From NCBI GenBank assembly GCA_051047955.1, contig JBPGPT010000006.1, forward strand, positions 434,001 to 498,000: 64,000 nucleotides of DNA. Reading direction: 5' to 3'. Below, piece by piece: positions 1-64,000 of the stretch (its first letter is position 1; each line of letters opens with the position of its first letter). The translations under genes and the position numbers were made by a program. Source of the stretch: Cystobasidiomycetes sp. EMM_F5 (lineage: Eukaryota). Below the pieces are notes generated by a model. That model did no database searches. It saw only the letters and a program-made list of their open reading frames with translations, and was not told where the DNA came from.

Positions 1-612
1 GAAATTATCCGTCTTCATGATCTTGCGCGTGATGGCAGAAGCTTCGTCATCGTCGCCGCTGTCGAAGGTGCATTGTTCAGCACATCACATTCTGTGGGGA
101 ATTGTATTTGCATAGACGAACCTGTCTCCGTCCCTGCCCGCATCGTTTTTCTTCTGCAAGCCATAGGATTGTTGTTGCCCATCTGCGGCAGCTTTCCGCT
201 TCTTTCGTTTTGTAGAGGCAGAATCCTGGCTTCCAGCATTGACTTTCTCGACATCGATTCCGACCTTCCGCGTAGATTGGCGTAGTTTCCGTAGGGCTAT
301 CAGTTCCGCTAAGTTAGCGGGACTTTCCTCTCTGTCTCTATCGTCTTCCTTGTCATCAGCATTATTCCTGACATACAGCATATCCGAAATGCACATCAGA
401 GATCCGGTTCAAAGTCACCAATTGCCTGCCGGACGTGCACACCTGACTACTCCAGCGCCAGTGCTGGTTCCTTCTCCTTTATCATCTACGCCATCGGGTC
501 CACTTGTGGCCTCGTTTGCATTGTTTCCAGCCGTCCTGCGACTAGCCGAAGTGCCCGTTGTCTTGCGCTTCTTGAAAACCACGGCTGGAGCAGCTTCTGC
601 AGCTTCAGACAT
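1..612 (-). CDS. Tls1/C9orf78 (HCA59-domain) splicing-associated protein, 5' part, runs off the window start
   Basis: ATG at 612 (MSEAAEAAPAVVFKKRK). Introns 442-368 and 121-59 join LAELIALRKLRQSTRKVGIDVEK to DDDEASAITRKIMKTDNF, which resembles the HCA59 family lead-in. Confidence 0.7.
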
Positions 613-793
613 AACAGGAACTGTAAAAAAATGCTGGAAGCTTAACAAGTTCAAGTTGGTGCAGAGCGAAGTATCATTCCAATTGCCGTTTTGGTTGGCC
701 GATTCTTGGATCCGCTCAACTCCAGCAAGGTCACCACGCTCTTGCTTTCCTTGTACTTCCGCTTGTAGTTGCTCAACCCACACTCTTTTCAAT

Positions 794-1793
794 ATGGTGA
801 GCACCGATGTCGCGTTGGAAATCAGGTCAATCTGATAATGTACGACGCAGTCACGAGCAGCGGCCGTTAGTCGGCATTCCCAAAGGGAAATGGGGTAGAT
901 GAAGCTAATACACGCCTACTGAACCAAAAAGACAACTGATACGTAAATTTATCACAACTTCTAGCCGCTTCGCTTCCACAGCCGCTTTGCGGGCGCAACA
1001 GCGAGCTTTACTGGCTCCCTCGTCACGGTGGCGGAAAGAATGGGTCAAGCCAGCGTCTGCTTCTGGACAGTCTTCATACAAGGTTCTGAAATGGGTCAAG
1101 TTTGATGAAGGCGGCGAGGGTGCGGAAGAAGGTGACCAGCCGACCGAAGAACAGGTCACCGTTGCCATTACTGGCGCTCAGACGCTTTTGGCCCCGCCTA
1201 CCGCTGGCGAAAGCGCGCCAGATACGCCGTCGGCATCCGCCGCAGTTGGTAGTAGTCTTGCCGCAACGCCTGGCGGCTCGTTGCATGTGCCTTCAGTCGG
1301 TGGAGCGACAGGGACGACTACGCCGGGCATATCAACTGGGGCCAATACGCCTACTCTTGTCCCTCCGCCGCCCACCGGGTCACATCCTGTTCTTGGACCT
1401 TCCTCGCTGTCGCAGACCGTAGGATATGCCGCTCGCTCGCCTGTTGCCGAGCTGGCATCGGATCCCGGGGTCCCAGGCGATGAGGCATCGGACCCTGCTG
1501 ACCGACCGCCGACCACAAGGCAAACGGAGAGCCATTCGATTCAGGCTGATCTCGTGCCGGGACGCGAAGACAGGGGCGATGATTTGGAAATGGAAGCCGA
1601 ACAGCGCGAACACGACGTACGTCTTGTGCCGGAATTGGTTGGCGTTGAGGCAAGAGATGCAAGAACTGCGCTTGGTGTGTCTGATTATTTCTCCTATCAA
1701 TGTTAGATCCGCTAAACAATCCTTCCAATAAATCTAGGCATCAGTGACCCAGTTCATGGCGGGCCGCCGGAATTGACAGCGGCTCAAATGTGA
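794..1793 (+). CDS. Small conserved N-terminal domain plus disordered tail; BCL7/Rtt102-like candidate
   Basis: ATG at 794 is followed directly by a GTGAGC donor. The main exon encodes RWRKEWVKP...SYKVLKWVK. A last intron (~1675-1737) leads to ...ELTAAQM-TGA at 1793. The 5' micro-exon structure is uncertain. Confidence 0.55.
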
Positions 1794-2203
1794 GGCAGTA
1801 ACCTATGAAATAATGTCGTTGTAAAGACCTGCGTTAGTAATGTTATAAAGATTTTACTTCGAGTCTGCAACCCGCTTGTTTGCGTGAACAAGCCTTGCGG
1901 ATTCCGGGGTTGGCCATGGCCAATAACAGCAATCCGGATCGCGTGAGCAAACGCGTCTGACAGGCCCTCGTACGGCAAAAATAACTGATGCAGCTCAATT
2001 CCCACGCCTAGCTCTCGCTCCCAGCATTTATCAAACTTCTGACATCATCCGTCGGCCTCAGCGCATCAGAGTCTCTGGGATGCGCATCAGCTCTCATCAA
2101 AGCAGGCTACAATGCTGCGGACACCCCTAATCCCTTCGTCGGCACCTCTGAAGTCTCGCTCGTCGCTGCTGGGGTCACTGATCCAGATGTCCGAAAGACG
2201 CTG

Positions 2204-3435
2204 ATGGCCTACGGGCGAACTGGCAAAGGAAGGACGAAAACTGTTATTTCTGATGCTGGGGGCACGCACAGGAAGCGGAAAAGTCGGGATAGCGATCTCG
2301 ATGATCCCTTTCGGGAGAAGCCTGCAGTCAAGAAGGTAGTGAGCATGGAGTTTGACGAAGAGCTCGAGTATCAGGTAGACGTGCAGCCATCAACATCTGC
2401 AAGTCTAAGCTGATCCGGATCTGCAATCTAGTTCCTACACGACCGGTCTGTCGTTATCAATCGTGCGCCAGTCATGACGGCGTGGGCGACAGTAGTCGCA
2501 GAAAGATTGGGCTTCTCCAGACAGGAAGCGCTAAGCATAGGTGCGCCTGCTATCGTTACTACACTTCTGCCCATGCCGATGGCTAAGCTGCACTGCAGCC
2601 CACACATACACAAATATGAACGCGTCCGCAAAAGGCGTTTCGCTCGGCATATACTCTCCTGAGGAAGGGAAGCAGAAGACGCACGTTGGTCCTTCGCAAC
2701 CGTGAGGATTTGTATCTGTTGCTTGATGCAAAGTCCTCTGATCGGCTGTTCAGATATGTCGAACTGATGGGTCGCAAAATACCCATGCTATCGCTCCAGA
2801 CAGGTGAATGGCGAGGAATCGCAAACAGCGCCATAGCAGAACCAGAACAGGCGTTTGGCTACGTAGGATACCCCACTCCAATAAGGCTACCGGGACACAT
2901 ACTGAAGTCAAATGTATCGCAGATACAGCGCTCATTCCGTCACAACATGTCTGCTGCAATGGGAGCTTTTCGCCTGCTAGCTGAATCATACGAGCCCGAC
3001 GAACTGAATAAGGCGAGTCCATTCGCAGCATACTTTGAGCCGTCCTGACGACCGTTGCAGGCGGGCTACCAATTATATGCTGACTTCCGGCCAGAAGTAA
3101 CAAACTGGGGGCAGAAGGCACATTTATACCTGAAAAAGGTGTTAGATCTGCGAAAGGGCTCGCAGACGATCGAGGAAGACGCCAAAGCGAAAGAGGAAGA
3201 CGTCAAGGCCGTCCTGGACAACGACGATAACGAAGCACCTCAGGAAATATCCGTAAATGTGGAAGCGGCCGACGTATCTACTCCAAATAAGAAAGAGATG
3301 GATGAGAGCTGCGCTACAATAGAACAGGAGAACGAATCTCCTAAAAAGAAAGTCAAGTTGGAAGCACCTCCTGACGAGTTTGATGATGATAATGGTGGCA
3401 TCTCAGACAGCGATTTGCTGGCGCTTGAAGTGTGA
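2204..3435 (+). CDS. Conserved hypothetical protein, multi-exon, acidic C-terminal tail
   Basis: Spliced exons give VVINRAPVMTAWATVVAERLGFSRQEALSI, YVELMGRKIP and GYQLYADFRPEVTNWGQK. GT-AG introns lie between the ORF fragments. Confidence 0.7.
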
Positions 3436-3719
3436 TGCAGTCCGGAAAGAGCTAAAGACTGGCTTCCTGTTGTTGTTGTTGTTTACTACAAGCCGTCTCT
3501 TGAATGCATGACAGCGCGTGGTAGCTTAGCCATCGTCACGATCAGTTTGTCATTTTTTCAAGCCGCACTTCGCGTCTTTGAGACAACAACGGGCCTCCAT
3601 AGATGCAAAATATGCAGCATCTACTATATTACGAGCAGGCCTGAACAGCTAGACTGTGGCTTCACTGGTCTCTGGCCCGACATACGCTCACTCACCGTCA
3701 TCCGCTGGCCTCACCGTCC

Positions 3720-5922
3720 ATGACCGCTGCCGTACTCACTCAGTCTCCCTCGTTTTCCGCATTCCCGCGCTCAGTTGCCAGCATGAATTTCATGGACAGT
3801 CTACCAAATGTGACGCGCCAACATGGCCATGCTGCTGCTGGTAGACACGGCCGTGCAAGTCCACAGTCGGTATCAAAATCCGCCACAGCGAATGGTCATC
3901 AACGGCAGCAGTCTTCGACAAGCACAATGCGAAGTTCGTTGGAAGCGCATGTTGACAATCGCGAAGGAGACGACGATAGAGGGGAGGGATCCTCGACGGC
4001 GGCGTCTGCAATGTCTGGCGAGATCAGTGCAAAACTAGGGATGAAGTTCCTCGATATTGCAAGTCTAATCAAGGAGCCGTTGATATTCGTGCCAGCCAGG
4101 CTACCGGACGACAGTGCTCGCAAGATTCCGTATGAGCCCCTTCCTATGCGGCCGACAGTGGCGGCAGGGTTTCAAGCTGCTGTACGTATATAGTGACATA
4201 GACCACATAGTAAGCTGGCTAAAAATGCCACTATCTTACAGCTATCGAATTCGCACGACGCTTCATCTTCCAGTCTGGCGCGACCCAGCAGCGCGCCCTC
4301 GAATGCCATCAAAGGCACCTCCACCAGCCCTTCGACACCATCCTTGTCATCGTCGGCCAAAGGCAAAGGCGTTCTAAGAGACGGACACGCACATTATGGC
4401 GAGCCCGGTGCGGATGACCTACCAATGAATTGGCCTCGCAGCTTTCCAGTTGGACCTGGGTACCACAACCTTGGCAATACCTGCTTCCTCAATTCCACGT
4501 TACAAGCTTTGACCCATACCGCTCCTCTCGTTGCTTGCCTCATGAGCGATATTCACAAACCCCATGAGTGTATGTCACATGCATTCGTCTGACGGATTGA
4601 TCAGAATTAGACCGCTGAGCAGGCTATATAGGCAAAACTCGGATAGTACTGCCGAAAGCCAGGCTTTGCATTCTGTGCGCAATGCAGGGGCACGTCAAAG
4701 CTTGTTTCAAGCAAGGCCGTGCCGGTGGCTCAATAGCGCCGAATCCGATCGTCAACAACCTCTCTCGTCAGTATAGTTACATCCTGCCACATGCTACTAA
4801 ACTAAGTGAAAGTTACCAGAAATCGCCCGCAATATGCGTGTTGGAAGACAAGAAGACGCTCATGAATTTCTCCGCTTCTTCCTTGATGGTATGCAAGAGG
4901 CTGCTGCTGCAAACATGCAACCTCCTGCCAAGACAGCAGAGCGACGAGAGGGCGCACTTATATACCGGATATTTGGAGGAAAGCTACGTTCGCGGGTCAA
5001 GTGTATGAATTGCAAGACAGACAGCGACACATTTGATTCCTTCATGGACTTGTCGCTCGATGTTTCGAAAGCACAAAGCGTCGAGGACGCACTACGCGCA
5101 TTCGTCCGGACAGATTACCTCAAAGACGCAAATAAGTACAAGTGTGAGAAGTGCAAGAAGTTAGTCAACGCAACGAAGCAGTTTACGATTCATCAAGCAC
5201 CGCAAATCTTGCATGTTCATCTCAAGCGCTTCACACCGACCGGTAGAAAGATTGTTGGACACATTGACTTTCCAGAACACTTGCAGTTGTCCAATTTTAT
5301 GAGTTCTGATGCTGTGGATGTGAGTAGTACCAACTTAGCACCAAACTTGGCAGCTGATCATCGTAAATGTCCCGCACAGCCTGATCCAGCTTATCGTTTG
5401 TATGCCGTTGTGTGTCACAGTGGCTCCGGACCCCATTCTGGTCACTACTTTGCACATGTGCGATCGGGTCTACAGCGCTGGCATTGCATGAACGACTCTT
5501 CTGTCACCGAATCCAATATTGGCAACGTACTGAACCAGCGCAATGCATATCTCCTATTTTATGAACGATCCAACAGGCTCCCAGAAGCCGTAAGCCGTCT
5601 TCGTATCAAGCCTCCCCCGTTGGAACGCGAACCAGTACTACCTCTGGTCAATGGACTGGGTAAGCGCAAAGAGCGCGATGAAGAAGAGGCCGCCTCATCC
5701 CAGCCATTCGCACCTCGACCTATCAAGATGCATACTGGAGCGATGAATGGGCAGCGTAAGAGTATGTCTTCACCGTTCCAGCAACGACCCAAGTCGCTGT
5801 CGTCTCCATACATCAAGTCTGGAGTGAGTCCCATCGCCGCCGGCGGATTCTACAACAACAAGAACCAGTCTCACAATCGACCCCGTGTTATCGACCAGAT
5901 GATCGGGAGGCCACGCGGTTGA
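3720..5922 (+). CDS. Ubiquitin C-terminal hydrolase (USP/peptidase C19, USP36/42-like)
   Basis: Cys box GYHNLGNTCFLNSTLQAL, QEDAHEFL, CxxC pairs, His box HSGSGPHSGHYFAHV and MND. Confidence 0.92.
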
Positions 5923-6087
5923 GCGAGTTGCCATTGACATCCGTGACCGCGTACTGCCCCAGACTGTTGTTGTTGCCCATAGTAGACGTTCGTAATGGCA
6001 GAAAAAGAAATGCTCCCGCCTCCTTCAATTGAGCCTAGACTGATTTGGCTGACTCCTGGATGTCGCGCGTTACATGGCGAGTTGACC

Positions 6088-7610
6088 TCAAGGTACCGCA
6101 TCTTGAAGAAAGTTTGCAATATCTGCTATAATGGCACAGAAATGCTCATTCTGCTGAGCAACCGCTAAATCGCGCACCGTCCTGAAATCTTCGTATCTTT
6201 GGCCTTGTAGTGCGGCCTGGACGTCAGAGCATGCATTGCTTACATCCGCAGTGACTTTTGTCGTTGGCAAGATCTGTACGTCCTGTATTATTCCATGCTT
6301 GGCGGTGATATTGAAGTCCTGCCCGCATTTACATTGCTTCTTCAGCAAATGCGTATTGTTTCTGGCTACCGACCTACTAAACTTCCCCAGGCAAACTCGC
6401 CTGTCAACGATTGCGTGAATTCGGGCGTTTGTCCCCACTGCCAATCCCATGTTTGTAATTCGTCGTAGACCCTACGGACATAGTCCTTCTCTTTCAACTG
6501 GCTTTCGTTGACTTCTTGTATCTGGTGCGTCCCGCCATAAACGGATGTGAATTGGCCGGCAACGGCATCAAAGAATTTGTTGTGATCCAGCATGTTGTCC
6601 CAATGGTTAAGATTCTTGACTGGAGAAGGAACAGATTCGACGCCTTTGGAGATCATGCCGTCCTGAAGACGGTAATGAGCGCAGTTCCGACTTCTGAACA
6701 GACTATCCGTGGCACTATCCGTGGCCGGCACCTACATACTTTTCTACTGGACAGAACTCCTTTCAGATCACCCAGGCGTGCGTCAATGAGCATAGTACCA
6801 TGGTGATAAGCGCGAGCGTTGACCAGCTTGAAGGCCGATCCGGATACGTGAGTGCAGCAACATCGTTTTAGCCACATTCGCCCGAAATCGACAGAACAAA
6901 ACCTATCTTGTACCCATCGATGCAGATATCATTTCTATCGTTGACGTAGGTATTGATATCGAGACTATTGAGTGCATCGGAGACTAGCAGGGCATTGGTT
7001 TTTCGCTCGAACCTTACGCGAGGCATGAAGACGCAGTAATTAGTATTCCCGAGATCCTGCGTAAGGCCATGCTCAGTCATGGGAGTCGATGTGCATTTGG
7101 TACTCAAGCCGTACGTGATATACGGTCCCGCCTCCGCTTTTACGCCGTACAAATGGTATATCCAGCCCTCGCAGCGCTCGTAGGTTTATTTCTCTCCATG
7201 GATTCTGCTATTGCATGAGCGGCATGTATTGTGTAGGTGAAAAGCTGTCACAATCCACCTGGTTACGGCCAATGACGACACATGGATTGTTGCGGTACAC
7301 AAAGAGGATGGTTTGAGATGCGGGAGTATGTCGAAATATCCTGGCAAGTTGCAGTCAGTCAGTTCCGAGAATAATCATCGAAAAGCTATGTCCGATGAAG
7401 CACCAATCCTCGAAAGCTAGATTAAACCACGGGTCATGAGAAGTGGAGTGGTAGATTGAGGCATCCTGATGACAGCACATCAGCGAAGCATTTGAGAGGG
7501 TGAATATGGAGGCTGACGAAGCTGGCATCAGTAGAAGACCGTCGAACAGCTGTAGCTCCCGACAGCCATCGTTGCGGCCGGATAAGTCGTGTGAGCATGG
7601 GTGTGAGCAT
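6088..7610 (-). CDS. Mitochondrial lipoate-protein ligase A / lipoyltransferase (LplA/Aim22-like)
   Basis: Arg-rich presequence [17 protein letters not shown], then [43 protein letters not shown] and WQWGQTPEF. Confidence 0.92.
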
Positions 7611-7741
7611 ATATAGTCAACAAAACAGAGCAAGTGATTCAAGTAAGGGACTCGAAATTGATACCACATGCTGGCATTGCTAATACAGACATACTTCATC
7701 GTCCTAGCAAAGTAACAAAAAACCGTCACGTAAAGTTCCGC

Positions 7742-8779
7742 CTAGTATCCCATCGCATTGGGCGCGCTTTCGCCCTCCCGCTTCAGGCTAAGAATAACCT
7801 CCTTCATCCTACTGACGTCTTTCGTGCCTTTTGCAGCCGTCTTGCTTCTGCTGTCCTGCAGGTCTATAATGTCTGCGATCCGCTCCCAGGTAGTTCCCTT
7901 CCCGAGAGCGTCGTCCCTAGTACGCGTAAAAGCGGCTTCATTCTCCTTGTTTTGTGCAATCTGCTTCTCCTTCTTCTGATTGTACGAGTGGTAGAAGTCA
8001 TCGATGGCTCGCTCCGCTTTTCGAATCATTTCTTCCTTCTTTTCGGACGAACGCTGGTCTCGGTCCGCTATTTCGTCTTGCTGCCTAGCGCGCCATGCTC
8101 TGTGGCGGCGGCTTAAATGACTGCATATTTCGAGACGTACAACAGTACTTACTGTATCGCTTCAGACTCTGGTTCTGCAGGTTGTGAGCTGTAGGTTGCG
8201 GGTTGCGAGTATGATGATTGCGTAGCATGACCATTCTAGAGGCGGGCATCAGGTTGGCAATGCTGTCACAATAAACGTGAGCATTAACGCTCACCTGTTG
8301 TGCAGCTGGGGCTGCTTGCTCCTGCTGGACCGGATATGGCTGCAAGTCGGGATACTGAGACTGGAAGTGATGTATGGCAGGATCGTTATCGTCATCATCC
8401 TCAATGATTGCGCTGGAGCTTGGCTTAGGAGCTGCTGGTGGTTCACGCTGGAATGACGATACAAAGTCGCTTGATGGCTTGGTTTGTTGGGTTGTTGGGC
8501 TGGTCACGGCTGGCGACGATTGACCGCCGAAATCATCGTCGAGAGCTGGGAACCCGCTGAGTGCTTTGGTGTCGGTACCAGGACTGGTCAGGCCCGCTGG
8601 GACCCCGCCAAACTCGTCGCCCAGGAGCTCCCGCTCGCGCGCCAGAAAGTCACTCTGTGATCCGCCAGCTGAAGCGCCAAAGTCGTTGTCGAAATCGTCC
8701 AGCTAGCACGACATGAGCAGTCAGCATCAAGGGCTGTCGTGTATCGGTATATTTTGCCTACAGCAGGGAAATTCGACAT
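7742..8779 (-). CDS. CLC1: Clathrin light chain
   Basis: Acidic N-terminus (DFLARERELLGDEF), central coiled region, and GTTWERIADIIDL...DVSRMKEVILSLKR near the C-terminus. Confidence 0.88.
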
Positions 8780-8981
8780 ATTGCAGCTTTTGGTCGTGGT
8801 TCAAGCAACTCGTGGTCGTCAGGCACAATAAGGGCGATATGGGGTTCACCTTGCGCAAAGTCAAGCAGAAGCAACATACAATCATTAATCTAGTTCGATC
8901 GACATGACAAACGTGGTTTTTTGAGTTGCCCGACTGCCTGTGAATGGCAGGGTTGCGCTACCACCCGGCGTGCCATACCCA

Positions 8982-10782
8982 CTACTGCTCTTCCACGACT
9001 TTCCCAAAAGTAGCCGCTGCATCTGCGAGTACGATGCTACTCAGATTTGTAGAATCGTACTTGTTGTGCCATGTGAAGAGTAATTTTCTACCGACTTGAC
9101 GGAAAGCAAATACATATCCATATGCCTGCGCGTTTTCTCGTCAGTCATCGTGTATCCTTACGCGAACGAGCATCAGAAAGACACTCACTGATGATGGTAG
9201 GTCAGCGCACGTCCCATTCCTTGGTCTAGTCAATAAGCGTGATTCGCCCCAATACATATCTCCAGAAAGGCGTTTTAGTCGAATGTATGACATGAAGACC
9301 GGAGGTCTGACGAAGCTAGCCTCCATCTTTAAATCTTCCTGAGCAACTGCGCTGTCATCTTCATCGTCTATAGGGCTCGAGCACGCCCTGATGATCAGTG
9401 GAGGGAAGGTGTCCGAACGCCATTCGCCATAGAGGCTTTCAGCCGAGAGAGTTGCTAAATTTGATTGTGCGATGCTTGGTATAGTAGCTGGCTTGAAGGG
9501 GAGCCACTCTATATTGCGCGCTCTGCGAGGTTGCGACAATCAGCTCGTTTGACACCGCAGATTAAGGAAGCCGTCTACCTTTTCTCCCAGTCAGCTGTTT
9601 TCGTCATGCCGAAGTGAAGCTCAAGCGCGCGGAAAGCTATTATCGACGCTGTCACGACTCCTTCATACATTGTCGAGACTGCGATACTGATGCCAAAGTC
9701 GCGACCAGGCGTCCACAGCAGCACAGCAGCACCCCCAGGACCCGTACCAGTATGAGCCGCAACGTCGATCCCTCTGCTCGTCTTGTCAGTAACGCAAAGT
9801 ACGGGGCTTTACATTGATTTACCTGTAATGAAAGCGAGTGAGGCCATAGGCGTATAGCGGTGGCGACAAGTCATCATAAGCTGCCTGGCCATCCATGTTG
9901 TCGAAACCGAGCGTGAAGCCGCACATCCCTCGCCCTCGTAGAATCTCCTTCCAGGTATGGTGTCCCAGCAGCGTTTCTCCGCGTTCCTTTTCGTGACTGC
10001 TGGCGTTCATTAGGCACTGGAGCCATTTACACATGTCTTTCGCATTGGAAATAAGGCCGCCAGAGGGTGGCAGTCCCTGTCCACTCTGAGCATGCCACCA
10101 GCCCGCTTCCTTGGCGTCGCCATCAATCAAAGTGAACGCCGGTACACCTGAATCATCCAAAGCAGCGGGGTCATATGTGGTATGATCCATACCAAGCTGC
10201 TCGAATATACGTTTCTGAACGAAATCCACAAATGGAGTCCCGGAGATCGCTTCCACTACGTAGCCGAGCAATGCGAACATGTGATTGTTGTATGTCACGG
10301 ATCCTGCTCTCTCCAATGTACAGTCGAGGGAGGCAATGATCCTTAGGACTTCTGGTAAGCCGCCGTTTTCGACAAATCCGCCCACAAGGTCTCTGAGGGA
10401 GGTGTAGAGTCAGAGAACGCCGGCGTCTTGTACATCTTTCGACATACGGCGCTAAGCCAGAGCGATGCGAAAGAGCATGCGAGATTGTGAGTCTGTCTTG
10501 ACAAGCTTTCTCTCGCATACTGAAAGCGGGAATGATAGCGATTATCTTTGTATCCCATGTAAGCTTTCCCTCGTCGACCAAGAGCCCCAAAGCCACCGCC
10601 GTGAACAGCTTGGAACAGCTCATGTAAGGAAATAGAGTGTTTGCATCAACCTGGCCGCTCATTCTGCCATCTCCTAGACCGAAGGTGCGGGCATCCTGAT
10701 TGCTGCGAACAGCTATATTCATGCATGGGATGGACCATGTCTTCCGGATATGCTCTGCGTAAGTCAAGAGATCTTCGGTCAT
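8982..10782 (-). CDS. Beta-lactamase-fold serine hydrolase/peptidase (class C / PBP4-like family)
   Basis: SxxK (SCSK), ALSHRSGL, YxN (YNN), GGLISNAKDM and HTG (AAHTGTGPG) motifs across the exons. Last exon ends ...VVEEQ-TAG at 8982. Confidence 0.85.
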
Positions 10783-11103
10783 GACAGCACCTGGCTTGTA
10801 CGGAGAGTGGGATGTTGTTGAGGTTGCACAAGCGCAATGCAGCCGGAGAGCAGCGGTCTACAGTGTGTGTGACAGGCGTTGCTCAGAATCGCATCGTCGT
10901 TGGACGGATCAACGCATGTCCATTTTACGCTTTTGGCCATATTGCAGTATCGTTGTTCAACCCCTTGCCTATGGTGAGTGGGTCAATAGCCAACCCAAAC
11001 GGCCCCGCAACCATCGTAGCCCATAAACACGTCCAAATACCGCCCAAATAATTTGTACAAGACTGCATGTATGAAACCCGATATGCTGTACTCAGCAATG
11101 CCT

Positions 11104-11846
11104 CTACTTGTCTGCTATCACCAGGCTCAAGAAAATTCCCCACAAGACGCCAACAGCATTGGCGAATCTGCAAGGAAGTGTGAGCACGGCGAGTGCGCAC
11201 TGTAAAGCACGTCGAGACACTGACAGTATACGATGTTCAACCGGAATAATAGTGAAGCTGAGCAAGGAAACCTGCGAAGTGACCGCTCGACAGTTAGCAG
11301 GCAATAAAGACCAAATCATCGCACACGAGAAATGTTGCGCTTACAAGGGGCCAGACTTTCAAGGCAGCCACGCGCATCGGCCAGAACTCCTCGGCACAAG
11401 CCTGACCTATGTTCTTGCCTCGAAACCACGCGAAAGCGATAATAAAGATGTATGTATTTATCGTCGTGCCAACGACCTGATCTAGCAGGAACTTGATGAC
11501 TGTATTGCGCAAGTTGAGCTTCTTGACCTCTTGAACTTTGCGCGATGGTGCTTTCGCTTGCTTTGCCGGCGACATTGTCCGACCAGGAAACTTGTTCTCG
11601 ATAAACATCTGAAACTTGTAGTTTGGCGGCGTCGTCACCAGCGCGAACAGTATGAATTGCACGAGCGCTATCCAGTCGACAGAGAAGCCTGACTGGGATG
11701 TACGTTAGCCGCAGCAGTCAGAAAAGACGATTTCATGCAAGCTGTCTCACGTTGTCTCGCCTGGCCTTGAAGGCCTGTGCCATGATATTGGATAAGCCTG
11801 CCAGTCCTGCCGCCTGAAAGGCTGCCTTGTCAGATTGCGACGACAT
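11104..11846 (-). CDS. Mpv17/PMP22 family membrane protein
   Basis: LSNIMAQ, FALVTTPPNYKFQ, KFLLDQVVG, LKVWPLVS|LLSFTIIPVEHR and WGIFLS. Confidence 0.88.
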
Positions 11847-12061
11847 GCTTGATAAATGTACGACAGATATAGTGTAAAGCAAAGCAAAGCATGCATTGGC
11901 GACAACGCGTCGTACTATCGATCAGTGCTCGGCTAGCTTTGCCGATGAAGCAGCGGTACTACGCTGTTTCCACCCTGCCCATAACACCATTCCATACTGC
12001 CCTATTGTCCTCTCCCGTGCTGCCCAAGGCACCGTCCGCCCCAAAATTTGCCCGATACCCT

Positions 12062-15000
12062 TCACTCGGACTCGCTACTATTCTCTTCAATCTCATCGTG
12101 GCTTTCCTCGTCAGCGCTTTCATTGCCATTAACGACTGCTGCCGCTGGCGTGCCACTGCGGTCGTCAAGAGCCTCGTCGTCTGAAGCCGTAACGAACTCG
12201 TTTGTTCGAACAGTCTTGCGCTTGCGGGGAATCACGCTGTCGGGGTTTAATCGTCTTTCACGAGCTTGTACTCTTCGACGCGCTCTTTCCCTCTTAGCTG
12301 CATCGTCTACCTCGTTCCTTCCGGAGCTCGAGTTGACTTGATTCGCCGTACTTGATTCTGCCTCACTGTGGTCGACGCTGCTGGGGCGGCCTCGCGTCGA
12401 TCCAAACATGTCATCGAGCTCTGCCGCAGTGAACTTTTCCTCTTGCTCTTCTTGCAGCCACTTTACAACCTGCGAGAACGTCGCATTCGGATTGCTAAGT
12501 CTCCTCAAAGCTTGATCGCGTAACGAAGCTACACGGCGCTGGAGATTTCTCACAGACCACAAAACTGCGTGATCTCCTTTGTCGGCGGGAGTGAAGCCTT
12601 CGGCCTGCCTGATCTTGTAATAGTCGATATCGTTGAAATTTGTAAGCCCTTTCCGTACAGCATTTGCCAGGCTTCGGAACATCAATTTATATAGCCAAAT
12701 CAGCCGGACCGTTGCCAAATAGACTAATTCACTCACGCTTGCACCAGTGCATACGTATCTCTCAAGGTCCATCTGAGTCTTTCAATTTCCCCATGCTCCG
12801 CTTCGACTGTCAAGCTAAGAGAATCATGCCACTTTGACCTCATCTGTAAGCGAGTCCGGGTAGGACCAAACTTCGCGCCAACGACAGCCCAGAAGCCATC
12901 ACTCTTTACTGCGCTTGCCGGGAGACCCATACTACGATTGGCAACGTCACTCTCCTCTTCAGCTTCCCGGACGGCTTTAATCAATTTGGCAGTCTCTTCC
13001 TGAGACCATGGTCCTTCCTTCTTCTGATCGCCCAAGGCTAAGTAATTTCGCCAGCGATCCCGGCAGTCCTCGGACCAGCGACCAACTAATCCGCTGATTT
13101 CGACCCACTTATTGCCGTGCTGCGCAACAGCATTCCGCAGTAGTCGATCCTCTTCCGCAGACCATGGACCTCCGCGAGCCTCGGGCTGCAGTAAGCGCTT
13201 GACGCGACCATTGACGGCATGTATAGGTCTGTCAACAAGTCGCTCTGTGACATATTGCCAGAACTCGTTGTAATTTTTACGTTCACCCGATGCCTTCACG
13301 CCGGAGATAATATTATCGATATCGCCTTTTTCCAGCCCGTTTGCAAGTCTGTAGTCTTCTATCGCTCGCAAAATTGCGGCATCTTCGTCCTTGCTATACT
13401 TTCCTGTCTTGATGTGCAAGCCTGCGAAAGATGGCCAAACGTTAGCAGGTGAAATTAGGCTTGCTCCAAACAAGTGCCCTACCTTCCTGTTCTTCCATAT
13501 ATTTTAGCTCTGCGCCTTTCATCCATTTCATGTACAATACTTCTCGATTTGCTGCTGAATTTCTTGAGGGCCCTAGATCCGGCATAGTTGCTGGAATTAT
13601 CGCAGAGCTGAAGTCAGAGGAGACAGTAGCGGCCTTGGTTTTTACAGCACTGGAGCCGTTGGCTTTCGGCTTGGCGGATAGCCCTACTTTGGTAGCTGGG
13701 GTACCAGCTGGGTGAGATACGGAGCTTGTTGTTGGGATTTTCTTAGATTGGTTACGGGAATTGTTCGCTGCTGAAGACGATGGCCCCGCTGTGATTGTAG
13801 GAACCGGAATATCCGTTTGAAGAGTACTGAAGTCTGCGCGTGCTGCGGCAGCACGAAGACGACTACGTGCTGTGGAGGGCTCTGCTGCCAATCCAGATTT
13901 AGATTTTGTAGTCTTCGGAGTAGAAGTAAATAGCGGTGCTGTGAGACTTGCTCCCAATTTGGAGGCGCTGACCCGGCGTTGCGGTAGAGTTTGACGCTCT
14001 CCGTCAGATGATAACTGGTCAACATCGTCCACCTCATCGGCGTCGCTAGTAATATCGTCCAAGAGTGATCGACTCAGACGCGATGCTGAAGGTTGCTGTG
14101 CTTTGATTTCCTTGCTGACGAGTCCCTTTGGATGTGGGCGCTGAGTATCCTTGCCCTGCTTGGCTGCTGATGCAGAGTCGTATAAGCGGGGATCGATTTG
14201 ACTCTCGTCGATCGCTTCGACATGTGCTCTGCCTTTTCCTTTGGATTTGCCTACAACAGCATCAGCGTCTTCGTTTGTCGGATCCTGCGGGACTGGTATA
14301 TCGCTGTTGATATTCGCCGAAGATGATGGTATATTTGCGGGCGCCGAACTCGATGTCGGGGCATCGGTTCCGCCTCCTTCGCCCTTTCTCTTTCTTTTCT
14401 TGCCTTGCTGCATATTCGGCACTGCAGAATTACTCGCTTCTTGACTGGGTTCTACAGCTTCTGCCGCCTGCCCATTGGGTTCTTCTGAAGGTGGAATAAC
14501 GACACCATTGGCCTCTGGTTCCGGATTATCTGCTAGGGGTGTAGTCACACCGCGCTTCTGCTTCCTGAGTTTCTTCTCCTGCCTTTTCTTCTCTTTGTCT
14601 GTGTCTTGACTGTCGCCAGCAGTACCGTCCTGGACCTGACTGTCATTGGCCATACTCCTCTGACTAGCTTCAAGCTGTTCAGTTTTCTCTTGTTTGAGTC
14701 TGCGTTTCTCCGCTTTGCGCTGCGCTTTAGCTTCTGCCTCGTCAACAGACGGAGCCTCGATAGCAACGTCTGGCTGTGATGGAGCCGGCTCTGCGGGAGC
14801 GACCTGAGACGACTCGACTTCTTTCTTTGCCTTCTTTGACTTCTTCTTGAGTGGTGACTTGTCGCGAGAGGATACTTTGTCGGCATCCTGCAGCATATCC
14901 TATCAGTCCCCTATCTTGGTCTGGTTGCGTTTGATTCCACCCGCTGACCTGACTCGCTGCACTGACTTGAGTATTCGATTCACCAGTCACCTCATCGTCT

Positions 15001-15149
15001 CCAGTGATTGCCAGCTCTCGCTTTCGTTTCGTCTTTGAAACGGTATCATTTCCATTCGGGACAGCTGCGCTGGAGGCGAGCGCTTCAGGTTTTTCAGGGC
15101 TTTCACCGGCCAGGCCTCTAAGAGCCTTGCGGGGCTTTCGCCTGGTCAT
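12062..15149 (-). CDS. Myb/SANT-repeat DNA-binding protein, Reb1/TTF1/DMTF1-like
   Basis: Long K/S-rich disordered N-terminus, then KTGKYSKDED, GPWSAEEDRLL...GNKWVEIS...CRDRWRNY and GPWSQEETAKL...RSKW Myb repeats. Confidence 0.82.
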
Positions 15150-15394
15150 CCCAGCCGCAGTGCGTGCAACTTTAAGTGTCGGATTGAGTCAACAAGCTGC
15201 CGACTTTCGTGGTGTACAATCTAAGTCTTTCCCCCGGGTGGGTCTGATCAACTTGGCCGTTTTCCAGTTCCTGGACTGACCCGGACACGGCTTTGCCTAG
15301 CTAGCTGTTTGGCTGCCGATGACCCGTAGTCGGACGGGCTCAGTTTCTTGCGCAGTCCGATAGCGACATAGACTAGAACTCTGCATACATTACC

Positions 15395-18300
15395 ATGGCG
15401 CGAACGGGCAACGACCAGGTGCCGTCAGCGCCAGACTCGCCCAGCTCGACATCCGGAGACTCGTTGTCGGCTACCGAGCACGCTGACGAGCTGCACAACG
15501 CTGGCCAACGTGTTACGCATATCGACGATATGATCCTCGTCGACGTGTCTATTCCAAACCACCATCCAGACATCCACCGCGCTTCGAGCGCTCCAGGACC
15601 CGGCGCCGTATCCTCGTCATCCTCAAATGCAACCGCGACCAACGCTGTAGCCAACGACCACATCCACGCTGCCAGCAATCCTACAGTCACGCGCCGGAGG
15701 CATCATCACCACAGTCTCGGCGGACTCGGCACCGGTTCCGCAAAGATGGGCAGTTCAATCATTGATTCGGCGCAGTCGACCGAGGACGAAATGTATCAGA
15801 ACGAGGCAGATGCGGACGATACAGAAGATGACGGAAGGCCACAGGTCTACTATCCTGCGCTGGCCACCCCAACAGCCGGTCAAGGCAACTCCTTTTGGCC
15901 ATACGGCGTTGCGAGTACTTCGGCAATCCCGGCTGGCAGTAGCACTGCTTCAAGTTCAGGTATACCGCAACAACAGAGTCGACGCTCTTCAGAGCAGTCT
16001 GCAGACCCTGATGCCGACCTTCACTATCATCCGCCTGGAGGACTGTCGCCAACACTCAGTCGGTCCAGATCTCGGCACGCTACTTCGACCAGTAAAGCAG
16101 CTCGTAATGATGCGGATCAGCCTATGCTAGATTCATCCATTCCGCAAAACACCGACGACGGCGACAGTGTCATGTCCGGGGAGCATCTCTTCTCTATGCA
16201 TCGTAGTCAGCGGTCATTTGAGCAATCACATCACCTATCGTCACCAGCACTTCTTCCTCACGAAATACTGCTCAAAGTACTCCGTAACATCCGCTCGACG
16301 CCTGACCTAGTCTCAGCCTTGTTGGTATGCAAGTCGTGGTGCCAGTGCGGGGTAGAACTTCTGTGGAACAAGCCGTTATTCTCCCAGGTCGGACCGCTCA
16401 TCAAGATGCTCGTCATACTTGCGCGGCCCGTCACAACTTTTCCCTACGCTGCCTTTATCAAACGTTTAAACTTTTCTCAGCTGGCCGAGCGAATGCCAGG
16501 AAATCTCGTAGCGCGGCTGACGGTATGCGAGCGCTTGGAGCGTCTGACGCTGGCAGGATGTACAGAAATTACAGACGATTCACTAATTGGCCTCTTACAA
16601 TCGTGCAAGAATCTCGTTGCCCTCGATATGTCGGACTGCAAGCAAATCACCGATGCGAGCGTAGCTGCGGCTGCGGCATATTGCCATCGTCTACAAGGCC
16701 TAAATCTTTCCGGATGCAAACTGGTAACTGATGCCGGTCTGCAAGAAGTCGCTAGAGGGTGTCCCATGCTTCGTCGAGTGCGTGAGGTCTACTTCTAACG
16801 TATGAGATTTCGGCCTTTTGACGCTGACATGATCTTGCAGGTCAAGCTCCGAAATTTGGAGTCACTAACGGACGTTGGCATCATCGCCCTGGCACAAGCG
16901 TGCCCGCTCCTCCTCGAAGTTGACCTGTACTCATGCACGTCCATCAGCGATCGCACTCTATGGGCAGTATTCCGCAATTCCTCCCACTTGAGAGAATTGA
17001 GCCTCAATAATTGTACGCAAGTCGGCGGTGATGCCTTTCCTCAACGAGAAGCGTCCCTCGTCTACATCAAAGGTGCCACAGACCCTGCATTTGCTGGTCG
17101 AAGACCACTCAATCACAGATTACGCAACCTTACATTCCCTGCATCTGCCCTCGGAAGCGGTCGGACCACAAGAATCGAAAACATCGACCCGCAATTTTTG
17201 CATTACACACCTCTCGCCCCGCGTCTATTTGAGCATGTCCGGTATTTAGACATGACTGGACTTGCTAATTTGACCGACATGGCCATTGATGGTATCGTGT
17301 CTACAATGCCTCACATCCGTAATCTCGTCCTAGCCAAATGCTCCAATTTGACCGACGACACTGTCTACAGTATATGTAAGCTCGGCAAGCATATCCATTT
17401 CCTTCATCTTGGACATGTCTCCAGGTAAGGCCGTTGCTCGCCGCATTTCACCTGCACAACTGAAGCCATTTCTGCCTATAGTATTACAGATAAAGCGGTC
17501 GTCACGCTAGCGAGAGCCTGCACACGGCTCCGCTACATCGATTTAGCTTGCTGTCCGAACCTCTCGGACCTTACTGTGTTCGAAATTGCTGCCAACCTGC
17601 CCAGGCTGAAACGTATTGGACTAGTTCGCGTAGCCAATCTCACAGATCCTGCCATATTTGCGCTAGCCGAACGCACAACGCTGGAGCGCATCCATCTATC
17701 CTACTGTGAAAACGTCACAGTTGCCGCTGTACACTTTCTTCTAACGCGCCTCCACCGCTTAAATCATCTCTCTCTTACCGGTGTACCAGCCTTCCGACGT
17801 CCAGATCTGCAACACTTTTGTCGGCCGCCGCCGAAAGACTTCAATCTGCATCAGAGGAGCACATTTTGCGTATATTCTGGCAAAGGGGTGCACGAATTGC
17901 GCAGACACCTTATAGCACTGTCAAATACCGAGTTTGTTGCACAAATACCTCGCACTGGTCTAGGCTTTAACCCACACACGCATGCAGCTCACATGCATCA
18001 TTTTGCCGCTCAGGCTGCGATGGGCAACTTGATCGGATTTCAGAGTCACCAGCAACACCAGATCGTTCCGACTGTGGGCCAGCTTATCGCGCAGCCTAGT
18101 GCCGACGAAGATGCGTTGGATGAGGCAGAAGATGACGAAGATGGTGATGATGACGAGGACGATGATGATGAAGAGGTCAGACCGGTACAGCGGGAGCCTC
18201 GTAGACATTTCAATCCCCCAACAAGCACATCTGGAATGCGCCTTCCGCACACCCCTCCCGAGCCGAGTGGGAGCTCGCCTAGGGCAGGGTCAAATGGTCT

Positions 18301-18985
18301 GCCTCCGAATGCTTCAGGATCGACCCCGCAGCTCGATTGGCAGTCAGTGATAATCCGCCATAACATGATAATGGCTAACAGCCCTGATAATCCGGGCCCT
18401 CCCGCTGGGCTTGTGGACGGCGTGGCACCACGACGCTTCCTTCCGGGACATGGAATGTTTCTCGATCAATACGAAGCACTCGTACGCCAGAACGCCATGG
18501 CTGCTGGCATATCTGACGAATTGTACCCCGCAATCAAAATGTTCATTGACCGGGATAGCCGCTTCGACGAGAGAAGCATGACAGCGCTGTATCAACGAGT
18601 GACTCGGTGGCAGCAGGATGAGCTCAATCCCAGCGTGTCGGCTGCTGCTGGTTCGAGTTCAGCGCGTGCTGGAGTCACGGGTAGTAATGTTGCCGAATCT
18701 TCCAGCATTGCACGACCTCCAAGGCCGACGCCACCGCCTCCGACATGGGCTTACACTCACCCGACGTCGACGTTTGCGCTCCAGCGCTATCCCCAGGTCG
18801 CTATCGAGCTCGCCCGTCGGGCCGATCATTATGCCAGCCGCACCCCGAGTCAGCCGGTGCAAGCAGGTCAAGATGCACATATGCGCGACGCAAGCGCAGA
18901 ACCTGCCAATTATGAGCAGCAGTCCGGATCTCGCGAACGCCGTGGGACCATCAAGCAGAGCGATTTCGCAGATCGCCAAGTGTAA
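15395..18985 (+). CDS. GRR1: SCF ubiquitin ligase F-box/LRR subunit Grr1
   Basis: F-box LPHEILLKVL...LLVCKSWCQCGVELLW, followed by FPYAAFIKRLNF, many cysteine-containing LRRs and FCRPPPKDFNLHQRSTFCVYSG. Confidence 0.92.
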
Positions 18986-19224
18986 ATACCTCGCTCGGCG
19001 TTCCGCGATTGTGGGAGCGGCTGCGACAGGCTTGCTTTCGCAGCAACCGAGTAACAATGTTGAGATGACAAGCGCAGATTGATGAAGCGAGCACGATTAT
19101 GTATTGATAATGTTTATTTGAGATGTGATCGAATCGTGTTGGCCAAACGAAGCTGGACAACAACATGTATCCTCTGACGCAGCGAGCCAGTCGCCGCACA
19201 TAAAAGCAAGTCTGATTGTCCAAG

Positions 19225-21882
19225 CTAGTCTGATGAGCATAAATCTATAACCTCGTGATTCGCGGCCGTCGTAGGTTTTCTCCGCTCAACGACCTTGTCA
19301 CCAGCATACTGGAGTTGCTGGCCAGCTCCTGTTCCTTTCTTGCTTGCAGGCGGTACAATCCCTCGACTTGGAATCAGAGATGGTAGGTCATCTTCCGAGT
19401 CTTCGTCGCTGAGTTGACGGTACTCGTACCGCTTAGCGGGCTTGACAAGTTGCGACTTAGACTGAGACGGCTTTGCCTTTACATCGGACTTCGTATCAAG
19501 GACGTGCTCTCGCAGCCCTTGTGCGGTCCCGGAACTTTGCGTCGCTGCCGATGTTCGGGCCGTACGTGCAGATTCCGACAAACGGGGTGACTTCTTTGGT
19601 GACCTTGAGGCGGATGTGATCACTTCTACGTCCGAATCGGAGTCTGTCATCTCTCGCAGGATCTTAGACTTGTTCGAGGACTCGGCGGAACTGGGAGAAG
19701 ACGCTGATGGCCTAGCGACATGACGAGGTTTCGGCGGTGATAGATGGTAGGAGGACGAAGGGACTGCATTTGCACTCGATGACGCAAATACATGATCATC
19801 GTCGTCACTATCATCGTGGACTTTTGCAGATGTTGCGGCAGAAACCTGCGAATGCACCGCTGCTTTCGTCGATGGCTCCTTCGGCAGCTTCGAGCGGACC
19901 TTCGTGGGCGAGACCTTCTTCTGTGGGGAAGTTGCAGTCTTTTTACCTTTATTTGCCTTCTTGTCAGCCTTCTCGCGCTCCCGCTGCTCCCAGTCAGTTA
20001 CGAGGGCAGGCACGGCCATCCTCAAGAGACTCGTTTGTATCCAAAGCTTTTGAGCTTCGTAGGGATCTACAAAATTATAATTGCGGGCTTTGGCGATGAC
20101 AAGATCGGGCTCTCCAAGGTCCGGGTTCGCTTCGACTGCCATGAGCGCAGCCTCGGAGGCAGCCATGAGCTTGCGGGTTTCCAGTTTTCCGACATTTGGG
20201 TCTGGATGCCGTAGAAAGCGCTTCACTTCGTCGACAATCTGAGAAGGATCGATAATGACCTGGAGTTCTGGAGTGACCGATGTGGTGTTGTTGGCTCTGG
20301 CCTTCTCGACGCGTAGCAGAATGCCTGCGAGGCTACTTGGTACAGTACTCCGAACACCTCCCTGTCCGAGAGAAGTCTTGTCCGGTGATGCAAAGTCGAA
20401 TTTGGCCATCGCGGCGGCTAGACCCTTAGTGGGCGTAGAATGTGATGACGGAAGCTGAGGCTGGTTGTCGTTGGCGAGCGGTGTACCTGTAGAGTAGATC
20501 AGGCGGTGTATCACAATGAGCTCAGAAATCTGGTTTCGAAACCTGTATGAAGGAGAACACCGCAAAGTTAGAAAATTCGGCATACGAGCGCGACTCCACT
20601 TGCTTGTGCATTATCTCCTGATGAGTGAATTCGAAATAATGATCCAAAACATAAACAATGTTCTCGATGTCGATGGGAGATGACCAAGAGAGAGGCTTAT
20701 GAAAAGACGCATAGGCGGGTAGAGCGGAAGTCACAGGAACAAGATAGCGCGTCATGACACTCATGTCAGGCCACGTGTCCGGAATGTTCTTGGCCTTTGC
20801 AGCATTTTTGCGGGGAAAGAGTCCGCTCTCGTTAGTGGTTAATTCGTGTCGGATCTGATCTCTCCAAGGCACAAGACGTTCTTGCAGAGCTTTACCTCGG
20901 AGAGAACACACCAACTGTAGCAGAGTCTCCCCGAAGCCCGCTTGCGCAAGGGCAATTGCAATTGTGGCTCCAATCCCTGGCAGACCAATCGAATCGTAGC
21001 TATGATTTATGATCAACTCAGCCGCCGCAACAGACGTCGACATCCGAGGAATGCACCCACTCTCCCCCCGCCATCAAGGCGACCAGAATAATACCAGGGA
21101 CGGTCAGGCCTGTTTCCATTTCTACGTATCCACGGGAATATAGGGACGGCTTGATAGATTCCGTCGGTTTTGCAATGAAAGCGTGCTTCACTGTCGATGG
21201 AATGGGATTAATCTAATGAGCAGCGCGAGAGGTAGCGTCACTGACTGACTGAACTCGCGCCGAACAGCAGCGAGTCGACATCATCGGAAATAACGAGGTC
21301 TATATCGCCTCTATGGTTGAGCATTGCCAACTCGGCTTCAGCTTCTCCAGGAGCAGTCCTCCACTCGTAGCCAAATGCTTCAACGACCTGCTTGAAATCG
21401 ATTGTGCGTTGTTGTTCCCCACGAAAGATATGATTGCCACGCTTCACGGCTGGACGATGTGGACCATCAAAGACAAAGAGCGCTCGCACACCGCATTTTG
21501 CCATTCGAATGACCCGATGAAATAGTGTGCGGAGTTCAGGATTGGCTGCTTGCGATATGAGCAACGCATCTCGTCAGGGGTATCAGCTGCGACTCACCCC
21601 CGCCATCGCTCAACTCGGAATGGAAGAACCAAGCAGAGGCGTCCACGCCAACCTGTATGTGTCAGACAAGATATATGGGTATCCTCAGCTGTCATTACGT
21701 CCGACTTCGCGTTTCGATAATTGTGAACCTACGCGTAAACCACGCGGCGGATTTGTTGATAGATCTCGACCATCGTCGGTGTGCTCAGTGTAGGCCTCGT
21801 CAAAGACTTCGAGTGCCAGCTTTTCAAACTTGGCATCCTGTCCTGCTTTCTTGAGGTGCGCCCACAGGCCCGACACGCCCAT
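19225..21882 (-). CDS. XPG/Rad2-family PIN-fold nuclease, GEN1/Yen1-like
   Basis: MGVSGLW, GVDASAW, FVFDG, APGEAEAELA, SDDVDSLLFGA and GGD|YDSIGLPGIG, with a disordered C-terminus. Confidence 0.88.
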
Positions 21883-22282
21883 GTCATCAGTCGCAGCCAG
21901 ACGGCCGCAGTCCAAGCAGGTCTTGACGTTTCGCCGGAACCACCGCCTCACAGGCTCTCGGGAGGTTGTGAAAGCATTGAGCAGGTCAGCGCGCTGAATC
22001 AGACCTTTCGCACCGTGACTGAGCGGATTTGACCCCGACTCCTCAGCGGTTCCGCCGTAGAAACCTTCTTGATTTGCCAACCAATTCTACTGACACCACA
22101 ACGAATCGAAGCTCCTAGTGTCCACCGACTCAATCACTGCATACAAGGGGCACGTTTATTGTGAAAACTGTGTCTCCGTCCTCCTCCCGCTTTTCGCTTC
22201 CTTGTTAACCACCGACTTCTCGCTGCCACAATCAACCATCAGCCGTAGGCTATTGCAAGGCTTGGCTACCGTAGATGCGCTG

Positions 22283-23504
22283 TCACATGCCGTGGAAGAA
22301 TCTGGGACGGTAGTAATCAAGAATATCGAAGTCGACGTCTCTGTCTGAGCAGATGTCATAGATACCTTCTGCCTCATTTACAAAGGCGGAGATTTCTTCC
22401 TCCTCTTCGAAGCTGACCTCAAGCGTCAATTCTTCCAATGCGGGAAGCCATTCATCTTCCATCAGTGCCGATGCAATGGCGGACAGGTCAAAGAAGTTGA
22501 CCAGTATCAGAGTGCGAAGCGTTGTCAGGGCAGTCAGAAGGTGCAGGGGTAACATTTCTTGTGCAATGCGTAGCTTCTGAAGCTTTGGCAGCATACCCAT
22601 TGACTCCCTGATGATAGCCTCAGGCCAAGGCCTGTCATTGAAGGTGAGGCTTAATTCCGTCAATCGCGCTCCACATGCACGAAGCATGTACGGGAGGCCA
22701 GCAGCATGGTCTCCATCCATCCATGGATCATAGACGATGTCGAACAGCCGAGGACTGTTCGCAAGAACTGACACGACAAACCCATTGGCGACAGGGCTCA
22801 TGCCGCAGAAGCTGGCGCGCTCCAAGGGAGGGAATGCAACAGCACTCAAATTTTCTCGAGAGAGATCGACCTCGCCTGTCTGTCTAAGCTCCAAGAATCT
22901 CAAAGTGGTTGCGCAGGCTGTGACCAGCGACCTCGTCTCCAAACATTTCCTACGGGCGACGTTCGATTCACGGTGGCCGTGGGGACAGTCCCAGCCTTGC
23001 ATAATGGAAACATAGCGTACTTGAGAGACGTCCACCAGCTTCAGCAGTCTTACAAACGAGTCTTGTGCTTCACCTGCATAGATCTGCAGAGTATGAGGCG
23101 CCAGAACCTTTGGCGGAAGCAGATCCCAGCAACTGCCAGCTGCTTCTGCTCTTTTGATCTCAGGCTCGGAAGACTTTGTTACCATGATCCATTCAGTACT
23201 TTTGGTGAGCTTGTCAAATCTGAGAGTGGTGGACTGGTGATCTGCTAGATATTGAAGTTCTGCCATAGAAATTTTGACACGACCTCGTATGCCGATAGAT
23301 GTGACCACTTCGGAGAGGATACTGCACACCGTAGCATAGTCTGCGGCAGCCTATCAGTCATGGACATCGAGCTTCATCTGCTGCCGGCTCACTTAAATGG
23401 TCATTCTTTGGCAGATGAGCAAAAATGTTGTACAGAATCTCGTACGGAAGATCGAGAAGCTGAACGCCGCGCTTCTTGCTGTCACTTGCTTGGACTTCGC
23501 TCAT
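22283..23504 (-). CDS. F-box protein with degenerate LRR/RNI-like region
   Basis: LLDLPYEILYNIFAHL in exon 1, intron ~23391-23341, and LxxLxL repeats (LPKLQKLRI, LTTLRTLIL, LPALEELTL). Confidence 0.72.
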
Positions 23505-26058
23505 TGTGCACCAGACACTGACAACGAGTTTCACCATGACAAAAAGCGGAGTTGCGTTGGGATGCGAGATGCCCCGTTTGCGGGTCCGGGACAGAGACAG
23601 TTGCTCCGCAAATCCAGTGTGCGAGTTGTAAATAGAAGGACGATTGTAGGCCTGGTGCACCAGGCGACACGCAAACGGCACGTTTTGCGGCTCATAATCA
23701 GCTTGATGAAGAATGTCGGTACGGATGGCAGCTTACACAAGACTACTAGAGCCAGTGTGTGTGCACCATGTGTGCCCGGGGTTGGACAAGTTCCGCTTGA
23801 TGGAGGCAGTGGGAAGAGGGAGAAGGTCAACTGGCAGAACTCCCGGCACTGGCTGGCAGTCGACCAGTTCTGAGGACACGGATGGCCCAAGCGCGATCGC
23901 AGACTTCCTGGACATAAATTGCAAGCAATTATGCTTTTGATATATAATCATGCAATGTACGCCTTGCTGTGCGATGGCTGCTGCCGCTTGAATCTGAATC
24001 TGACTTAGGTGCACGATCTCCGCCAGCTGACGCAAAGTATAGCTTCCACACCTCATCGCTTCCGGATCCAATGATCAGTTCTGCTTCGTTTCTTGGTGGT
24101 GACGCTTTTGAGTCCTCCACAGCAAGTCGCGTCTCTTGCGTTCTTGTTGACATCGGCTTTAAGCTTGACGTGTTTCAGGGGCGAGATGCTTACATAATCA
24201 GGCACTGCATTCGCGGGGTCCAAGCTTGCCGAATTTGCAGCCCAATTTACGCGTCGTGCTTGGCGATCTTTGTTTTTTCTTTTCGTACATGCAGCCTCGA
24301 CATCCTCGTACTCTTGTCGCCATTAGCGTGTCTTTTTCATCAGTCTGCGACAGGCGCAAAGCAAAGGTGACAGCAGGTTGGACAGGACGTCTAGCGGAAG
24401 CCTCGAGCTCCAGACAGAGCTTGTGAGCGAAACAGAGTAGCGTACATTCTTACAGCCGGTAATGCGATTTCCACGCAAACAAGAAAAGTCCAAGCATTAC
24501 TATACGATCCTGTCGCAGCCTGCTTGAGATCTAGAGAGTAAAAAGTGTAAAATCGTGTAAATTGCGCTTTGACTTGCGACAGTCTGTAATTTCGGTGCAA
24601 CCGTCACTCCGAATGCAAGAGTCTCGGACTTGCGTTCGAGTAACAGTTGAGACCTGCCTGTGAGTGTGTTGATGGTATGCGCACATGGCAAACCCCGCCA
24701 AAAAAATCTTGAGCGCGGGTCGGTGTCTGCTGTCGGCGTAATTTAGAGCGCGCATGCGCTGGTACCACCTAGCTCCAGAGACATTACGCCCAGACTATAG
24801 CATGTGTACAAATGCACTAGCCTGAGCGAAGAAAGGAGTGTTCACAGAATTCTGACGTATAGTATGGTGAAGAATTGAACGCACAGACCACCTCCGAGTC
24901 GAGCTCGAAACCTTGTACAAACCACTAGTGAATTCCTAATCCTGACATTGCTCTGCATCGACAGCGACGTCGATACTGCAAGCTCCAACTTTCTGCTCTG
25001 CTGTCGACACTCGAGTCTCCGCTACAGAGTATAGGTCAACAAGTCGCGCACAGAGTCTCTTGACAGCGATATACTTCAAGCATACGAATCTAAGCTACTG
25101 CTGGAATCTGCGCAGTGAAAGAGCAGTCCGTGAAGCTACAGGTTTGCGCCGCAGATCACCAGCGCATCGAGGAAGAAAAGTAAGCCAACTTGAAATCGCA
25201 CGCCGATAAAGGACGACGACGTCGTCTGCTGCTGCGGATAAGGATCCAAACCAGCAATACACTTTTCTGGCTGTCTTTTCTCTGCATTCGGGGATCTCTG
25301 CCGCGGAGTAGCTGGAGCATTAACATTTCGCCCAGCATAAAGTGGCGGATTGTCAGGTCGCAAATCGACATCACCGACTGATCTGCGAAGAGGACGAGCA
25401 GTCATCGATATCAAATCAGCTGCAGCACGCAGAGGGCAGTCTTTCACACAGAGATATCAGCACATCTGCCCAAACATCACCGGGCTACGGTTCCACCACT
25501 GGACACTTCTGCAGCCAAATCCACGACTGGGCCAAACTCCGACGGTAAACACAGCCTGGACGCCATTGTCGTCGACGGGGAAGAAGCTGGCAGCGGATCC
25601 GGCACACTTTCCATCTAAAATATCGAGCGTCCTACAGCGGGCCAACGACGCTCAGGACAGTGCACTGCCAGAGTCAGCAGGGAGCCAAGCGGGTCGGCGG
25701 CCAGACGCGCAAACCTACCTACCGCCAAAACAACGGGAGTACAGAAGAACGGGAAACTGGCTGAGGAAGACGAGACAGAGACAGAGCTGTGCATCTCTGC
25801 AGTCTCGCTGCAGCTGTTCAATCTCACACAACCAATATAAGCCAGGTCGGCCTTACGCTTCACTAAAATCCATAGTGACGCCACTCTGGCCAGGCTCGTG
25901 CCCAAGGGAATTTGATTTGGATTGGATCCCTAGATGGTCAACATTTTGGTCAAGCACCTACAAGCTATACTACCGAGCAACGACGGCGAGAGCAGCATTA
26001 CCGGCAGCAGCAGTAATGGCAGGAGGAGATCAAGCAGCGTCGCCCGAAAACCTGAAGC

Positions 26059-29000
26059 CATGACCCAGGCTCCACCATCGCCAGCCACCAACTGGGTCAG
26101 CCAAATACAACTGCCCGAACCCATTCAGCGGGACTCGACGGGTGCCAGACAACGGCGCAGTAGCAGCGTGTCGACTGCTCGCTCAGCTTCCTCGCCCGTA
26201 CTGCTCTCCACAGTGTCGTCGGTATCACCGCTCAGGAAGCGATCGAGCTCGACGATTGCACGCGGACAACTCAAACCTTTCCCGGGAAGCAGCACCAGCG
26301 ATACCAATCAGGCAGTAGGAGGGAGCTCTGGCGAGTATTCCGCTACTAATCTACTCTGTAAGTCTTGGAAATGCTTCGAGCTTCTGCTTGCGCCCCCAGT
26401 GGCCGGACGGTCTTTTGCCATTTTCAGTGCGGAAAGATATCGGTCTGACATCTGTCCCTGGAAATTGTGAATGTGACAGGTCAAAGCAGCAGCAGTAGTA
26501 ATGGTATTTGCGCACCACCGTGCACTTGCTCACCACAGCAAGACGAAGGTCGCAGCGGACAAGCGGTGCTAGCTCCATCCGGGGTGAAAGCTTCGCCGCC
26601 AGTCACTGCTGGTCACCCAAACGTCACAGCCCCAGCGGCGTCGCCCTCCTTGTCACTTTCTTCGACAACCTCCTCTTCCGGATCATCTGCGACTGCGTCG
26701 TTTGAAACTCCAACCGCTTCAGTCTTTCGCGCCGATGGCACGTTGACACCTTCGACGCAGACTCCGTCTCCCTCAAGGATCGATGCAGGATCGCAAAATC
26801 CTTATAGTACAACTGTGCCTACATTTCTTCGCTCTTCGACCCTTCCTCCACAACTCGAACTCACCTTGGCGTCACCTTTGACCAAACACAGCTTTTCCAT
26901 TGCAGCCTTGCCGACCTCTGCGACCTCTCCCTATTCATCACGTCCCGAGAGCTCAGACTGGATTCCAAGCCATACAAGGCTACCCCGGCTCTCTCTGCCA
27001 ACACCTTCGCTAGTACACCAATCTTCTTCATCCAGTATCGGCAGCACCAACTCCGAAAAATCGCATACTTTCACAGAATCACCCGTTAGCGCTACCGCTT
27101 CCGACCACTCTACACTATACACACCGAGGCGGCGAAGCGGGAGCGACCCTCTCCGATATAACCTTCGACCTGGCCTCTCTCCGGCCTCGTTGGCAATGGC
27201 GCGGTCAGACAGTTCAGACAGCAACGCTACTGGCGAAGATGCAGAAGATGGGCTGTTGCATCTAGCTGCTGCTCACATCCATGCCTCTCAGTTCTCTGGT
27301 CGTGGTCATCCTCTTACGCCCCTTGAGGAACGGTCCCCAGCTCTCTCTATCGAAAGTCCCAGCGCAATCGCGGACAATCCTACAGACCCATTCGCCTTCG
27401 TACAGCCGTACAATGTAGAAGGTGCGACCGATACCGCCGAGGATGATGATGTTCTGGCAAGTCAACCATTCGGGGACGAATCTTTCTATCATGCGTTGCT
27501 CGAGTTGGTTCGAACGGAAGAAGGATATGCAGATGATTTGACAGATCTCGTCGACGTGCACTTTGCATCGCTTACTTACGCAAAATTTATCACGGACGAG
27601 CAGCGGCATATCATCGTACGTGATGCAGCAAGACTCCTCGATCTGCACCGCCGGCTTGTGACGAGGTTGCAGCGGGTCGATGAGGACCTGGGCTGGATAC
27701 GAGATTCAGACGAAATAGCCTTCGGTGATGTAAACTTTACCACTATCGCGTCTCGGCGCTTCAAGTCCTCAGATGCGACGGTTGAAGACGCCGCTCGTCG
27801 CATATCTGCAATCTTCGTTAATGAGGTGCCGTCCATCATGGAGATTTACATTCCATTCTGTTCAGCGCACGTTGAAGCTCTCGAAGTGGTGAAGGAGGCT
27901 GCGCTCAACAGGTACGAATGGGAAATGTACGAGATGCAATGCACCAATCAGCTTGTACATCGCAAGAGTGCTTCGGGCCGCCTTCACTTTGCAGATTTCC
28001 TCATCAAGCCTATACAGCGGATATGCAGGTATCCTCTATTGTTCGGAAATCTTCTTAATTTTGCAGCTACGTCAACTACGGAGTCTGGGTGTATAGACCG
28101 CATTACGGAAGCATTTGACCAGCTCAAAATGGTTGCAACTCAAGTGGACGAGGCTCAGACTGAGCGATCTTTGAGCATAGCGACAGTAAAGGTTGCCTTG
28201 AGAGTCGACGTGCAAAATGTAAGTCTCATACTTTCATTGGAAGTGCAAATGCAGCATCTGACGATAGTCTCCTCATTAGCATGACATTGCGAGTCTGCTG
28301 AACCATCTCGATCAAGTTCTTCTCATCGGAAGCGGTCATGTCATACACACCGGACCTCTCAGCTCGAATGCGCCGGGCGCGCACACTGTCAAAGTCGCTT
28401 TTTTTGGCATACTCCTGTACAATTCGCACGTAGTTATGCTTCGGGCGAAAAAGTCAGACGTGTACGAGCCAAAGCATTGGCTCCCTCTTCGGCTATTCGA
28501 TATGAACAGAGTGCCAGATGGTGAAGGACTGCTTCCGTACGCTGTCAGGCTCTCTTATCGTGATCACACGTTCGAAATAGGCTCGCTTTGTCATCAAGAG
28601 CAAGAACTTTGGGCAGCAGGTGCGTAGATGTTCCCAGTCCATGTCAATCGATTATTGACGACGTGTCGTCACGAACAGGCATCGCTGAAGCCAGCTCCAG
28701 GTCTCGGCAAAGCTGGCTACAGAAGTCCGCAGACCCAGCTGCTCCACCGCAGTTTGACGAGACGACCTTATGCAGCGAACACTTTGGTGGGGCTCCCTCG
28801 GCAACTGTCGACACTGCGTCATCAGGCGTATTTCAATCCGAGTTCAGTATAGTATCATCTGATCAGACCCCACCTCCAGCCGCACCCGCTTCAGCTCCAG
28901 TGCTTACTGCAACTCTGTCGGAAGGCGACGCTGGTCTTGCAGTACGGCCGAAACTGTCGCTTAAACCGCCTGCATACAGAGTTGCGATCGACATGAGACT

Positions 29001-30480
29001 TTCAGATCTCATGTCTGCATCGATCTTGGCTGCTCGGGCTCAAAGCAAACGGTCGCACGCCATGGCTCTGCACGGACCGCCACCTCGCTCAAGCAGCCAG
29101 CCGCCCAAGATTGCCCGACCTCACTCATTCTCGTCAAGTAGTCTAAGCTATCGCAACATTCTGGATTCCGCTATGCCCTCCAGATCAGGCAGTCGAAGAC
29201 CGAGTTTGTCAGAATCCGACGGTCGGCCCACGATGAAATCAATGTTTTCGACTGCTTCCTCTGGCAGTAGTACCGCCACAGCGACTCCGGGTCAATCGCC
29301 TATTGACTACTCGCCACGTCAAGCCTCAAAATTACAGCGTAGCCGGACATCTGCTCAGATTTTTGCTATTGCGCCACGATCTTCAAAGTCTTCGACGATT
29401 TCCAGGATGCGGCGTAGAGCTACTTCTTTGCACCCAGAAGACGCTCCTACAGGGCTCATTGCTGATTTACGGACGCAGCACGCACGACAAAATTCGATGC
29501 CTCTGATGCCGCCAAAGGGAGATGAAATGACACCAGTCTTACAAGAGCCGGTTGATAGTACTCTGTCTACGTCCGGAGCCAATGTTGCCCGCAATTCCTC
29601 CACCTCGTCCTCCTCATCCTGTGGATCTGGCTCGTCCAATTCTCATCCGGGAGGCACTGTGGAGACCCCGCAGTCTTCGCTTCCTGCATCGCCATTGTTG
29701 ACGCCCATCGATCTAGAAACACAAACGAGATGGAGCAAGCTGGGTGATGCCATCACGATGAGTCTATCGCGCAAACGCTCCTTTGTGTCTGCACGGCCAA
29801 CTCTTGCTGTACAACCAGAGTTGGCTGCGCTCGATCCCGGTCAGCTAGCGCAGGCTCAGCGCGCAGCAGAGTATATATACAACGGCATTTCACCCAGCAG
29901 CCGGACACCCGTGGTACGGCACGGACATTCAAGTAGCCTGGGCAATCCATCCGCGCTATCGGCTCATCTCACCGAGCACTCATACAGCTTCGAGCGCAGT
30001 CTGTGGGGTGGCGCTGCCAGCGCACCAACATCAGCGGCCCCTCGTTCGCAATCCCAAATGAGCTTACCATTCTCGGCCGACAAGCGACAGACGAGCTCCG
30101 GCTCGCTTTGGAGCGCTTTTCGAAGCGACAGCGGTATATCGCGCAGTTCGTCACCTGCGCCCTCCATCTACGAATCGTCTCACGAAGATGATTCGGGACA
30201 TGGTTATGCCTCTGGCCCACCTTCTGCCGATCGATCGCCCATGTCTGCGATAGTCAAGCTGGCAGACGTCGCAGAATCGGAGACTTCTGCCGTACAAAGC
30301 GCTTCTTCATCAAAGGTGCAACAGGTCCCATCGCTCATCTTGCCAGGTTGTCCGAGTGGTGGGTCTACCACTGGCGGTAATCCCATGAAGCGCAAGAACA
30401 GCATCACTGCTCGCTTGCGCGCGTTCCGAGCGCTCGGATCTAGCATGACCCCTCTATCCAAACAGACGTCCCGACAGTAA
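26059..30480 (+). CDS. Rho guanine nucleotide exchange factor (DH-PH)
   Basis: DH motifs ALLELVRTEEGYADDL and DFLIKPIQRICRYPLL, PH-like exons at ~28280-28620, and Ser-rich flanks. The start could be 25934 or 26059. Confidence 0.88.
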
Positions 30481-30891
30481 TTGCAGGCTCAGCCTTGCTG
30501 TAATACCTTCAGTACCCATTGCAGTTTTCATCAATCTCAAAAGATCATCGACCCAATCAGCAGTCGCCATGGACAATCATTCAAGACGTTATTTCAGTTT
30601 GAACAGAGTATTCGCTTGCGTCGAGTTCCAACGCATTATCCGTATATCAGTACGCTTATTCATGACATGCAGACGTTGTGAAGCGGGGTAGCAAGCCGTC
30701 AGAGCTTTCATCAAATGATGACGCGGGGCTGAACGAAGTCTTACAAGAGTGATGTTTGCCTGTGTCTTGCCAAATCTCTTCTGCTCGAGCTGCGGGGTAG
30801 AATCGGAAGAAATCGATCGACTTTGCAATTTTCCTGCACCTCGCGCAAAGGGGCCGCTATTTCCCGAAAAGACAATCCGTCATCCATCAAT

Positions 30892-31936
30892 ATGAGGTCA
30901 GTGAACATCAAGATGGCTATCACATCGACATTCAGCTGATGCGCCGTCTTTCTCGCCTCGCAGCAAAGTTTGTGAGTTGGGAGTAACCCGATCGCCACCA
31001 GATTCTTCAGAGAGCACATCCTTACAATTTATGTAATGTGCAGCGGTGCCAAGCGTGCGACAGTCTGTCCGTGAGGTCCTTGAGGGATCCAAGACCAAGA
31101 AGCGTAACTTTGTCGAGACTATCGAGTTGCAAATTGGCCTCAAGAACTACGACGTGCGTTGCAATTTCGGGTCATTCAGCGTTTATCAAGGCTGAGCGGT
31201 GTGTGTGTCATACCCACAGCCCCAGCGTGACAAGCGTTTCTCTGGAACGGTCAAGCTTCCCCATGTCCCGCGACCACGCATGAGCGTTTGCATTCTCGCA
31301 GACGCCGCCGATATTGATCGTGCAAAGCTCATCGACCTAGAGTACCAGAGCGTTGAGGATCTGAAGAAGCTCAACAAGAACAAGAAACTCGTCAAGGTTG
31401 GTTTCCCACCGGGACACACAAAACCAGTGGTGCTTGTACTGATCAAATTGTCATTACCGTAGAAACTCGCCAAGAAGTACGACGCGTTCCTGGCGTCCGA
31501 TGCTCTCATCAAGCAGATTCCTCGTCTGCTCGGACCAGGTCTTTCCAAGGGTCAGCCGTGCAGACTTAGTCGTCGCCTCCCTTTTTACTGATCAATTGTA
31601 ACAACAGCCGGCAAGTTCCCTACCCCCGTCTCGCACGGAGAGGACTTGACCAACAAGCTCACTGAGGTCAAGAGCACCATCAAATTCCAGCTCAAGAAGG
31701 TTCTTTGCCTCGGTGTCGCCATCGGTCACATCGACATGAACGAGGATCAAATCGTCGGCAACGTCATGTTGTCCATCAACTTCTTGGTCTCTCTGCTCAA
31801 GAAAAACTGGCAAAACGTGGCTTCGCTGCACGTCAAGAGCGTGCGTCCATCTCTCGATCGCGCTGCGTTGCTGTCTCAACTGACGGCATATCTACTTTTC
31901 ATGCAGTCCATGGGCAAGCCCCAGCGTCTCTACTAA
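30892..31936 (+). CDS. RPL1: 60S ribosomal protein uL1 (L10a)
   Basis: Spliced MSKVSVPSVRQ...[32 protein letters not shown]...[11 protein letters not shown]...SMGKPQRLY. Includes an 8-nt exon at 30964-30971. Confidence 0.97.
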
Positions 31937-32760
31937 GCGTGCACTCGCACTCGCACTATAACGTAGCATATGGAGAACTACTTCGTCGTCCCATAAAGCC
32001 GTCGCACGCTTACACCCAGGTCGATCTGCCACCACGAGATCTACAAGTCTTGTCGCTGGCAGCTCAAACCATGGGGAGCCGGTGTTATGTCTCTTAGATG
32101 TTTCGTTGTATGCGGAATAGTGCTCCAGCAATTGTCAGCATCATAGCTTGGATCGCCTTGAGATACCTTCTTGCGGGAGATACTTTCTTGCGGTCGTGGC
32201 TCTCGGACCGGCCAACAACACTGAAGGCACTACAACTCAGAACTGATTCGCAGAAGTGATTCGCAGTATGGCTAGATACGCATGCGGCCGTGTAGTGTGC
32301 TACATATCAGGCTCTGGCACTTTCCAGCGCTACGACTTCCTGGCCCGGGCTCCAATACCAGCCGACTTCGGTTGCCCAAAACGTGCGAACAGGCCGAACA
32401 GCCCACACCCGCAAGGTTAAGGACAGCCTGGTTACTGAAGGCGCAGGCTCTGTGTGACAAACCCACAGCCATGCACGGTGTCCGAATGCGAGTTTGGCGG
32501 TCACGGCTGGCTGTTTTTGGCAACCGAACCCTGACAAACCTGACACCGCATCTGGTTACTGACCGCGTCTGTAGAACAATAAAGTCATTCGATGTCGCAT
32601 ATGGCGAAAGCGCTGTGAATCCTTTCGTGTACATAAAGGAGAACGAGTTTCGTATCTTCTCTTGTCTCTGCTTACATCGATATACCTTCTCCAGCATCAC
32701 TCGCACCACCCTTTTCATACCTCCAGCACACGGCTAAGAACCCTATAACACTTACTCAAG

Positions 32761-33959
32761 ATGCGTTACACCTCACTGGCAGCCGCTAGCGGAATGATGG
32801 CAACCCTCGTCTCCGCCGCACCTTACAGTCCTTTCCCCCTGAGCGACGGATTTCCCAATCCAAACGCAGCTCAACTAGCCACGATTCAGCAGCAGGCTGC
32901 TGGCTCTCTGCCAAACAGCGGTTTGCCGACCAGTCTGTCAGATGCTGCGACTACTACGCTCCAGCTCATTGCTCTTAACGAACATATGGAAGTGGCATTC
33001 TTCAACCAATTGTGCGGCAATGTATCCGTCAGCGCGTCTGGCGGATATTCTGCTGACGGCAACGGCCTGAATCGCAACTATGTCATCCAGACTCTCACGG
33101 CTATCCTTAACGTAAGTACGAGTTCGCCGATTTTGCAGAATCGTCTTTACTCATACTTGCGTTCTTTCGTCATTCAGCAAGAGCAGCTTCATGCCATTGG
33201 CGCGAATGCCATCCTGTCCTCAGCAGGCAAGACTCCGATCCAGCCGTGCAGCTACAATTTCCCAGTCTCCACCTTCCAAGGCGCAATTGCCTTCGCTAAT
33301 GCTTTCACAGACATGGTATTGAGCGTCCTGCCCTTGGCCCAAGTGCAGTTTGCTACTGATGGCGGACAGGAGACCGGCCTCGTTCAACTGCTGGGCTCAA
33401 TCATCGGACAAGAAGGTCAGCAAGACGGCTGGTTCCGCTCCGTTCAAGGCAAGAGCGCTTCTGCCGCCCCGTTCCTCACTTCATCGGGACCTGCCTTTGC
33501 CGTAAGCGGAAGATGTTGTCATTTGAGTAGACGGATAGTAGCTAACACTTTTCTATGCTCTCTCAGTTCTCCCTCCTGCAATCAGTGATCGTACCAGGCT
33601 CATGCCCAAATATCAACCTGCTGAGCGCAAAGATCCCCACATTCGCCCCCTTGAATGTCGTAACCACCAACATCCCGACTTCCAACACCACTGTCACTTT
33701 CAGTGTTTCGGGCAATGTCACGGCTTCGGGCAACTCGGTCGTCTACTTGTCCGGCCAAAATCTGCCAGTGACTGTCCCTATCACATCTGCGACCACCAGT
33801 GGCAACACAACCACCTTCCAGGCATCCTTGCCATTCAGCAATGGCTTTGCTAACGGCCTGACGGTCGCTGCAGTCGTCAAAGGCACGGGTCAGACCTTTG
33901 CCAACGCATCATCTGTCGCTGCCAGCACGATCTATGGACCAGGCATGATCATCCAATGA
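32761..33959 (+). CDS. Secreted ferritin-like domain protein (LsdA/Rds1-like), copy 1
   Basis: Signal peptide, FPLSDGFPNP, LQLIALNEHMEVAFF, QEQLHA, SIIGQEGQQDGWFR and a S/T-rich C-terminal region. Two introns. Confidence 0.78.
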
Positions 33960-34293
33960 GAGGGGTTGAGAGAGCGTCAATACCGCGCATATGTAGTCCT
34001 GCGTATTCCCACCATATCACCACGTGTACTCAGCAAATAAAAATATACAGACGTTCCGAGTACCCTTCCGCAAAAGGGTTTCTGGATACCCGTTTAGGAT
34101 GTGTGCATTTACTAAGCTATGAGTCGACTTTGCAGATCTTTTTGTGCGCGCAAGCTGTTTAACTGTTTAGAGGCTCGTTTTAGCAATCCGGCAAGATTTG
34201 CCACCAAATTTGACCAACCGGAAGCTGAAAGTGGAGGTCGCACCACTTCAATACGAACGATGTTCGTCATAGCTCAGCTGACTGTTCACGCAC

Positions 34294-34300
34294 TATATAA
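34294..34300 (+). promoter_or_regulatory. Probable TATA box of the second ferritin-like gene
   Basis: TATATAA about 100 nt upstream of the ATG at 34402, followed by a CT-rich tract. Confidence 0.5.
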
Positions 34301-34401
34301 GATGGTTCTCTTGTCTCTTCTCTCCTTGTTTCCTTTCTTTCACTCGACATCATAAGACACATCCACAAGTCGCTTCTCCATATTTTCTAAAAATATCCAA
34401 T

Positions 34402-35592
34402 ATGCGTTACTCTTCCCTTGCTGTAGCTGGTAGTGTACTAGCAGCTTCTGTTGCTGCTGCACCCTACAATCCGTTCCCGCTCAATATCACCGGGTTCCCG
34501 AACGCAACAGCAAGCCAAGTAGCCACCATTCAGCAGCAAGCAGGTGGTTCTTTACCCAACGGCGGACTGCCATCAAGCTTGTCAGACGCAGCCACGCTTA
34601 CTCTCCAGCTCATCGCACTCAACGAAAACTTTGAGGTTGCATACTTTAATCAATTGGTGAACAACATCACTACTGGCGTCAGCGGATATTCAGCAGACGG
34701 CAATGGATTGAACCGGACTTACGTTCTTCAGACTCTCCAAGCTATCCTCGCTGTACGTATGACCCATCTTCACTCAGCAAGTATATATGGCTGACCACGT
34801 TTTGGCGATGTAGCAAGAGCAACTTCATGCTTTGGGTGCCAACGCCATCCTGTCCAATGCAGGAAAGACGCCCATACAGACGTGCAGCTACAATTTTCCA
34901 GTGTCCAGTTTCCAGGGTGCCATCGGTCTGGCCAACGCTTTCACAGACCTAGTTCTCTCCGTGTTACCCTTGGCGCAGGTTACGTTCGCTCAGGATGGTG
35001 GTCAGGAAGTTGGTCTCGTCCAGCTGGTTGGTTCCATCATTGCGCAAGAGGCTCAGCAAGATGGATGGTTCCGCTCCGTCCAAGGCAAGACTGCGTCTGC
35101 TGCTCCATTCTTGACTACCTCCGGGCCATCATTCGCTGTGAGTAGCATCTTGTGAACGTCGCGTATCCGATGACTGATCTTCTCGGTTCCTCACAGCTAT
35201 CGCTCCTGCAGCAGGTCATTGTTCCAGGATCATGCCCCAACATTAACTTGATCACGTCCAAGCTGCCGTCCTTCAGCCCATTGAACGTCCTTACCGCAAA
35301 TATCCCAGCTTCCAACACGACAGTTCAGTTCAGCGCATCTGGCAACGTCTCGAGCTCGGCGAACTCGATTGTCTACCTCTCTGGTCAGAATGTCCCAGTC
35401 ACAGTACCGATTACCAGTGTCAACATGACTGGCAACGTCACGACCTTCTCCGCGTCCCTGCCATTTTCAGCCGGTTTCGCCAAGGGATTGACGGTTGCTG
35501 CTCTCGTCAAGGGCGCTGGTCAAACCTTTGCAAATGCATCAGCTGTCGCCGCAGCAACGTTAGCCGGACCGGGTCTCCTCGAGATTGCTTGA
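34402..35592 (+). CDS. Secreted ferritin-like domain protein (LsdA/Rds1-like), copy 2
   Basis: Paralog of 32761-33959 with LQLIALNENFEVAYF, QEQLHA and SIIAQEAQQDGWFR. Same two intron positions. Confidence 0.78.
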
Positions 35593-35700
35593 GCAATCAT
35601 GCCATAATGTCACCGCTCTGGTTAAAAACCAGCGGCATTGAATGAGTGTATCATAAAATCGCTACATGTTCATAGGAACTCCAACAGCAATCGTAATCAG

Positions 35701-36234
35701 CTATGATGATACCCACAATTCGTACAATTCGTCGCCATCACGAGCCTTAAAGCACATGTCGGCATCAGAGTAGCCTTTGTTATGCAGCTTTGTTGACTTA
35801 CTCTATCAAAACTTGTCGTTTTCGTGAGATTCTGCTGTATTCTAATGCGGGGTTGCTGATATTGTTGCAGATTGCCCCAGCTCATTGTGTCGTTACTGCC
35901 CTGCTGACTTTTGGTAGGGGATCTAGATCGCCCTTGTACGGTCGGTGTTGAAGAACGGCTAGCCTCCTACGTACTACGTCAGATCAAATACAAGATTGTG
36001 TCGCTTTCAGATGCACATCAGGTTCTACCTTTCGGCCATTGTGATCCGACTTGTTGTCGGCTAAAACAGCAAATCAGCTAGTTGTATGTCAGGACTGGAG
36101 CGCCTTCCGCTACCTTCACTGTTTTGCGTGCTCGCATACTGAGGGCCTTTATTTTGCTCCGGATCCGAAACTGATGCGCGGCCTTTGCCCTTCTCGTTGT
36201 TCATGTACCGAGCCTGCTCGTCGTTGTTTGCCAT
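35701..36234 (-). CDS. Small hydrophilic hypothetical protein, predicted 4 exons
   Basis: MANNDEQARY...QNSE|ADNKSDHNGRK|EASRSSTP...TSFDR|ARDGDELYELWVSS-TAG can be joined in frame by three GT-AG introns. Confidence 0.45.
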
Positions 36235-36369
36235 GCTTCGCAGCGTTGTTGTCGTCTGCCTGATGTCGATTGTAGGAAAGTAAAGCGCGTTCTCGCGAGT
36301 TGGCGTTTGTCTTCTGACGAAATACTGCAAAGACTGATACTTGCCTAAGTTCGGTTGCCTCTCAGCATT

Positions 36370-37783
36370 ATGAGATTGCAGACTGTCGCATTACTATGTC
36401 TGGGCGCGCTCGCCAGGTCGGTTTGTCAACAATGGTTCAGGGGTGCTCGCATCAACGCTGAAATCGCTCCTAGCACGGCCGTTGCATGGACGAACCAAGA
36501 TCAGTCAGTCCTGCCAATCTGGCGCGCATGTGGACGCAGCTCAAGCATGAAATCCCCTTTCATAGTGAAATATTTGACCTTGTCTCTGCGCTCGAAGCAG
36601 CCGAAGGGCCCAAAACCAATTTCTACTCTTTCATGAATGTTTCGCCAACTGCCACAACAGCAGAGATTGCCAAAACCTATCGCAAGCGGAGTTTGGTCAG
36701 TAGTGAGGAATCCTTCAGGCGGAACACCAACGCTCATGCCTGGTCTGATGCAATTCAGGAACTCCATCCTGACAGAGGTGGCGATCCGGAACGATTCGCG
36801 CGTCTAGGTGTCATCTCTGGCATATTGCGTGATGCCGAGCGGCGGAAACAGTATGTCCTCATGTACCTGTGCTAGAGTTGCTCAAGTTAAGCTGTTTCCC
36901 AGTTACCACCATTTCTACGAAAATGGCGTACCGCGGTGGAGAGGTGAGTTGTAAGGCATTTTCTGCGATGAACTGCTCTAATTCTACTCCAACAACGCGC
37001 AAGGCACTGGCTGTGAGTGCCGCTGTACAATGATTCCTGCGGACAGTTTACTGAGTAGTGCAATATAATTCCCAGACTACTACTCTCGTTATAGGCCAGG
37101 GTTAGGATCTGTCCTCGTCTTCCTATCCCTTCTATCCGTACTCATTCAGTATGCCGTACAACACTTCGTCCGTTTCGCCGAAGTCCAGCGTATCAAACGG
37201 TAAGCAAGGCAATGCACTTCGCTGCTTCCCACACGGTTCATCTAATACAAATTGATTGCATCAAAGAATTAAAGATCGCGCCCAAGAGACTGCCTGGGGT
37301 CCTAGCAAGCATGCACCTTCCGCCACAAGCGCAAAGAAGCGTGTCAAGGTTGCTCTCGGCGACAATCAGAGTAATACGGTCAACATGACTGTCGAAGCCG
37401 ATGGTTCGGTCTGTCTGATCGATGAAAGCGGGAAATGTAGGGTCAATGAAATATCGACATCTCTACACGAGCTGATACTCTGGTATACAGCACATCCTGT
37501 CGATGATACGGCTGCGTGCAAGCCATCCATCGGCAGTACATGGCTGCCTGTCGTAGGCCGTAATTTGTGGAGGAAGATTCAGAAGAAGCCGGCGTCGCTG
37601 GATGCTATACCAGCCAGCAATGACCTTGGTGCAGTCGACAGCATACCTCCACCGGTTGACACGCATGATGACAGTGATGCGCCGGATACGCCCAGGAGCG
37701 GGGCCGCTACTCCAGTCGATGGGGATGCTACAAACAGGCGTGCGAGGAGACAGCAAGCAAAAGAAAGCAAGAAGAAGCGATAG
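36370..37783 (+). CDS. ER membrane J-domain protein (Erj5/DNAJC1-like)
   Basis: Signal peptide, WTNQDHEIFDLVSAL, HPD motif, [23 protein letters not shown] and a transmembrane helix. Includes a 9-nt exon at 37004-37012. Confidence 0.88.
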
Positions 37784-38353
37784 GTGCTACAATAGTCCGT
37801 GATGTTATTAGATCAGATGTGTCATCTTCCAACGCAACGCAAAACTATGATTATCTACACATAACACAAAGTAGAAGGAATACCTGGAGCGAAAGCGCTG
37901 CCCGTATTTATCTGAGTTGTCTTGACGGCAAGCCATCCAATTGGACAGCCCAGTGCGTGCTGCTGCTCGTCACGGTGCTCGTACCAAATTTACAGAATTA
38001 TCGCCATTGAACACATGTCACCTCCGCAACGTCCAGGCCTTGTCGTGTGAAGATTGTTATACGACTCAGCAGCTAGACTGGACGGCAGAGGGCTCGTCTT
38101 TTCGAGGTTCTCGATTAAACATGGTCTCGGATGGGAAAGGTCATTTCCCAACTCGCCGTCTGCACTAGCACCCAGCTAGCGATGGAGTAAATATGCGCAG
38201 AGGCATATCGCTGGTGAGCGACTCTAAAAAGAGATCCTGCAAATATGGGGCGAGAATTTGACATGGAGAAGAGGAAACCGGTATCGGCGCTGTAATTTAT
38301 CGGAAAGTCGTGCAGGCTCAATCGAGAAAGCAAGCTTTAACGACCCTCAAAGC

Positions 38354-40090
38354 ATGATATGGCAGCAGATATGGCAGCTCCTGTTCGTTTCGCTGGCAGT
38401 TGTGCTGCTGGGCGTAGCAACAGTCAGGATGAAGCGCGGTGCTGCTCATCCAAAGAGTGTGGCAGTAGTCGTTCTCGGTGACCTGGGCAGAAGTCCGCGC
38501 ATCATGTATCATGCGCAGAGCTTTGCTCGAGCAGGTTTTACAACCTATCTCGTAGGCTACGCTGGTGCGCTAAAGCCTAATGCATTTATCGCGTTGTAGA
38601 GACAGCTAATACGACCTGTTGTCTCAGGAACGCCTGTCATTGAAACCCTGAAAAGCGCGAATAACGTGTCTGTTATTCACGTTCCGACTCCTCCCATATG
38701 GCTGTCTAAGCTTCCGCGATCCCTCTTTCCCCTCTTGGCCGTCATCAAAGTCTTGTTTGGCGCAGCCAGCCTGCTTTACACCCTCTTATTCGCATGCCCA
38801 ACTTTCCCGCGTCTCATACTGCTCCAGGTCAGCATAAAGGAAATCTATGGTGTTATATGTATAGCGCTGAATATGCCTGCCTGCCTAGACACCCCCTGCC
38901 CTTCCGACGTTGCCTATGCTGCAGACAGCGTCCGCAATCATGGGCAGCAAGCTTATAATCGATTGGCACAACACAGCTTACACGATTCTCGCGCTCCGTA
39001 CGGGTCTAAAGAGTCCGCTTGTCCGCGTTGCGTATCAGTGAGCATGCCCTACACGACGACTGATCCATGATCTCATTGTGTCGATGCAGTCTCGAGCGCC
39101 TCTGTGGTCGCACCGCAGCAGCGCATCTGTTCGTCACAGACGCAATGAGAATCTTTTTGACCAAATCGTGGAATCTAGTGTTAGTCCGATACTGGTTACA
39201 TCATAGTTGAATTAGACTTATTGGAATTCTCGCCTTTTAGTGGGCAAACTGTCGCATTCCATGATCGTCCACAGGATAGTTACAAACGCGCAAACCTTTC
39301 CGAGGCACACGCATTGTTTTCCAGGCTGCCTATCCTACACGATGCGGATATCCAATCTTTCTTTGGTCGTCAAAGCCCCTCCGATGTTCACGCAGCGTCA
39401 TCCAACATATTTACATTCTCACCTGCCAATGACGATGTCCAATGGCGAAAAGATCGACCAGCGCTGCTGGTGAGCAGTACATCATGGACACCAGACGAGG
39501 ACTTCGATATTCTTATCAGAGCCCTCGAAGCCTACGAGGTTGCAGCAGGTCGTGCCCACATCGATCTACCCAAATTGCTTGTCCTGATTACAGGTAAGGG
39601 CCCGCTCAAGCAACCTTTTGAGCAAGAGGTCGCCGTGTTGGAGCAGCATTGGAAGCATGTACGAGTCCGTACAGCATGGCTGGAAAGCAAGGATTATCCT
39701 CTCCTGCTAGGAGCCGCAGACCTCGGCGTATCTTTGCATACTAGCTCCTCTGGGCTGGATCTGCCAATGAAGATCGTCGACATGTTTGGTGCTGGATTGC
39801 CTGTGCTTGCAATGAATTTCGCATGGTACGTCTTGAGACTCCTGTACTTTTTGAGGAACGCTGACCATACTTCCAGCATACCTGAACTCGTCACTGATGG
39901 TGTTGATGGGCGTGTCTTTGACACAGCTGAAGAGTTGGCAGAGCAGTTGCAGTACTGTTTAGTAGGATTCGCAATGAGACAAAACAAGCTGGAGCAGCTG
40001 CGCAAAGGCGTACAACGTACGCAGAACATGAGGTGGGAGGAGAATTGGTCAAGGGTTGTAGCGCCAATATGCCAAGAACTGCTGCAGTAA
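38354..40090 (+). CDS. ALG1: Chitobiosyldiphosphodolichol beta-1,4-mannosyltransferase
   Basis: VVVLGDLGRSPRIMYHA, IIDWHN, SSTSWTPDEDF, TGKGP and HTSSSGLDLPMKIVDMFG. Confidence 0.96.
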
Positions 40091-40346
40091 ATTACTGTTC
40101 CGCGAAAGCGGTTGCTGCATTAGTATGTATCCGGCGCTTTGGAGCGTGAAGCCCGATATGTAGGTGACCATCTGGCAAGCGTATCAGCACAATTGTGGTT
40201 GTCAATGGATAATGACTTTGCGATGCGTTCAGCTAACGGGACAACGATTCAAATATAAGAATATCCTGCCGATGCCTACTGCATGAGCCATCATTGTAGC
40301 CATTATTTGGGTGAGGACGATAACCTTGACTGTCGAGGTTAAGAGC

Positions 40347-40938
40347 TTATCGCGAAGCAAAGTGGTCAAGGAGGACGTTCAGAGCCTCAGACTCTTGGCC
40401 GTAATCCTTGACAACGACGCAAGAGCAGTTGATGACTTTGCGGGCGTTTCCTTCACGGTCAATCTTGCAGAGACCGACCCACTCGCCGAGCTGCTTGCCG
40501 TCAGCAATCTTGATGAGGTTGATCTTGTGCTCGTTGCATAGTGCCTCAATCAGCTTGGTGTACTCGGCTTCGGTGCACGACTCGTTCAGGACGCAAAGAT
40601 GGGCCTGGCGTTTGTCGAGCGCCTTTGCGCATTCGCGGAGGCCACGAGCGAGACCATCGTGGATCTGTTACAAAAGAACCAGGTCAGTATATGTCAAATA
40701 TAATCAGATTTCGTGAGCAATTTTGCACACCATGGCCTTCTTCAGAACTTCCTTCAGAGCGTCCTCGGTGGACATCTTGCCTCCCTTGACGGGTGCGGCA
40801 GACTCTGTAACCTCAACAGTCTCGGGTGCGGTGTTGTCCTCTACGTCCGACCTGTACGCGGTACCCAACGAATCGTCAGAATTTGGCCAAATTTGCCGAC
40901 AATTAGACACAATCTTCTGCTCTGTGCGCAACTCACAT
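40347..40938 (-). CDS. RPS12: 40S ribosomal protein eS12
   Basis: [36 protein letters not shown]...[19 protein letters not shown]...DHFASR-TAA. The ATG is split by intron 40936-40852. Confidence 0.95.
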
Positions 40939-41839
40939 TGTGGAGCGATGTCTACGTCCTCGAGGAAAGTAGGAGAATGAATGTAGACGACGCTGAAATG
41001 AACGCCAATTGATGAGTACAGGCAGACCTTGTGCCCTCGACTTGGGACCTCTTTGCGAGGCGATCGGGATTTTGCGAGGTCAGCCTTCCCCGACAGGGAG
41101 ACGGTATCTTGACCTTGAGTCGACCGCATCAAAGGCAGACTGCTGTCTGCGCATCCAATGATCCAACATCATGCAACATTTCCCATATTTTGCCTCTTTG
41201 CGAAAGCTGACTGTTCGAAAATGACCTCTGAAGTTGGTCCCCACTTTAAAGCTGCCGCCAACGACCTTCGTTTCAATGCGATACCGAAGTACCGAATACA
41301 GACACGCGTATTTTTTGTTTTGTCCTGAGACGGGAGGCACTACTGACATAACAGTAAAAATGAGAGATCAAGAGAATGCCCTCACTCGTTTGATTTGATT
41401 CAAACTGAACGTAGTGTATAGACTGAATATCTATGCAGCTGTCATTGTCCTGCTGCTCGAACCTAGCTGACCTCTATGAGATCTGAGCTCAGCCCTAGCC
41501 TTCGGATGCGCATCTCACCGTGCGCATCACTCGACGAAGATTTGGGAGAGTCAGACGGAAAACATTGACATCATGTGAAATTGAGTAGTTGCGTAAATGA
41601 TACACCGTTGCGTCAACAAAACAACGCATTGTGAGGATATGGTGCGGAACAGAAAGCTGAACTCTGGCTTGCCAATAGCACCTACTCTATCTAGCTGCCC
41701 ACTTCAGCTCCAGTTTACGCCTTGACCTTCGAGCGTAAAAACAAGCACAAATTGCACGGTGAATTTTCTATTTGCTTCGGTGGTATGAAAGCTGGGAATC
41801 CGCCTGTCCATCTTCGCCCCTAATCATGCATAGCCCTCG

Positions 41840-43375
<1,536 letters not shown>

Positions 43376-44651
43376 GGTGAACGGGCTGGGACTGCGAGAC
43401 CTGCCGGGAGTGGACGAGACTGGTCCTTAGGATGTGCTGTCTGCGTGTAGCTGCAGTGCTGGTCGCCCACGCTTTTTTGCAGCTGTATTGGTCTGCGGTC
43501 GAGGGACTGGATCAACCTAAATCGACCCGGGATCGCTGACCACGCGGAGGGTTGTGTGTTTTGGGCTTTGCAGGCTACCGAATGTGAGCAGCAGCCGCTG
43601 ACTTTGTCGTTTATCGATGTTGGTGCAGCGTCAAGACTTGCCGTCAAAGCCTGCCAGCGATAGGCCACCCTCGCTTGCTTGAAATGCTGCTGACTGTCCG
43701 CCCAGTGGCGTTACTGACCTCGAATGTTTAGAAGTGACCAACAGAGATGGCTAATGATTCGGAAGCTAGCAGCAAGACGCACTTGCGATATATCGGATAA
43801 ATGATCTTCTCTGTTCTCTAGCAGGACCCGTTGGTGTCTAGGCGGAATTCCTGCCCCGCTTGGCCAGGAAACTTGTTTGCAAGCAGAACGAATACATAAC
43901 AAGGACGACAGCGCTCGAATACGATGCTGATAGAAAGGCACTGCAACTCTCCTCTATTCGAGTTAAAGAAAATACTGCATACTCCACGCTCGAAGTGAGA
44001 TCCGACGCTCCGGCCTCACGCGGCGTTTCCAGCAAACAACGGAAGGCCTTTCACATAGTTCCAATCGAGCTAGTTTACCACTCGGTGCCTGCTTCTGCGA
44101 GTTGTTTGTCCCATTTGATATGGAAACGCTTGTCCCGCAAAGCATTACTAAAGAGTTAAGGCAGTGAAAGCCGTAATGCGCAGTGACAAAGACTGTGGTG
44201 TTGACGGCAGATAGCATTGTCAAACATTGCTTCGATGCTCTCTGCCAAAGTCGCTCCGGCGAATAGCCAAACCTTCCCAAGGCCATGAGCGCTCAAAATT
44301 ACTGGACAGCACAAAGGCAAGATCACCGTGAACGCTCATTCCACATGAAGTATTGCATCAAACTCGTATTTCATTTCATGACTATCCTTTAGTGTATTTC
44401 AATTGCTCGTACAACGTTTTTTCGAGGAGGTGACGGGTAAAAAGAGTTTCATTATACTGATTGCGGACGAGGATAGGTTTGGGATACTACGCGGTCGAGT
44501 GTCTGAATGTTCTGGTCTGCTTCAGGCTATGCTGCAGCTGGCTTTCTCTTGCCAACATTATTTCCCCCAAATACCATTTCCTCTTGATCCTTTATTCTTT
44601 CTATGGTATTCAGATTGCACGAATCCTGCACTCTCACAGTGCACCATGCAT

Positions 44652-47600
44652 TTACAGCTCCTTTTTGACACTCCTGCTAGCTTCTGCTGCCGATTTGGAG
44701 GCAGACACGGAAGCCGACGAGAGGGACTTGGATGCGTGTACGGACGCGCTCGACAGGGATTTGGAGGCCTCTACGCTTGCAGATGAGAGAGACTTGGAGA
44801 GCTCCGAAGAGTGGGAGACTGACGATTTCGAGAGACTAATTGCGCGTGCGGAGGCGACAGACGATACGGAACTGGCAAGGGATGAGGCAGACTTGCTCAA
44901 CGAGCTGGCCGCATGCGAAGCAGAATACGAGGCTGCTGATGCCAGCGACGAAGCCGATGAAGACAACTTGCTGGCGAGCGAAGTGGCGGAGACGGAAGCT
45001 ACCGAGGCGGTGGATGAAGCGGATGCAGACAGCGAGCTGTAATAGGACGAGGCAGACTTGCTTGCAGAGGAAGCTGCCGAAGATGCTTCTACCGATGCAC
45101 GAGACAGGGAACTGCTAGCGTGCTTGCTGGCCGAGGATGAGAGGGACGATGCCGAAGATGGATCGTATCCAGCCGACGAAGCAGATTTGCTCAATGACGA
45201 GATGGACGACTGAGCAGATTTGCTTGCACTGGAAAGGGAGGATTGAGCGCTGACAGACGCGACAGAAGCTGCAGACGAAGCGGAAGCCGAGAGAGCAGAA
45301 AGCGCGCTGAATGCAGATTTGGAGGCGACAGATGCGGCAGATACAGCAGATTTGGAAGCTACGGAAGCAGCAGAAGATCCACTGGCAGATGCCGACACTG
45401 CAGACTTGGACGCAGATACACTTGCAACAGAAGCAGCAGAGACGGCCGACTTGCTAGCTACGGAAGCCAATGACGAGATGGACGACGGGTCGGTGACACC
45501 AGCTGCAAATCCCCTCGCCTCGCTGGCAAGGGAAGTAGCGTGCTTGGAGGCTTCAGAGTAAAGGGACGAAGCCGAAGCGGAAGCTTGAGAAGCATAAGGA
45601 GCAGCAGTCTTGCTTGCAGCAGACGCAGCACTTGATCCGCTCTTGCTCGCGACGGATGCAGCGCTCGATCCAGACGCAGAGACGGTAGAGAGGAGATCCT
45701 CTCCGGAAACGGAAGCCTGGTTGTAGACATATTTGCCTTTGAGGCCCGCTTCTTCGCCGTAGCCGCCGAAAGTGCTGCCACCGACTGCACCTTGCAGGAT
45801 GGCGAGGGCTTCTCTGACCTTGTCCTCTGCAATGTGAGTACCAGCTGCTACCCATTCCTGGACTGATCCGAGGAGGCCACCAAGACCGCCAGCAGCAACA
45901 ACGTAGTTATCCTTCATGAGTTGGATGAGTTCTGCACGTTTGCTGTTCATGGGGACGTTGATGCCATTGGAGCGAAGCCATCCTCTGATACGGTTGTCAG
46001 TCCACGAGAGGTAATCGTAGGTCTTTGAAGAAGTGGTAGAGTAGTGCTTGGAGAAGAGAGTCTTGACATCATCAGCTTTCAGCTGGACGTCAGACTTGAG
46101 GTAGCCGTGCTTGACGAGCCAGTCGCGCATCTCAGTCTGCTTCCATGCCTGGTCGACGTTGTCGGGCAGTTTGTTCCAGTTGGTCTCGAGTAAGTTCTCC
46201 ATCTTGTCGCGAGTCAAGCCAGCTGCTTCAGCTTGGCTGACGAGCTGGTTCTTGACGAGGTAAGCGCGGGTCTGTGCGTCCGACCAGGTATCCCAGAGAC
46301 GGTCGTTGGCGGAGTAGTAGTAGGATTTCATGGTAGACAGCAGACTGAGCGTGCGACTAACGTCAGCCTGCAGTGCAAGTCACATATTATAATACTGGAA
46401 CCCACTCATCACGCTTTGCCTCAACGGGCGTCTTGATGAGTCCCTTCTTTTCGAGCCAGCTGCGGAGGGTGTTGTCATCCCAAGCCTGGTAAGCGGTATC
46501 ACGGAGCGAGTAGTAATTGTCATCGAGGATCTTGGTCAGTGAATCCTTTGTCGCCTTTGCATCCGACTTGATGAGACCTCTGGAGATTGCCCAGTTTCTC
46601 AGCTGAGACTCAGACCAGGAGTGGTATGTTGTGTCCTTGGCAGAATAATAGTTGCGCTGCATGAGGTCGATGAGATCGTCTCTAGTCTTTGCGGACTTGG
46701 TCTGTACTACGCCGCGCTTGACGAGCCATTGGCGAATGTACGAGTCTGACCACGTGTCATACACGGTACTGGATCCAGACGCGTATGCATCCTTGACACG
46801 CTTGGCCAGATCATTCTTGGTTGCTTGGACCGGAGTGTCGACAATACCCTGCGACTCGAGGTAGGCGCGCAATTGAGACTCGTTCCAAGTCGACCAGACA
46901 TAGTCCTTGGCATCATCGAGGGAGGTAGCGAGGTAGTCGTACGCCTGACGAGGTGCATCACCAGACGCATAGTATGCCTCTGTAATCTTGTTTGTAGCTT
47001 GAGCAGCCAACGATGACGCAGAAGCAGATCCAACGGAAGCGAGGGACGATGCAGAAGCAGAACCAGCAGACGCAGCAGACGAGACGGACGCAGATCCGAC
47101 TGAAGCGTACGAACCACCCTGGGCTAGCTTTTGTTTGGCAAGTATGCGCAACTCTTCGGGCTTGCTCTTGGGCGAGACGATTCCATGCTTGAGGAGGAAC
47201 TCGCGCAGCTCGCTGTCGGTCCATGCGTCGACAATCTTGTTGTGCGAGACAGGTGTGGCCTGGGCATTGTACGCTGCTTGGGCGCGGGTGGCTTGCGCTC
47301 CCAAGTACGAGTTTGCGGTTCCCCAAGCGCCTCGAACTTGGTCAACAAGCTCGTCGCGCGTGGATTTGGGTTTGGGAAGGATGTGGTGGTCCTGTCGAAC
47401 ACATCAAGCGGTAGAGGTGGGGGAGGTCAAGGAGAGAAGAGTAGAGTAGAAATCCAAGCACATGAGTACATGGAGTTTGCAATCAGCAGAGAAGTAGAGT
47501 GAAGAACAGACGGGGTTGGGTAGGAAGAGTATGAAAAGAACCACAAAGACGAAATTTGCGACCAGTGGAGGAGTGTGAAAAGGCGAATAACGAGGGGAGA

Positions 47601-48247
47601 GATGGGGAGTATGGACAAAATCACACAGGATGTAGGAGTCGTGAGTGTCAATCGTCAGAATAATCCTCCCAATCTACATCCCCCACTCACCACCAGCCAG
47701 TCGTGCAAGTCGGAGTCTTCCCAGTTTACGTACGCGCTATCGTAGCTTCTCCTGATTGCCTTGATTGCGCGGTCTCTTGTATTGGGCGTGGGGGTAGGAA
47801 TGAGGGAGTTTGACGACATCCACGACTTGATGTCCGTCTCGGTCCTGAGTTTTGAGATCAGTCGTTGCCTTGCACCATCACACGCCTCGACAACTCACCA
47901 CTTGTCGTACGCAGAGTCGTAGTTTGACTTTACGAGGTCTCTGAGCTGCTCGGTCGACAGTTTGCCTGGAGTGTGTGCGCGGTCAGACGGTGACGTGGAG
48001 GGGATACTCTGCAAACCACGCCTACCAGGATTGGGCACCTTGTGGTCGGTGAGCCATCTCTCGAGCTGCGAGTTGTCCCAGTCGTGCCATGCGGGGACTG
48101 GGTGCACGACAGAGTTAGCATGTTCCAGTTAATGCAGAGGGTGTCAATCATGATATTCAAATGCTCACCGTCTCTTGTGAATAGCCCCGCACTTGCAGAC
48201 TGCGCGCAGGCAGCGAGCATGCACAGTGACAGTGCAGAGACGCGCAT
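44652..48247 (-). CDS. Ish1/Msc1-type repeat protein (ER/nuclear envelope lumen) with Ser/Ala-rich tail and C-terminal KKEL
   Basis: Signal peptide and repeated W(S/T)xSxLrxWLxxxG...RDxLxx motifs (e.g. DAWTDSELREFL, STWNESQLRAYL, DTWSDSYIRQWL). Ends in SVKKEL-TAA. Confidence 0.82.
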
Positions 48248-48489
48248 GGTGGGTGTGGGTGCAATAAGTTGTGCAGACTAGAGAGGTAGGACTGGCCAGA
48301 TCGACGTGCAAGAGAAGGAGAAAATGACAGGCACAGGAACGGAAAGTGACGTCAGGGGGAATAGGAGGAGGAAAGGTGAGATCATGGGAATGATTAGTCA
48401 GCTACAACCTCGATCACCCTGTACGCGCCGATGCGACTGCCATTGTGTTTGTGGGTGGATTAGTCAGGGCACACTCCTCACTCACAACC

Positions 48490-51400
48490 ATGGCAGACGA
48501 TATCGACATTGACATCGACACTGAGACTGACCCGGTACTGGCTGCAGCACTGCGAGAACACGCAAGGCTGGTCAGGGAGCAAGCAAAGGCAGAGCAAGCG
48601 CGGATTATTGCAGAGTACAGAGCAGCACGGACGAGCAACACAGACAAGGTGCTCGCTGGGCCAAGTCCGAGTCCGGCAAAGCGAGTAAAGGCTGCCATAA
48701 ATGTGTCAAGGTCGAGCAAGCCGAAGCGGCTGTTTGGAGTCGAGTCGACGGTCCTCGAGGCGGAAGCGAGACTGGCGTACATGCCGAGTCCCAAAGAGTC
48801 TGAGCTCGAGGTGCAGCTCGAGAGGGAGCGGAGCAGGCAGAAGCGGGCAGGCGAGAGGAGGGGCGTGCAGAGGAGTACTGCATTCGACCAGACGCCTGCA
48901 ATCACGAGCACGTCTGCGAGGAGCGACACTACACCCGACGATGCATACACTCCCATACGAAACGAACGAAACGACGACCTCACAGTCGTACACAACCTCC
49001 AGCACTGTCCGGTAGACTATACACCCCCAGCAGACGATCCACTCTTTTTAAAGTATGAACCCAACAGCGGGACAAGACTGAGGTGGGCAATCTCACTCTC
49101 TCCTCTATGACTGCCGATAGATGCCTGACTTTTGCACGCGCGCCGTTTCTTCTTCTCCGACACGCAAATTGTTTCAATTATACTACTCTCCTCATTCGAC
49201 GCATTCTCCATGAATGCATATTCCCTCTACGTCTTTTATGTTTGCCCAACAACTACATTCCGAACGACTATACTCTTTCCTGTTTCCCCCTGGTGCTCCG
49301 TTTCCCTTTATATCATCTGCTGATCCTTTACTTGCAACGTATCTAATCTTATTAATTTCACCCTCTGTGCTCTATTTCCCTCATTATTACGACCTTACCC
49401 TCCTTGTGTCATTTGTTGCTCTTCTACATTACATTCATCAACACTCACAGAGACCGCAAGTTGCCGCACGAAGATCTTCAAGAGTACCTATCCGCACGAT
49501 ACTTTGTATCTCCCGAGATGCTGTACGCGCTCGTTCGGACCATTAAGGGCGGCACAGAGTACGAGATGCCACTAGAGGGCGACTGGGTGCTCATCGGCGT
49601 TCTTGCCGAAAAGTCCGAGATTCGAATGACTGGATCTGGGAGTGCCCTTCTCGCCAAACGAAACAAGACATTATCGAGAGAGGAAAAGACTCGCCTAAAG
49701 GACAAGAAGGAAGCAATGAAGGCTCTGGATGTGGATGGCGAAGCGGCATCGGATGACGAACTAAAAGCTGCCGCTAGTTCAGGAGACGAAGCCATCGCGT
49801 CAAAAGCTGCAGCAGCGACTCCCGCACAGAGAAGGTACATTTCCTTCAAGTTGCTCGATATGCGAAACAAGAATGCAGGTGGTGGTGCGGGAATCCTGGC
49901 GCTCAAGCTCTTTGAAGCCGACCCGAAGCACGAACGAGTGAAGAAGGCCGCAGAGTCGGATGAGGAGATTGTCACAAAGACTGGAGTAAGGATGAGGAAG
50001 GAGAAGAAGCTGTATAGAGATGATGGAAAGTTGGATGTTGCGCAGACGACATCGCACAAGGGTGGCAGCGGAGGGGCATACGAAAAGTTTTGGAAGGAGA
50101 GAAACGGAACGGTCGTGGCTATTCTCAATCCGAGATTAATGAAGCCCTGGACGGTATGTCGCGCTAAAATATGAACTTTGATGGACTTCCAACCGGCTGA
50201 CTTGCTGCGCGCAACAGGGCGGATTCGGTCAAGGCTCGAACGCAAACGTCATTGCGCTCACGCCCGAGTCTGCAGAATCAATGGTCATTATCGGTCGTTC
50301 GGAAGATCTAGGCTCATGTCAGGCAATGAAGAAAGATGGACAGTTGTGCGGTGCATGGTGTGATCTGTAAATACTTCGCTTTCGCAAGGGCATGATACAA
50401 GCGTCAGATCTAACAGAACGCACATGACAGACGAAGCGGGACAGCGTGCGAGTATCACGTCCAGCAAGCCATCAAGAATAGGCGAGCGGCAAGACCAGAG
50501 TTTTATGCCGGGACGAGCGGAATGAATACCACTTCCACCAGTGCCAACTTTGATAAACTCACTTCGGCAAAGAATGGGCATCGAAAAGTGCCAAATGGGC
50601 AGTATGTGCATGCTGGCAATAGCACGATCTCATCGTCGAGAAGCATAAATGGTGTGCCGTATGATCCTGAAAACCGCTATGGCTTGCTTCCTCCAGCTGG
50701 TGCAGCGGCCCGCAGTCTAGATGGCACAAAAACATACGTCGTCGCGTCAACAACACAACCTGGCATACAGGGCACAAGTCATGCGCTTCGAAATCGACGA
50801 AATAACATGAACGGCGTGTCCAGAGCAAGCTACGTCGATGCTCCAAAAGTGCGAGGCGAGGTCGATCCAAAAGAGCGAGCTAAACGACGAGAAAGGGAGG
50901 AATCGCAAATGTGTAGGATCCTTCAGCGAGATGGTGGTAATTCTCTTGGTGCCAAGTATCTGGCTCGCAATGGGACCGTCAAGACCGTCCCCGGAAGAGA
51001 TGATAGCGAGACGGCGGACCAATCTGATCATCAGCCCAGCGAAGCAGTCCAGGACGGTGCAAGGAAGCGAGTCTTCAACGTTGCTGCCATGCGGAGGATC
51101 GGCTTTGATCCCACAAGTGCTAGTGGTGACCAGCCGAAAGCCAAGAAAATGAAGAACGTGAGTATGCTGATTGTCAGCTGTCTATTCCTGTTGGGCTGAA
51201 ATGAGGAAATCTGCAGGACGATGCTTTGAAAGCCCTGGAGAACCCAAGTAAGAACGTGGAGCCAAAGCTGAATCGTCCTCCTGGCGAGAAGGTGCGGTCA
51301 GGCGTGACCGTACCACCGGGTGCGCAGAAGCTGAGCAAGTCTAGGCGCCGTCCTCATCAGCCTGAGGCGGTAGACGACTGGGACGAGCTAGACGCGGAAC

Positions 51401-51567
51401 ATACTCGACGATCGTTCCTACTCGATGACGGTGGTGATGCCATGCACAAGAAGCCCAAGGCAGATCCAGGCTTCCTGTGGAGCAGTGACGATGAAGGAGA
51501 AGATCAATACCTTGCAAATGCGGACGCAGATTCGGACGATGATTTAGAAATTGAGCCGCCTGCTTGA
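48490..51567 (+). CDS. MCM10: Minichromosome maintenance protein 10
   Basis: EPNSGTRLR|DRKLPHEDL, GDWVLIGVLAEKS (OB fold), GTVVAILNP and a zinc finger DLGSCQAMKKDGQLCGAWCD...CEYH. Confidence 0.9.
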
Positions 51568-51747
51568 GAAATCATCACTGTAGCTTTCCAGATCATACAG
51601 GTCGCTGTGTAGCCATATTATTGTTGTGTATGATATTCTGCCGATCCCCTCTCGATTTCAGGTACACATCTGATTTGCCATGTCGACGTAGCCCAGGTTG
51701 GCAGCGGCTGCCATCTCTTGCTTCTGCCGATACGCATTCCATCCACC

Positions 51748-52104
51748 ATGTCGGCTCTGCAACGTAATGCTCCAGTTGCAATGGGTCTCGGGCTGTCTGC
51801 AATGGGACTCGGAGCCATGGTAGCTCGACGGCCGTTCGCACAATTCTTTGGACTGGCGCATGAATCAAACAGCGGCTTCATACCGGCGCTAGGAGCTAGA
51901 GATCTCGCTTTTGGTGCACTATCCCTCTACTACGCTTACATCGGCAGACCAAAAGATGCAGCACTGGTTACGCTCTTCCTGAGCGCCGTGCCACTAGTGG
52001 ATGCGTGGATCGCATTCCAAGAGGGCGTCTCTCTGTGCACTCTCATCCATCTCGGGGGTGCTGCCGTAGGCGCTTCTCTCAGCTATGCGGTCATCAAATC
52101 ATGA
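51748..52104 (+). CDS. Small membrane protein, DUF4267-like, intronless
   Basis: Four hydrophobic segments with FG, GARDLAFG, VPLVDAW and IH motifs. Confidence 0.72.
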   Translation: MSALQRNAPVAMGLGLSAMGLGAMVARRPFAQFFGLAHESNSGFIPALGARDLAFGALSLYYAYIGRPKDAALVTLFLSAVPLVDAWIAFQEGVSLCTLIHLGGAAVGASLSYAVIKS

Positions 52105-52729
52105 CACGGCAGGTTAAACTTGTCAACATTGCCCGGTTGCGGACATGCATCTGGCATTTTCAAGAAGAGCTGGCGGAGCTGAATGCGATATCAAGGTTCA
52201 TGCTGCAAATTGTTTTGCTGTGCGTACCTTCCACACCAGGCACCGCATACGCCAAATTTGTCACCGTTTGACCAGTTGTGCCTTACAGAGTCCGGCAGTC
52301 TTGGGCAACAATTCAGTCGGCTTGGTCTTTTTTTCGGACTATGACACTCCATCATAGGGAACTCTTGCAACGGAAGCATTGAAAATATTGATTGCATACA
52401 TGTGCATGGAATTGTACATGGAATTCGATCGATCCTATCTAGACCCACATTCCCAGCCCTCTTCTGTGCTTACACAGTTTCCCGCTCGTCGTACTGATAG
52501 CAATCGGCTCTTCTAAGGGCACATTGCTCATGTTGACATGTGCTGAATTATTCATCGTCGGAGTCTGGAGTCCGTAGGGGTTCCTTCTGCTGTTTCGAAT
52601 AGCCTTCCCGACGTACAAATAGACAGAGAGATACGCTTAAGCAGGTATAGGATGACTGCCATAATTATATCACTCACTTTCACCGCCGCGCTTGTTCCAC
52701 CTGCCCGCGCTTCAATACTATCCGTTCGT

Positions 52730-53148
52730 CTACTCCATCCCAGCGAGGCAGAATCCCGCAAACAGAATGTACGAGACGAATCCGGCACCCCTTGACAATT
52801 CGTACACCATGGAAGCGGCGAATAGAGCTCCACTCGCTCCTAATCCTATGATACGCGTAGGCGGAAAAGCTACAACCGTAGCCAGTCCGATATAGAGATA
52901 TCGTAAATAGAGCAGTGTCTCGGACGTGGAGAGCTGAACAGCGAAAGCGATTCTGTAGGCAAATGTGGTCAGTTAGTTGAGCGAGATATGCAAAACTGCA
53001 TCCTGTATCACCTTTGTGCTATCTCTGGGATTTGTTGCTGGAAGCCGTGGGAAAAGCTAGGCGTATATGCATCGGTATACAATGCCTGGGCATGAAATAC
53101 GAGGAATGCGAGCACGGCCACAGTGCAGAGTTTGGATGCGAGATTCAT
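52730..53148 (-). CDS. Small hydrophobic hypothetical membrane protein, 2 exons
   Basis: MNLASKLCTVAVLAFLVFHAQA...EIAQR|IAFAVQL...LYIGLATVVAFPPTRIIGLGASGALF...FCLAGME-TAG. The intron has a CTAAC/CTGAC branch motif. Confidence 0.6.
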
Positions 53149-53332
53149 GGTGTTTTGCAGAGCAACCCGCAACAGTCGGGAGGATGCAGAGAGAATACGG
53201 CAACGAGAAAGTAGAAAGCAATCAGGCACGTGCGCGTAGACGCACCCGCCACCCCCTTCTTCCACAGGCCAAGATAATACATTGTGTAGTTGTCCTTGTT
53301 ATAGAGGCATACGACAACGCAGGTGCTCACTC

Positions 53333-54567
53333 TCAGCCATTGGACGCGCTGGGAAGGCGCGTTGTATCCCTGGCAGCCGCGTCTGTAAAGCCTTGCGTAG
53401 GTACTGTAGAGCCACCGAAGCCTCGGGCGCTGCGTCCTTCCTCTATTGCCATCTCCATCTCATCCGTGGTCTCTTCCGTCTCTTCCGAACCTGCCTTTCT
53501 TACGAAGACCATGGAGCCTGAGAACCAGTAGGTGGGCCATCGCCGTCGGCCGACATTCTGATGTAATTTACCCGAGTTAGCAGAAGCACCTTGCGACCGT
53601 GCAGAAGCCTACATTTATGATCATCGCCCATCCTAACATGACGAGCGAGGATATAAGCACGTTATATATGAGCCGCCACGACATTGCGACAGCTGCAGGT
53701 TGAACCGACGCGATGATAGCAGTGGCTCCACCGCTGGAAAAGAAATGTATGAGCGAGGATAGTGTTGCGGGGCATAAAACTCTTCGTTTTCGCTCACGGA
53801 GGGTGTACAGTTCCTGTAATCTGCATCAGCAGTAGTGATAATGCCATCGAAAGTGCGCCGTTCAGCCAAACGACATGATTCAATTCGCCGGACTGGGTAG
53901 TGTCATCGAGCTGATAGGCAGAAGCGAGGCGGAACAGTCGTGTCAAGCAGACTGCCAGTATGGCACTAAGCACTTGCCCGCCGACCAGATGACGAGGTTG
54001 TGCTAGCGGGGATTCAATCGATGCAAAGGACAGTACGGCAGAAGCACCGAAAGAGGCAACGATCAATATCGTGCCTTCGTTCGGGAAGCCGGCAGCGTTG
54101 ACAATCTCGATGAGGGCGATTCCCACAAAGCTGCCTATTGTCGATAGTATCCATGTCTCGTGTTTTAAGGAAAGATATTTAAGCCATGAGAAGGGTGGGA
54201 AGGGCAGCGGTTCGTACGGCGGTCCGGACTTTGGATCTCTATAGCCAGAGAATCTTCTGAGAAGAGCAGGTAAACGTGCTCTTACATCTTCACTGACTTT
54301 CCAACCATCAGTGAGCTTCCGAGATTTCGGTGTGTCGCGTTTGCCCGACGTTGGAGGAGGCGTCAGCTTATAGCCGGTGCCATTGTTTTGTCCTGGTGGT
54401 GCTGCAGCAGTAGACGGTGTCGGATCGTTGGAGTTCTGCAAAGCCGGCGGCCAATGGCCACCGTTGGAAGACGGATGCGACCGGTCCTGATGCCCTAGCT
54501 TGGAGGACCGTTGCTGTATTGCATTGGGCGGAGGAAGCGGTCCCGTAGACGCAAAGCTATTGGACAT
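53333..54567 (-). CDS. HPP family transmembrane protein
   Basis: VASFGASAVL...SPLAQPR...GGQ and TGTVHPP|GGATA. Last exon reads RRWPTYWF...SASNG-TGA. Confidence 0.9.
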
Positions 54568-54718
54568 GATGCAAGCTGCATGCTTGTCCAAGAAGGCAAT
54601 ACTGTCGTCGGTCTTTTTGGCCTGCCGCGTTCACGTGAAGACGGCCGCGCATAACATCGGATCACTTCTGGTCGTACATGCAGGCATACTGTGGGCGCAT
54701 ACCGTCCTTTAGACAAAT

Positions 54719-56135
54719 CTACGGCCTATGTAATGAGTCTACTGCCTCCGACAAGAGCTTGCCGACTTCTCCTAAGTGTTTTGCAACGCTAATCCCCGCG
54801 TCTTCCCAAATCTTCATTTTGGATAGCGTCTTTTCATGCTCCTGATGCCAAATGGCTCCCGAGTGACCATACATTCTGCTTTGTAGCGTCTGCTGCCCTG
54901 CCACAAAACCTACAACAGGCTTGGGTCTTATCCCGGCAGGCAGGTTCTTACGATACTCTTGTAAGACGCAAGCAGCCTCCTCTTCCACTGCGAGCGAGTC
55001 AAATCAGTACCTCCTGGATAGAGATCTCAGTGCGTACGAACTTTGGCCACCAATCTCGCCAACAAGGCAGATGACTATCGAATATTAATGAGCACAAGCA
55101 GAAAGAGGGCTTTTCGTTGCCTCACCTTTCGTCTTCGGGTCGTCTAACATCCAGGAAAGGGCTTCCCAAGTTCTCGTACTTGGAAAGGGATCACCCCCAA
55201 GACCAAAGACGACCGATTGTCCGAATCCTAGCTCGGATGTGCGAGAAGCCAGCTCATAAGATATCGTACCAGAGCGGGCGGCCAGACCTACATGTCATAT
55301 GTCAGCTACAGCTTGGGCTGGTCTGCGGTGTGCTTACCAACTATGCCTGGCTGATGCACCGCCAAGGGTTGTATACCAATCTTGAATTTGATGTGCGGTA
55401 AAATCATGCCGGGACAGTTTGCGCCTACTACACGGGATCGCTTTTGCGAACGCAGAGCGGCTTGCACCTGTCAGTATGTCAGCGACATGGCTTGTGCCAT
55501 ATGTAAGGCTACTTTCTCACCCTCAATTGATCCTGTGTAGGAATGCCTTCCGCAACCGCTACGATTAGCGGTATTTCTGCTTCGATGCAGTCTATCACGG
55601 CATCTGCCGCTCCTGACAATGGCACGAAGACGGAAGCACAGTAAGGTTTCTCACTTCGAACCGCCTAAGTCATAGCGTATTAATGACTTTCTGATGAAAA
55701 TCATAAGCTGTACTCACCTCTGAAAGGCTTGAGTAGACTGGCTTGCCCAGAAAGTCTCCACCCCTCCCAGGTGACACAGCAGCAACGATGTTTGTTCCAT
55801 ACTTTTGCCCCACGCCATGATGAAAGCTGGGTGGTGCAACAGGGTGAGTTGACTGTAAGCTATAATTAGAAGGGCAGACACTCCTCACGAAGACTGCCGT
55901 GTATATGGTGAGCACTTGTCGATGATGTAGCATTTACATTGCTCACAGCTTTTCCAGTCCCAATCGCCAACACGGGAGCGCCTTCTTTAACGTCAAAGTG
56001 GGAAATTGTCTGCTGGTATTGCTCGCGGACGGGCGCGAACGCAGCGCCCGACGAAGTCGACTGCCATCGCCGTTCGGCGCGTCTCAATGTCTTTTGTGCA
56101 TCGTTCCAGCGATACACTGAACGTCTTGCTTGCAT
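54719..56135 (-). CDS. Divergent succinyl-CoA-synthetase alpha-like subunit, probably mitochondrial
   Basis: Presequence ...RRWQST, YGTNIVAAVSPG, SVFVP, AEGIP, GANCPG, ARSGTISYE, GLGGDPF, VGEIGG and phospho-His motif YGHSGA. Confidence 0.88.
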
Positions 56136-56273
56136 CAGTATTGTACAAAGGTCAGAAATGCAAACCAGTTGGTTTGGCTCTTGCGCGCGGGCGGGCGAAG
56201 CACGCGGAGCTCCACTTTCGTAGAAAACGCCGACCGCCATGGCTTTGCTTAATTTCTGCTGTGACTACCATCT

Positions 56274-57539
56274 ATGGCCTCCAATGTTCATAGCACCATT
56301 CCCAGGCTCTCCCGAATCGCTCGTTCAGCAAAGTGCAGCTGCCGCCGGCTCCACCTGGACAGCCGACAGTCGCAAACGCTGCTAGAAAAGGTACGCTGGC
56401 TGGCTGCCCTGGATATCTAGCTAAATCCACGGCACAGTACGGCTTGTCCACATCTGAAGCGAGCTCGTCCATCCGGAACCAAGATACCTGGACTCTGCGA
56501 CTGCTGCCGTCGCGGGCCTTTCACAAACCTGTCCTTGTGTGCAAATCAGCCAAGGGCACAGAAAGCACCTTAGAACTCGATATCAATAATGAAGAAGTTG
56601 ACTCGGGCGGATTTCGCGTTTGGGCAAGCGATATGCACGTGGAGGCCGACCAGGTGAACGGCCTTCATGATATTGTCCAAAAGGTGTGGAAGGCTTGGCG
56701 CGGTGTGGATGCGATACAGATAGCATGCAATGTATCCGTGCGGAACAATGCATGGAAGGTGTAAGCCTTGTTGCTGCTGCTTGTCCCCACACCCAAAGCG
56801 TGAGCTAATCTGACGTGGAAACAGGGAATCTCCGACTGTAGAGATAGACAATTTTGCCTTCTATCGTCAGCCTGATCTGGCAGCTTTGGCCCCACATGCA
56901 CCCGCGCATCCGCTCGAAAAGCAAGCAGACCAGGACAACTTGTTTTACGTAAAGCATAAAGGTGGTAACATCGGGTGCTACGGTTACGGAGCGGGCAACG
57001 GAATGGCTACACTTGACGTGCTGGCCTCGATGGGCGCTAAGGTGCGTTCGCGCTTTTCAAGCTTCGATTCCCCGCTGACTTTGTCGAACGTAAAAAGCCC
57101 GCCAATTTTCTGGATGGAGGAGGCGGAGCTACCCCTCGGAATGTCCAGGCTGCTCTTGAAGTTCTAGCCGCAGACACTGATGTTCGAGCTATCTTCATCA
57201 ACGCTTTTGGCGGTCTTACAAAAGTAGTGAGTCCTGCGTGGTTTGGCAAACAAGCTCTTTAATCGATCTATTGCGTTGAAGGATCTCATCGCCAAAGGCC
57301 TTCTCGAATTTGCAAAAGCAAGAGAGGCGGCTGGTAATAAGATTGCGCCTGTCATAGCACGTCTGCGGGGAACCGGCGAGCAAGACGCGAACGATTTAGT
57401 AGGTAATAATGTAAATCTAAACAGGAGTGCCTCATGTAACACCTTCCTACAGCTAAATGGGCCGGAAGGTCTTCCATATATACAAGCGGTCAAAGACTTG
57501 GAAGAAGCGGCGCTAGCAGTCGCCCGCCTGGCTACATAG
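56274..57539 (+). CDS. Divergent succinyl-CoA-synthetase beta-like subunit with truncated ATP-grasp domain
   Basis: Presequence ...RRLHLDSRQSQTLLEK|YG, IDNFAFYRQPDL, GNIGCYGYGAGNGMATLD, PANFLDGGGGA, FINAFGG and VIARLRGT. Confidence 0.85.
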
Positions 57540-57551
57540 TATGATGTGATT

Positions 57552-57619
57552 CAACACAACACAACACAACACAACACAACACAACACAACACAATACAAC
57601 ACAACACAACACAACACAA
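57552..57619. repeat. (CAACA)n pentanucleotide microsatellite, ~13.5 copies
   Basis: Seen directly, with one C>T interruption at 57595. Lies between two convergent stop codons. Confidence 0.97.
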
Positions 57620-57660
57620 TTAAATTAGGATAGAATGTAAAGACCATACAATCACTGTTA

Positions 57661-60600
57661 CTAGCCGTCCCATTGCTGCACAACACTGCCTGTCCTTAGA
57701 TTCGAGGATTTACGAGGCTTCGGTAGATTACCTGCCAGCGACTGCCGCGTAGGACTCTGTAGTTGAGATTTTGATTCGAGCCGCATATCGTCTGGCATTG
57801 TTACAATGATTTCTCGGTCATCACCAAAGCGGAAATTGTCAGAAACGATGTCTGAATCGTATCGTCGAATTTTGTAGTCGAACAGTTGCCCCGCCTTGAT
57901 CTTGCGGACGTTCCATGCGACCACGAATGGACCGGTCGAGGTAACGATAGTCTTCTCCAGTCCGCCTGGCGCCGTATTGAATCTGTTGTGAAGGAAATAT
58001 CAGAGTCGTACTGTGAGCAACGTGCGGAAGATGACTTACTTTGCGGTCGTGAAATTGATCTGATGTGAACCAATTGCGAGTTCGTGTTCCGGCTTTAGAG
58101 CTAGCCTCTTTGGCTGAGGCTTAGCATTCGCAGGGAAACTGCGAGTAACTGTGTGCGCGGGGAACAGGGTGAGCTCGCTATCATGGATGCCGCAAAACAA
58201 CTTACACCCAGAGCTACCCTTGTAGCGCCCTTCAGTAATCTCGGTATCGATAAAGAGTAACGCCTTTGCCGTTGTGGCCACCATATATCGGCCATCGGCA
58301 GAGACGTCAATGCCTATGATGGCTTGTCCGAATGCGGGGAGTGCTGTCTTTGCGTTCTTTCCAATCGAATCGAATAGGCGCACTTCGCCCTTGTCGCTCG
58401 CCACAACTAGATGACCTGCTTCTGTAGTCGCCGCGGCCGAGAAGTTGGTCTTTGTCGATGCTGCATACTGCTTGAATTCGGATTCCACTAGCTTGGAACC
58501 AGACAATCGAGGATCGATACGGAAAATAGCATTCTTAGATGTACCGATGAATGTTTGCTGTTGGGTTGTCTGCGCGAACTTGCTGTCTGATAGGAAGTTG
58601 TTGATGTCTAGTCCGTCCTTCACTTTGAACTCGTCCACAACCTTGCCCGTTGTCAGATCCAGCTTGTACAGAGCACTGGAGTTGTGCGGATCCGATATAA
58701 TCATTGACATATCTTGATCATGCAGCATGACCTTGCCTGGGGTGAAAGTCGTTTTCGAACCAGGTTTTGCAATACCAGCAATGTTTGTCACAAACTGTAC
58801 GTATATTTGTTTAGCTTTCATCTTCACGCATCTAAAACTTCTGCCACGCACTTTCAGCTTCTTCCCGGTTCCTTTCTGGTTTTCGAAAACGCCAATCATA
58901 TCGCCGCGCACGACGAAGGACAGGCCCTTGTAGCCCACAGCCAACAGGGAATTCTTTGCACCGTTGGTTTGTCCAGAAGGCTGATCCTCGTCAGTCTCGG
59001 TCTCTGTTGATTCCTCCTCTTCCGAATAAAGCTCCTCTAAAGGTGGGTCCTGGGCCGGTTCCTCATCCTCTTCTTCGTAGTATGGCTCGGCATCTTCCAT
59101 CTCGACGTCAGCTGCGTATATCTGCCGGAAGTATTGCTGTTCGTCAGGCTGTAAAGCATGTTTACAGGTTAGCATGTACAGCATGATGTAGTGAGTGGCG
59201 TACTTACCTTATTCTTTCGCCAGCTCCCATAGCCGTTGTTAGCCTCGAAGATACCCTGGGTGAATGCGTCGTTCATCTTCTCATAGGTAGCTCGATCGTT
59301 GTATTTGAGCAACCACGTGAAGCTCTGGTCGGTTTTCTCGTTGACTATTGAGACAATGACTGAGCAGGAACCGCTGTCGAAATGGATGGGTAAGCCGCCC
59401 TTGATAGCTATGCTGATCCAGACGTAACCATCATTTCCGGCCACTGACAGCCAACATGAGTAGTCTTTGTGCTGGACAAGCCAGAGAGACGTGACGACGG
59501 CATTTTCTTGTAGCATGAACATTCCAGTTGCAGCGTCGTAGAGATTGATATCGCATGTCTCGGTTATCAGAAGTTGTCGGCCGTCCGGAGGATCTCGAGT
59601 CGCATTGCTGATGTCTTGCTTGCTCGGCGCAGGATCAGCCTCAGGCTCCGGCTCAGCCTCAGCAACTTGAGCTCCGCGGAGAGGTGCTGATCCTGATGAT
59701 GGCGGGGCTAGAGCAGGTGTAGCCAAATATTCGTTCAAGTCTCGGGACTTGCCCTTATCTTCGTACGATGTGCGAATTGGCGGCTGTGGGGATGCACTGA
59801 CTCGTCGAGGCGGACTGCTTGCAGAATCTGCTTTCGAAGGCGACGATGCGATCGAGGCGGCTTGACCCCTGGCGCTGCCAGGGGAAACCTGGAGTTTAGC
59901 AATCTGCGAAGTCAGCTGGTCTGCAACTTCGTCATCGGAGGACGATGACGGTGACGGTGCACGGAAGAGTGGGGTCTTCTTGATGGGCGACGGTGTTTTG
60001 GTATGGGTAGAGCGAGGCTTGGGAGTAGCAGCAGTGACTGGAACCGCAACAGGCTTTGGCGCCTGCGGCTCGACGAAACGGCTTGACACGTTGAAATCAG
60101 CATGCGTTTACAGTGTAAGCGCAGAGCTCGGTCGTACCGGTATTGAAGTAGTTCTGCTCGGGACACATTCTTTGCGTCTGCCATGTTGTCGACTTCCCAC
60201 ATGCATCGGTAAATGGTCATTTCGAACTCTTCGCGTTCTTCTTTGGTTGCATCTTCCACGACGAGCATGTATGAATCTTCTTCGGATACGGAGTCGACGT
60301 ACGTGTATGCGATAGCATCGGGGGAGTCCGAGTCCGCCGCACTAGCAGGCTGTATTGTGAATTGCATCCGAGCGTCAATGAGCTGGTAATATTCATCCAC
60401 GCCTAGTGAAGGCGATACATCAGTATTGAACCTCTTCCCTGAAACGGATTGCTCACTTTCAGCCTCTTCGCCCAACAGTTGTGCTTCTTCGCCTGATACG
60501 CTTCTTTGCGCAATCAGTTCGAACTGGTAAGGTTTGGATGTGCTCCGAATGGACGCCGTCGCTGTTTGAAAGCTTCGAGTCGTGATCATTGCGTCAGGAT

Positions 60601-60884
60601 TCAAACGTGCTTTCCGTTTATTGATGCCGCTCACAGGCATTCTTTCGAGCCCTTGACGGTGATTGTCGGCCGGACGAGGTAGAAGCATCCTTCAATCTTT
60701 GCCAGCTCTTGATTGGCAGCATTCGTCCCGATGACTTTGCCGTAGACTAGACAATGAAGGTCGTCAGACGCCATATCATCGTCATTCCGCAGGAACAGGC
60801 TACTCACGGCTCCTGATCTGGCAGTATGGACCGTGTCTCAGCAATTCAGACGCGCCAGCCTGCAATGATACTCACCATATTCAT
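57661..60884 (-). CDS. VID27: Vacuolar import and degradation protein 27
   Basis: N-terminal CFYLVRP...KGSKECL, PH-like region, NSLLAVGYK, KVMLHDQD, FRIDPRLSG, KNAKTALP and NFRFGDDREIIV. Confidence 0.93.
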
Positions 60885-61093
60885 GACGGGCAACTATGGT
60901 CAGCGCTTTGGACAGAATTGGCTGGTCTGCAGGAGTAATGCCCGCGTGGCGTACTGTAAACATAAACGTGATCGAAGTCGACGTGGACAGCTGCAGGAGA
61001 CGAAGGGACCCAGACGCGCGGTAACGAAGAACAATCGGGGATACATTACTTCTATATCGTTACTTTCGTCATATACATCATCATTCGTCAAGC

Positions 61094-63307
61094 TCATAAT
61101 GACGGCAGATCGTCCTTCTTCTGCATTTCGAAAGATTCCAAATGAGTGTACAGACTTGTTCTATTGAGAGGGCCGAGTGGACTGAAAGCCGTGAGAGGAC
61201 TGTATGCTGCAGGCTGTCCTTTTGGCAATCCGAAATAGCCCGTGTTCACGCGAGGGCGCCCATGCTTTGGCTCGGTCTGCTCCTCACGCTCGTGCGTTAC
61301 CCAATCCATGATCTCCACCATAGTTGGGCCGCCCGCTATCAGACATTCCCCTGCGACCATCATGTCAGAGATGCTTGGGCCGAGGGAGACACAAAACAGT
61401 CATACCGTGAGCGTATCCTGGCAGATATCGAATGTTTCCCCCGTCTTCCGTATAGCGTGCTCCGTGATCTCGGAGATATCGGGCCGTGCGTTTTGCATTC
61501 AGTATTGAGTCATTCTCCGCCAGGAAGAACATGGTGGAATGCGGTTCTGTCACATTAGGTATTCTGTGCAAATTGTCAGTCATCTTGCTCGGACGTTGAG
61601 CATGGCCAACCTACTCTTCACACCATAGAATATTTGCACTCCAGTCGAAGTGCCGTTGCAGCATGAGCGCGATGCCAATCTCCTCACCCACGAAGTATCG
61701 CATTAAAATTTCGATGCCTGACTTGGGCGGCCGATACAGAAAGTTGTACGCGACGTGCGGCTCCCACAAACCTTTCAGTCGGTATCATAGTCAGTGAAGG
61801 CTCTCGTACAACCGGAGTTCTCAGCTTACAAAAGGTAACAGGATCCACCAGACAGGACCGCTTAACGAGATCCGGACAGTCCTTAAGTAGCCAAGCTGCA
61901 ACTATGGTGCCATTTGAATGGCTCAGGACCGTTATACCATCTTCGAAATGCCACCTTTTGACTAGATGACGAAGGCCAGCCGTAGTCTCGTTCTTCGTTG
62001 GTGGTTTCAGATGACCGGAATGAAACAAATTCATGGACAGATGCGGTTGTAAAAGGAGGATGACTGGACGAGCTTTCAATGCTGGATGTTGCTCGAAATA
62101 TGACAGGCAGGAAGCATACTGGGCCAGGCCCATCCCCAGTCCATGTATGAAGATCATCGGACGAGTCGCTTCAGTGCCATCGATCTTCCAATTGGGTGGC
62201 ATGCGAATAAGGTATTCGAGGCCGCCGTCGTGGACATGCTTGTAGCCGAAGCGTTTGGTGGATGATCGTATAAGTAGATTGAAGAAGCCTGTTACGAGGT
62301 ACTTGATGAGCGGTCTCGAGGTAGCGCGCACAGGGTCCAAGTGTAGGCGTATTGATCTGGCGTTACTCCTTCCTTCTGGCGCGGTCATCCCTGCTCGAGT
62401 CTCCACCATGTACAGACCGTGATAACAGAATGCCAGCTTGCCGGTCCACAAATCATCCTCATCGCTCTCGTGAAAGATGCTATCAACTTCGGCCAATTGA
62501 AGGGGAAGTTTCGGTTTCCCTTCCTTCTTCCACTCCTCTATTATCTCCTCGAGGCTCATGCCATAAAAGCTCCATGCTAGCCATTCGAGAATATTCTGAC
62601 GTTTCAACTCTTCCCAAGGAGTTCCCAAAAACCATTGCGAGAATTGGATTCGAAAGTCAATGGCTCGAGGGTCGTCTTTCGTCAAAGGATCGTTCCTCTC
62701 CATAAATGACAGTCTACTGAAATTTGCTCGACTGAATGTTGGGCGCCTTTCGCGAATACCGAGACTGCGCGATCTTTGACGCTGAGCTGTTGTGTGCTGC
62801 TCAATCGTAGCAGAGTCTTCCATCTTCATGCCGTCCTCAAGCGCGCGTGCCAGAGTCTGCCGCAAGAATGCATGATTGTATCTCGGCAGGTCAACTTTAC
62901 GCTGAATCTTCCTGACGAGCCAAGCATAGTAAATGGAGAAGAGGCACTCGATGACAGCGTACGCGAGTATGGACGAATGTAGGATGTGACCGCGCCCAGA
63001 AGCAGGCGGTAATGGCAATGGCAGAGGTATTGTTTTTGCAAACGCCGAAGTGGCGCCGGCCGACCACGCTACGTAGAGCCAGGCAGCTGGCGTTATTCCC
63101 CAGACCAACAGGACAATCTATGGACGCAATGTTAGTTGAAGTTCATCGTCGTTGGGGCTCTTCCGCAGCGCGACTCACACCTCGACAGGCTACTGCACTC
63201 CATGAAAATGTCCCAGCTGGCGGCCCTCCGGAAACGACTACCGTTTCAGCCCCTCGATGCGGCAGATGGGCATGAGCTGCGACTTCTTCCCGCTCTTCCG
63301 CGCCCAT
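61094..63307 (-). CDS. Membrane-anchored alpha/beta hydrolase
   Basis: N-terminal transmembrane segments, FIHGLGMG, nucleophile elbow SHSNGT, LVDPVTF, YNFLYR, ENDSI and a C-terminal HG. Confidence 0.82.
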
Positions 63308-64000
63308 CCCAGATATGTGCTTCCTGCAATGGCGCAGACTGAATCCTGCCGGAAGGATAGCAGCCAACGCTGCAGATCTCGTCGCGGCGACCGTCAAAGT
63401 CATTGAGAAGCGGCAATCCGATGACCATCGACGCACAGCTGGAGAGCAATTCAGGTGCACTCAAGAAAGCCGTCGAATCATACATTTCATCAGTTTTCGC
63501 TACTATCGACAGCGCATGCTGCTTGCTACTCTATCCGGCCTTGCCATTTCTGGCGGCCGCTGAATAAACTACGCCCATTGCAACAGGGTTTGCATTGGCT
63601 AACAAGAGAACATCATCGAGTGCAGATTGCTCACTAGAGCATCCACCTCGGTCTTGGTGTCTACGCCTCGGTGACGGGTTTCCGCAGTCCAGACACGAGA
63701 TGTCATGCTGGAAGCCAAATTGACGGCAGAGACCTCTCCAAGCAGTACTTGGCTTTAGCATATTTGTCCATGTCTCGCTACAAGACATCCGTTGAGAATG
63801 CATGTAGTGGCTCTTTTGTTTGCAGCGTTGCAGCTCTTTTACAGTACATCAGCAAATCAATGACGTTGTGCCCAGCGCCAACCATGGACACTTCTGATGA
63901 CTCCGCCAGCGCGGCAGATGATTCCAAAGATGTAGCATATGCTCGCAATGTCAGTCTGTCGCTGCAATTGCAGGATGCGTGTCGTGCGGGCGACACGACA

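What the first reader, a model, noticed from the sequence alone, without database searches (positions are those of the whole stretch)
49083..49450. MCM10 intron with a 5'-proximal branch motif and a 328-nt AG-free tract
Seen in the sequence: a 368-nt intron (GTGGGC at 49083, CAG ending 49450) whose removal restores SGTRLR|DRKLPHE. The last internal AG is at 49119-49120, CCTGAC follows at 49124-49129, and no AG dinucleotide occurs from 49121 to 49448 in a pyrimidine-rich tract. Most introns in the window are 50-80 nt. Established knowledge: long AG-exclusion zones mark distant branch points in vertebrate introns and are linked to regulated splicing. Inference: the branch point keeps normal spacing from the donor while the branch-to-acceptor segment has expanded under selection against AG, implying long-range scanning or a functional lariat tail. 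Alternative branch-like motifs exist (GCTGAT ~49319, TCTAAT ~49342), but they are also more than 100 nt from the acceptor.
Basis: partly seen in the sequence, partly recalled or inferred. Interest (0 to 1): 0.7.

Follow-up and report, generated by a model that had tools for sequence, protein, structure and literature searches.

The report
Long AG-free intron in fungal MCM10
A fungal replication gene carries an old intron that has grown to six times its usual length without acquiring a single internal splice-acceptor signal after its first branch-site motif, a design known from vertebrates, but where the branch actually forms is unproven.

Summary
49083-49450 is a real 368-nt phase-2 intron of MCM10. 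Exon 1 ends at residue 188 and exon 2 starts at residue 190 of the Mixia osmundae protein. The only internal AG is at 49119. CTGAC follows at 49125-49129, 45 nt from the donor, and 328 pyrimidine-rich bases without AG run to the acceptor.

This is not a composition effect. Ten other pyrimidine-rich stretches in the window carry AG at the expected rate, and shuffles and a Markov model almost never give such a tract.

Three results are new:
- The neighbouring Ish1-repeat gene has a 299-nt intron of the same build.
- Among 69 donor-plus-branch-motif pairs in the window, these two are isolated outliers (263 and 322 nt to the first AG; all others are 51 nt or less).
- The orthologous MCM10 intron in 14 other fungal loci is 42-119 nt.

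Best reading: an expanded ancient intron whose donor-proximal branch site is competent, so AG is purged downstream (an AG exclusion zone). Whether exon ligation really spans 322 nt is unproven. No RNA data or genome were available, and weaker branch motifs lie 53-127 nt from the acceptor. This is a probable new fungal member of a known vertebrate-type architecture and of moderate interest.

The parts
48490..49082 (+). MCM10 exon 1 (ATG at 48490; ends with 2 bases of a split Arg codon)
   Evidence: Open frame and splice model. It aligns to P0003 residues 98-188 and ends at the conserved EPxSGxRL motif.
49083..49450 (+). MCM10 intron 1, 368 nt, phase 2, GTGGGC...CAG
   Evidence: Removal gives exact colinearity with orthologues. 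Introns at the same position in 14 other fungal loci are 42-119 nt.
49119..49120 (+). Last internal AG, 5 nt upstream of the CTGAC motif
49125..49129 (+). CTGAC, consensus fungal branch motif. The A at 49128 is 45 nt from the donor and 322 nt from the acceptor. This is the proposed distant or early branch site.
   Evidence: The spacing equals the donor-to-branch median of 46 nt in 23 short introns. Not mapped experimentally.
49121..49448 (+). 328-nt AG-free, 70% pyrimidine tract (proposed AG exclusion zone)
49320..49324 (+). CTGAT, alternative branch motif, 127 nt from the acceptor
49343..49347 (+). CTAAT, alternative branch motif, 104 nt from the acceptor (a TTAAT follows at 95 nt)
49394..49398 (+). 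CTTAC, minor-type branch motif 53 nt from the acceptor (CTHAH class reported in Fusarium)
   Evidence: PMC5677156 passages.
49451..50153 (+). MCM10 exon 2 (start of the OB-fold region)
   Evidence: Pfam MCM10_OB 3.9e-08. It aligns to P0003 from residue 190.
50154..50217 (+). MCM10 intron 2, an ordinary 64-nt intron (GTATGT, CTGAC 17 nt from the acceptor) used for contrast
50367..50430 (+). MCM10 intron 3, 64 nt, CTAAC 17 nt from the acceptor. An AG 3 nt after the branch A is skipped.
   Evidence: only the 50430 acceptor keeps the frame open.
51158..51216 (+). MCM10 intron 4, 59 nt, CTGAA 17 nt from the acceptor
47392..47690 (-). Second intron of the same build, in the divergent Ish1-repeat gene: 299 nt, GTGAGT...CAG, phase 0
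   Evidence: The spliced repeat is colinear with five other Ish1 repeats. Pfam Ish1 matches on both flanking exons.
47654..47658 (-). CTGAC in the second intron. The A at 47655 is 35 nt from the donor and 263 nt from the acceptor. The last AG (47667-66) lies 7 nt upstream.
47394..47665 (-). 272-nt AG-free, 72% pyrimidine tract of the second intron
   Evidence: (47 of 20000 shuffles AG-free).

Best explanation
This is an ancient, position-conserved MCM10 intron that has grown in this lineage from the usual 45-120 nt to 368 nt. About 320 nt of pyrimidine-rich sequence were added between an intact 5' module (donor plus CTGAC branch motif at the normal 45-nt spacing) and the original acceptor.

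The donor-proximal CTGAC is competent for branching, and the spliceosome takes the first usable AG downstream of a branch. Any AG arising in the added segment would therefore cut the intron short and frameshift an essential replication gene. Such AGs are removed by selection. That leaves an AG exclusion zone, and the true acceptor is the first AG after the branch site, 322 nt away.

The pyrimidine richness may serve as a very long polypyrimidine tract. It may equally be a by-product, because purine-poor sequence offers fewer routes to AG.

Shown: the intron itself, its exact junction, its expansion relative to orthologues, AG-specific depletion beyond composition, and a second intron of the same design.

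Inferred: selection as the cause, use of CTGAC as a branch site, and exon ligation across 322 nt.

My odds: about 0.75 that the AG-free state is maintained by splicing-related selection anchored at the CTGAC, and about 0.45 that the productive lariat forms there.
For: 1. The junction is exact against the Mixia orthologue and the motif is shared by other orthologues.

2. The orthologous intron is 42-119 nt in all 14 loci analysed. Of the 18 of 31 loci examined where the flanking motif was found, 17 are interrupted at this position and 1, L005, reads through.

3. AG is specifically absent. It is 0 against 6.8 expected while GA is 8 against 6.8. Only 5 of 20000 shuffles are AG-free, and 28 of 20000 whole-intron shuffles have 1 AG or fewer. 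A Markov model trained on control regions gives 0 of 20000.

4. Composition-matched control inside the window: 10 other pyrimidine-rich regions hold 57 AG against 49.3 expected.

5. Of 69 GTRNGY-plus-CTRAY pairs in the window, the distance from the branch A to the first AG has a median of 17 nt. The largest of the rest is 51 nt, then the values jump to 263 and 322. Of 113 such pairs in 166 kb of other fungal DNA, none reaches 60 nt.

6. The AG-free zone covers sequence upstream of the alternative motifs: 213 nt in MCM10 (71 of 20000 shuffles) and 167 nt in the Ish1 intron (781 of 20000).

7. In both introns the last AG lies 5-7 nt before the CTGAC, and donor-to-CTGAC is 45 and 35 nt. Short introns have a median of 46 nt.

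8. Short introns carry 0.052 AG per nt upstream of the branch site and are 51% pyrimidine. AG is therefore not avoided in 5'ss-to-branch segments.

9. There is no CTRA[A/C/T] motif within 95 nt of the MCM10 acceptor. All 23 short introns have one at 11-35 nt, though that set was partly chosen by motif.

10. Precedent: distant branch points 25-41 nt from the 5'ss with an AG exclusion zone of about 280 nt in vertebrate OGDH (PMC7969005, passages). Early or distal branching was detected in 63 S. pombe and 104 C. neoformans introns, mostly in those longer than 150 nt (bioRxiv 10.1101/224170, passages).
Against: - There is no experimental branch mapping or RNA evidence of any kind.

- Fungal 3' splice sites far from the branch point are rare and inefficient. 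In S. pombe about 40 of about 5250 introns have a spacing of 30 nt or more (PMC9508853). The preprint on C. neoformans calls distances above 50 nt possibly prohibitive for the second step.

- Neither intron shows a structure that would shorten the distance (z 0.18 and -1.06).

- Downstream candidates exist. MCM10 has CTGAT at 127, CTAAT at 104, TTAAT at 95, CTCAT at 67 and CTTAC at 53 nt from the acceptor. The Ish1 intron has TTGAC at 35 and TTGAT at 12 nt, which is a normal position.

- In fungi polypyrimidine tracts usually lie upstream of the branch site (PMC5677156).

- Long AG-free pyrimidine-rich tracts also occur outside recognisable introns in other fungi: 427 nt and 193 nt just before an HMG-box gene's start codon, with no GTRNGY donor.

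- Only 64 kb of this genome could be examined, and the short-intron set was hand-picked.
Confidence: 0.45

Rival explanations
1. The productive branch forms at a downstream motif. In MCM10 the candidates are CTAAT, TTAAT or CTGAT at 95-127 nt, or CTTAC or CTCAT at 53-67 nt. In the Ish1 intron they are TTGAC or TTGAT at 12-35 nt. The donor-proximal CTGAC is then only an 'early branching' decoy. AG is still purged from the whole tract, because CTGAC plus any downstream AG would form a complete short intron and produce a mis-spliced mRNA. The pyrimidine tract lies mostly upstream of the real branch site, as is usual in fungi.
For: - The motif positions are.
- TTRAY and CTHAH are accepted minor fungal branch motifs, and polypyrimidine tracts lie 83% upstream of the branch site in Fusarium (PMC5677156).
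- Distal branching alongside a second branch was seen in long introns of C. neoformans and S. pombe (10.1101/224170).
- Long branch-to-acceptor spacing weakens splicing in S. pombe (PMC9508853).
Against: - In MCM10 even the nearest accepted motif is 53 nt from the acceptor. That is beyond all 67 other donor-plus-CTRAY pairs, which reach at most 51 nt. It is also beyond the 11-35 nt range of the short introns. This reading therefore still needs an unusually distant branch.
- It needs two functional branch sites where one would do.
Confidence: 0.3
2. The AG-free state has nothing to do with splice-site choice. The tract would be a pyrimidine-rich insert with its own origin or role. One possibility is a CT-rich promoter-like or protein-binding element, perhaps an internal start site giving an N-terminally shortened MCM10. 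In that case the lack of AG is inherited from the source sequence or comes from its motif make-up.
For: - Other fungal loci have AG-free pyrimidine-rich tracts of 193 and 427 nt directly upstream of an HMG-box gene's ATG, with no canonical donor.
- A 108-nt tract of this kind lies in the shared 5' region at 48401-48294.
- The two long introns sit symmetrically about 560-590 nt downstream of the start codons of two divergent genes.
Against: - Ten other pyrimidine-rich regions in this same window have normal AG counts, 57 against 49.3 expected.
- GA and AA are not depleted.
- About 100 single-base changes could create an AG in the tract: 64 A and 35 G, none forming AG. A neutral tract would therefore not stay AG-free for long.
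- The zone begins within 7 nt of the first CTGAC in both introns.
- The two tracts share no sequence.
Confidence: 0.12
3. Chance: an unusually long intron that happens to lack AG.
For: The tract was noticed after the fact, in one window that holds many introns.
Against: - The shuffle and model probabilities run from 0 of 20000 to 28 of 20000 (1.4e-3) for MCM10.
- An independent second case has 47 of 20000.
- Both are isolated outliers among 69 motif pairs.
Confidence: 0.03

Closest known systems
Vertebrate distant-branch-point / AG-exclusion-zone introns, e.g. OGDH intron 4a 'dBP/megaPPT' (PMC7969005, passages read; the original AGEZ survey by Gooding et al. 2006 is recalled, not seen)
   Same: Branch sites lie a few tens of nt from the 5' splice site (25-41 nt in OGDH; 45 and 35 nt here). 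They are followed by a very long pyrimidine-rich tract with no AG (about 280 nt in OGDH; 328 and 272 nt here). The first AG is the acceptor.
   Different: In vertebrates the branch points are mapped and the design enforces mutually exclusive exons. Here nothing is mapped and there is no alternative exon (no internal acceptor is possible). The host is a fungus whose normal introns are about 60 nt, and the donor-to-branch spacing is the normal one rather than sterically too short.
'Early/distal branching' in long introns of S. pombe and Cryptococcus neoformans, found by spliceosome profiling (bioRxiv 10.1101/224170, passages read)
   Same: These are fungal introns longer than 150 nt, including those of a basidiomycete, in which a branch site far from the acceptor is recognised.
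   Different: That study reports branch usage, not AG exclusion, and suggests that distances above 50 nt may block the second step. Here the evidence is the reverse: sequence-level AG purging with no branch data.
Branch-point-distant 3' splice sites in S. pombe that need Sde2, Cactin/Cay1 and Tls1 (PMC9508853, passages read)
   Same: The spacing between branch and acceptor is longer than normal in an intron-rich fungus, with a possible dependence on dedicated second-step helpers.
   Different: 'Distant' there means about 20-30 nt or more. Here it would be 53-322 nt. Whether this organism has these factors was not tested.
S. cerevisiae introns with long branch-to-acceptor distance bridged by RNA structure (PMC3239191, search listing and abstract only)
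   Same: The acceptor is far from the branch site in a fungus.
   Different: Those depend on a stem that shortens the effective distance. Both introns here fold no better than shuffles (z 0.18 and -1.06).
The orthologous MCM10 intron in other fungi (metagenome loci L001-L031)
   Same: It has the same position (after the EPxSGxRL motif). The donor lies 2 bases past the motif, giving the same phase 2, in 13 of the 14 analysed loci (L016 was read at offset 0).
   Different: It is 42-119 nt long. CTRAY lies within 34 nt of the acceptor in 8 of the 14 analysed loci, and internal AGs are present in most.

Membership tests
U2-type GT-AG spliceosomal intron | GT donor and AG acceptor whose removal restores a frame colinear with orthologous proteins | tested here: met
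   GTGGGC at 49083 and CAG ending at 49450. Exon 1 aligns to P0003 residue 188 and exon 2 from residue 190. The donor fits the GTRNGY pattern of other introns in the window; GTGGGT is used at 46405.
U2-type GT-AG spliceosomal intron | Branch-site motif (fungal CTRAY) inside the intron | tested here: met
   CTGAC, CTGAT and CTAAT are present. Which one is used is unknown.
Distant-branch-point / AG-exclusion-zone intron | AG-free zone upstream of the acceptor far longer than the genome's norm and longer than composition predicts | tested here: met
   The zone is 328 nt, against a median first-AG distance of 17 nt and a next-largest of 51 nt. Shuffle, Markov and composition-matched controls agree.
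Distant-branch-point / AG-exclusion-zone intron | Consensus branch motif at the 5' edge of the AG-free zone, followed by a pyrimidine-rich tract | tested here: met
   The last AG is at 49119-20, CTGAC is at 49125-29, and the tract is 70% pyrimidine. The second intron shows the same arrangement.
Distant-branch-point / AG-exclusion-zone intron | Experimentally mapped lariat branch at the distant site | not testable with these tools
   No RNA run was listed and no genome was held.
Distant-branch-point / AG-exclusion-zone intron | Link to regulated or alternative splicing | not testable with these tools
   There are no transcript data. An in-frame alternative donor exists at 49053, but it would delete a conserved motif.
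Structure-bridged long branch-to-acceptor introns (S. cerevisiae type) | A stable stem between branch site and acceptor that shortens the effective distance | tested here: not met
   The minimum free energy is -39.2 kcal/mol against a shuffle mean of -39.95 (z 0.18). The second intron has z -1.06.
Introner-like or other mobile-element insertion | Multiple similar copies | tested here: not met
   There is no significant similarity between the two introns, to the rest of the window, or to 166 kb of other fungal loci. There are no tandem repeats. Only 64 kb of the genome could be searched.
Intron-hosted non-coding RNA (e.g. snoRNA) | Match to a known RNA family | tested here: not met
   0 Rfam matches at E <= 1 over 47200-49700 on both strands.
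U12-type (minor) intron | Rigid [AG]TATCCTT donor (consensus recalled, not from a call) | tested here: not met
   The donor reads GTGGGCAA.

The most novel reading that the evidence does not exclude
This basidiomycete lineage, whose ordinary introns are about 60 nt, has a class of constitutive introns built like vertebrate distant-branch-point introns. The lariat forms at the normal donor-proximal site. The second step then reaches an acceptor 260-320 nt away across an unstructured, AG-free megapolypyrimidine tract. This is far beyond the spacing thought workable in fungi. It may make expression of genes such as MCM10 depend on dedicated second-step factors or on slow, regulated exon ligation.
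Probability: 0.35. Interest if true: 0.7.

Novelty: new member of a known kind. Interest (0 to 1): 0.5.

Why it matters
Work on 3' splice-site choice in fungi assumes short branch-to-acceptor spacing. In the S. pombe study read here, only about 40 of about 5250 introns have 30 nt or more. The spliceosome-profiling preprint suggests that more than 50 nt may block the second step.

If the branch really forms at 49128, this intron and its neighbour would show two things. A fungal spliceosome could find an acceptor more than 250 nt away without help from RNA structure. AG exclusion zones would also not be a vertebrate speciality.

The two introns offer a simple natural test bed for scanning versus diffusion models of acceptor choice: two short genes, one motif to mutate and one AG to insert.

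If the branch turns out to be 3'-proximal, the finding still has value. It would then show sequence-level purging of decoy acceptors caused by 'early branching', an event so far seen only in profiling data.

Tried and rejected
- RNA evidence: the look-up of sequencing runs listed no RNA holder for 48490-50153, so read laying could not be used.
- Whole genome: none is held.
- Alternative donor GTATGA at 49053: it is in frame and 30 nt upstream. I rejected it as the main donor because it would delete the conserved EPNSGxRL motif.
- Acceptor at the tandem AG 49451-52: rejected by reading the sequence, because it shifts the frame into a stop. No call tested this.
- Mobile element or repeat: rejected.
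- Intron-hosted RNA: no Rfam match.
- Structure bridging: rejected.
- U12-type intron: rejected on the donor sequence.
- Automatic intron catalogue: the ORF-bounded search gave 83 clusters with many false positives. A codon-bias filter was too strict and left 10 clusters. I therefore used 25 clusters with a flanking ORF of 140 codons or more and then a hand-picked set of 23. That set was chosen partly for having a plausible branch motif, so its '23 of 23 with a motif' is circular. The 69-pair analysis does not depend on it.
- Scan for other long single introns of 131-800 nt: apart from the MCM10 intron it returned only candidates with 10-55 internal AGs and about 50% pyrimidine. The two I checked by coordinates are composites of two short introns plus an exon (34753-35196 and 50154-50464). 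The Ish1 intron was missed because its upstream ORF is under 70 codons.
- Earlier findings of this scan: three look-ups gave nothing relevant.
- Closest relatives: P0001 and P0002 (40-44% identity) begin with what looks like read-through of sequence upstream of exon 2. Their DNA could not be fetched, so the orthologous intron in near relatives remains unseen.
- Literature on a fungal AG exclusion zone: four searches were run. These were 'ag exclusion zone' + 'branch point' + 'fungi' (3 papers); 'distant branch point' + 'yeast' (32 papers, 15 listed); 'polypyrimidine tract' + 'fungal introns' + 'branch' (4 papers); and 'spliceosome profiling' / 'cryptococcus' / 'branchpoint' (56 papers, 10 listed). 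By titles and abstracts none describes an AG exclusion zone in a fungus. The supplements of the bioRxiv preprint, which hold its distance distributions, could not be seen.
Full report
**What is there**

The stretch 49083-49450 on the + strand is 368 nt. It begins GTGGGC and ends CAG, and it holds AG only at 49119-20 and at the acceptor 49449-50. From 49121 to 49448 there are 328 bases (T126, C103, A64, G35; 70% pyrimidine) with no AG. CTGAC lies at 49125-29, CTGAT at 49320-24 and CTAAT at 49343-47.

**The gene and the junction**

- The flanking exons belong to MCM10. Pfam finds MCM10_OB in exon 2 (3.9e-08). It also finds the primase-type zinc finger, split over exons 3 and 4 (3.5e-08 and 0.006).
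- A five-exon model (48490-49082, 49451-50153, 50218-50366, 50431-51157, 51217-51570) gives one open frame of 841 codons.
- The nearest proteins in the large protein collection are from Pucciniomycotina-type basidiomycetes at only 28-44% identity over exon 2. The best named one is Mixia osmundae.
- By BLASTP, exon 1 aligns to the Mixia protein up to residue 188 and exon 2 from residue 190. The split codon AG|A supplies the residue in between.
- The junction motif EPxSGxRL / xRxLxHExLQ is shared by the other orthologues printed.
- An in-frame alternative donor (GTATGA at 49053) would remove this conserved motif, so it is not the main donor.

The intron and its exact ends are therefore secure without RNA data.

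**Is the AG-free tract more than chance or composition?**

- Expectation: the expected AG count from base composition is 6.8.
- Tract shuffles: 5 of 20000 mononucleotide shuffles of the tract are AG-free.
- Whole-intron shuffles: a fairer test shuffles the whole intron interior. It gives 28 of 20000 with 1 AG or fewer and 7 of 20000 with an AG-free run as long.
- AG-specific lack: GA is 8 against 6.8 expected, AA is 11 against 12.4, and CT and TC are as expected.
- Controls in the same window: ten other regions with at least about 67% pyrimidine over 150-289 nt hold 57 AG against 49.3 expected.
- Markov model: a first-order model trained on those ten regions gives 0 of 20000 AG-free sequences of 328 nt.
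- Rank in the window: the tract is the longest AG-free run on the + strand, and the next is 112 nt.

Long runs free of other dinucleotides do occur for unrelated reasons. One example is a 322-nt GT-free run in the Ser/Ala-rich coding tail of the neighbouring gene.

**A second intron of the same design**

The longest AG-free run on the minus strand (47665-47394, 272 nt, 72% pyrimidine) is also an intron, 47690-47392 (299 nt, GTGAGT...CAG).

- It lies in the divergently transcribed neighbouring gene, which encodes a protein with Ish1 repeats (Pfam Ish1, 9.6e-54 and 1.3e-07 on the two flanking exons).
- It splits one repeat, and the spliced repeat is colinear with five other repeats of the same protein.
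- Its last internal AG (47667-66) lies 7 nt before a CTGAC (47658-54). That CTGAC is 35 nt from the donor and 263 nt from the acceptor.
- 47 of 20000 shuffles of this tract are AG-free.
- The two introns share no sequence with each other, with the rest of the window or with 166 kb of other fungal DNA.

They are therefore not copies of a mobile element.

**How unusual is the design?**

On both strands of the window I took every CTRAY motif with a donor-like GTRNGY 25-55 nt upstream. There were 69 cases, chosen without regard to reading frame or acceptor. The distance from the branch A to the first downstream AG has a median of 17 nt. The values run up to 28, then 35, 42 and 51, and then jump to 263 and 322. 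The same count on 34 fungal metagenome loci (166 kb) gave 113 cases, and none reached 60 nt.

In a hand-picked set of 23 short introns of the window:
- the median length is 63 nt (range 50-122);
- donor-to-branch is 46 nt;
- branch-to-acceptor is 19 nt (range 11-35);
- pyrimidine content is 51%;
- AG density upstream of the branch site is 0.052 per nt.

This set was chosen partly because a motif was visible, so it describes the norm but does not test it. The 5' modules of the two long introns (45 and 35 nt from donor to CTGAC) look like those of ordinary short introns. At the AG density of ordinary 5' segments, the 328-nt tract would hold about 17 AGs.

**The intron is old and has expanded**

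A scan of metagenome contigs with an MCM10 alignment returned 34 loci at 24-40% identity.

- In 18 of the 31 loci I examined, the EPxSGxRL motif was found upstream of the exon-2 match.
- In 17 of those 18 the frame breaks right after it. In 1 (L005) the coding sequence runs through.
- For the 14 non-duplicate loci analysed, the homology-consistent intron is 42-119 nt. It is phase 2 in 13 of them; L016 was read at donor offset 0.
- A CTRAY motif lies within 34 nt of that acceptor in 8 of the 14, and most carry internal AGs.

These loci are distant relatives. The DNA of the closest ones (P0001, P0002) could not be fetched.

**Where is the branch point?**

This cannot be settled here. No RNA run was listed and no genome is held.

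For a donor-proximal branch:
- CTGAC is a perfect consensus at the normal spacing.
- The AG-free zone starts 5-7 nt before it in both introns.
- The zone covers sequence that a downstream branch would not need to keep AG-free. This is 213 nt between CTGAC and CTAAT in MCM10 (71 of 20000 shuffles) and 167 nt between CTGAC and CTGAT in the Ish1 intron (781 of 20000).

Against:
- Such distances are far beyond what is reported to work well in fungi. In S. pombe about 40 of about 5250 introns have 30 nt or more, and longer spacing weakens splicing unless Sde2, Cactin and Tls1 help (PMC9508853, passages).
- Neither intron folds better than shuffled sequence (z 0.18 and -1.06). The structure-bridging solution of S. 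cerevisiae (PMC3239191, abstract only) therefore does not apply.
- Weaker motifs exist nearer the acceptor. In MCM10 these are TTAAT at 95, CTCAT at 67 and CTTAC at 53 nt. In the Ish1 intron they are TTGAC at 35 and TTGAT at 12 nt.
- The TTRAY and CTHAH classes are reported as minor branch motifs in Fusarium, where polypyrimidine tracts lie mostly upstream of the branch site (PMC5677156, passages).

For MCM10 even the nearest accepted motif (53 nt) is farther than in any other case in the window. For the Ish1 intron a normal 3'-proximal branch is quite possible.

**Most likely mechanism**

Spliceosome profiling found 'early' or 'distal' branching in 63 S. pombe and 104 C. neoformans introns, especially those longer than 150 nt (bioRxiv 10.1101/224170, passages). 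In vertebrates, new AGs more than about 8-12 nt downstream of a branch point are taken as acceptors. OGDH intron 4a combines branch points 25-41 nt from the 5' splice site with an AG exclusion zone of about 280 nt (PMC7969005, passages).

Put together, the simplest account is this:
- The donor-proximal CTGAC is a competent branch site.
- Any AG downstream of it would complete a short intron and frameshift the message.
- Such AGs are therefore removed by selection.

With 64 A and 35 G in the tract and none forming AG, about a hundred single-base changes could create one. A neutral tract would not stay clean for long. That last point is inference.

I put about 0.75 on splicing-related selection anchored at the CTGAC. 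I put about 0.45 on the productive lariat forming there (322 nt) and about 0.30 on a downstream productive branch with CTGAC as a decoy.

**Caveats from other fungi**

Long AG-free pyrimidine-rich tracts are not confined to introns of this build.

- In the metagenome loci, a 427-nt tract (L031) and a 193-nt tract (L007) end right before the start codon of an HMG-box gene. Neither has a GTRNGY donor in range.
- Another tract (L030 and L014) is the antisense of coding sequence.

These tracts keep alive a reading in which the tract is a promoter-like CT-rich element. The in-window controls argue against that reading for this genome.

**Comparison with what is known, and verdict**

The design matches vertebrate distant-branch-point / AG-exclusion-zone introns in anatomy. 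Its defining functional feature, a mapped distant branch, could not be tested. None of my four literature searches turned up an AG exclusion zone described in a fungus.

I file it as a probable new fungal member of a known kind.

Noticed in passing
window 48294-48401 (-) and 48458-48467 (-): A third AG-free, 76% pyrimidine tract (108 nt) lies in the 243-nt region between the divergent MCM10 and Ish1-repeat genes. It begins with CTGACTAATC directly after an AG and ends in CAG upstream of the Ish1-gene start codon. The same 10-mer CTGACTAATC recurs about 66 nt further upstream, after a GTGAGT at 48485. It may be a 5'-UTR intron of the same design or only a CT-rich promoter.
   Followed up: partly
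window 47690 (-) and 49083 (+): The two long AG-free introns sit almost symmetrically around the shared promoter region. They begin 557 nt and 593 nt downstream of the start codons of the two divergent genes (48247 on the minus strand, 48490 on the plus strand). This gives mirrored purine/pyrimidine skew on either side. It may be coincidence or a chromatin or transcription feature.
   Followed up: no
window 49053-49058 (+): A donor-like GTATGA lies 30 nt upstream of the real donor, in the same phase. Its use with the same acceptor would delete ten residues, including the conserved EPNSG motif. It is a possible minor alternative 5' splice site.
   Followed up: partly
window 50410-50430 (+) and 46345-46363 (-): In two ordinary introns the first AG after the branch motif lies 3 nt and 6 nt from the branch A and must be skipped to keep the frame. 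The minimum usable branch-to-acceptor distance in this organism therefore seems to be above 6 nt.
   Followed up: partly
window 44650-45700 (-): The Ish1-repeat protein ends in a Ser/Ala-rich low-complexity tail of about 330 residues (SASKSA-like repeats). This produces a 322-nt GT-free run on the + strand. The protein also starts with a signal-peptide-like segment.
   Followed up: partly
window 57534-57654 (-): A TGTGT/TGTTG-type microsatellite of about 80 nt lies inside a 121-nt AG-free run.
   Followed up: no
L031 (minus strand 8114-8540) and L007 (2136-2328): In two other fungal contigs, a 427-nt and a 193-nt AG-free, about 71% pyrimidine tract ends in YAG immediately before CCACC-ATG of an HMG-box (NHP6-like) gene next to MCM10. 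No canonical donor lies upstream. It could be a CT-rich core promoter or an unusual 5'-UTR intron.
   Followed up: partly
P0001 and P0002: The two closest MCM10 relatives in the protein collection are gene calls that start with 50-75 residues unrelated to MCM10 and then run straight into the exon-2 sequence. They look like read-through of an intron at the same position, so that intron would be at least 150-225 nt long in those relatives.
   Followed up: no

What the first reader, a model, noticed from the sequence alone, without database searches (positions are those of the whole stretch)
54719..57539. Head-to-head SCS-like alpha/beta pair in which beta has lost the nucleotide-binding ATP-grasp core
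Seen in the sequence: the alpha-like gene (ATG 56135, minus) and beta-like gene (ATG 56274, plus) share a 138-bp divergent intergenic region, and both begin with Arg-rich presequences. Alpha keeps the CoA-binding motifs and the active-site GHSGA His. In beta, only ~15 residues separate K|YG from the segment matching SucC 'LYL..VDR...V'. Established knowledge: E. coli SucC has ~90 residues there, including the K-x-Q-x-x-x-GGRGK nucleotide loop. The HEYQ motif reads DSRQ, and EINP reads approximately ACNV. The ligase domain is intact but altered at substrate positions (VNGAG to GYGAG, GIV to GLT). Inference: this is not the TCA-cycle enzyme but a co-expressed heterodimer that probably cannot use ADP/GDP. 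It may act as a CoA transferase/hydrolase or acyl-phosphate-forming enzyme on another acyl-CoA, or have a regulatory role. Short divergent promoters are common in this window, so linkage alone is weak evidence; the pairing of two complementary subunits is the stronger point.
Basis: partly seen in the sequence, partly recalled or inferred. Interest (0 to 1): 0.8.

Follow-up and report, generated by a model that had tools for sequence, protein, structure and literature searches.

The report
Succinyl-CoA ligase copy lacking nucleotide site
This fungus has a second, intact copy of the two-part Krebs-cycle enzyme succinyl-CoA ligase that keeps its CoA- and phosphate-handling half but has lost the part that binds ADP or GDP, a design shared with other yeast-like fungi that points to an undescribed reaction.

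Summary
Observation confirmed. Two intact intron-rich genes lie head to head, 138 bp apart: alpha' (346 aa) and beta' (329 aa). Beta' is about 76 residues shorter than E. coli SucC at the ATP-grasp lid, and the 47-bp intron there cannot hide an exon. Normal LSC1, LSC2 and a likely ATP-citrate lyase lie elsewhere in the genome.

This is not a private lesion. Beta' and alpha' each form their own group among basidiomycete fungi. Relatives are fused (Trichosporon; 3 of 5 fungal metagenome loci), head to head (1 of 5) or apparently adjacent (Atractiella). In 18 aligned beta' rows the nucleotide-site residues are mostly or wholly gone, while the phosphate-binding helix is invariant. All 11 alpha' rows keep the catalytic His and Glu and share a remodelled His loop. 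Silent sites are saturated while the proteins stay 64-76% identical.

Best reading (inferred, 0.4): a mitochondrial, nucleotide-free, phosphate-dependent CoA transferase working through phosphohistidine. Rivals are CoA-recycling phosphorolysis and a sensor role. The substrate is unknown and there are no expression data. Ten paper searches found no description. The scan had no note on this family, only an unrelated bacterial parallel.

The parts
54719..56135 (-). alpha' gene (SCS alpha-like, 346 aa). Exons 56135-55947, 55893-55889, 55826-55718, 55664-55521, 55467-55338, 55287-55126, 55074-55042, 54987-54719
   Evidence: open spliced model with 7 GT-AG introns; Pfam CoA_binding and Ligase_CoA hits on single exons; falls in the alpha' group, 100/100
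54863..54865 (-). codon of the catalytic His (His299 of the model; E. coli His246 alpha) in the GHSGA loop
   Evidence: sequence; His kept in 11 of 11 alpha' rows
55889..55893 (-). 5-nt micro-exon of alpha'
   Evidence: needed to keep the frame and to match relatives after the GTGKA motif; not confirmed by RNA
56136..56273 (.). 138-bp divergent intergenic region, presumed shared promoter
   Evidence: locus L022 has the same head-to-head layout with 158 bp
56274..57539 (+). beta' gene (SCS beta-like without ATP-grasp lid, 329 aa). Exons 56274-56390, 56438-56760, 56825-57041, 57098-57226, 57282-57398, 57453-57539
   Evidence: open spliced model with 5 GT-AG introns; P0001 is its last 225 residues; Ligase_CoA but no ATP-grasp_2 hit for P0001 and no Pfam hit for exon 2
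56391..56437 (+). intron 1 of beta' (47 bp, phase 0, K|YG); the lid deletion follows just downstream in exon 2
   Evidence: same intron position in L024 and L018 and in this genome's canonical LSC2
56985..56996 (+). YGAG: Tyr in place of SucC Asn264, followed by the intact beta power-helix start
   Evidence: sequence; Tyr and GAG in 18 of 18 beta' rows

Best explanation
Alpha' and beta' form a mitochondrial heterodimer, a single chain in some fungi, that arose by duplication of fungal LSC1 and LSC2. It keeps only 'site I' of succinyl-CoA synthetase: CoA site, phosphate site between the two power helices, and catalytic His. With inorganic phosphate it would turn an acyl-CoA into an enzyme-bound acyl-phosphate and then phospho-His. 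With no nucleotide site to discharge into, the phospho-His would activate a second carboxylate and hand it to CoA. The net reaction is a phosphate-dependent CoA transfer (acyl-CoA + acid' = acid + acyl'-CoA), probably between dicarboxylates, at a remodelled pocket. Shown: gene structure, paralogy, loss of the nucleotide site, retention of site I residues, family-wide linkage, purifying selection. Inferred: dimer, mitochondrial location, catalysis, the CoA-transfer step and the substrate class.
For: Site II lost: in 18 beta' rows K46, R54, E99, E107 and K215 are kept in 0, E197 in 2, N199 in 4, D213 in 4. None of 36 GYGAG proteins has GGRGK or EINP, against 119 and 145 of 148 canonical betas (the 36 include fragments and near-copies). 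Site I kept: GAG(265-267), D288 and GG(320-321) in 18 of 18; alpha His, Glu, RSGT and Tyr159 in 11 of 11. His246, Glu208 and Glu197 roles are from PMC10342173 (passages); lid and power-helix roles from PMC11494057 (passages). The His loop changed in step: I252W and M245 to an aromatic in 11 of 11 alpha' and 0 of 20 canonical rows. Partnership: fused in Trichosporon asahii and in L012, L016, L018; head to head in L022; consecutive accessions and equal contig length in Atractiella. Selection: 72 of 95 residues identical with L018 but only 5 of 33 four-fold sites (alpha); 53 of 76 and 47 of 73 residues with 6 of 24 and 7 of 23 sites (beta). SCS enzymes accept itaconate and other analogues (PMC8085960, passages).
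Against: No activity, expression or localisation data. No neighbouring gene points to a pathway. The genome already has ordinary CoA transferases (two PF02515 loci, one PF01144 locus), so a phospho-His transferase is not obviously needed. I know of no CoA transferase that works through phospho-His (recalled). N264Y might block rather than reshape the acyl pocket. An alpha' partner was not found for the Ustilaginales beta' proteins among the 120 of 7969 hits listed. The public annotation starts beta at an internal Met without a presequence.
Confidence: 0.4

Rival explanations
1. Same site I chemistry, but the net job is to release CoA. The enzyme phosphorolyses an unwanted acyl-CoA (for example a by-product of normal SCS such as malyl- or itaconyl-CoA), and the phosphoryl group is lost to water, released as acyl-phosphate or removed by a phosphatase.
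For: All site I and site II evidence above fits equally. In five clusters of relatives beta' is predicted in one chain with a PP2C-like stretch (PP2C hit at E 2e-4 to 4e-4 in 2 of 5). AllFGH of E. coli, which includes FdrA, catalyses a nucleotide-free phosphorolysis (PMC11326118, passages), and alpha' weakly hits the FdrA model.
Against: It would waste a thioester that a simple thioesterase could cleave. The PP2C-linked forms are a separate subgroup of beta' and may be processed into two proteins. The FdrA score is 21 bits against a cut-off of 433.
Confidence: 0.25
2. A non-turnover sensor or regulator: the pair binds an acyl-CoA or is phosphorylated on His as a signal, or passes phosphate to another protein such as nucleoside-diphosphate kinase.
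For: The His loop is remodelled in all alpha' rows. A phosphatase-like partner occurs in one subgroup. Phosphate donation from SCS to mitochondrial NDPK is raised as a possibility in PMC10342173 (passage).
Against: Every site I catalytic residue tested is invariant, and the pocket changes are themselves invariant (N264Y, V289G, V323T in 18 of 18), as expected for a new substrate rather than for decay.
Confidence: 0.17
3. It is still an NDP-forming ligase for another acid, using the remaining large ATP-grasp subdomain, a separate lid protein, or the canonical beta subunit in a mixed complex.
For: The large subdomain is retained and folds like SCS beta in a model of relative P0004. Some relatives keep a full-length but degenerate lid (L022, P0007, five PP2C-linked forms). 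The window keeps N199.
Against: No nucleotide- or Mg-binding position is conserved across the family. PF08442 finds only LSC2 and the C201 (ACL-like) locus in this genome, so no free-standing lid gene was seen (the search scores only the best candidates).
Confidence: 0.13
4. A decaying duplicate, or an assembly or gene-model artefact.
For: No RNA evidence is in hand. The public model lacks exon 1. The family is patchy: R. toruloides lists only three PF00549 genes, ACL, LSC1 and LSC2 (PMC7873862 supplementary file 3).
Against: Both frames are open over 12 canonical introns. The same deletion junction and introns recur in other fungi. Silent sites are saturated at 64-76% protein identity.
Confidence: 0.03

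Closest known systems
Succinyl-CoA synthetase / succinate-CoA ligase (E. coli SucCD, fungal LSC1/LSC2; PDB 1jkj, 2fp4, 3ufx)
   Same: Alpha-beta layout, CoA-binding and ligase domains, His246/Glu208 alpha, both power helices. Best PDB sequence hit 3ufx_B at E 5e-35. Model of relative P0004 aligns to 2fp4_B at Z 21.9, rmsd 4.0, 280 residues. First introns of both genes are shared with this genome's LSC1 and LSC2.
   Different: Lid of about 76 residues deleted; K46, GRGK, E197, D213 and K215 absent; N264Y, V289G, V323T; remodelled His loop; separate groups in both trees; present beside the canonical enzyme.
E. coli FdrA (AllF) in oxamic transcarbamylase AllFGH (PMC11326118)
   Same: A distant relative of the alpha subunit (NF004760 hit at E about 1e-4) in a complex that does a phosphorolysis without nucleotide (passages): a precedent for this kind of chemistry.
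   Different: Score far below cut-off. Three-gene bacterial system acting on oxalurate, not an acyl-CoA. The beta' remnant of the ATP-grasp domain is SCS-like. AllG and AllH partners were not searched.
Fused beta-alpha SCS-like proteins of Ascomycota (ESM Atlas clusters of 724 aa, 335 members, and 634 aa, 105 members)
   Same: Nearest clusters to the Trichosporon fusion by features (0.93 and 0.91), with Ligase_CoA, Succ_CoA_lig and CoA_binding.
   Different: No sequences or alignment were obtained. Only three Pfam families are shown per cluster, so whether they lack the nucleotide site is untested. Only automatic names, no described function seen.
Family I and family III CoA transferases (PF01144, PF02515)
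   Same: Net reaction proposed here.
   Different: Unrelated folds; they work through Glu or Asp acyl intermediates (recalled), not phospho-His. No hit of these families to alpha' or beta'.

Membership tests
Succinyl-CoA synthetase (NDP-forming) | alpha subunit with CoA-binding and ligase domains | tested here: met
   Pfam hits on window exons and on P0122; motifs aligned to SucD
Succinyl-CoA synthetase (NDP-forming) | catalytic His246 and Glu208 of alpha | tested here: met
   kept in the window and in 11 of 11 alpha' rows; roles from PMC10342173
Succinyl-CoA synthetase (NDP-forming) | two power helices that bind phosphate (alpha RSGT, beta GAG) | tested here: met
   11 of 11 and 18 of 18 rows; motif assignment to the helices is recalled, their role is from PMC11494057
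Succinyl-CoA synthetase (NDP-forming) | ATP-grasp lid with K46 and the GGRGK loop | tested here: not met
   deleted in the window; GGRGK in 0 of 36 GYGAG proteins; residue roles recalled from E. coli structures
Succinyl-CoA synthetase (NDP-forming) | site II residues E197, N199, D213 of beta | tested here: not met
   window has A, N, S; kept in 2, 4 and 4 of 18 beta' rows
Succinyl-CoA synthetase (NDP-forming) | succinate pocket N264 and GIV of beta, Y159 of alpha | tested here: not met
   N264Y and V323T in 18 of 18; GG320-321 and alpha Y159 kept; substrate roles recalled. Thr at 323 also occurs in canonical 3ufx_B
Succinyl-CoA synthetase (NDP-forming) | NCBIfam cut-offs for the alpha and beta subunits | tested here: not met
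   beta' 132-233 bits against 370; alpha' relatives 248-298 against 336. P0001 is a partial model and the window's alpha itself was not scanned whole
Succinyl-CoA synthetase (NDP-forming) | succinyl-CoA + NDP + Pi = succinate + CoA + NTP | not testable with these tools
   needs an assay
FdrA / AllFGH | score over the NF004760 cut-off | tested here: not met
   21 bits against 433
FdrA / AllFGH | AllG and AllH partner genes | not tested
   not searched; no such Pfam hit among the neighbouring frames scanned
ATP-citrate lyase / citryl-CoA synthetase | citrate-binding and intact ATP-grasp domains | tested here: not met
   no Citrate_bind or ATP-grasp_2 hit for P0001 or P0122; a separate ACL-like locus lies at G000:C201
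CoA transferases, families I and III | PF01144 or PF02515 domain | tested here: not met
   no hit; the proposal is 'works like', not membership

The most novel reading that the evidence does not exclude
A fungal family, perhaps reaching into Ascomycota, in which succinyl-CoA synthetase was rebuilt in steps (lid degenerate, then lid deleted, then subunits fused) into a nucleotide-free enzyme that moves CoA between acids through phosphohistidine with phosphate as catalyst: a kind of CoA transferase unrelated to the known families. In one subgroup it is made in one chain with a PP2C-like phosphatase that could discharge the phospho-His.
Probability: 0.35. Interest if true: 0.85.

Novelty: new variant of a known kind. 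Interest (0 to 1): 0.66.

Why it matters
The nucleotide site is what makes succinyl-CoA synthetase an energy-conserving enzyme. A conserved pair that dropped it, while keeping the phospho-His machinery and changing both subunits in step, implies a reaction or signalling role not described in the papers searched. It also gives a natural 'site I only' enzyme for testing the partial reactions. These genes are now annotated as ordinary succinyl-CoA ligase subunits, which would mislead metabolic models of smuts, Trichosporon and related yeasts. Two small soluble subunits, or one fused chain, make the test simple.

Tried and rejected
RNA evidence: no RNA run was listed; this says nothing about expression.
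ESM Atlas with exon 2 alone: best score 0.80, uninformative.
Single-sequence fold of the fused protein P0122: pLDDT 35, discarded. A joint alpha plus beta alignment mixed the two ligase domains and was not used. No model of the dimer or of site I was obtained, and no complex prediction was run, because the halves of a natural fusion would pass by likeness to solved SCS.
Prokaryotic origin: all 6 genome-contig loci have NGAG. Of 15 metagenome loci, 10 are prokaryote-type sucC; the one with YGAG (L025) is a self-inverted, frameshifted contig whose other copy reads VNGAG, so it was rejected as an error. The DGGGG motif alone is not diagnostic, since canonical bacterial SucC has it too.
Pathway hints from neighbours: none shared (HPP, DUF4267, VID27, MCM10, Ish1 and a kinase in the window; FMN reductase and ribosomal L1 in L022).
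Mutant-fitness data: R. toruloides has no such pair in its annotation table.
The beta tree is the quick tree only; the careful search did not finish.
Papers: ten searches listed nothing on this family; most results were seen as listings only. Two structure papers on the succinate site and the His loop were not held. The library lacks most subscription journals and bioRxiv supplements were not seen.
Earlier scan notes: none by sequence or in this genome.

Full report
1. What is in the sequence. The region holds two intron-rich fungal genes, head to head, with 138 bp between the start codons. Joined by coordinates, the minus-strand gene gives an open 346-aa alpha-like protein from 8 exons, one of them 5 nt long. 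The plus-strand gene gives an open 329-aa beta-like protein from 6 exons. All 12 introns are GT-AG and 47-64 bp. A public protein, P0001, annotated in a Cystobasidiomycetes yeast, equals the last 225 residues of the beta model but starts at an internal Met. The window's alpha protein did not appear among the 120 hits listed, so the alpha model rests on the sequence and on relatives.

2. The deletion is real. Against E. coli SucC, beta has 15 residues where SucC has 91, between the first YG and the strand at L108 (read by hand). Anchor-to-anchor spacing is 37 in the window, 41-48 in seven relatives, 111 in SucC (113 in register) and 101-123 in 93 canonical betas. The only intron near the gap is 47 bp. 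L024 has a phase-0 intron at the same codon and the same short junction after it; L018 has a matching donor and junction. An AlphaFold model of relative P0004 (pLDDT 83) matches SCS beta (2fp4_B, Z 21.9, rmsd 4.0, 280 aligned). Its residues 23-160 span residues 1-234 of an isolated ATP-grasp domain with only 119-135 aligned, as expected if the inserted lid is missing. Caveats: the model is of a relative, its alignment was mostly canonical betas, and P0004 probably reads through the first intron.

3. It is an extra pair. The genome has a beta with GGRGK, EINP and VNGAG at G000:C182, a canonical alpha at C210:64-65 kb and an ACL-like locus at C201. The first intron of beta' sits at the same codon and phase as in that LSC2, and the first intron of alpha' matches LSC1. 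This favours duplication within fungi; one shared intron per gene is suggestive, not proof. No credible prokaryotic member was found.

4. It is a family. Of the proteins fetched, 36 carry the GYGAG motif (fragments and near-copies included) and none has GGRGK or EINP; among 148 canonical betas of at least 370 aa, 119 and 145 do. Named members come from Pseudozyma, Melanopsichium, Parajaminaea, Sporisorium, Violaceomyces, Ceraceosorus, Tilletiaria, Atractiella and Trichosporon. In a quick tree of the C-terminal region, 22 beta' rows of 52 lie on one side of a branch (SH-aLRT 99). In a full tree, 11 alpha' rows of 32 do so (100/100). Both trees are midpoint-rooted for drawing only and use a chosen subset of the fetched proteins. 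Some members keep a full-length lid with degenerate motifs (L022, P0007, five PP2C-linked forms), which suggests decay before deletion; the order was not tested on a rooted tree. R. toruloides lacks the pair in its annotation table (PMC7873862, supplementary file 3 searched). The ESM Atlas places the Trichosporon fusion nearest to two ascomycete clusters of 724 and 634 aa; that is a lead only.

5. The two genes go together. Trichosporon asahii encodes one 672-aa beta'-alpha' chain. Of 15 metagenome loci, 5 are fungal beta' genes: three run on into alpha' across the fusion junction (L012, L016, L018), one is head to head with 158 bp between starts (L022), and one ends inside beta' (L024). No alpha' was seen for the Ustilaginales members, but only 120 of 7969 hits were listed.

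6. Both genes are under selection. Against L018, alpha exons 5-6 share 72 of 95 residues but only 5 of 33 four-fold third positions. The conserved beta core shares 53 of 76 residues with L018 and 47 of 73 with L016, with 6 of 24 and 7 of 23 such positions. This is a rough proxy on the most conserved stretches, not a codon model.

7. What was lost and what was kept. In SCS, His246 alpha is phosphorylated near Glu208 alpha and swings to Glu197 beta at the nucleotide site (PMC10342173, passages). The lid closes over the nucleotide and two power helices hold phosphate at the CoA site (PMC11494057, passages). The roles of K46, GRGK, N199, D213, N264 and GIV are recalled. In 18 beta' rows K46, R54, E99, E107 and K215 are kept in 0, E197 in 2, N199 in 4 and D213 in 4; the lid columns are largely gaps and their alignment is loose. 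GAG265-267, D288, GG320-321 and D219 are kept in all 18, and N264Y, V289G and V323T are shared by all 18. In 11 alpha' rows the His, Glu, RSGT and Tyr159 are invariant. T97A, G140L/V, M245 to an aromatic and I252W are found in all 11 and in none of 20 canonical rows; R244 is lost in all 11 and kept in 17 of 20. So the nucleotide site is gone, the CoA/phosphate/His site is intact, the acyl pocket is changed in a fixed way, and the swinging loop changed with it.

8. How it most likely works (inference). An enzyme with site I only can still go from acyl-CoA plus phosphate to acyl-phosphate to phospho-His. The simplest way to turn over is to run these steps backwards with another acid, giving a phosphate-dependent CoA transfer (0.40). 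The alternatives are loss of the phosphoryl group to water or to a phosphatase, giving CoA recycling (0.25); a sensor or phospho-relay role (0.17); residual nucleotide use (0.13); and decay or artefact (0.03). The kept GG backbone and alpha Tyr159 suggest a dicarboxylate; SCS enzymes accept itaconate and similar acids (PMC8085960, passages). Against the lead idea: ordinary CoA transferases exist in this genome, no neighbour names a pathway, and nothing here measures activity, expression or location.

9. Relation to what is known. It descends from SCS but fails the defining nucleotide-site features and the NCBIfam cut-offs, so it should not be filed as a succinate-CoA ligase. E. coli AllFGH, which contains the distant relative FdrA, carries out a phosphorolysis without nucleotide (PMC11326118, passages) and is the nearest precedent in kind, not a family match. 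Ten searches of the held library listed no description of this fungal family; most subscription journals are not held.

10. Verdict. Observation confirmed; interpretation partly supported and extended from one locus to a conserved, co-changing, often fused pair. New variant of a known kind; interest 0.66.

Noticed in passing
P0126, P0249, P0136, P0145, P0252: In five protein clusters, two named as Ceraceosorus and Tilletiaria, a long-lid beta' is predicted in one chain with a PP2C-like stretch (weak Pfam hit in 2 of 5). A second presequence-like motif precedes it, as in mitochondrial tandem precursors cut after import (analogy recalled).
   Followed up: partly
window 55889-55893 (minus): 5-nt micro-exon in alpha', flanked by 53- and 62-bp introns.
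   Followed up: partly
window about 57553-57620: (ACACA)n microsatellite just downstream of the beta' stop codon.
   Followed up: no
window 56274-56585: The public model P0001 omits the first 104 residues of beta', including exon 1 and the presequence; probably a gene-calling error.
   Followed up: yes
P0121 (Atractiella): The 687-aa model holds two near-identical tandem copies of beta': a tandem duplication or an assembly or annotation merge.
   Followed up: no
L022:5037-5400: This beta' keeps a lid of normal length with the Lys and GGRGK loop replaced, a possible intermediate stage, in the same head-to-head layout as the window.
   Followed up: partly
L025: A self-inverted, frameshift-rich contig (96% identical to its own reverse complement) of an ordinary bacterial sucCD; its YGAG is a sequencing artefact.
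   Followed up: yes
window 51634-54630 and 58036-60691: Neighbours are a DUF4267 protein, an HPP-family membrane protein and VID27; no metabolic cluster.
   Followed up: partly
P0116: Labelled Quercus suber, but it groups loosely with eukaryotic canonical betas and has an unrelated tail; possibly a fungal contaminant (not tested).
   Followed up: no
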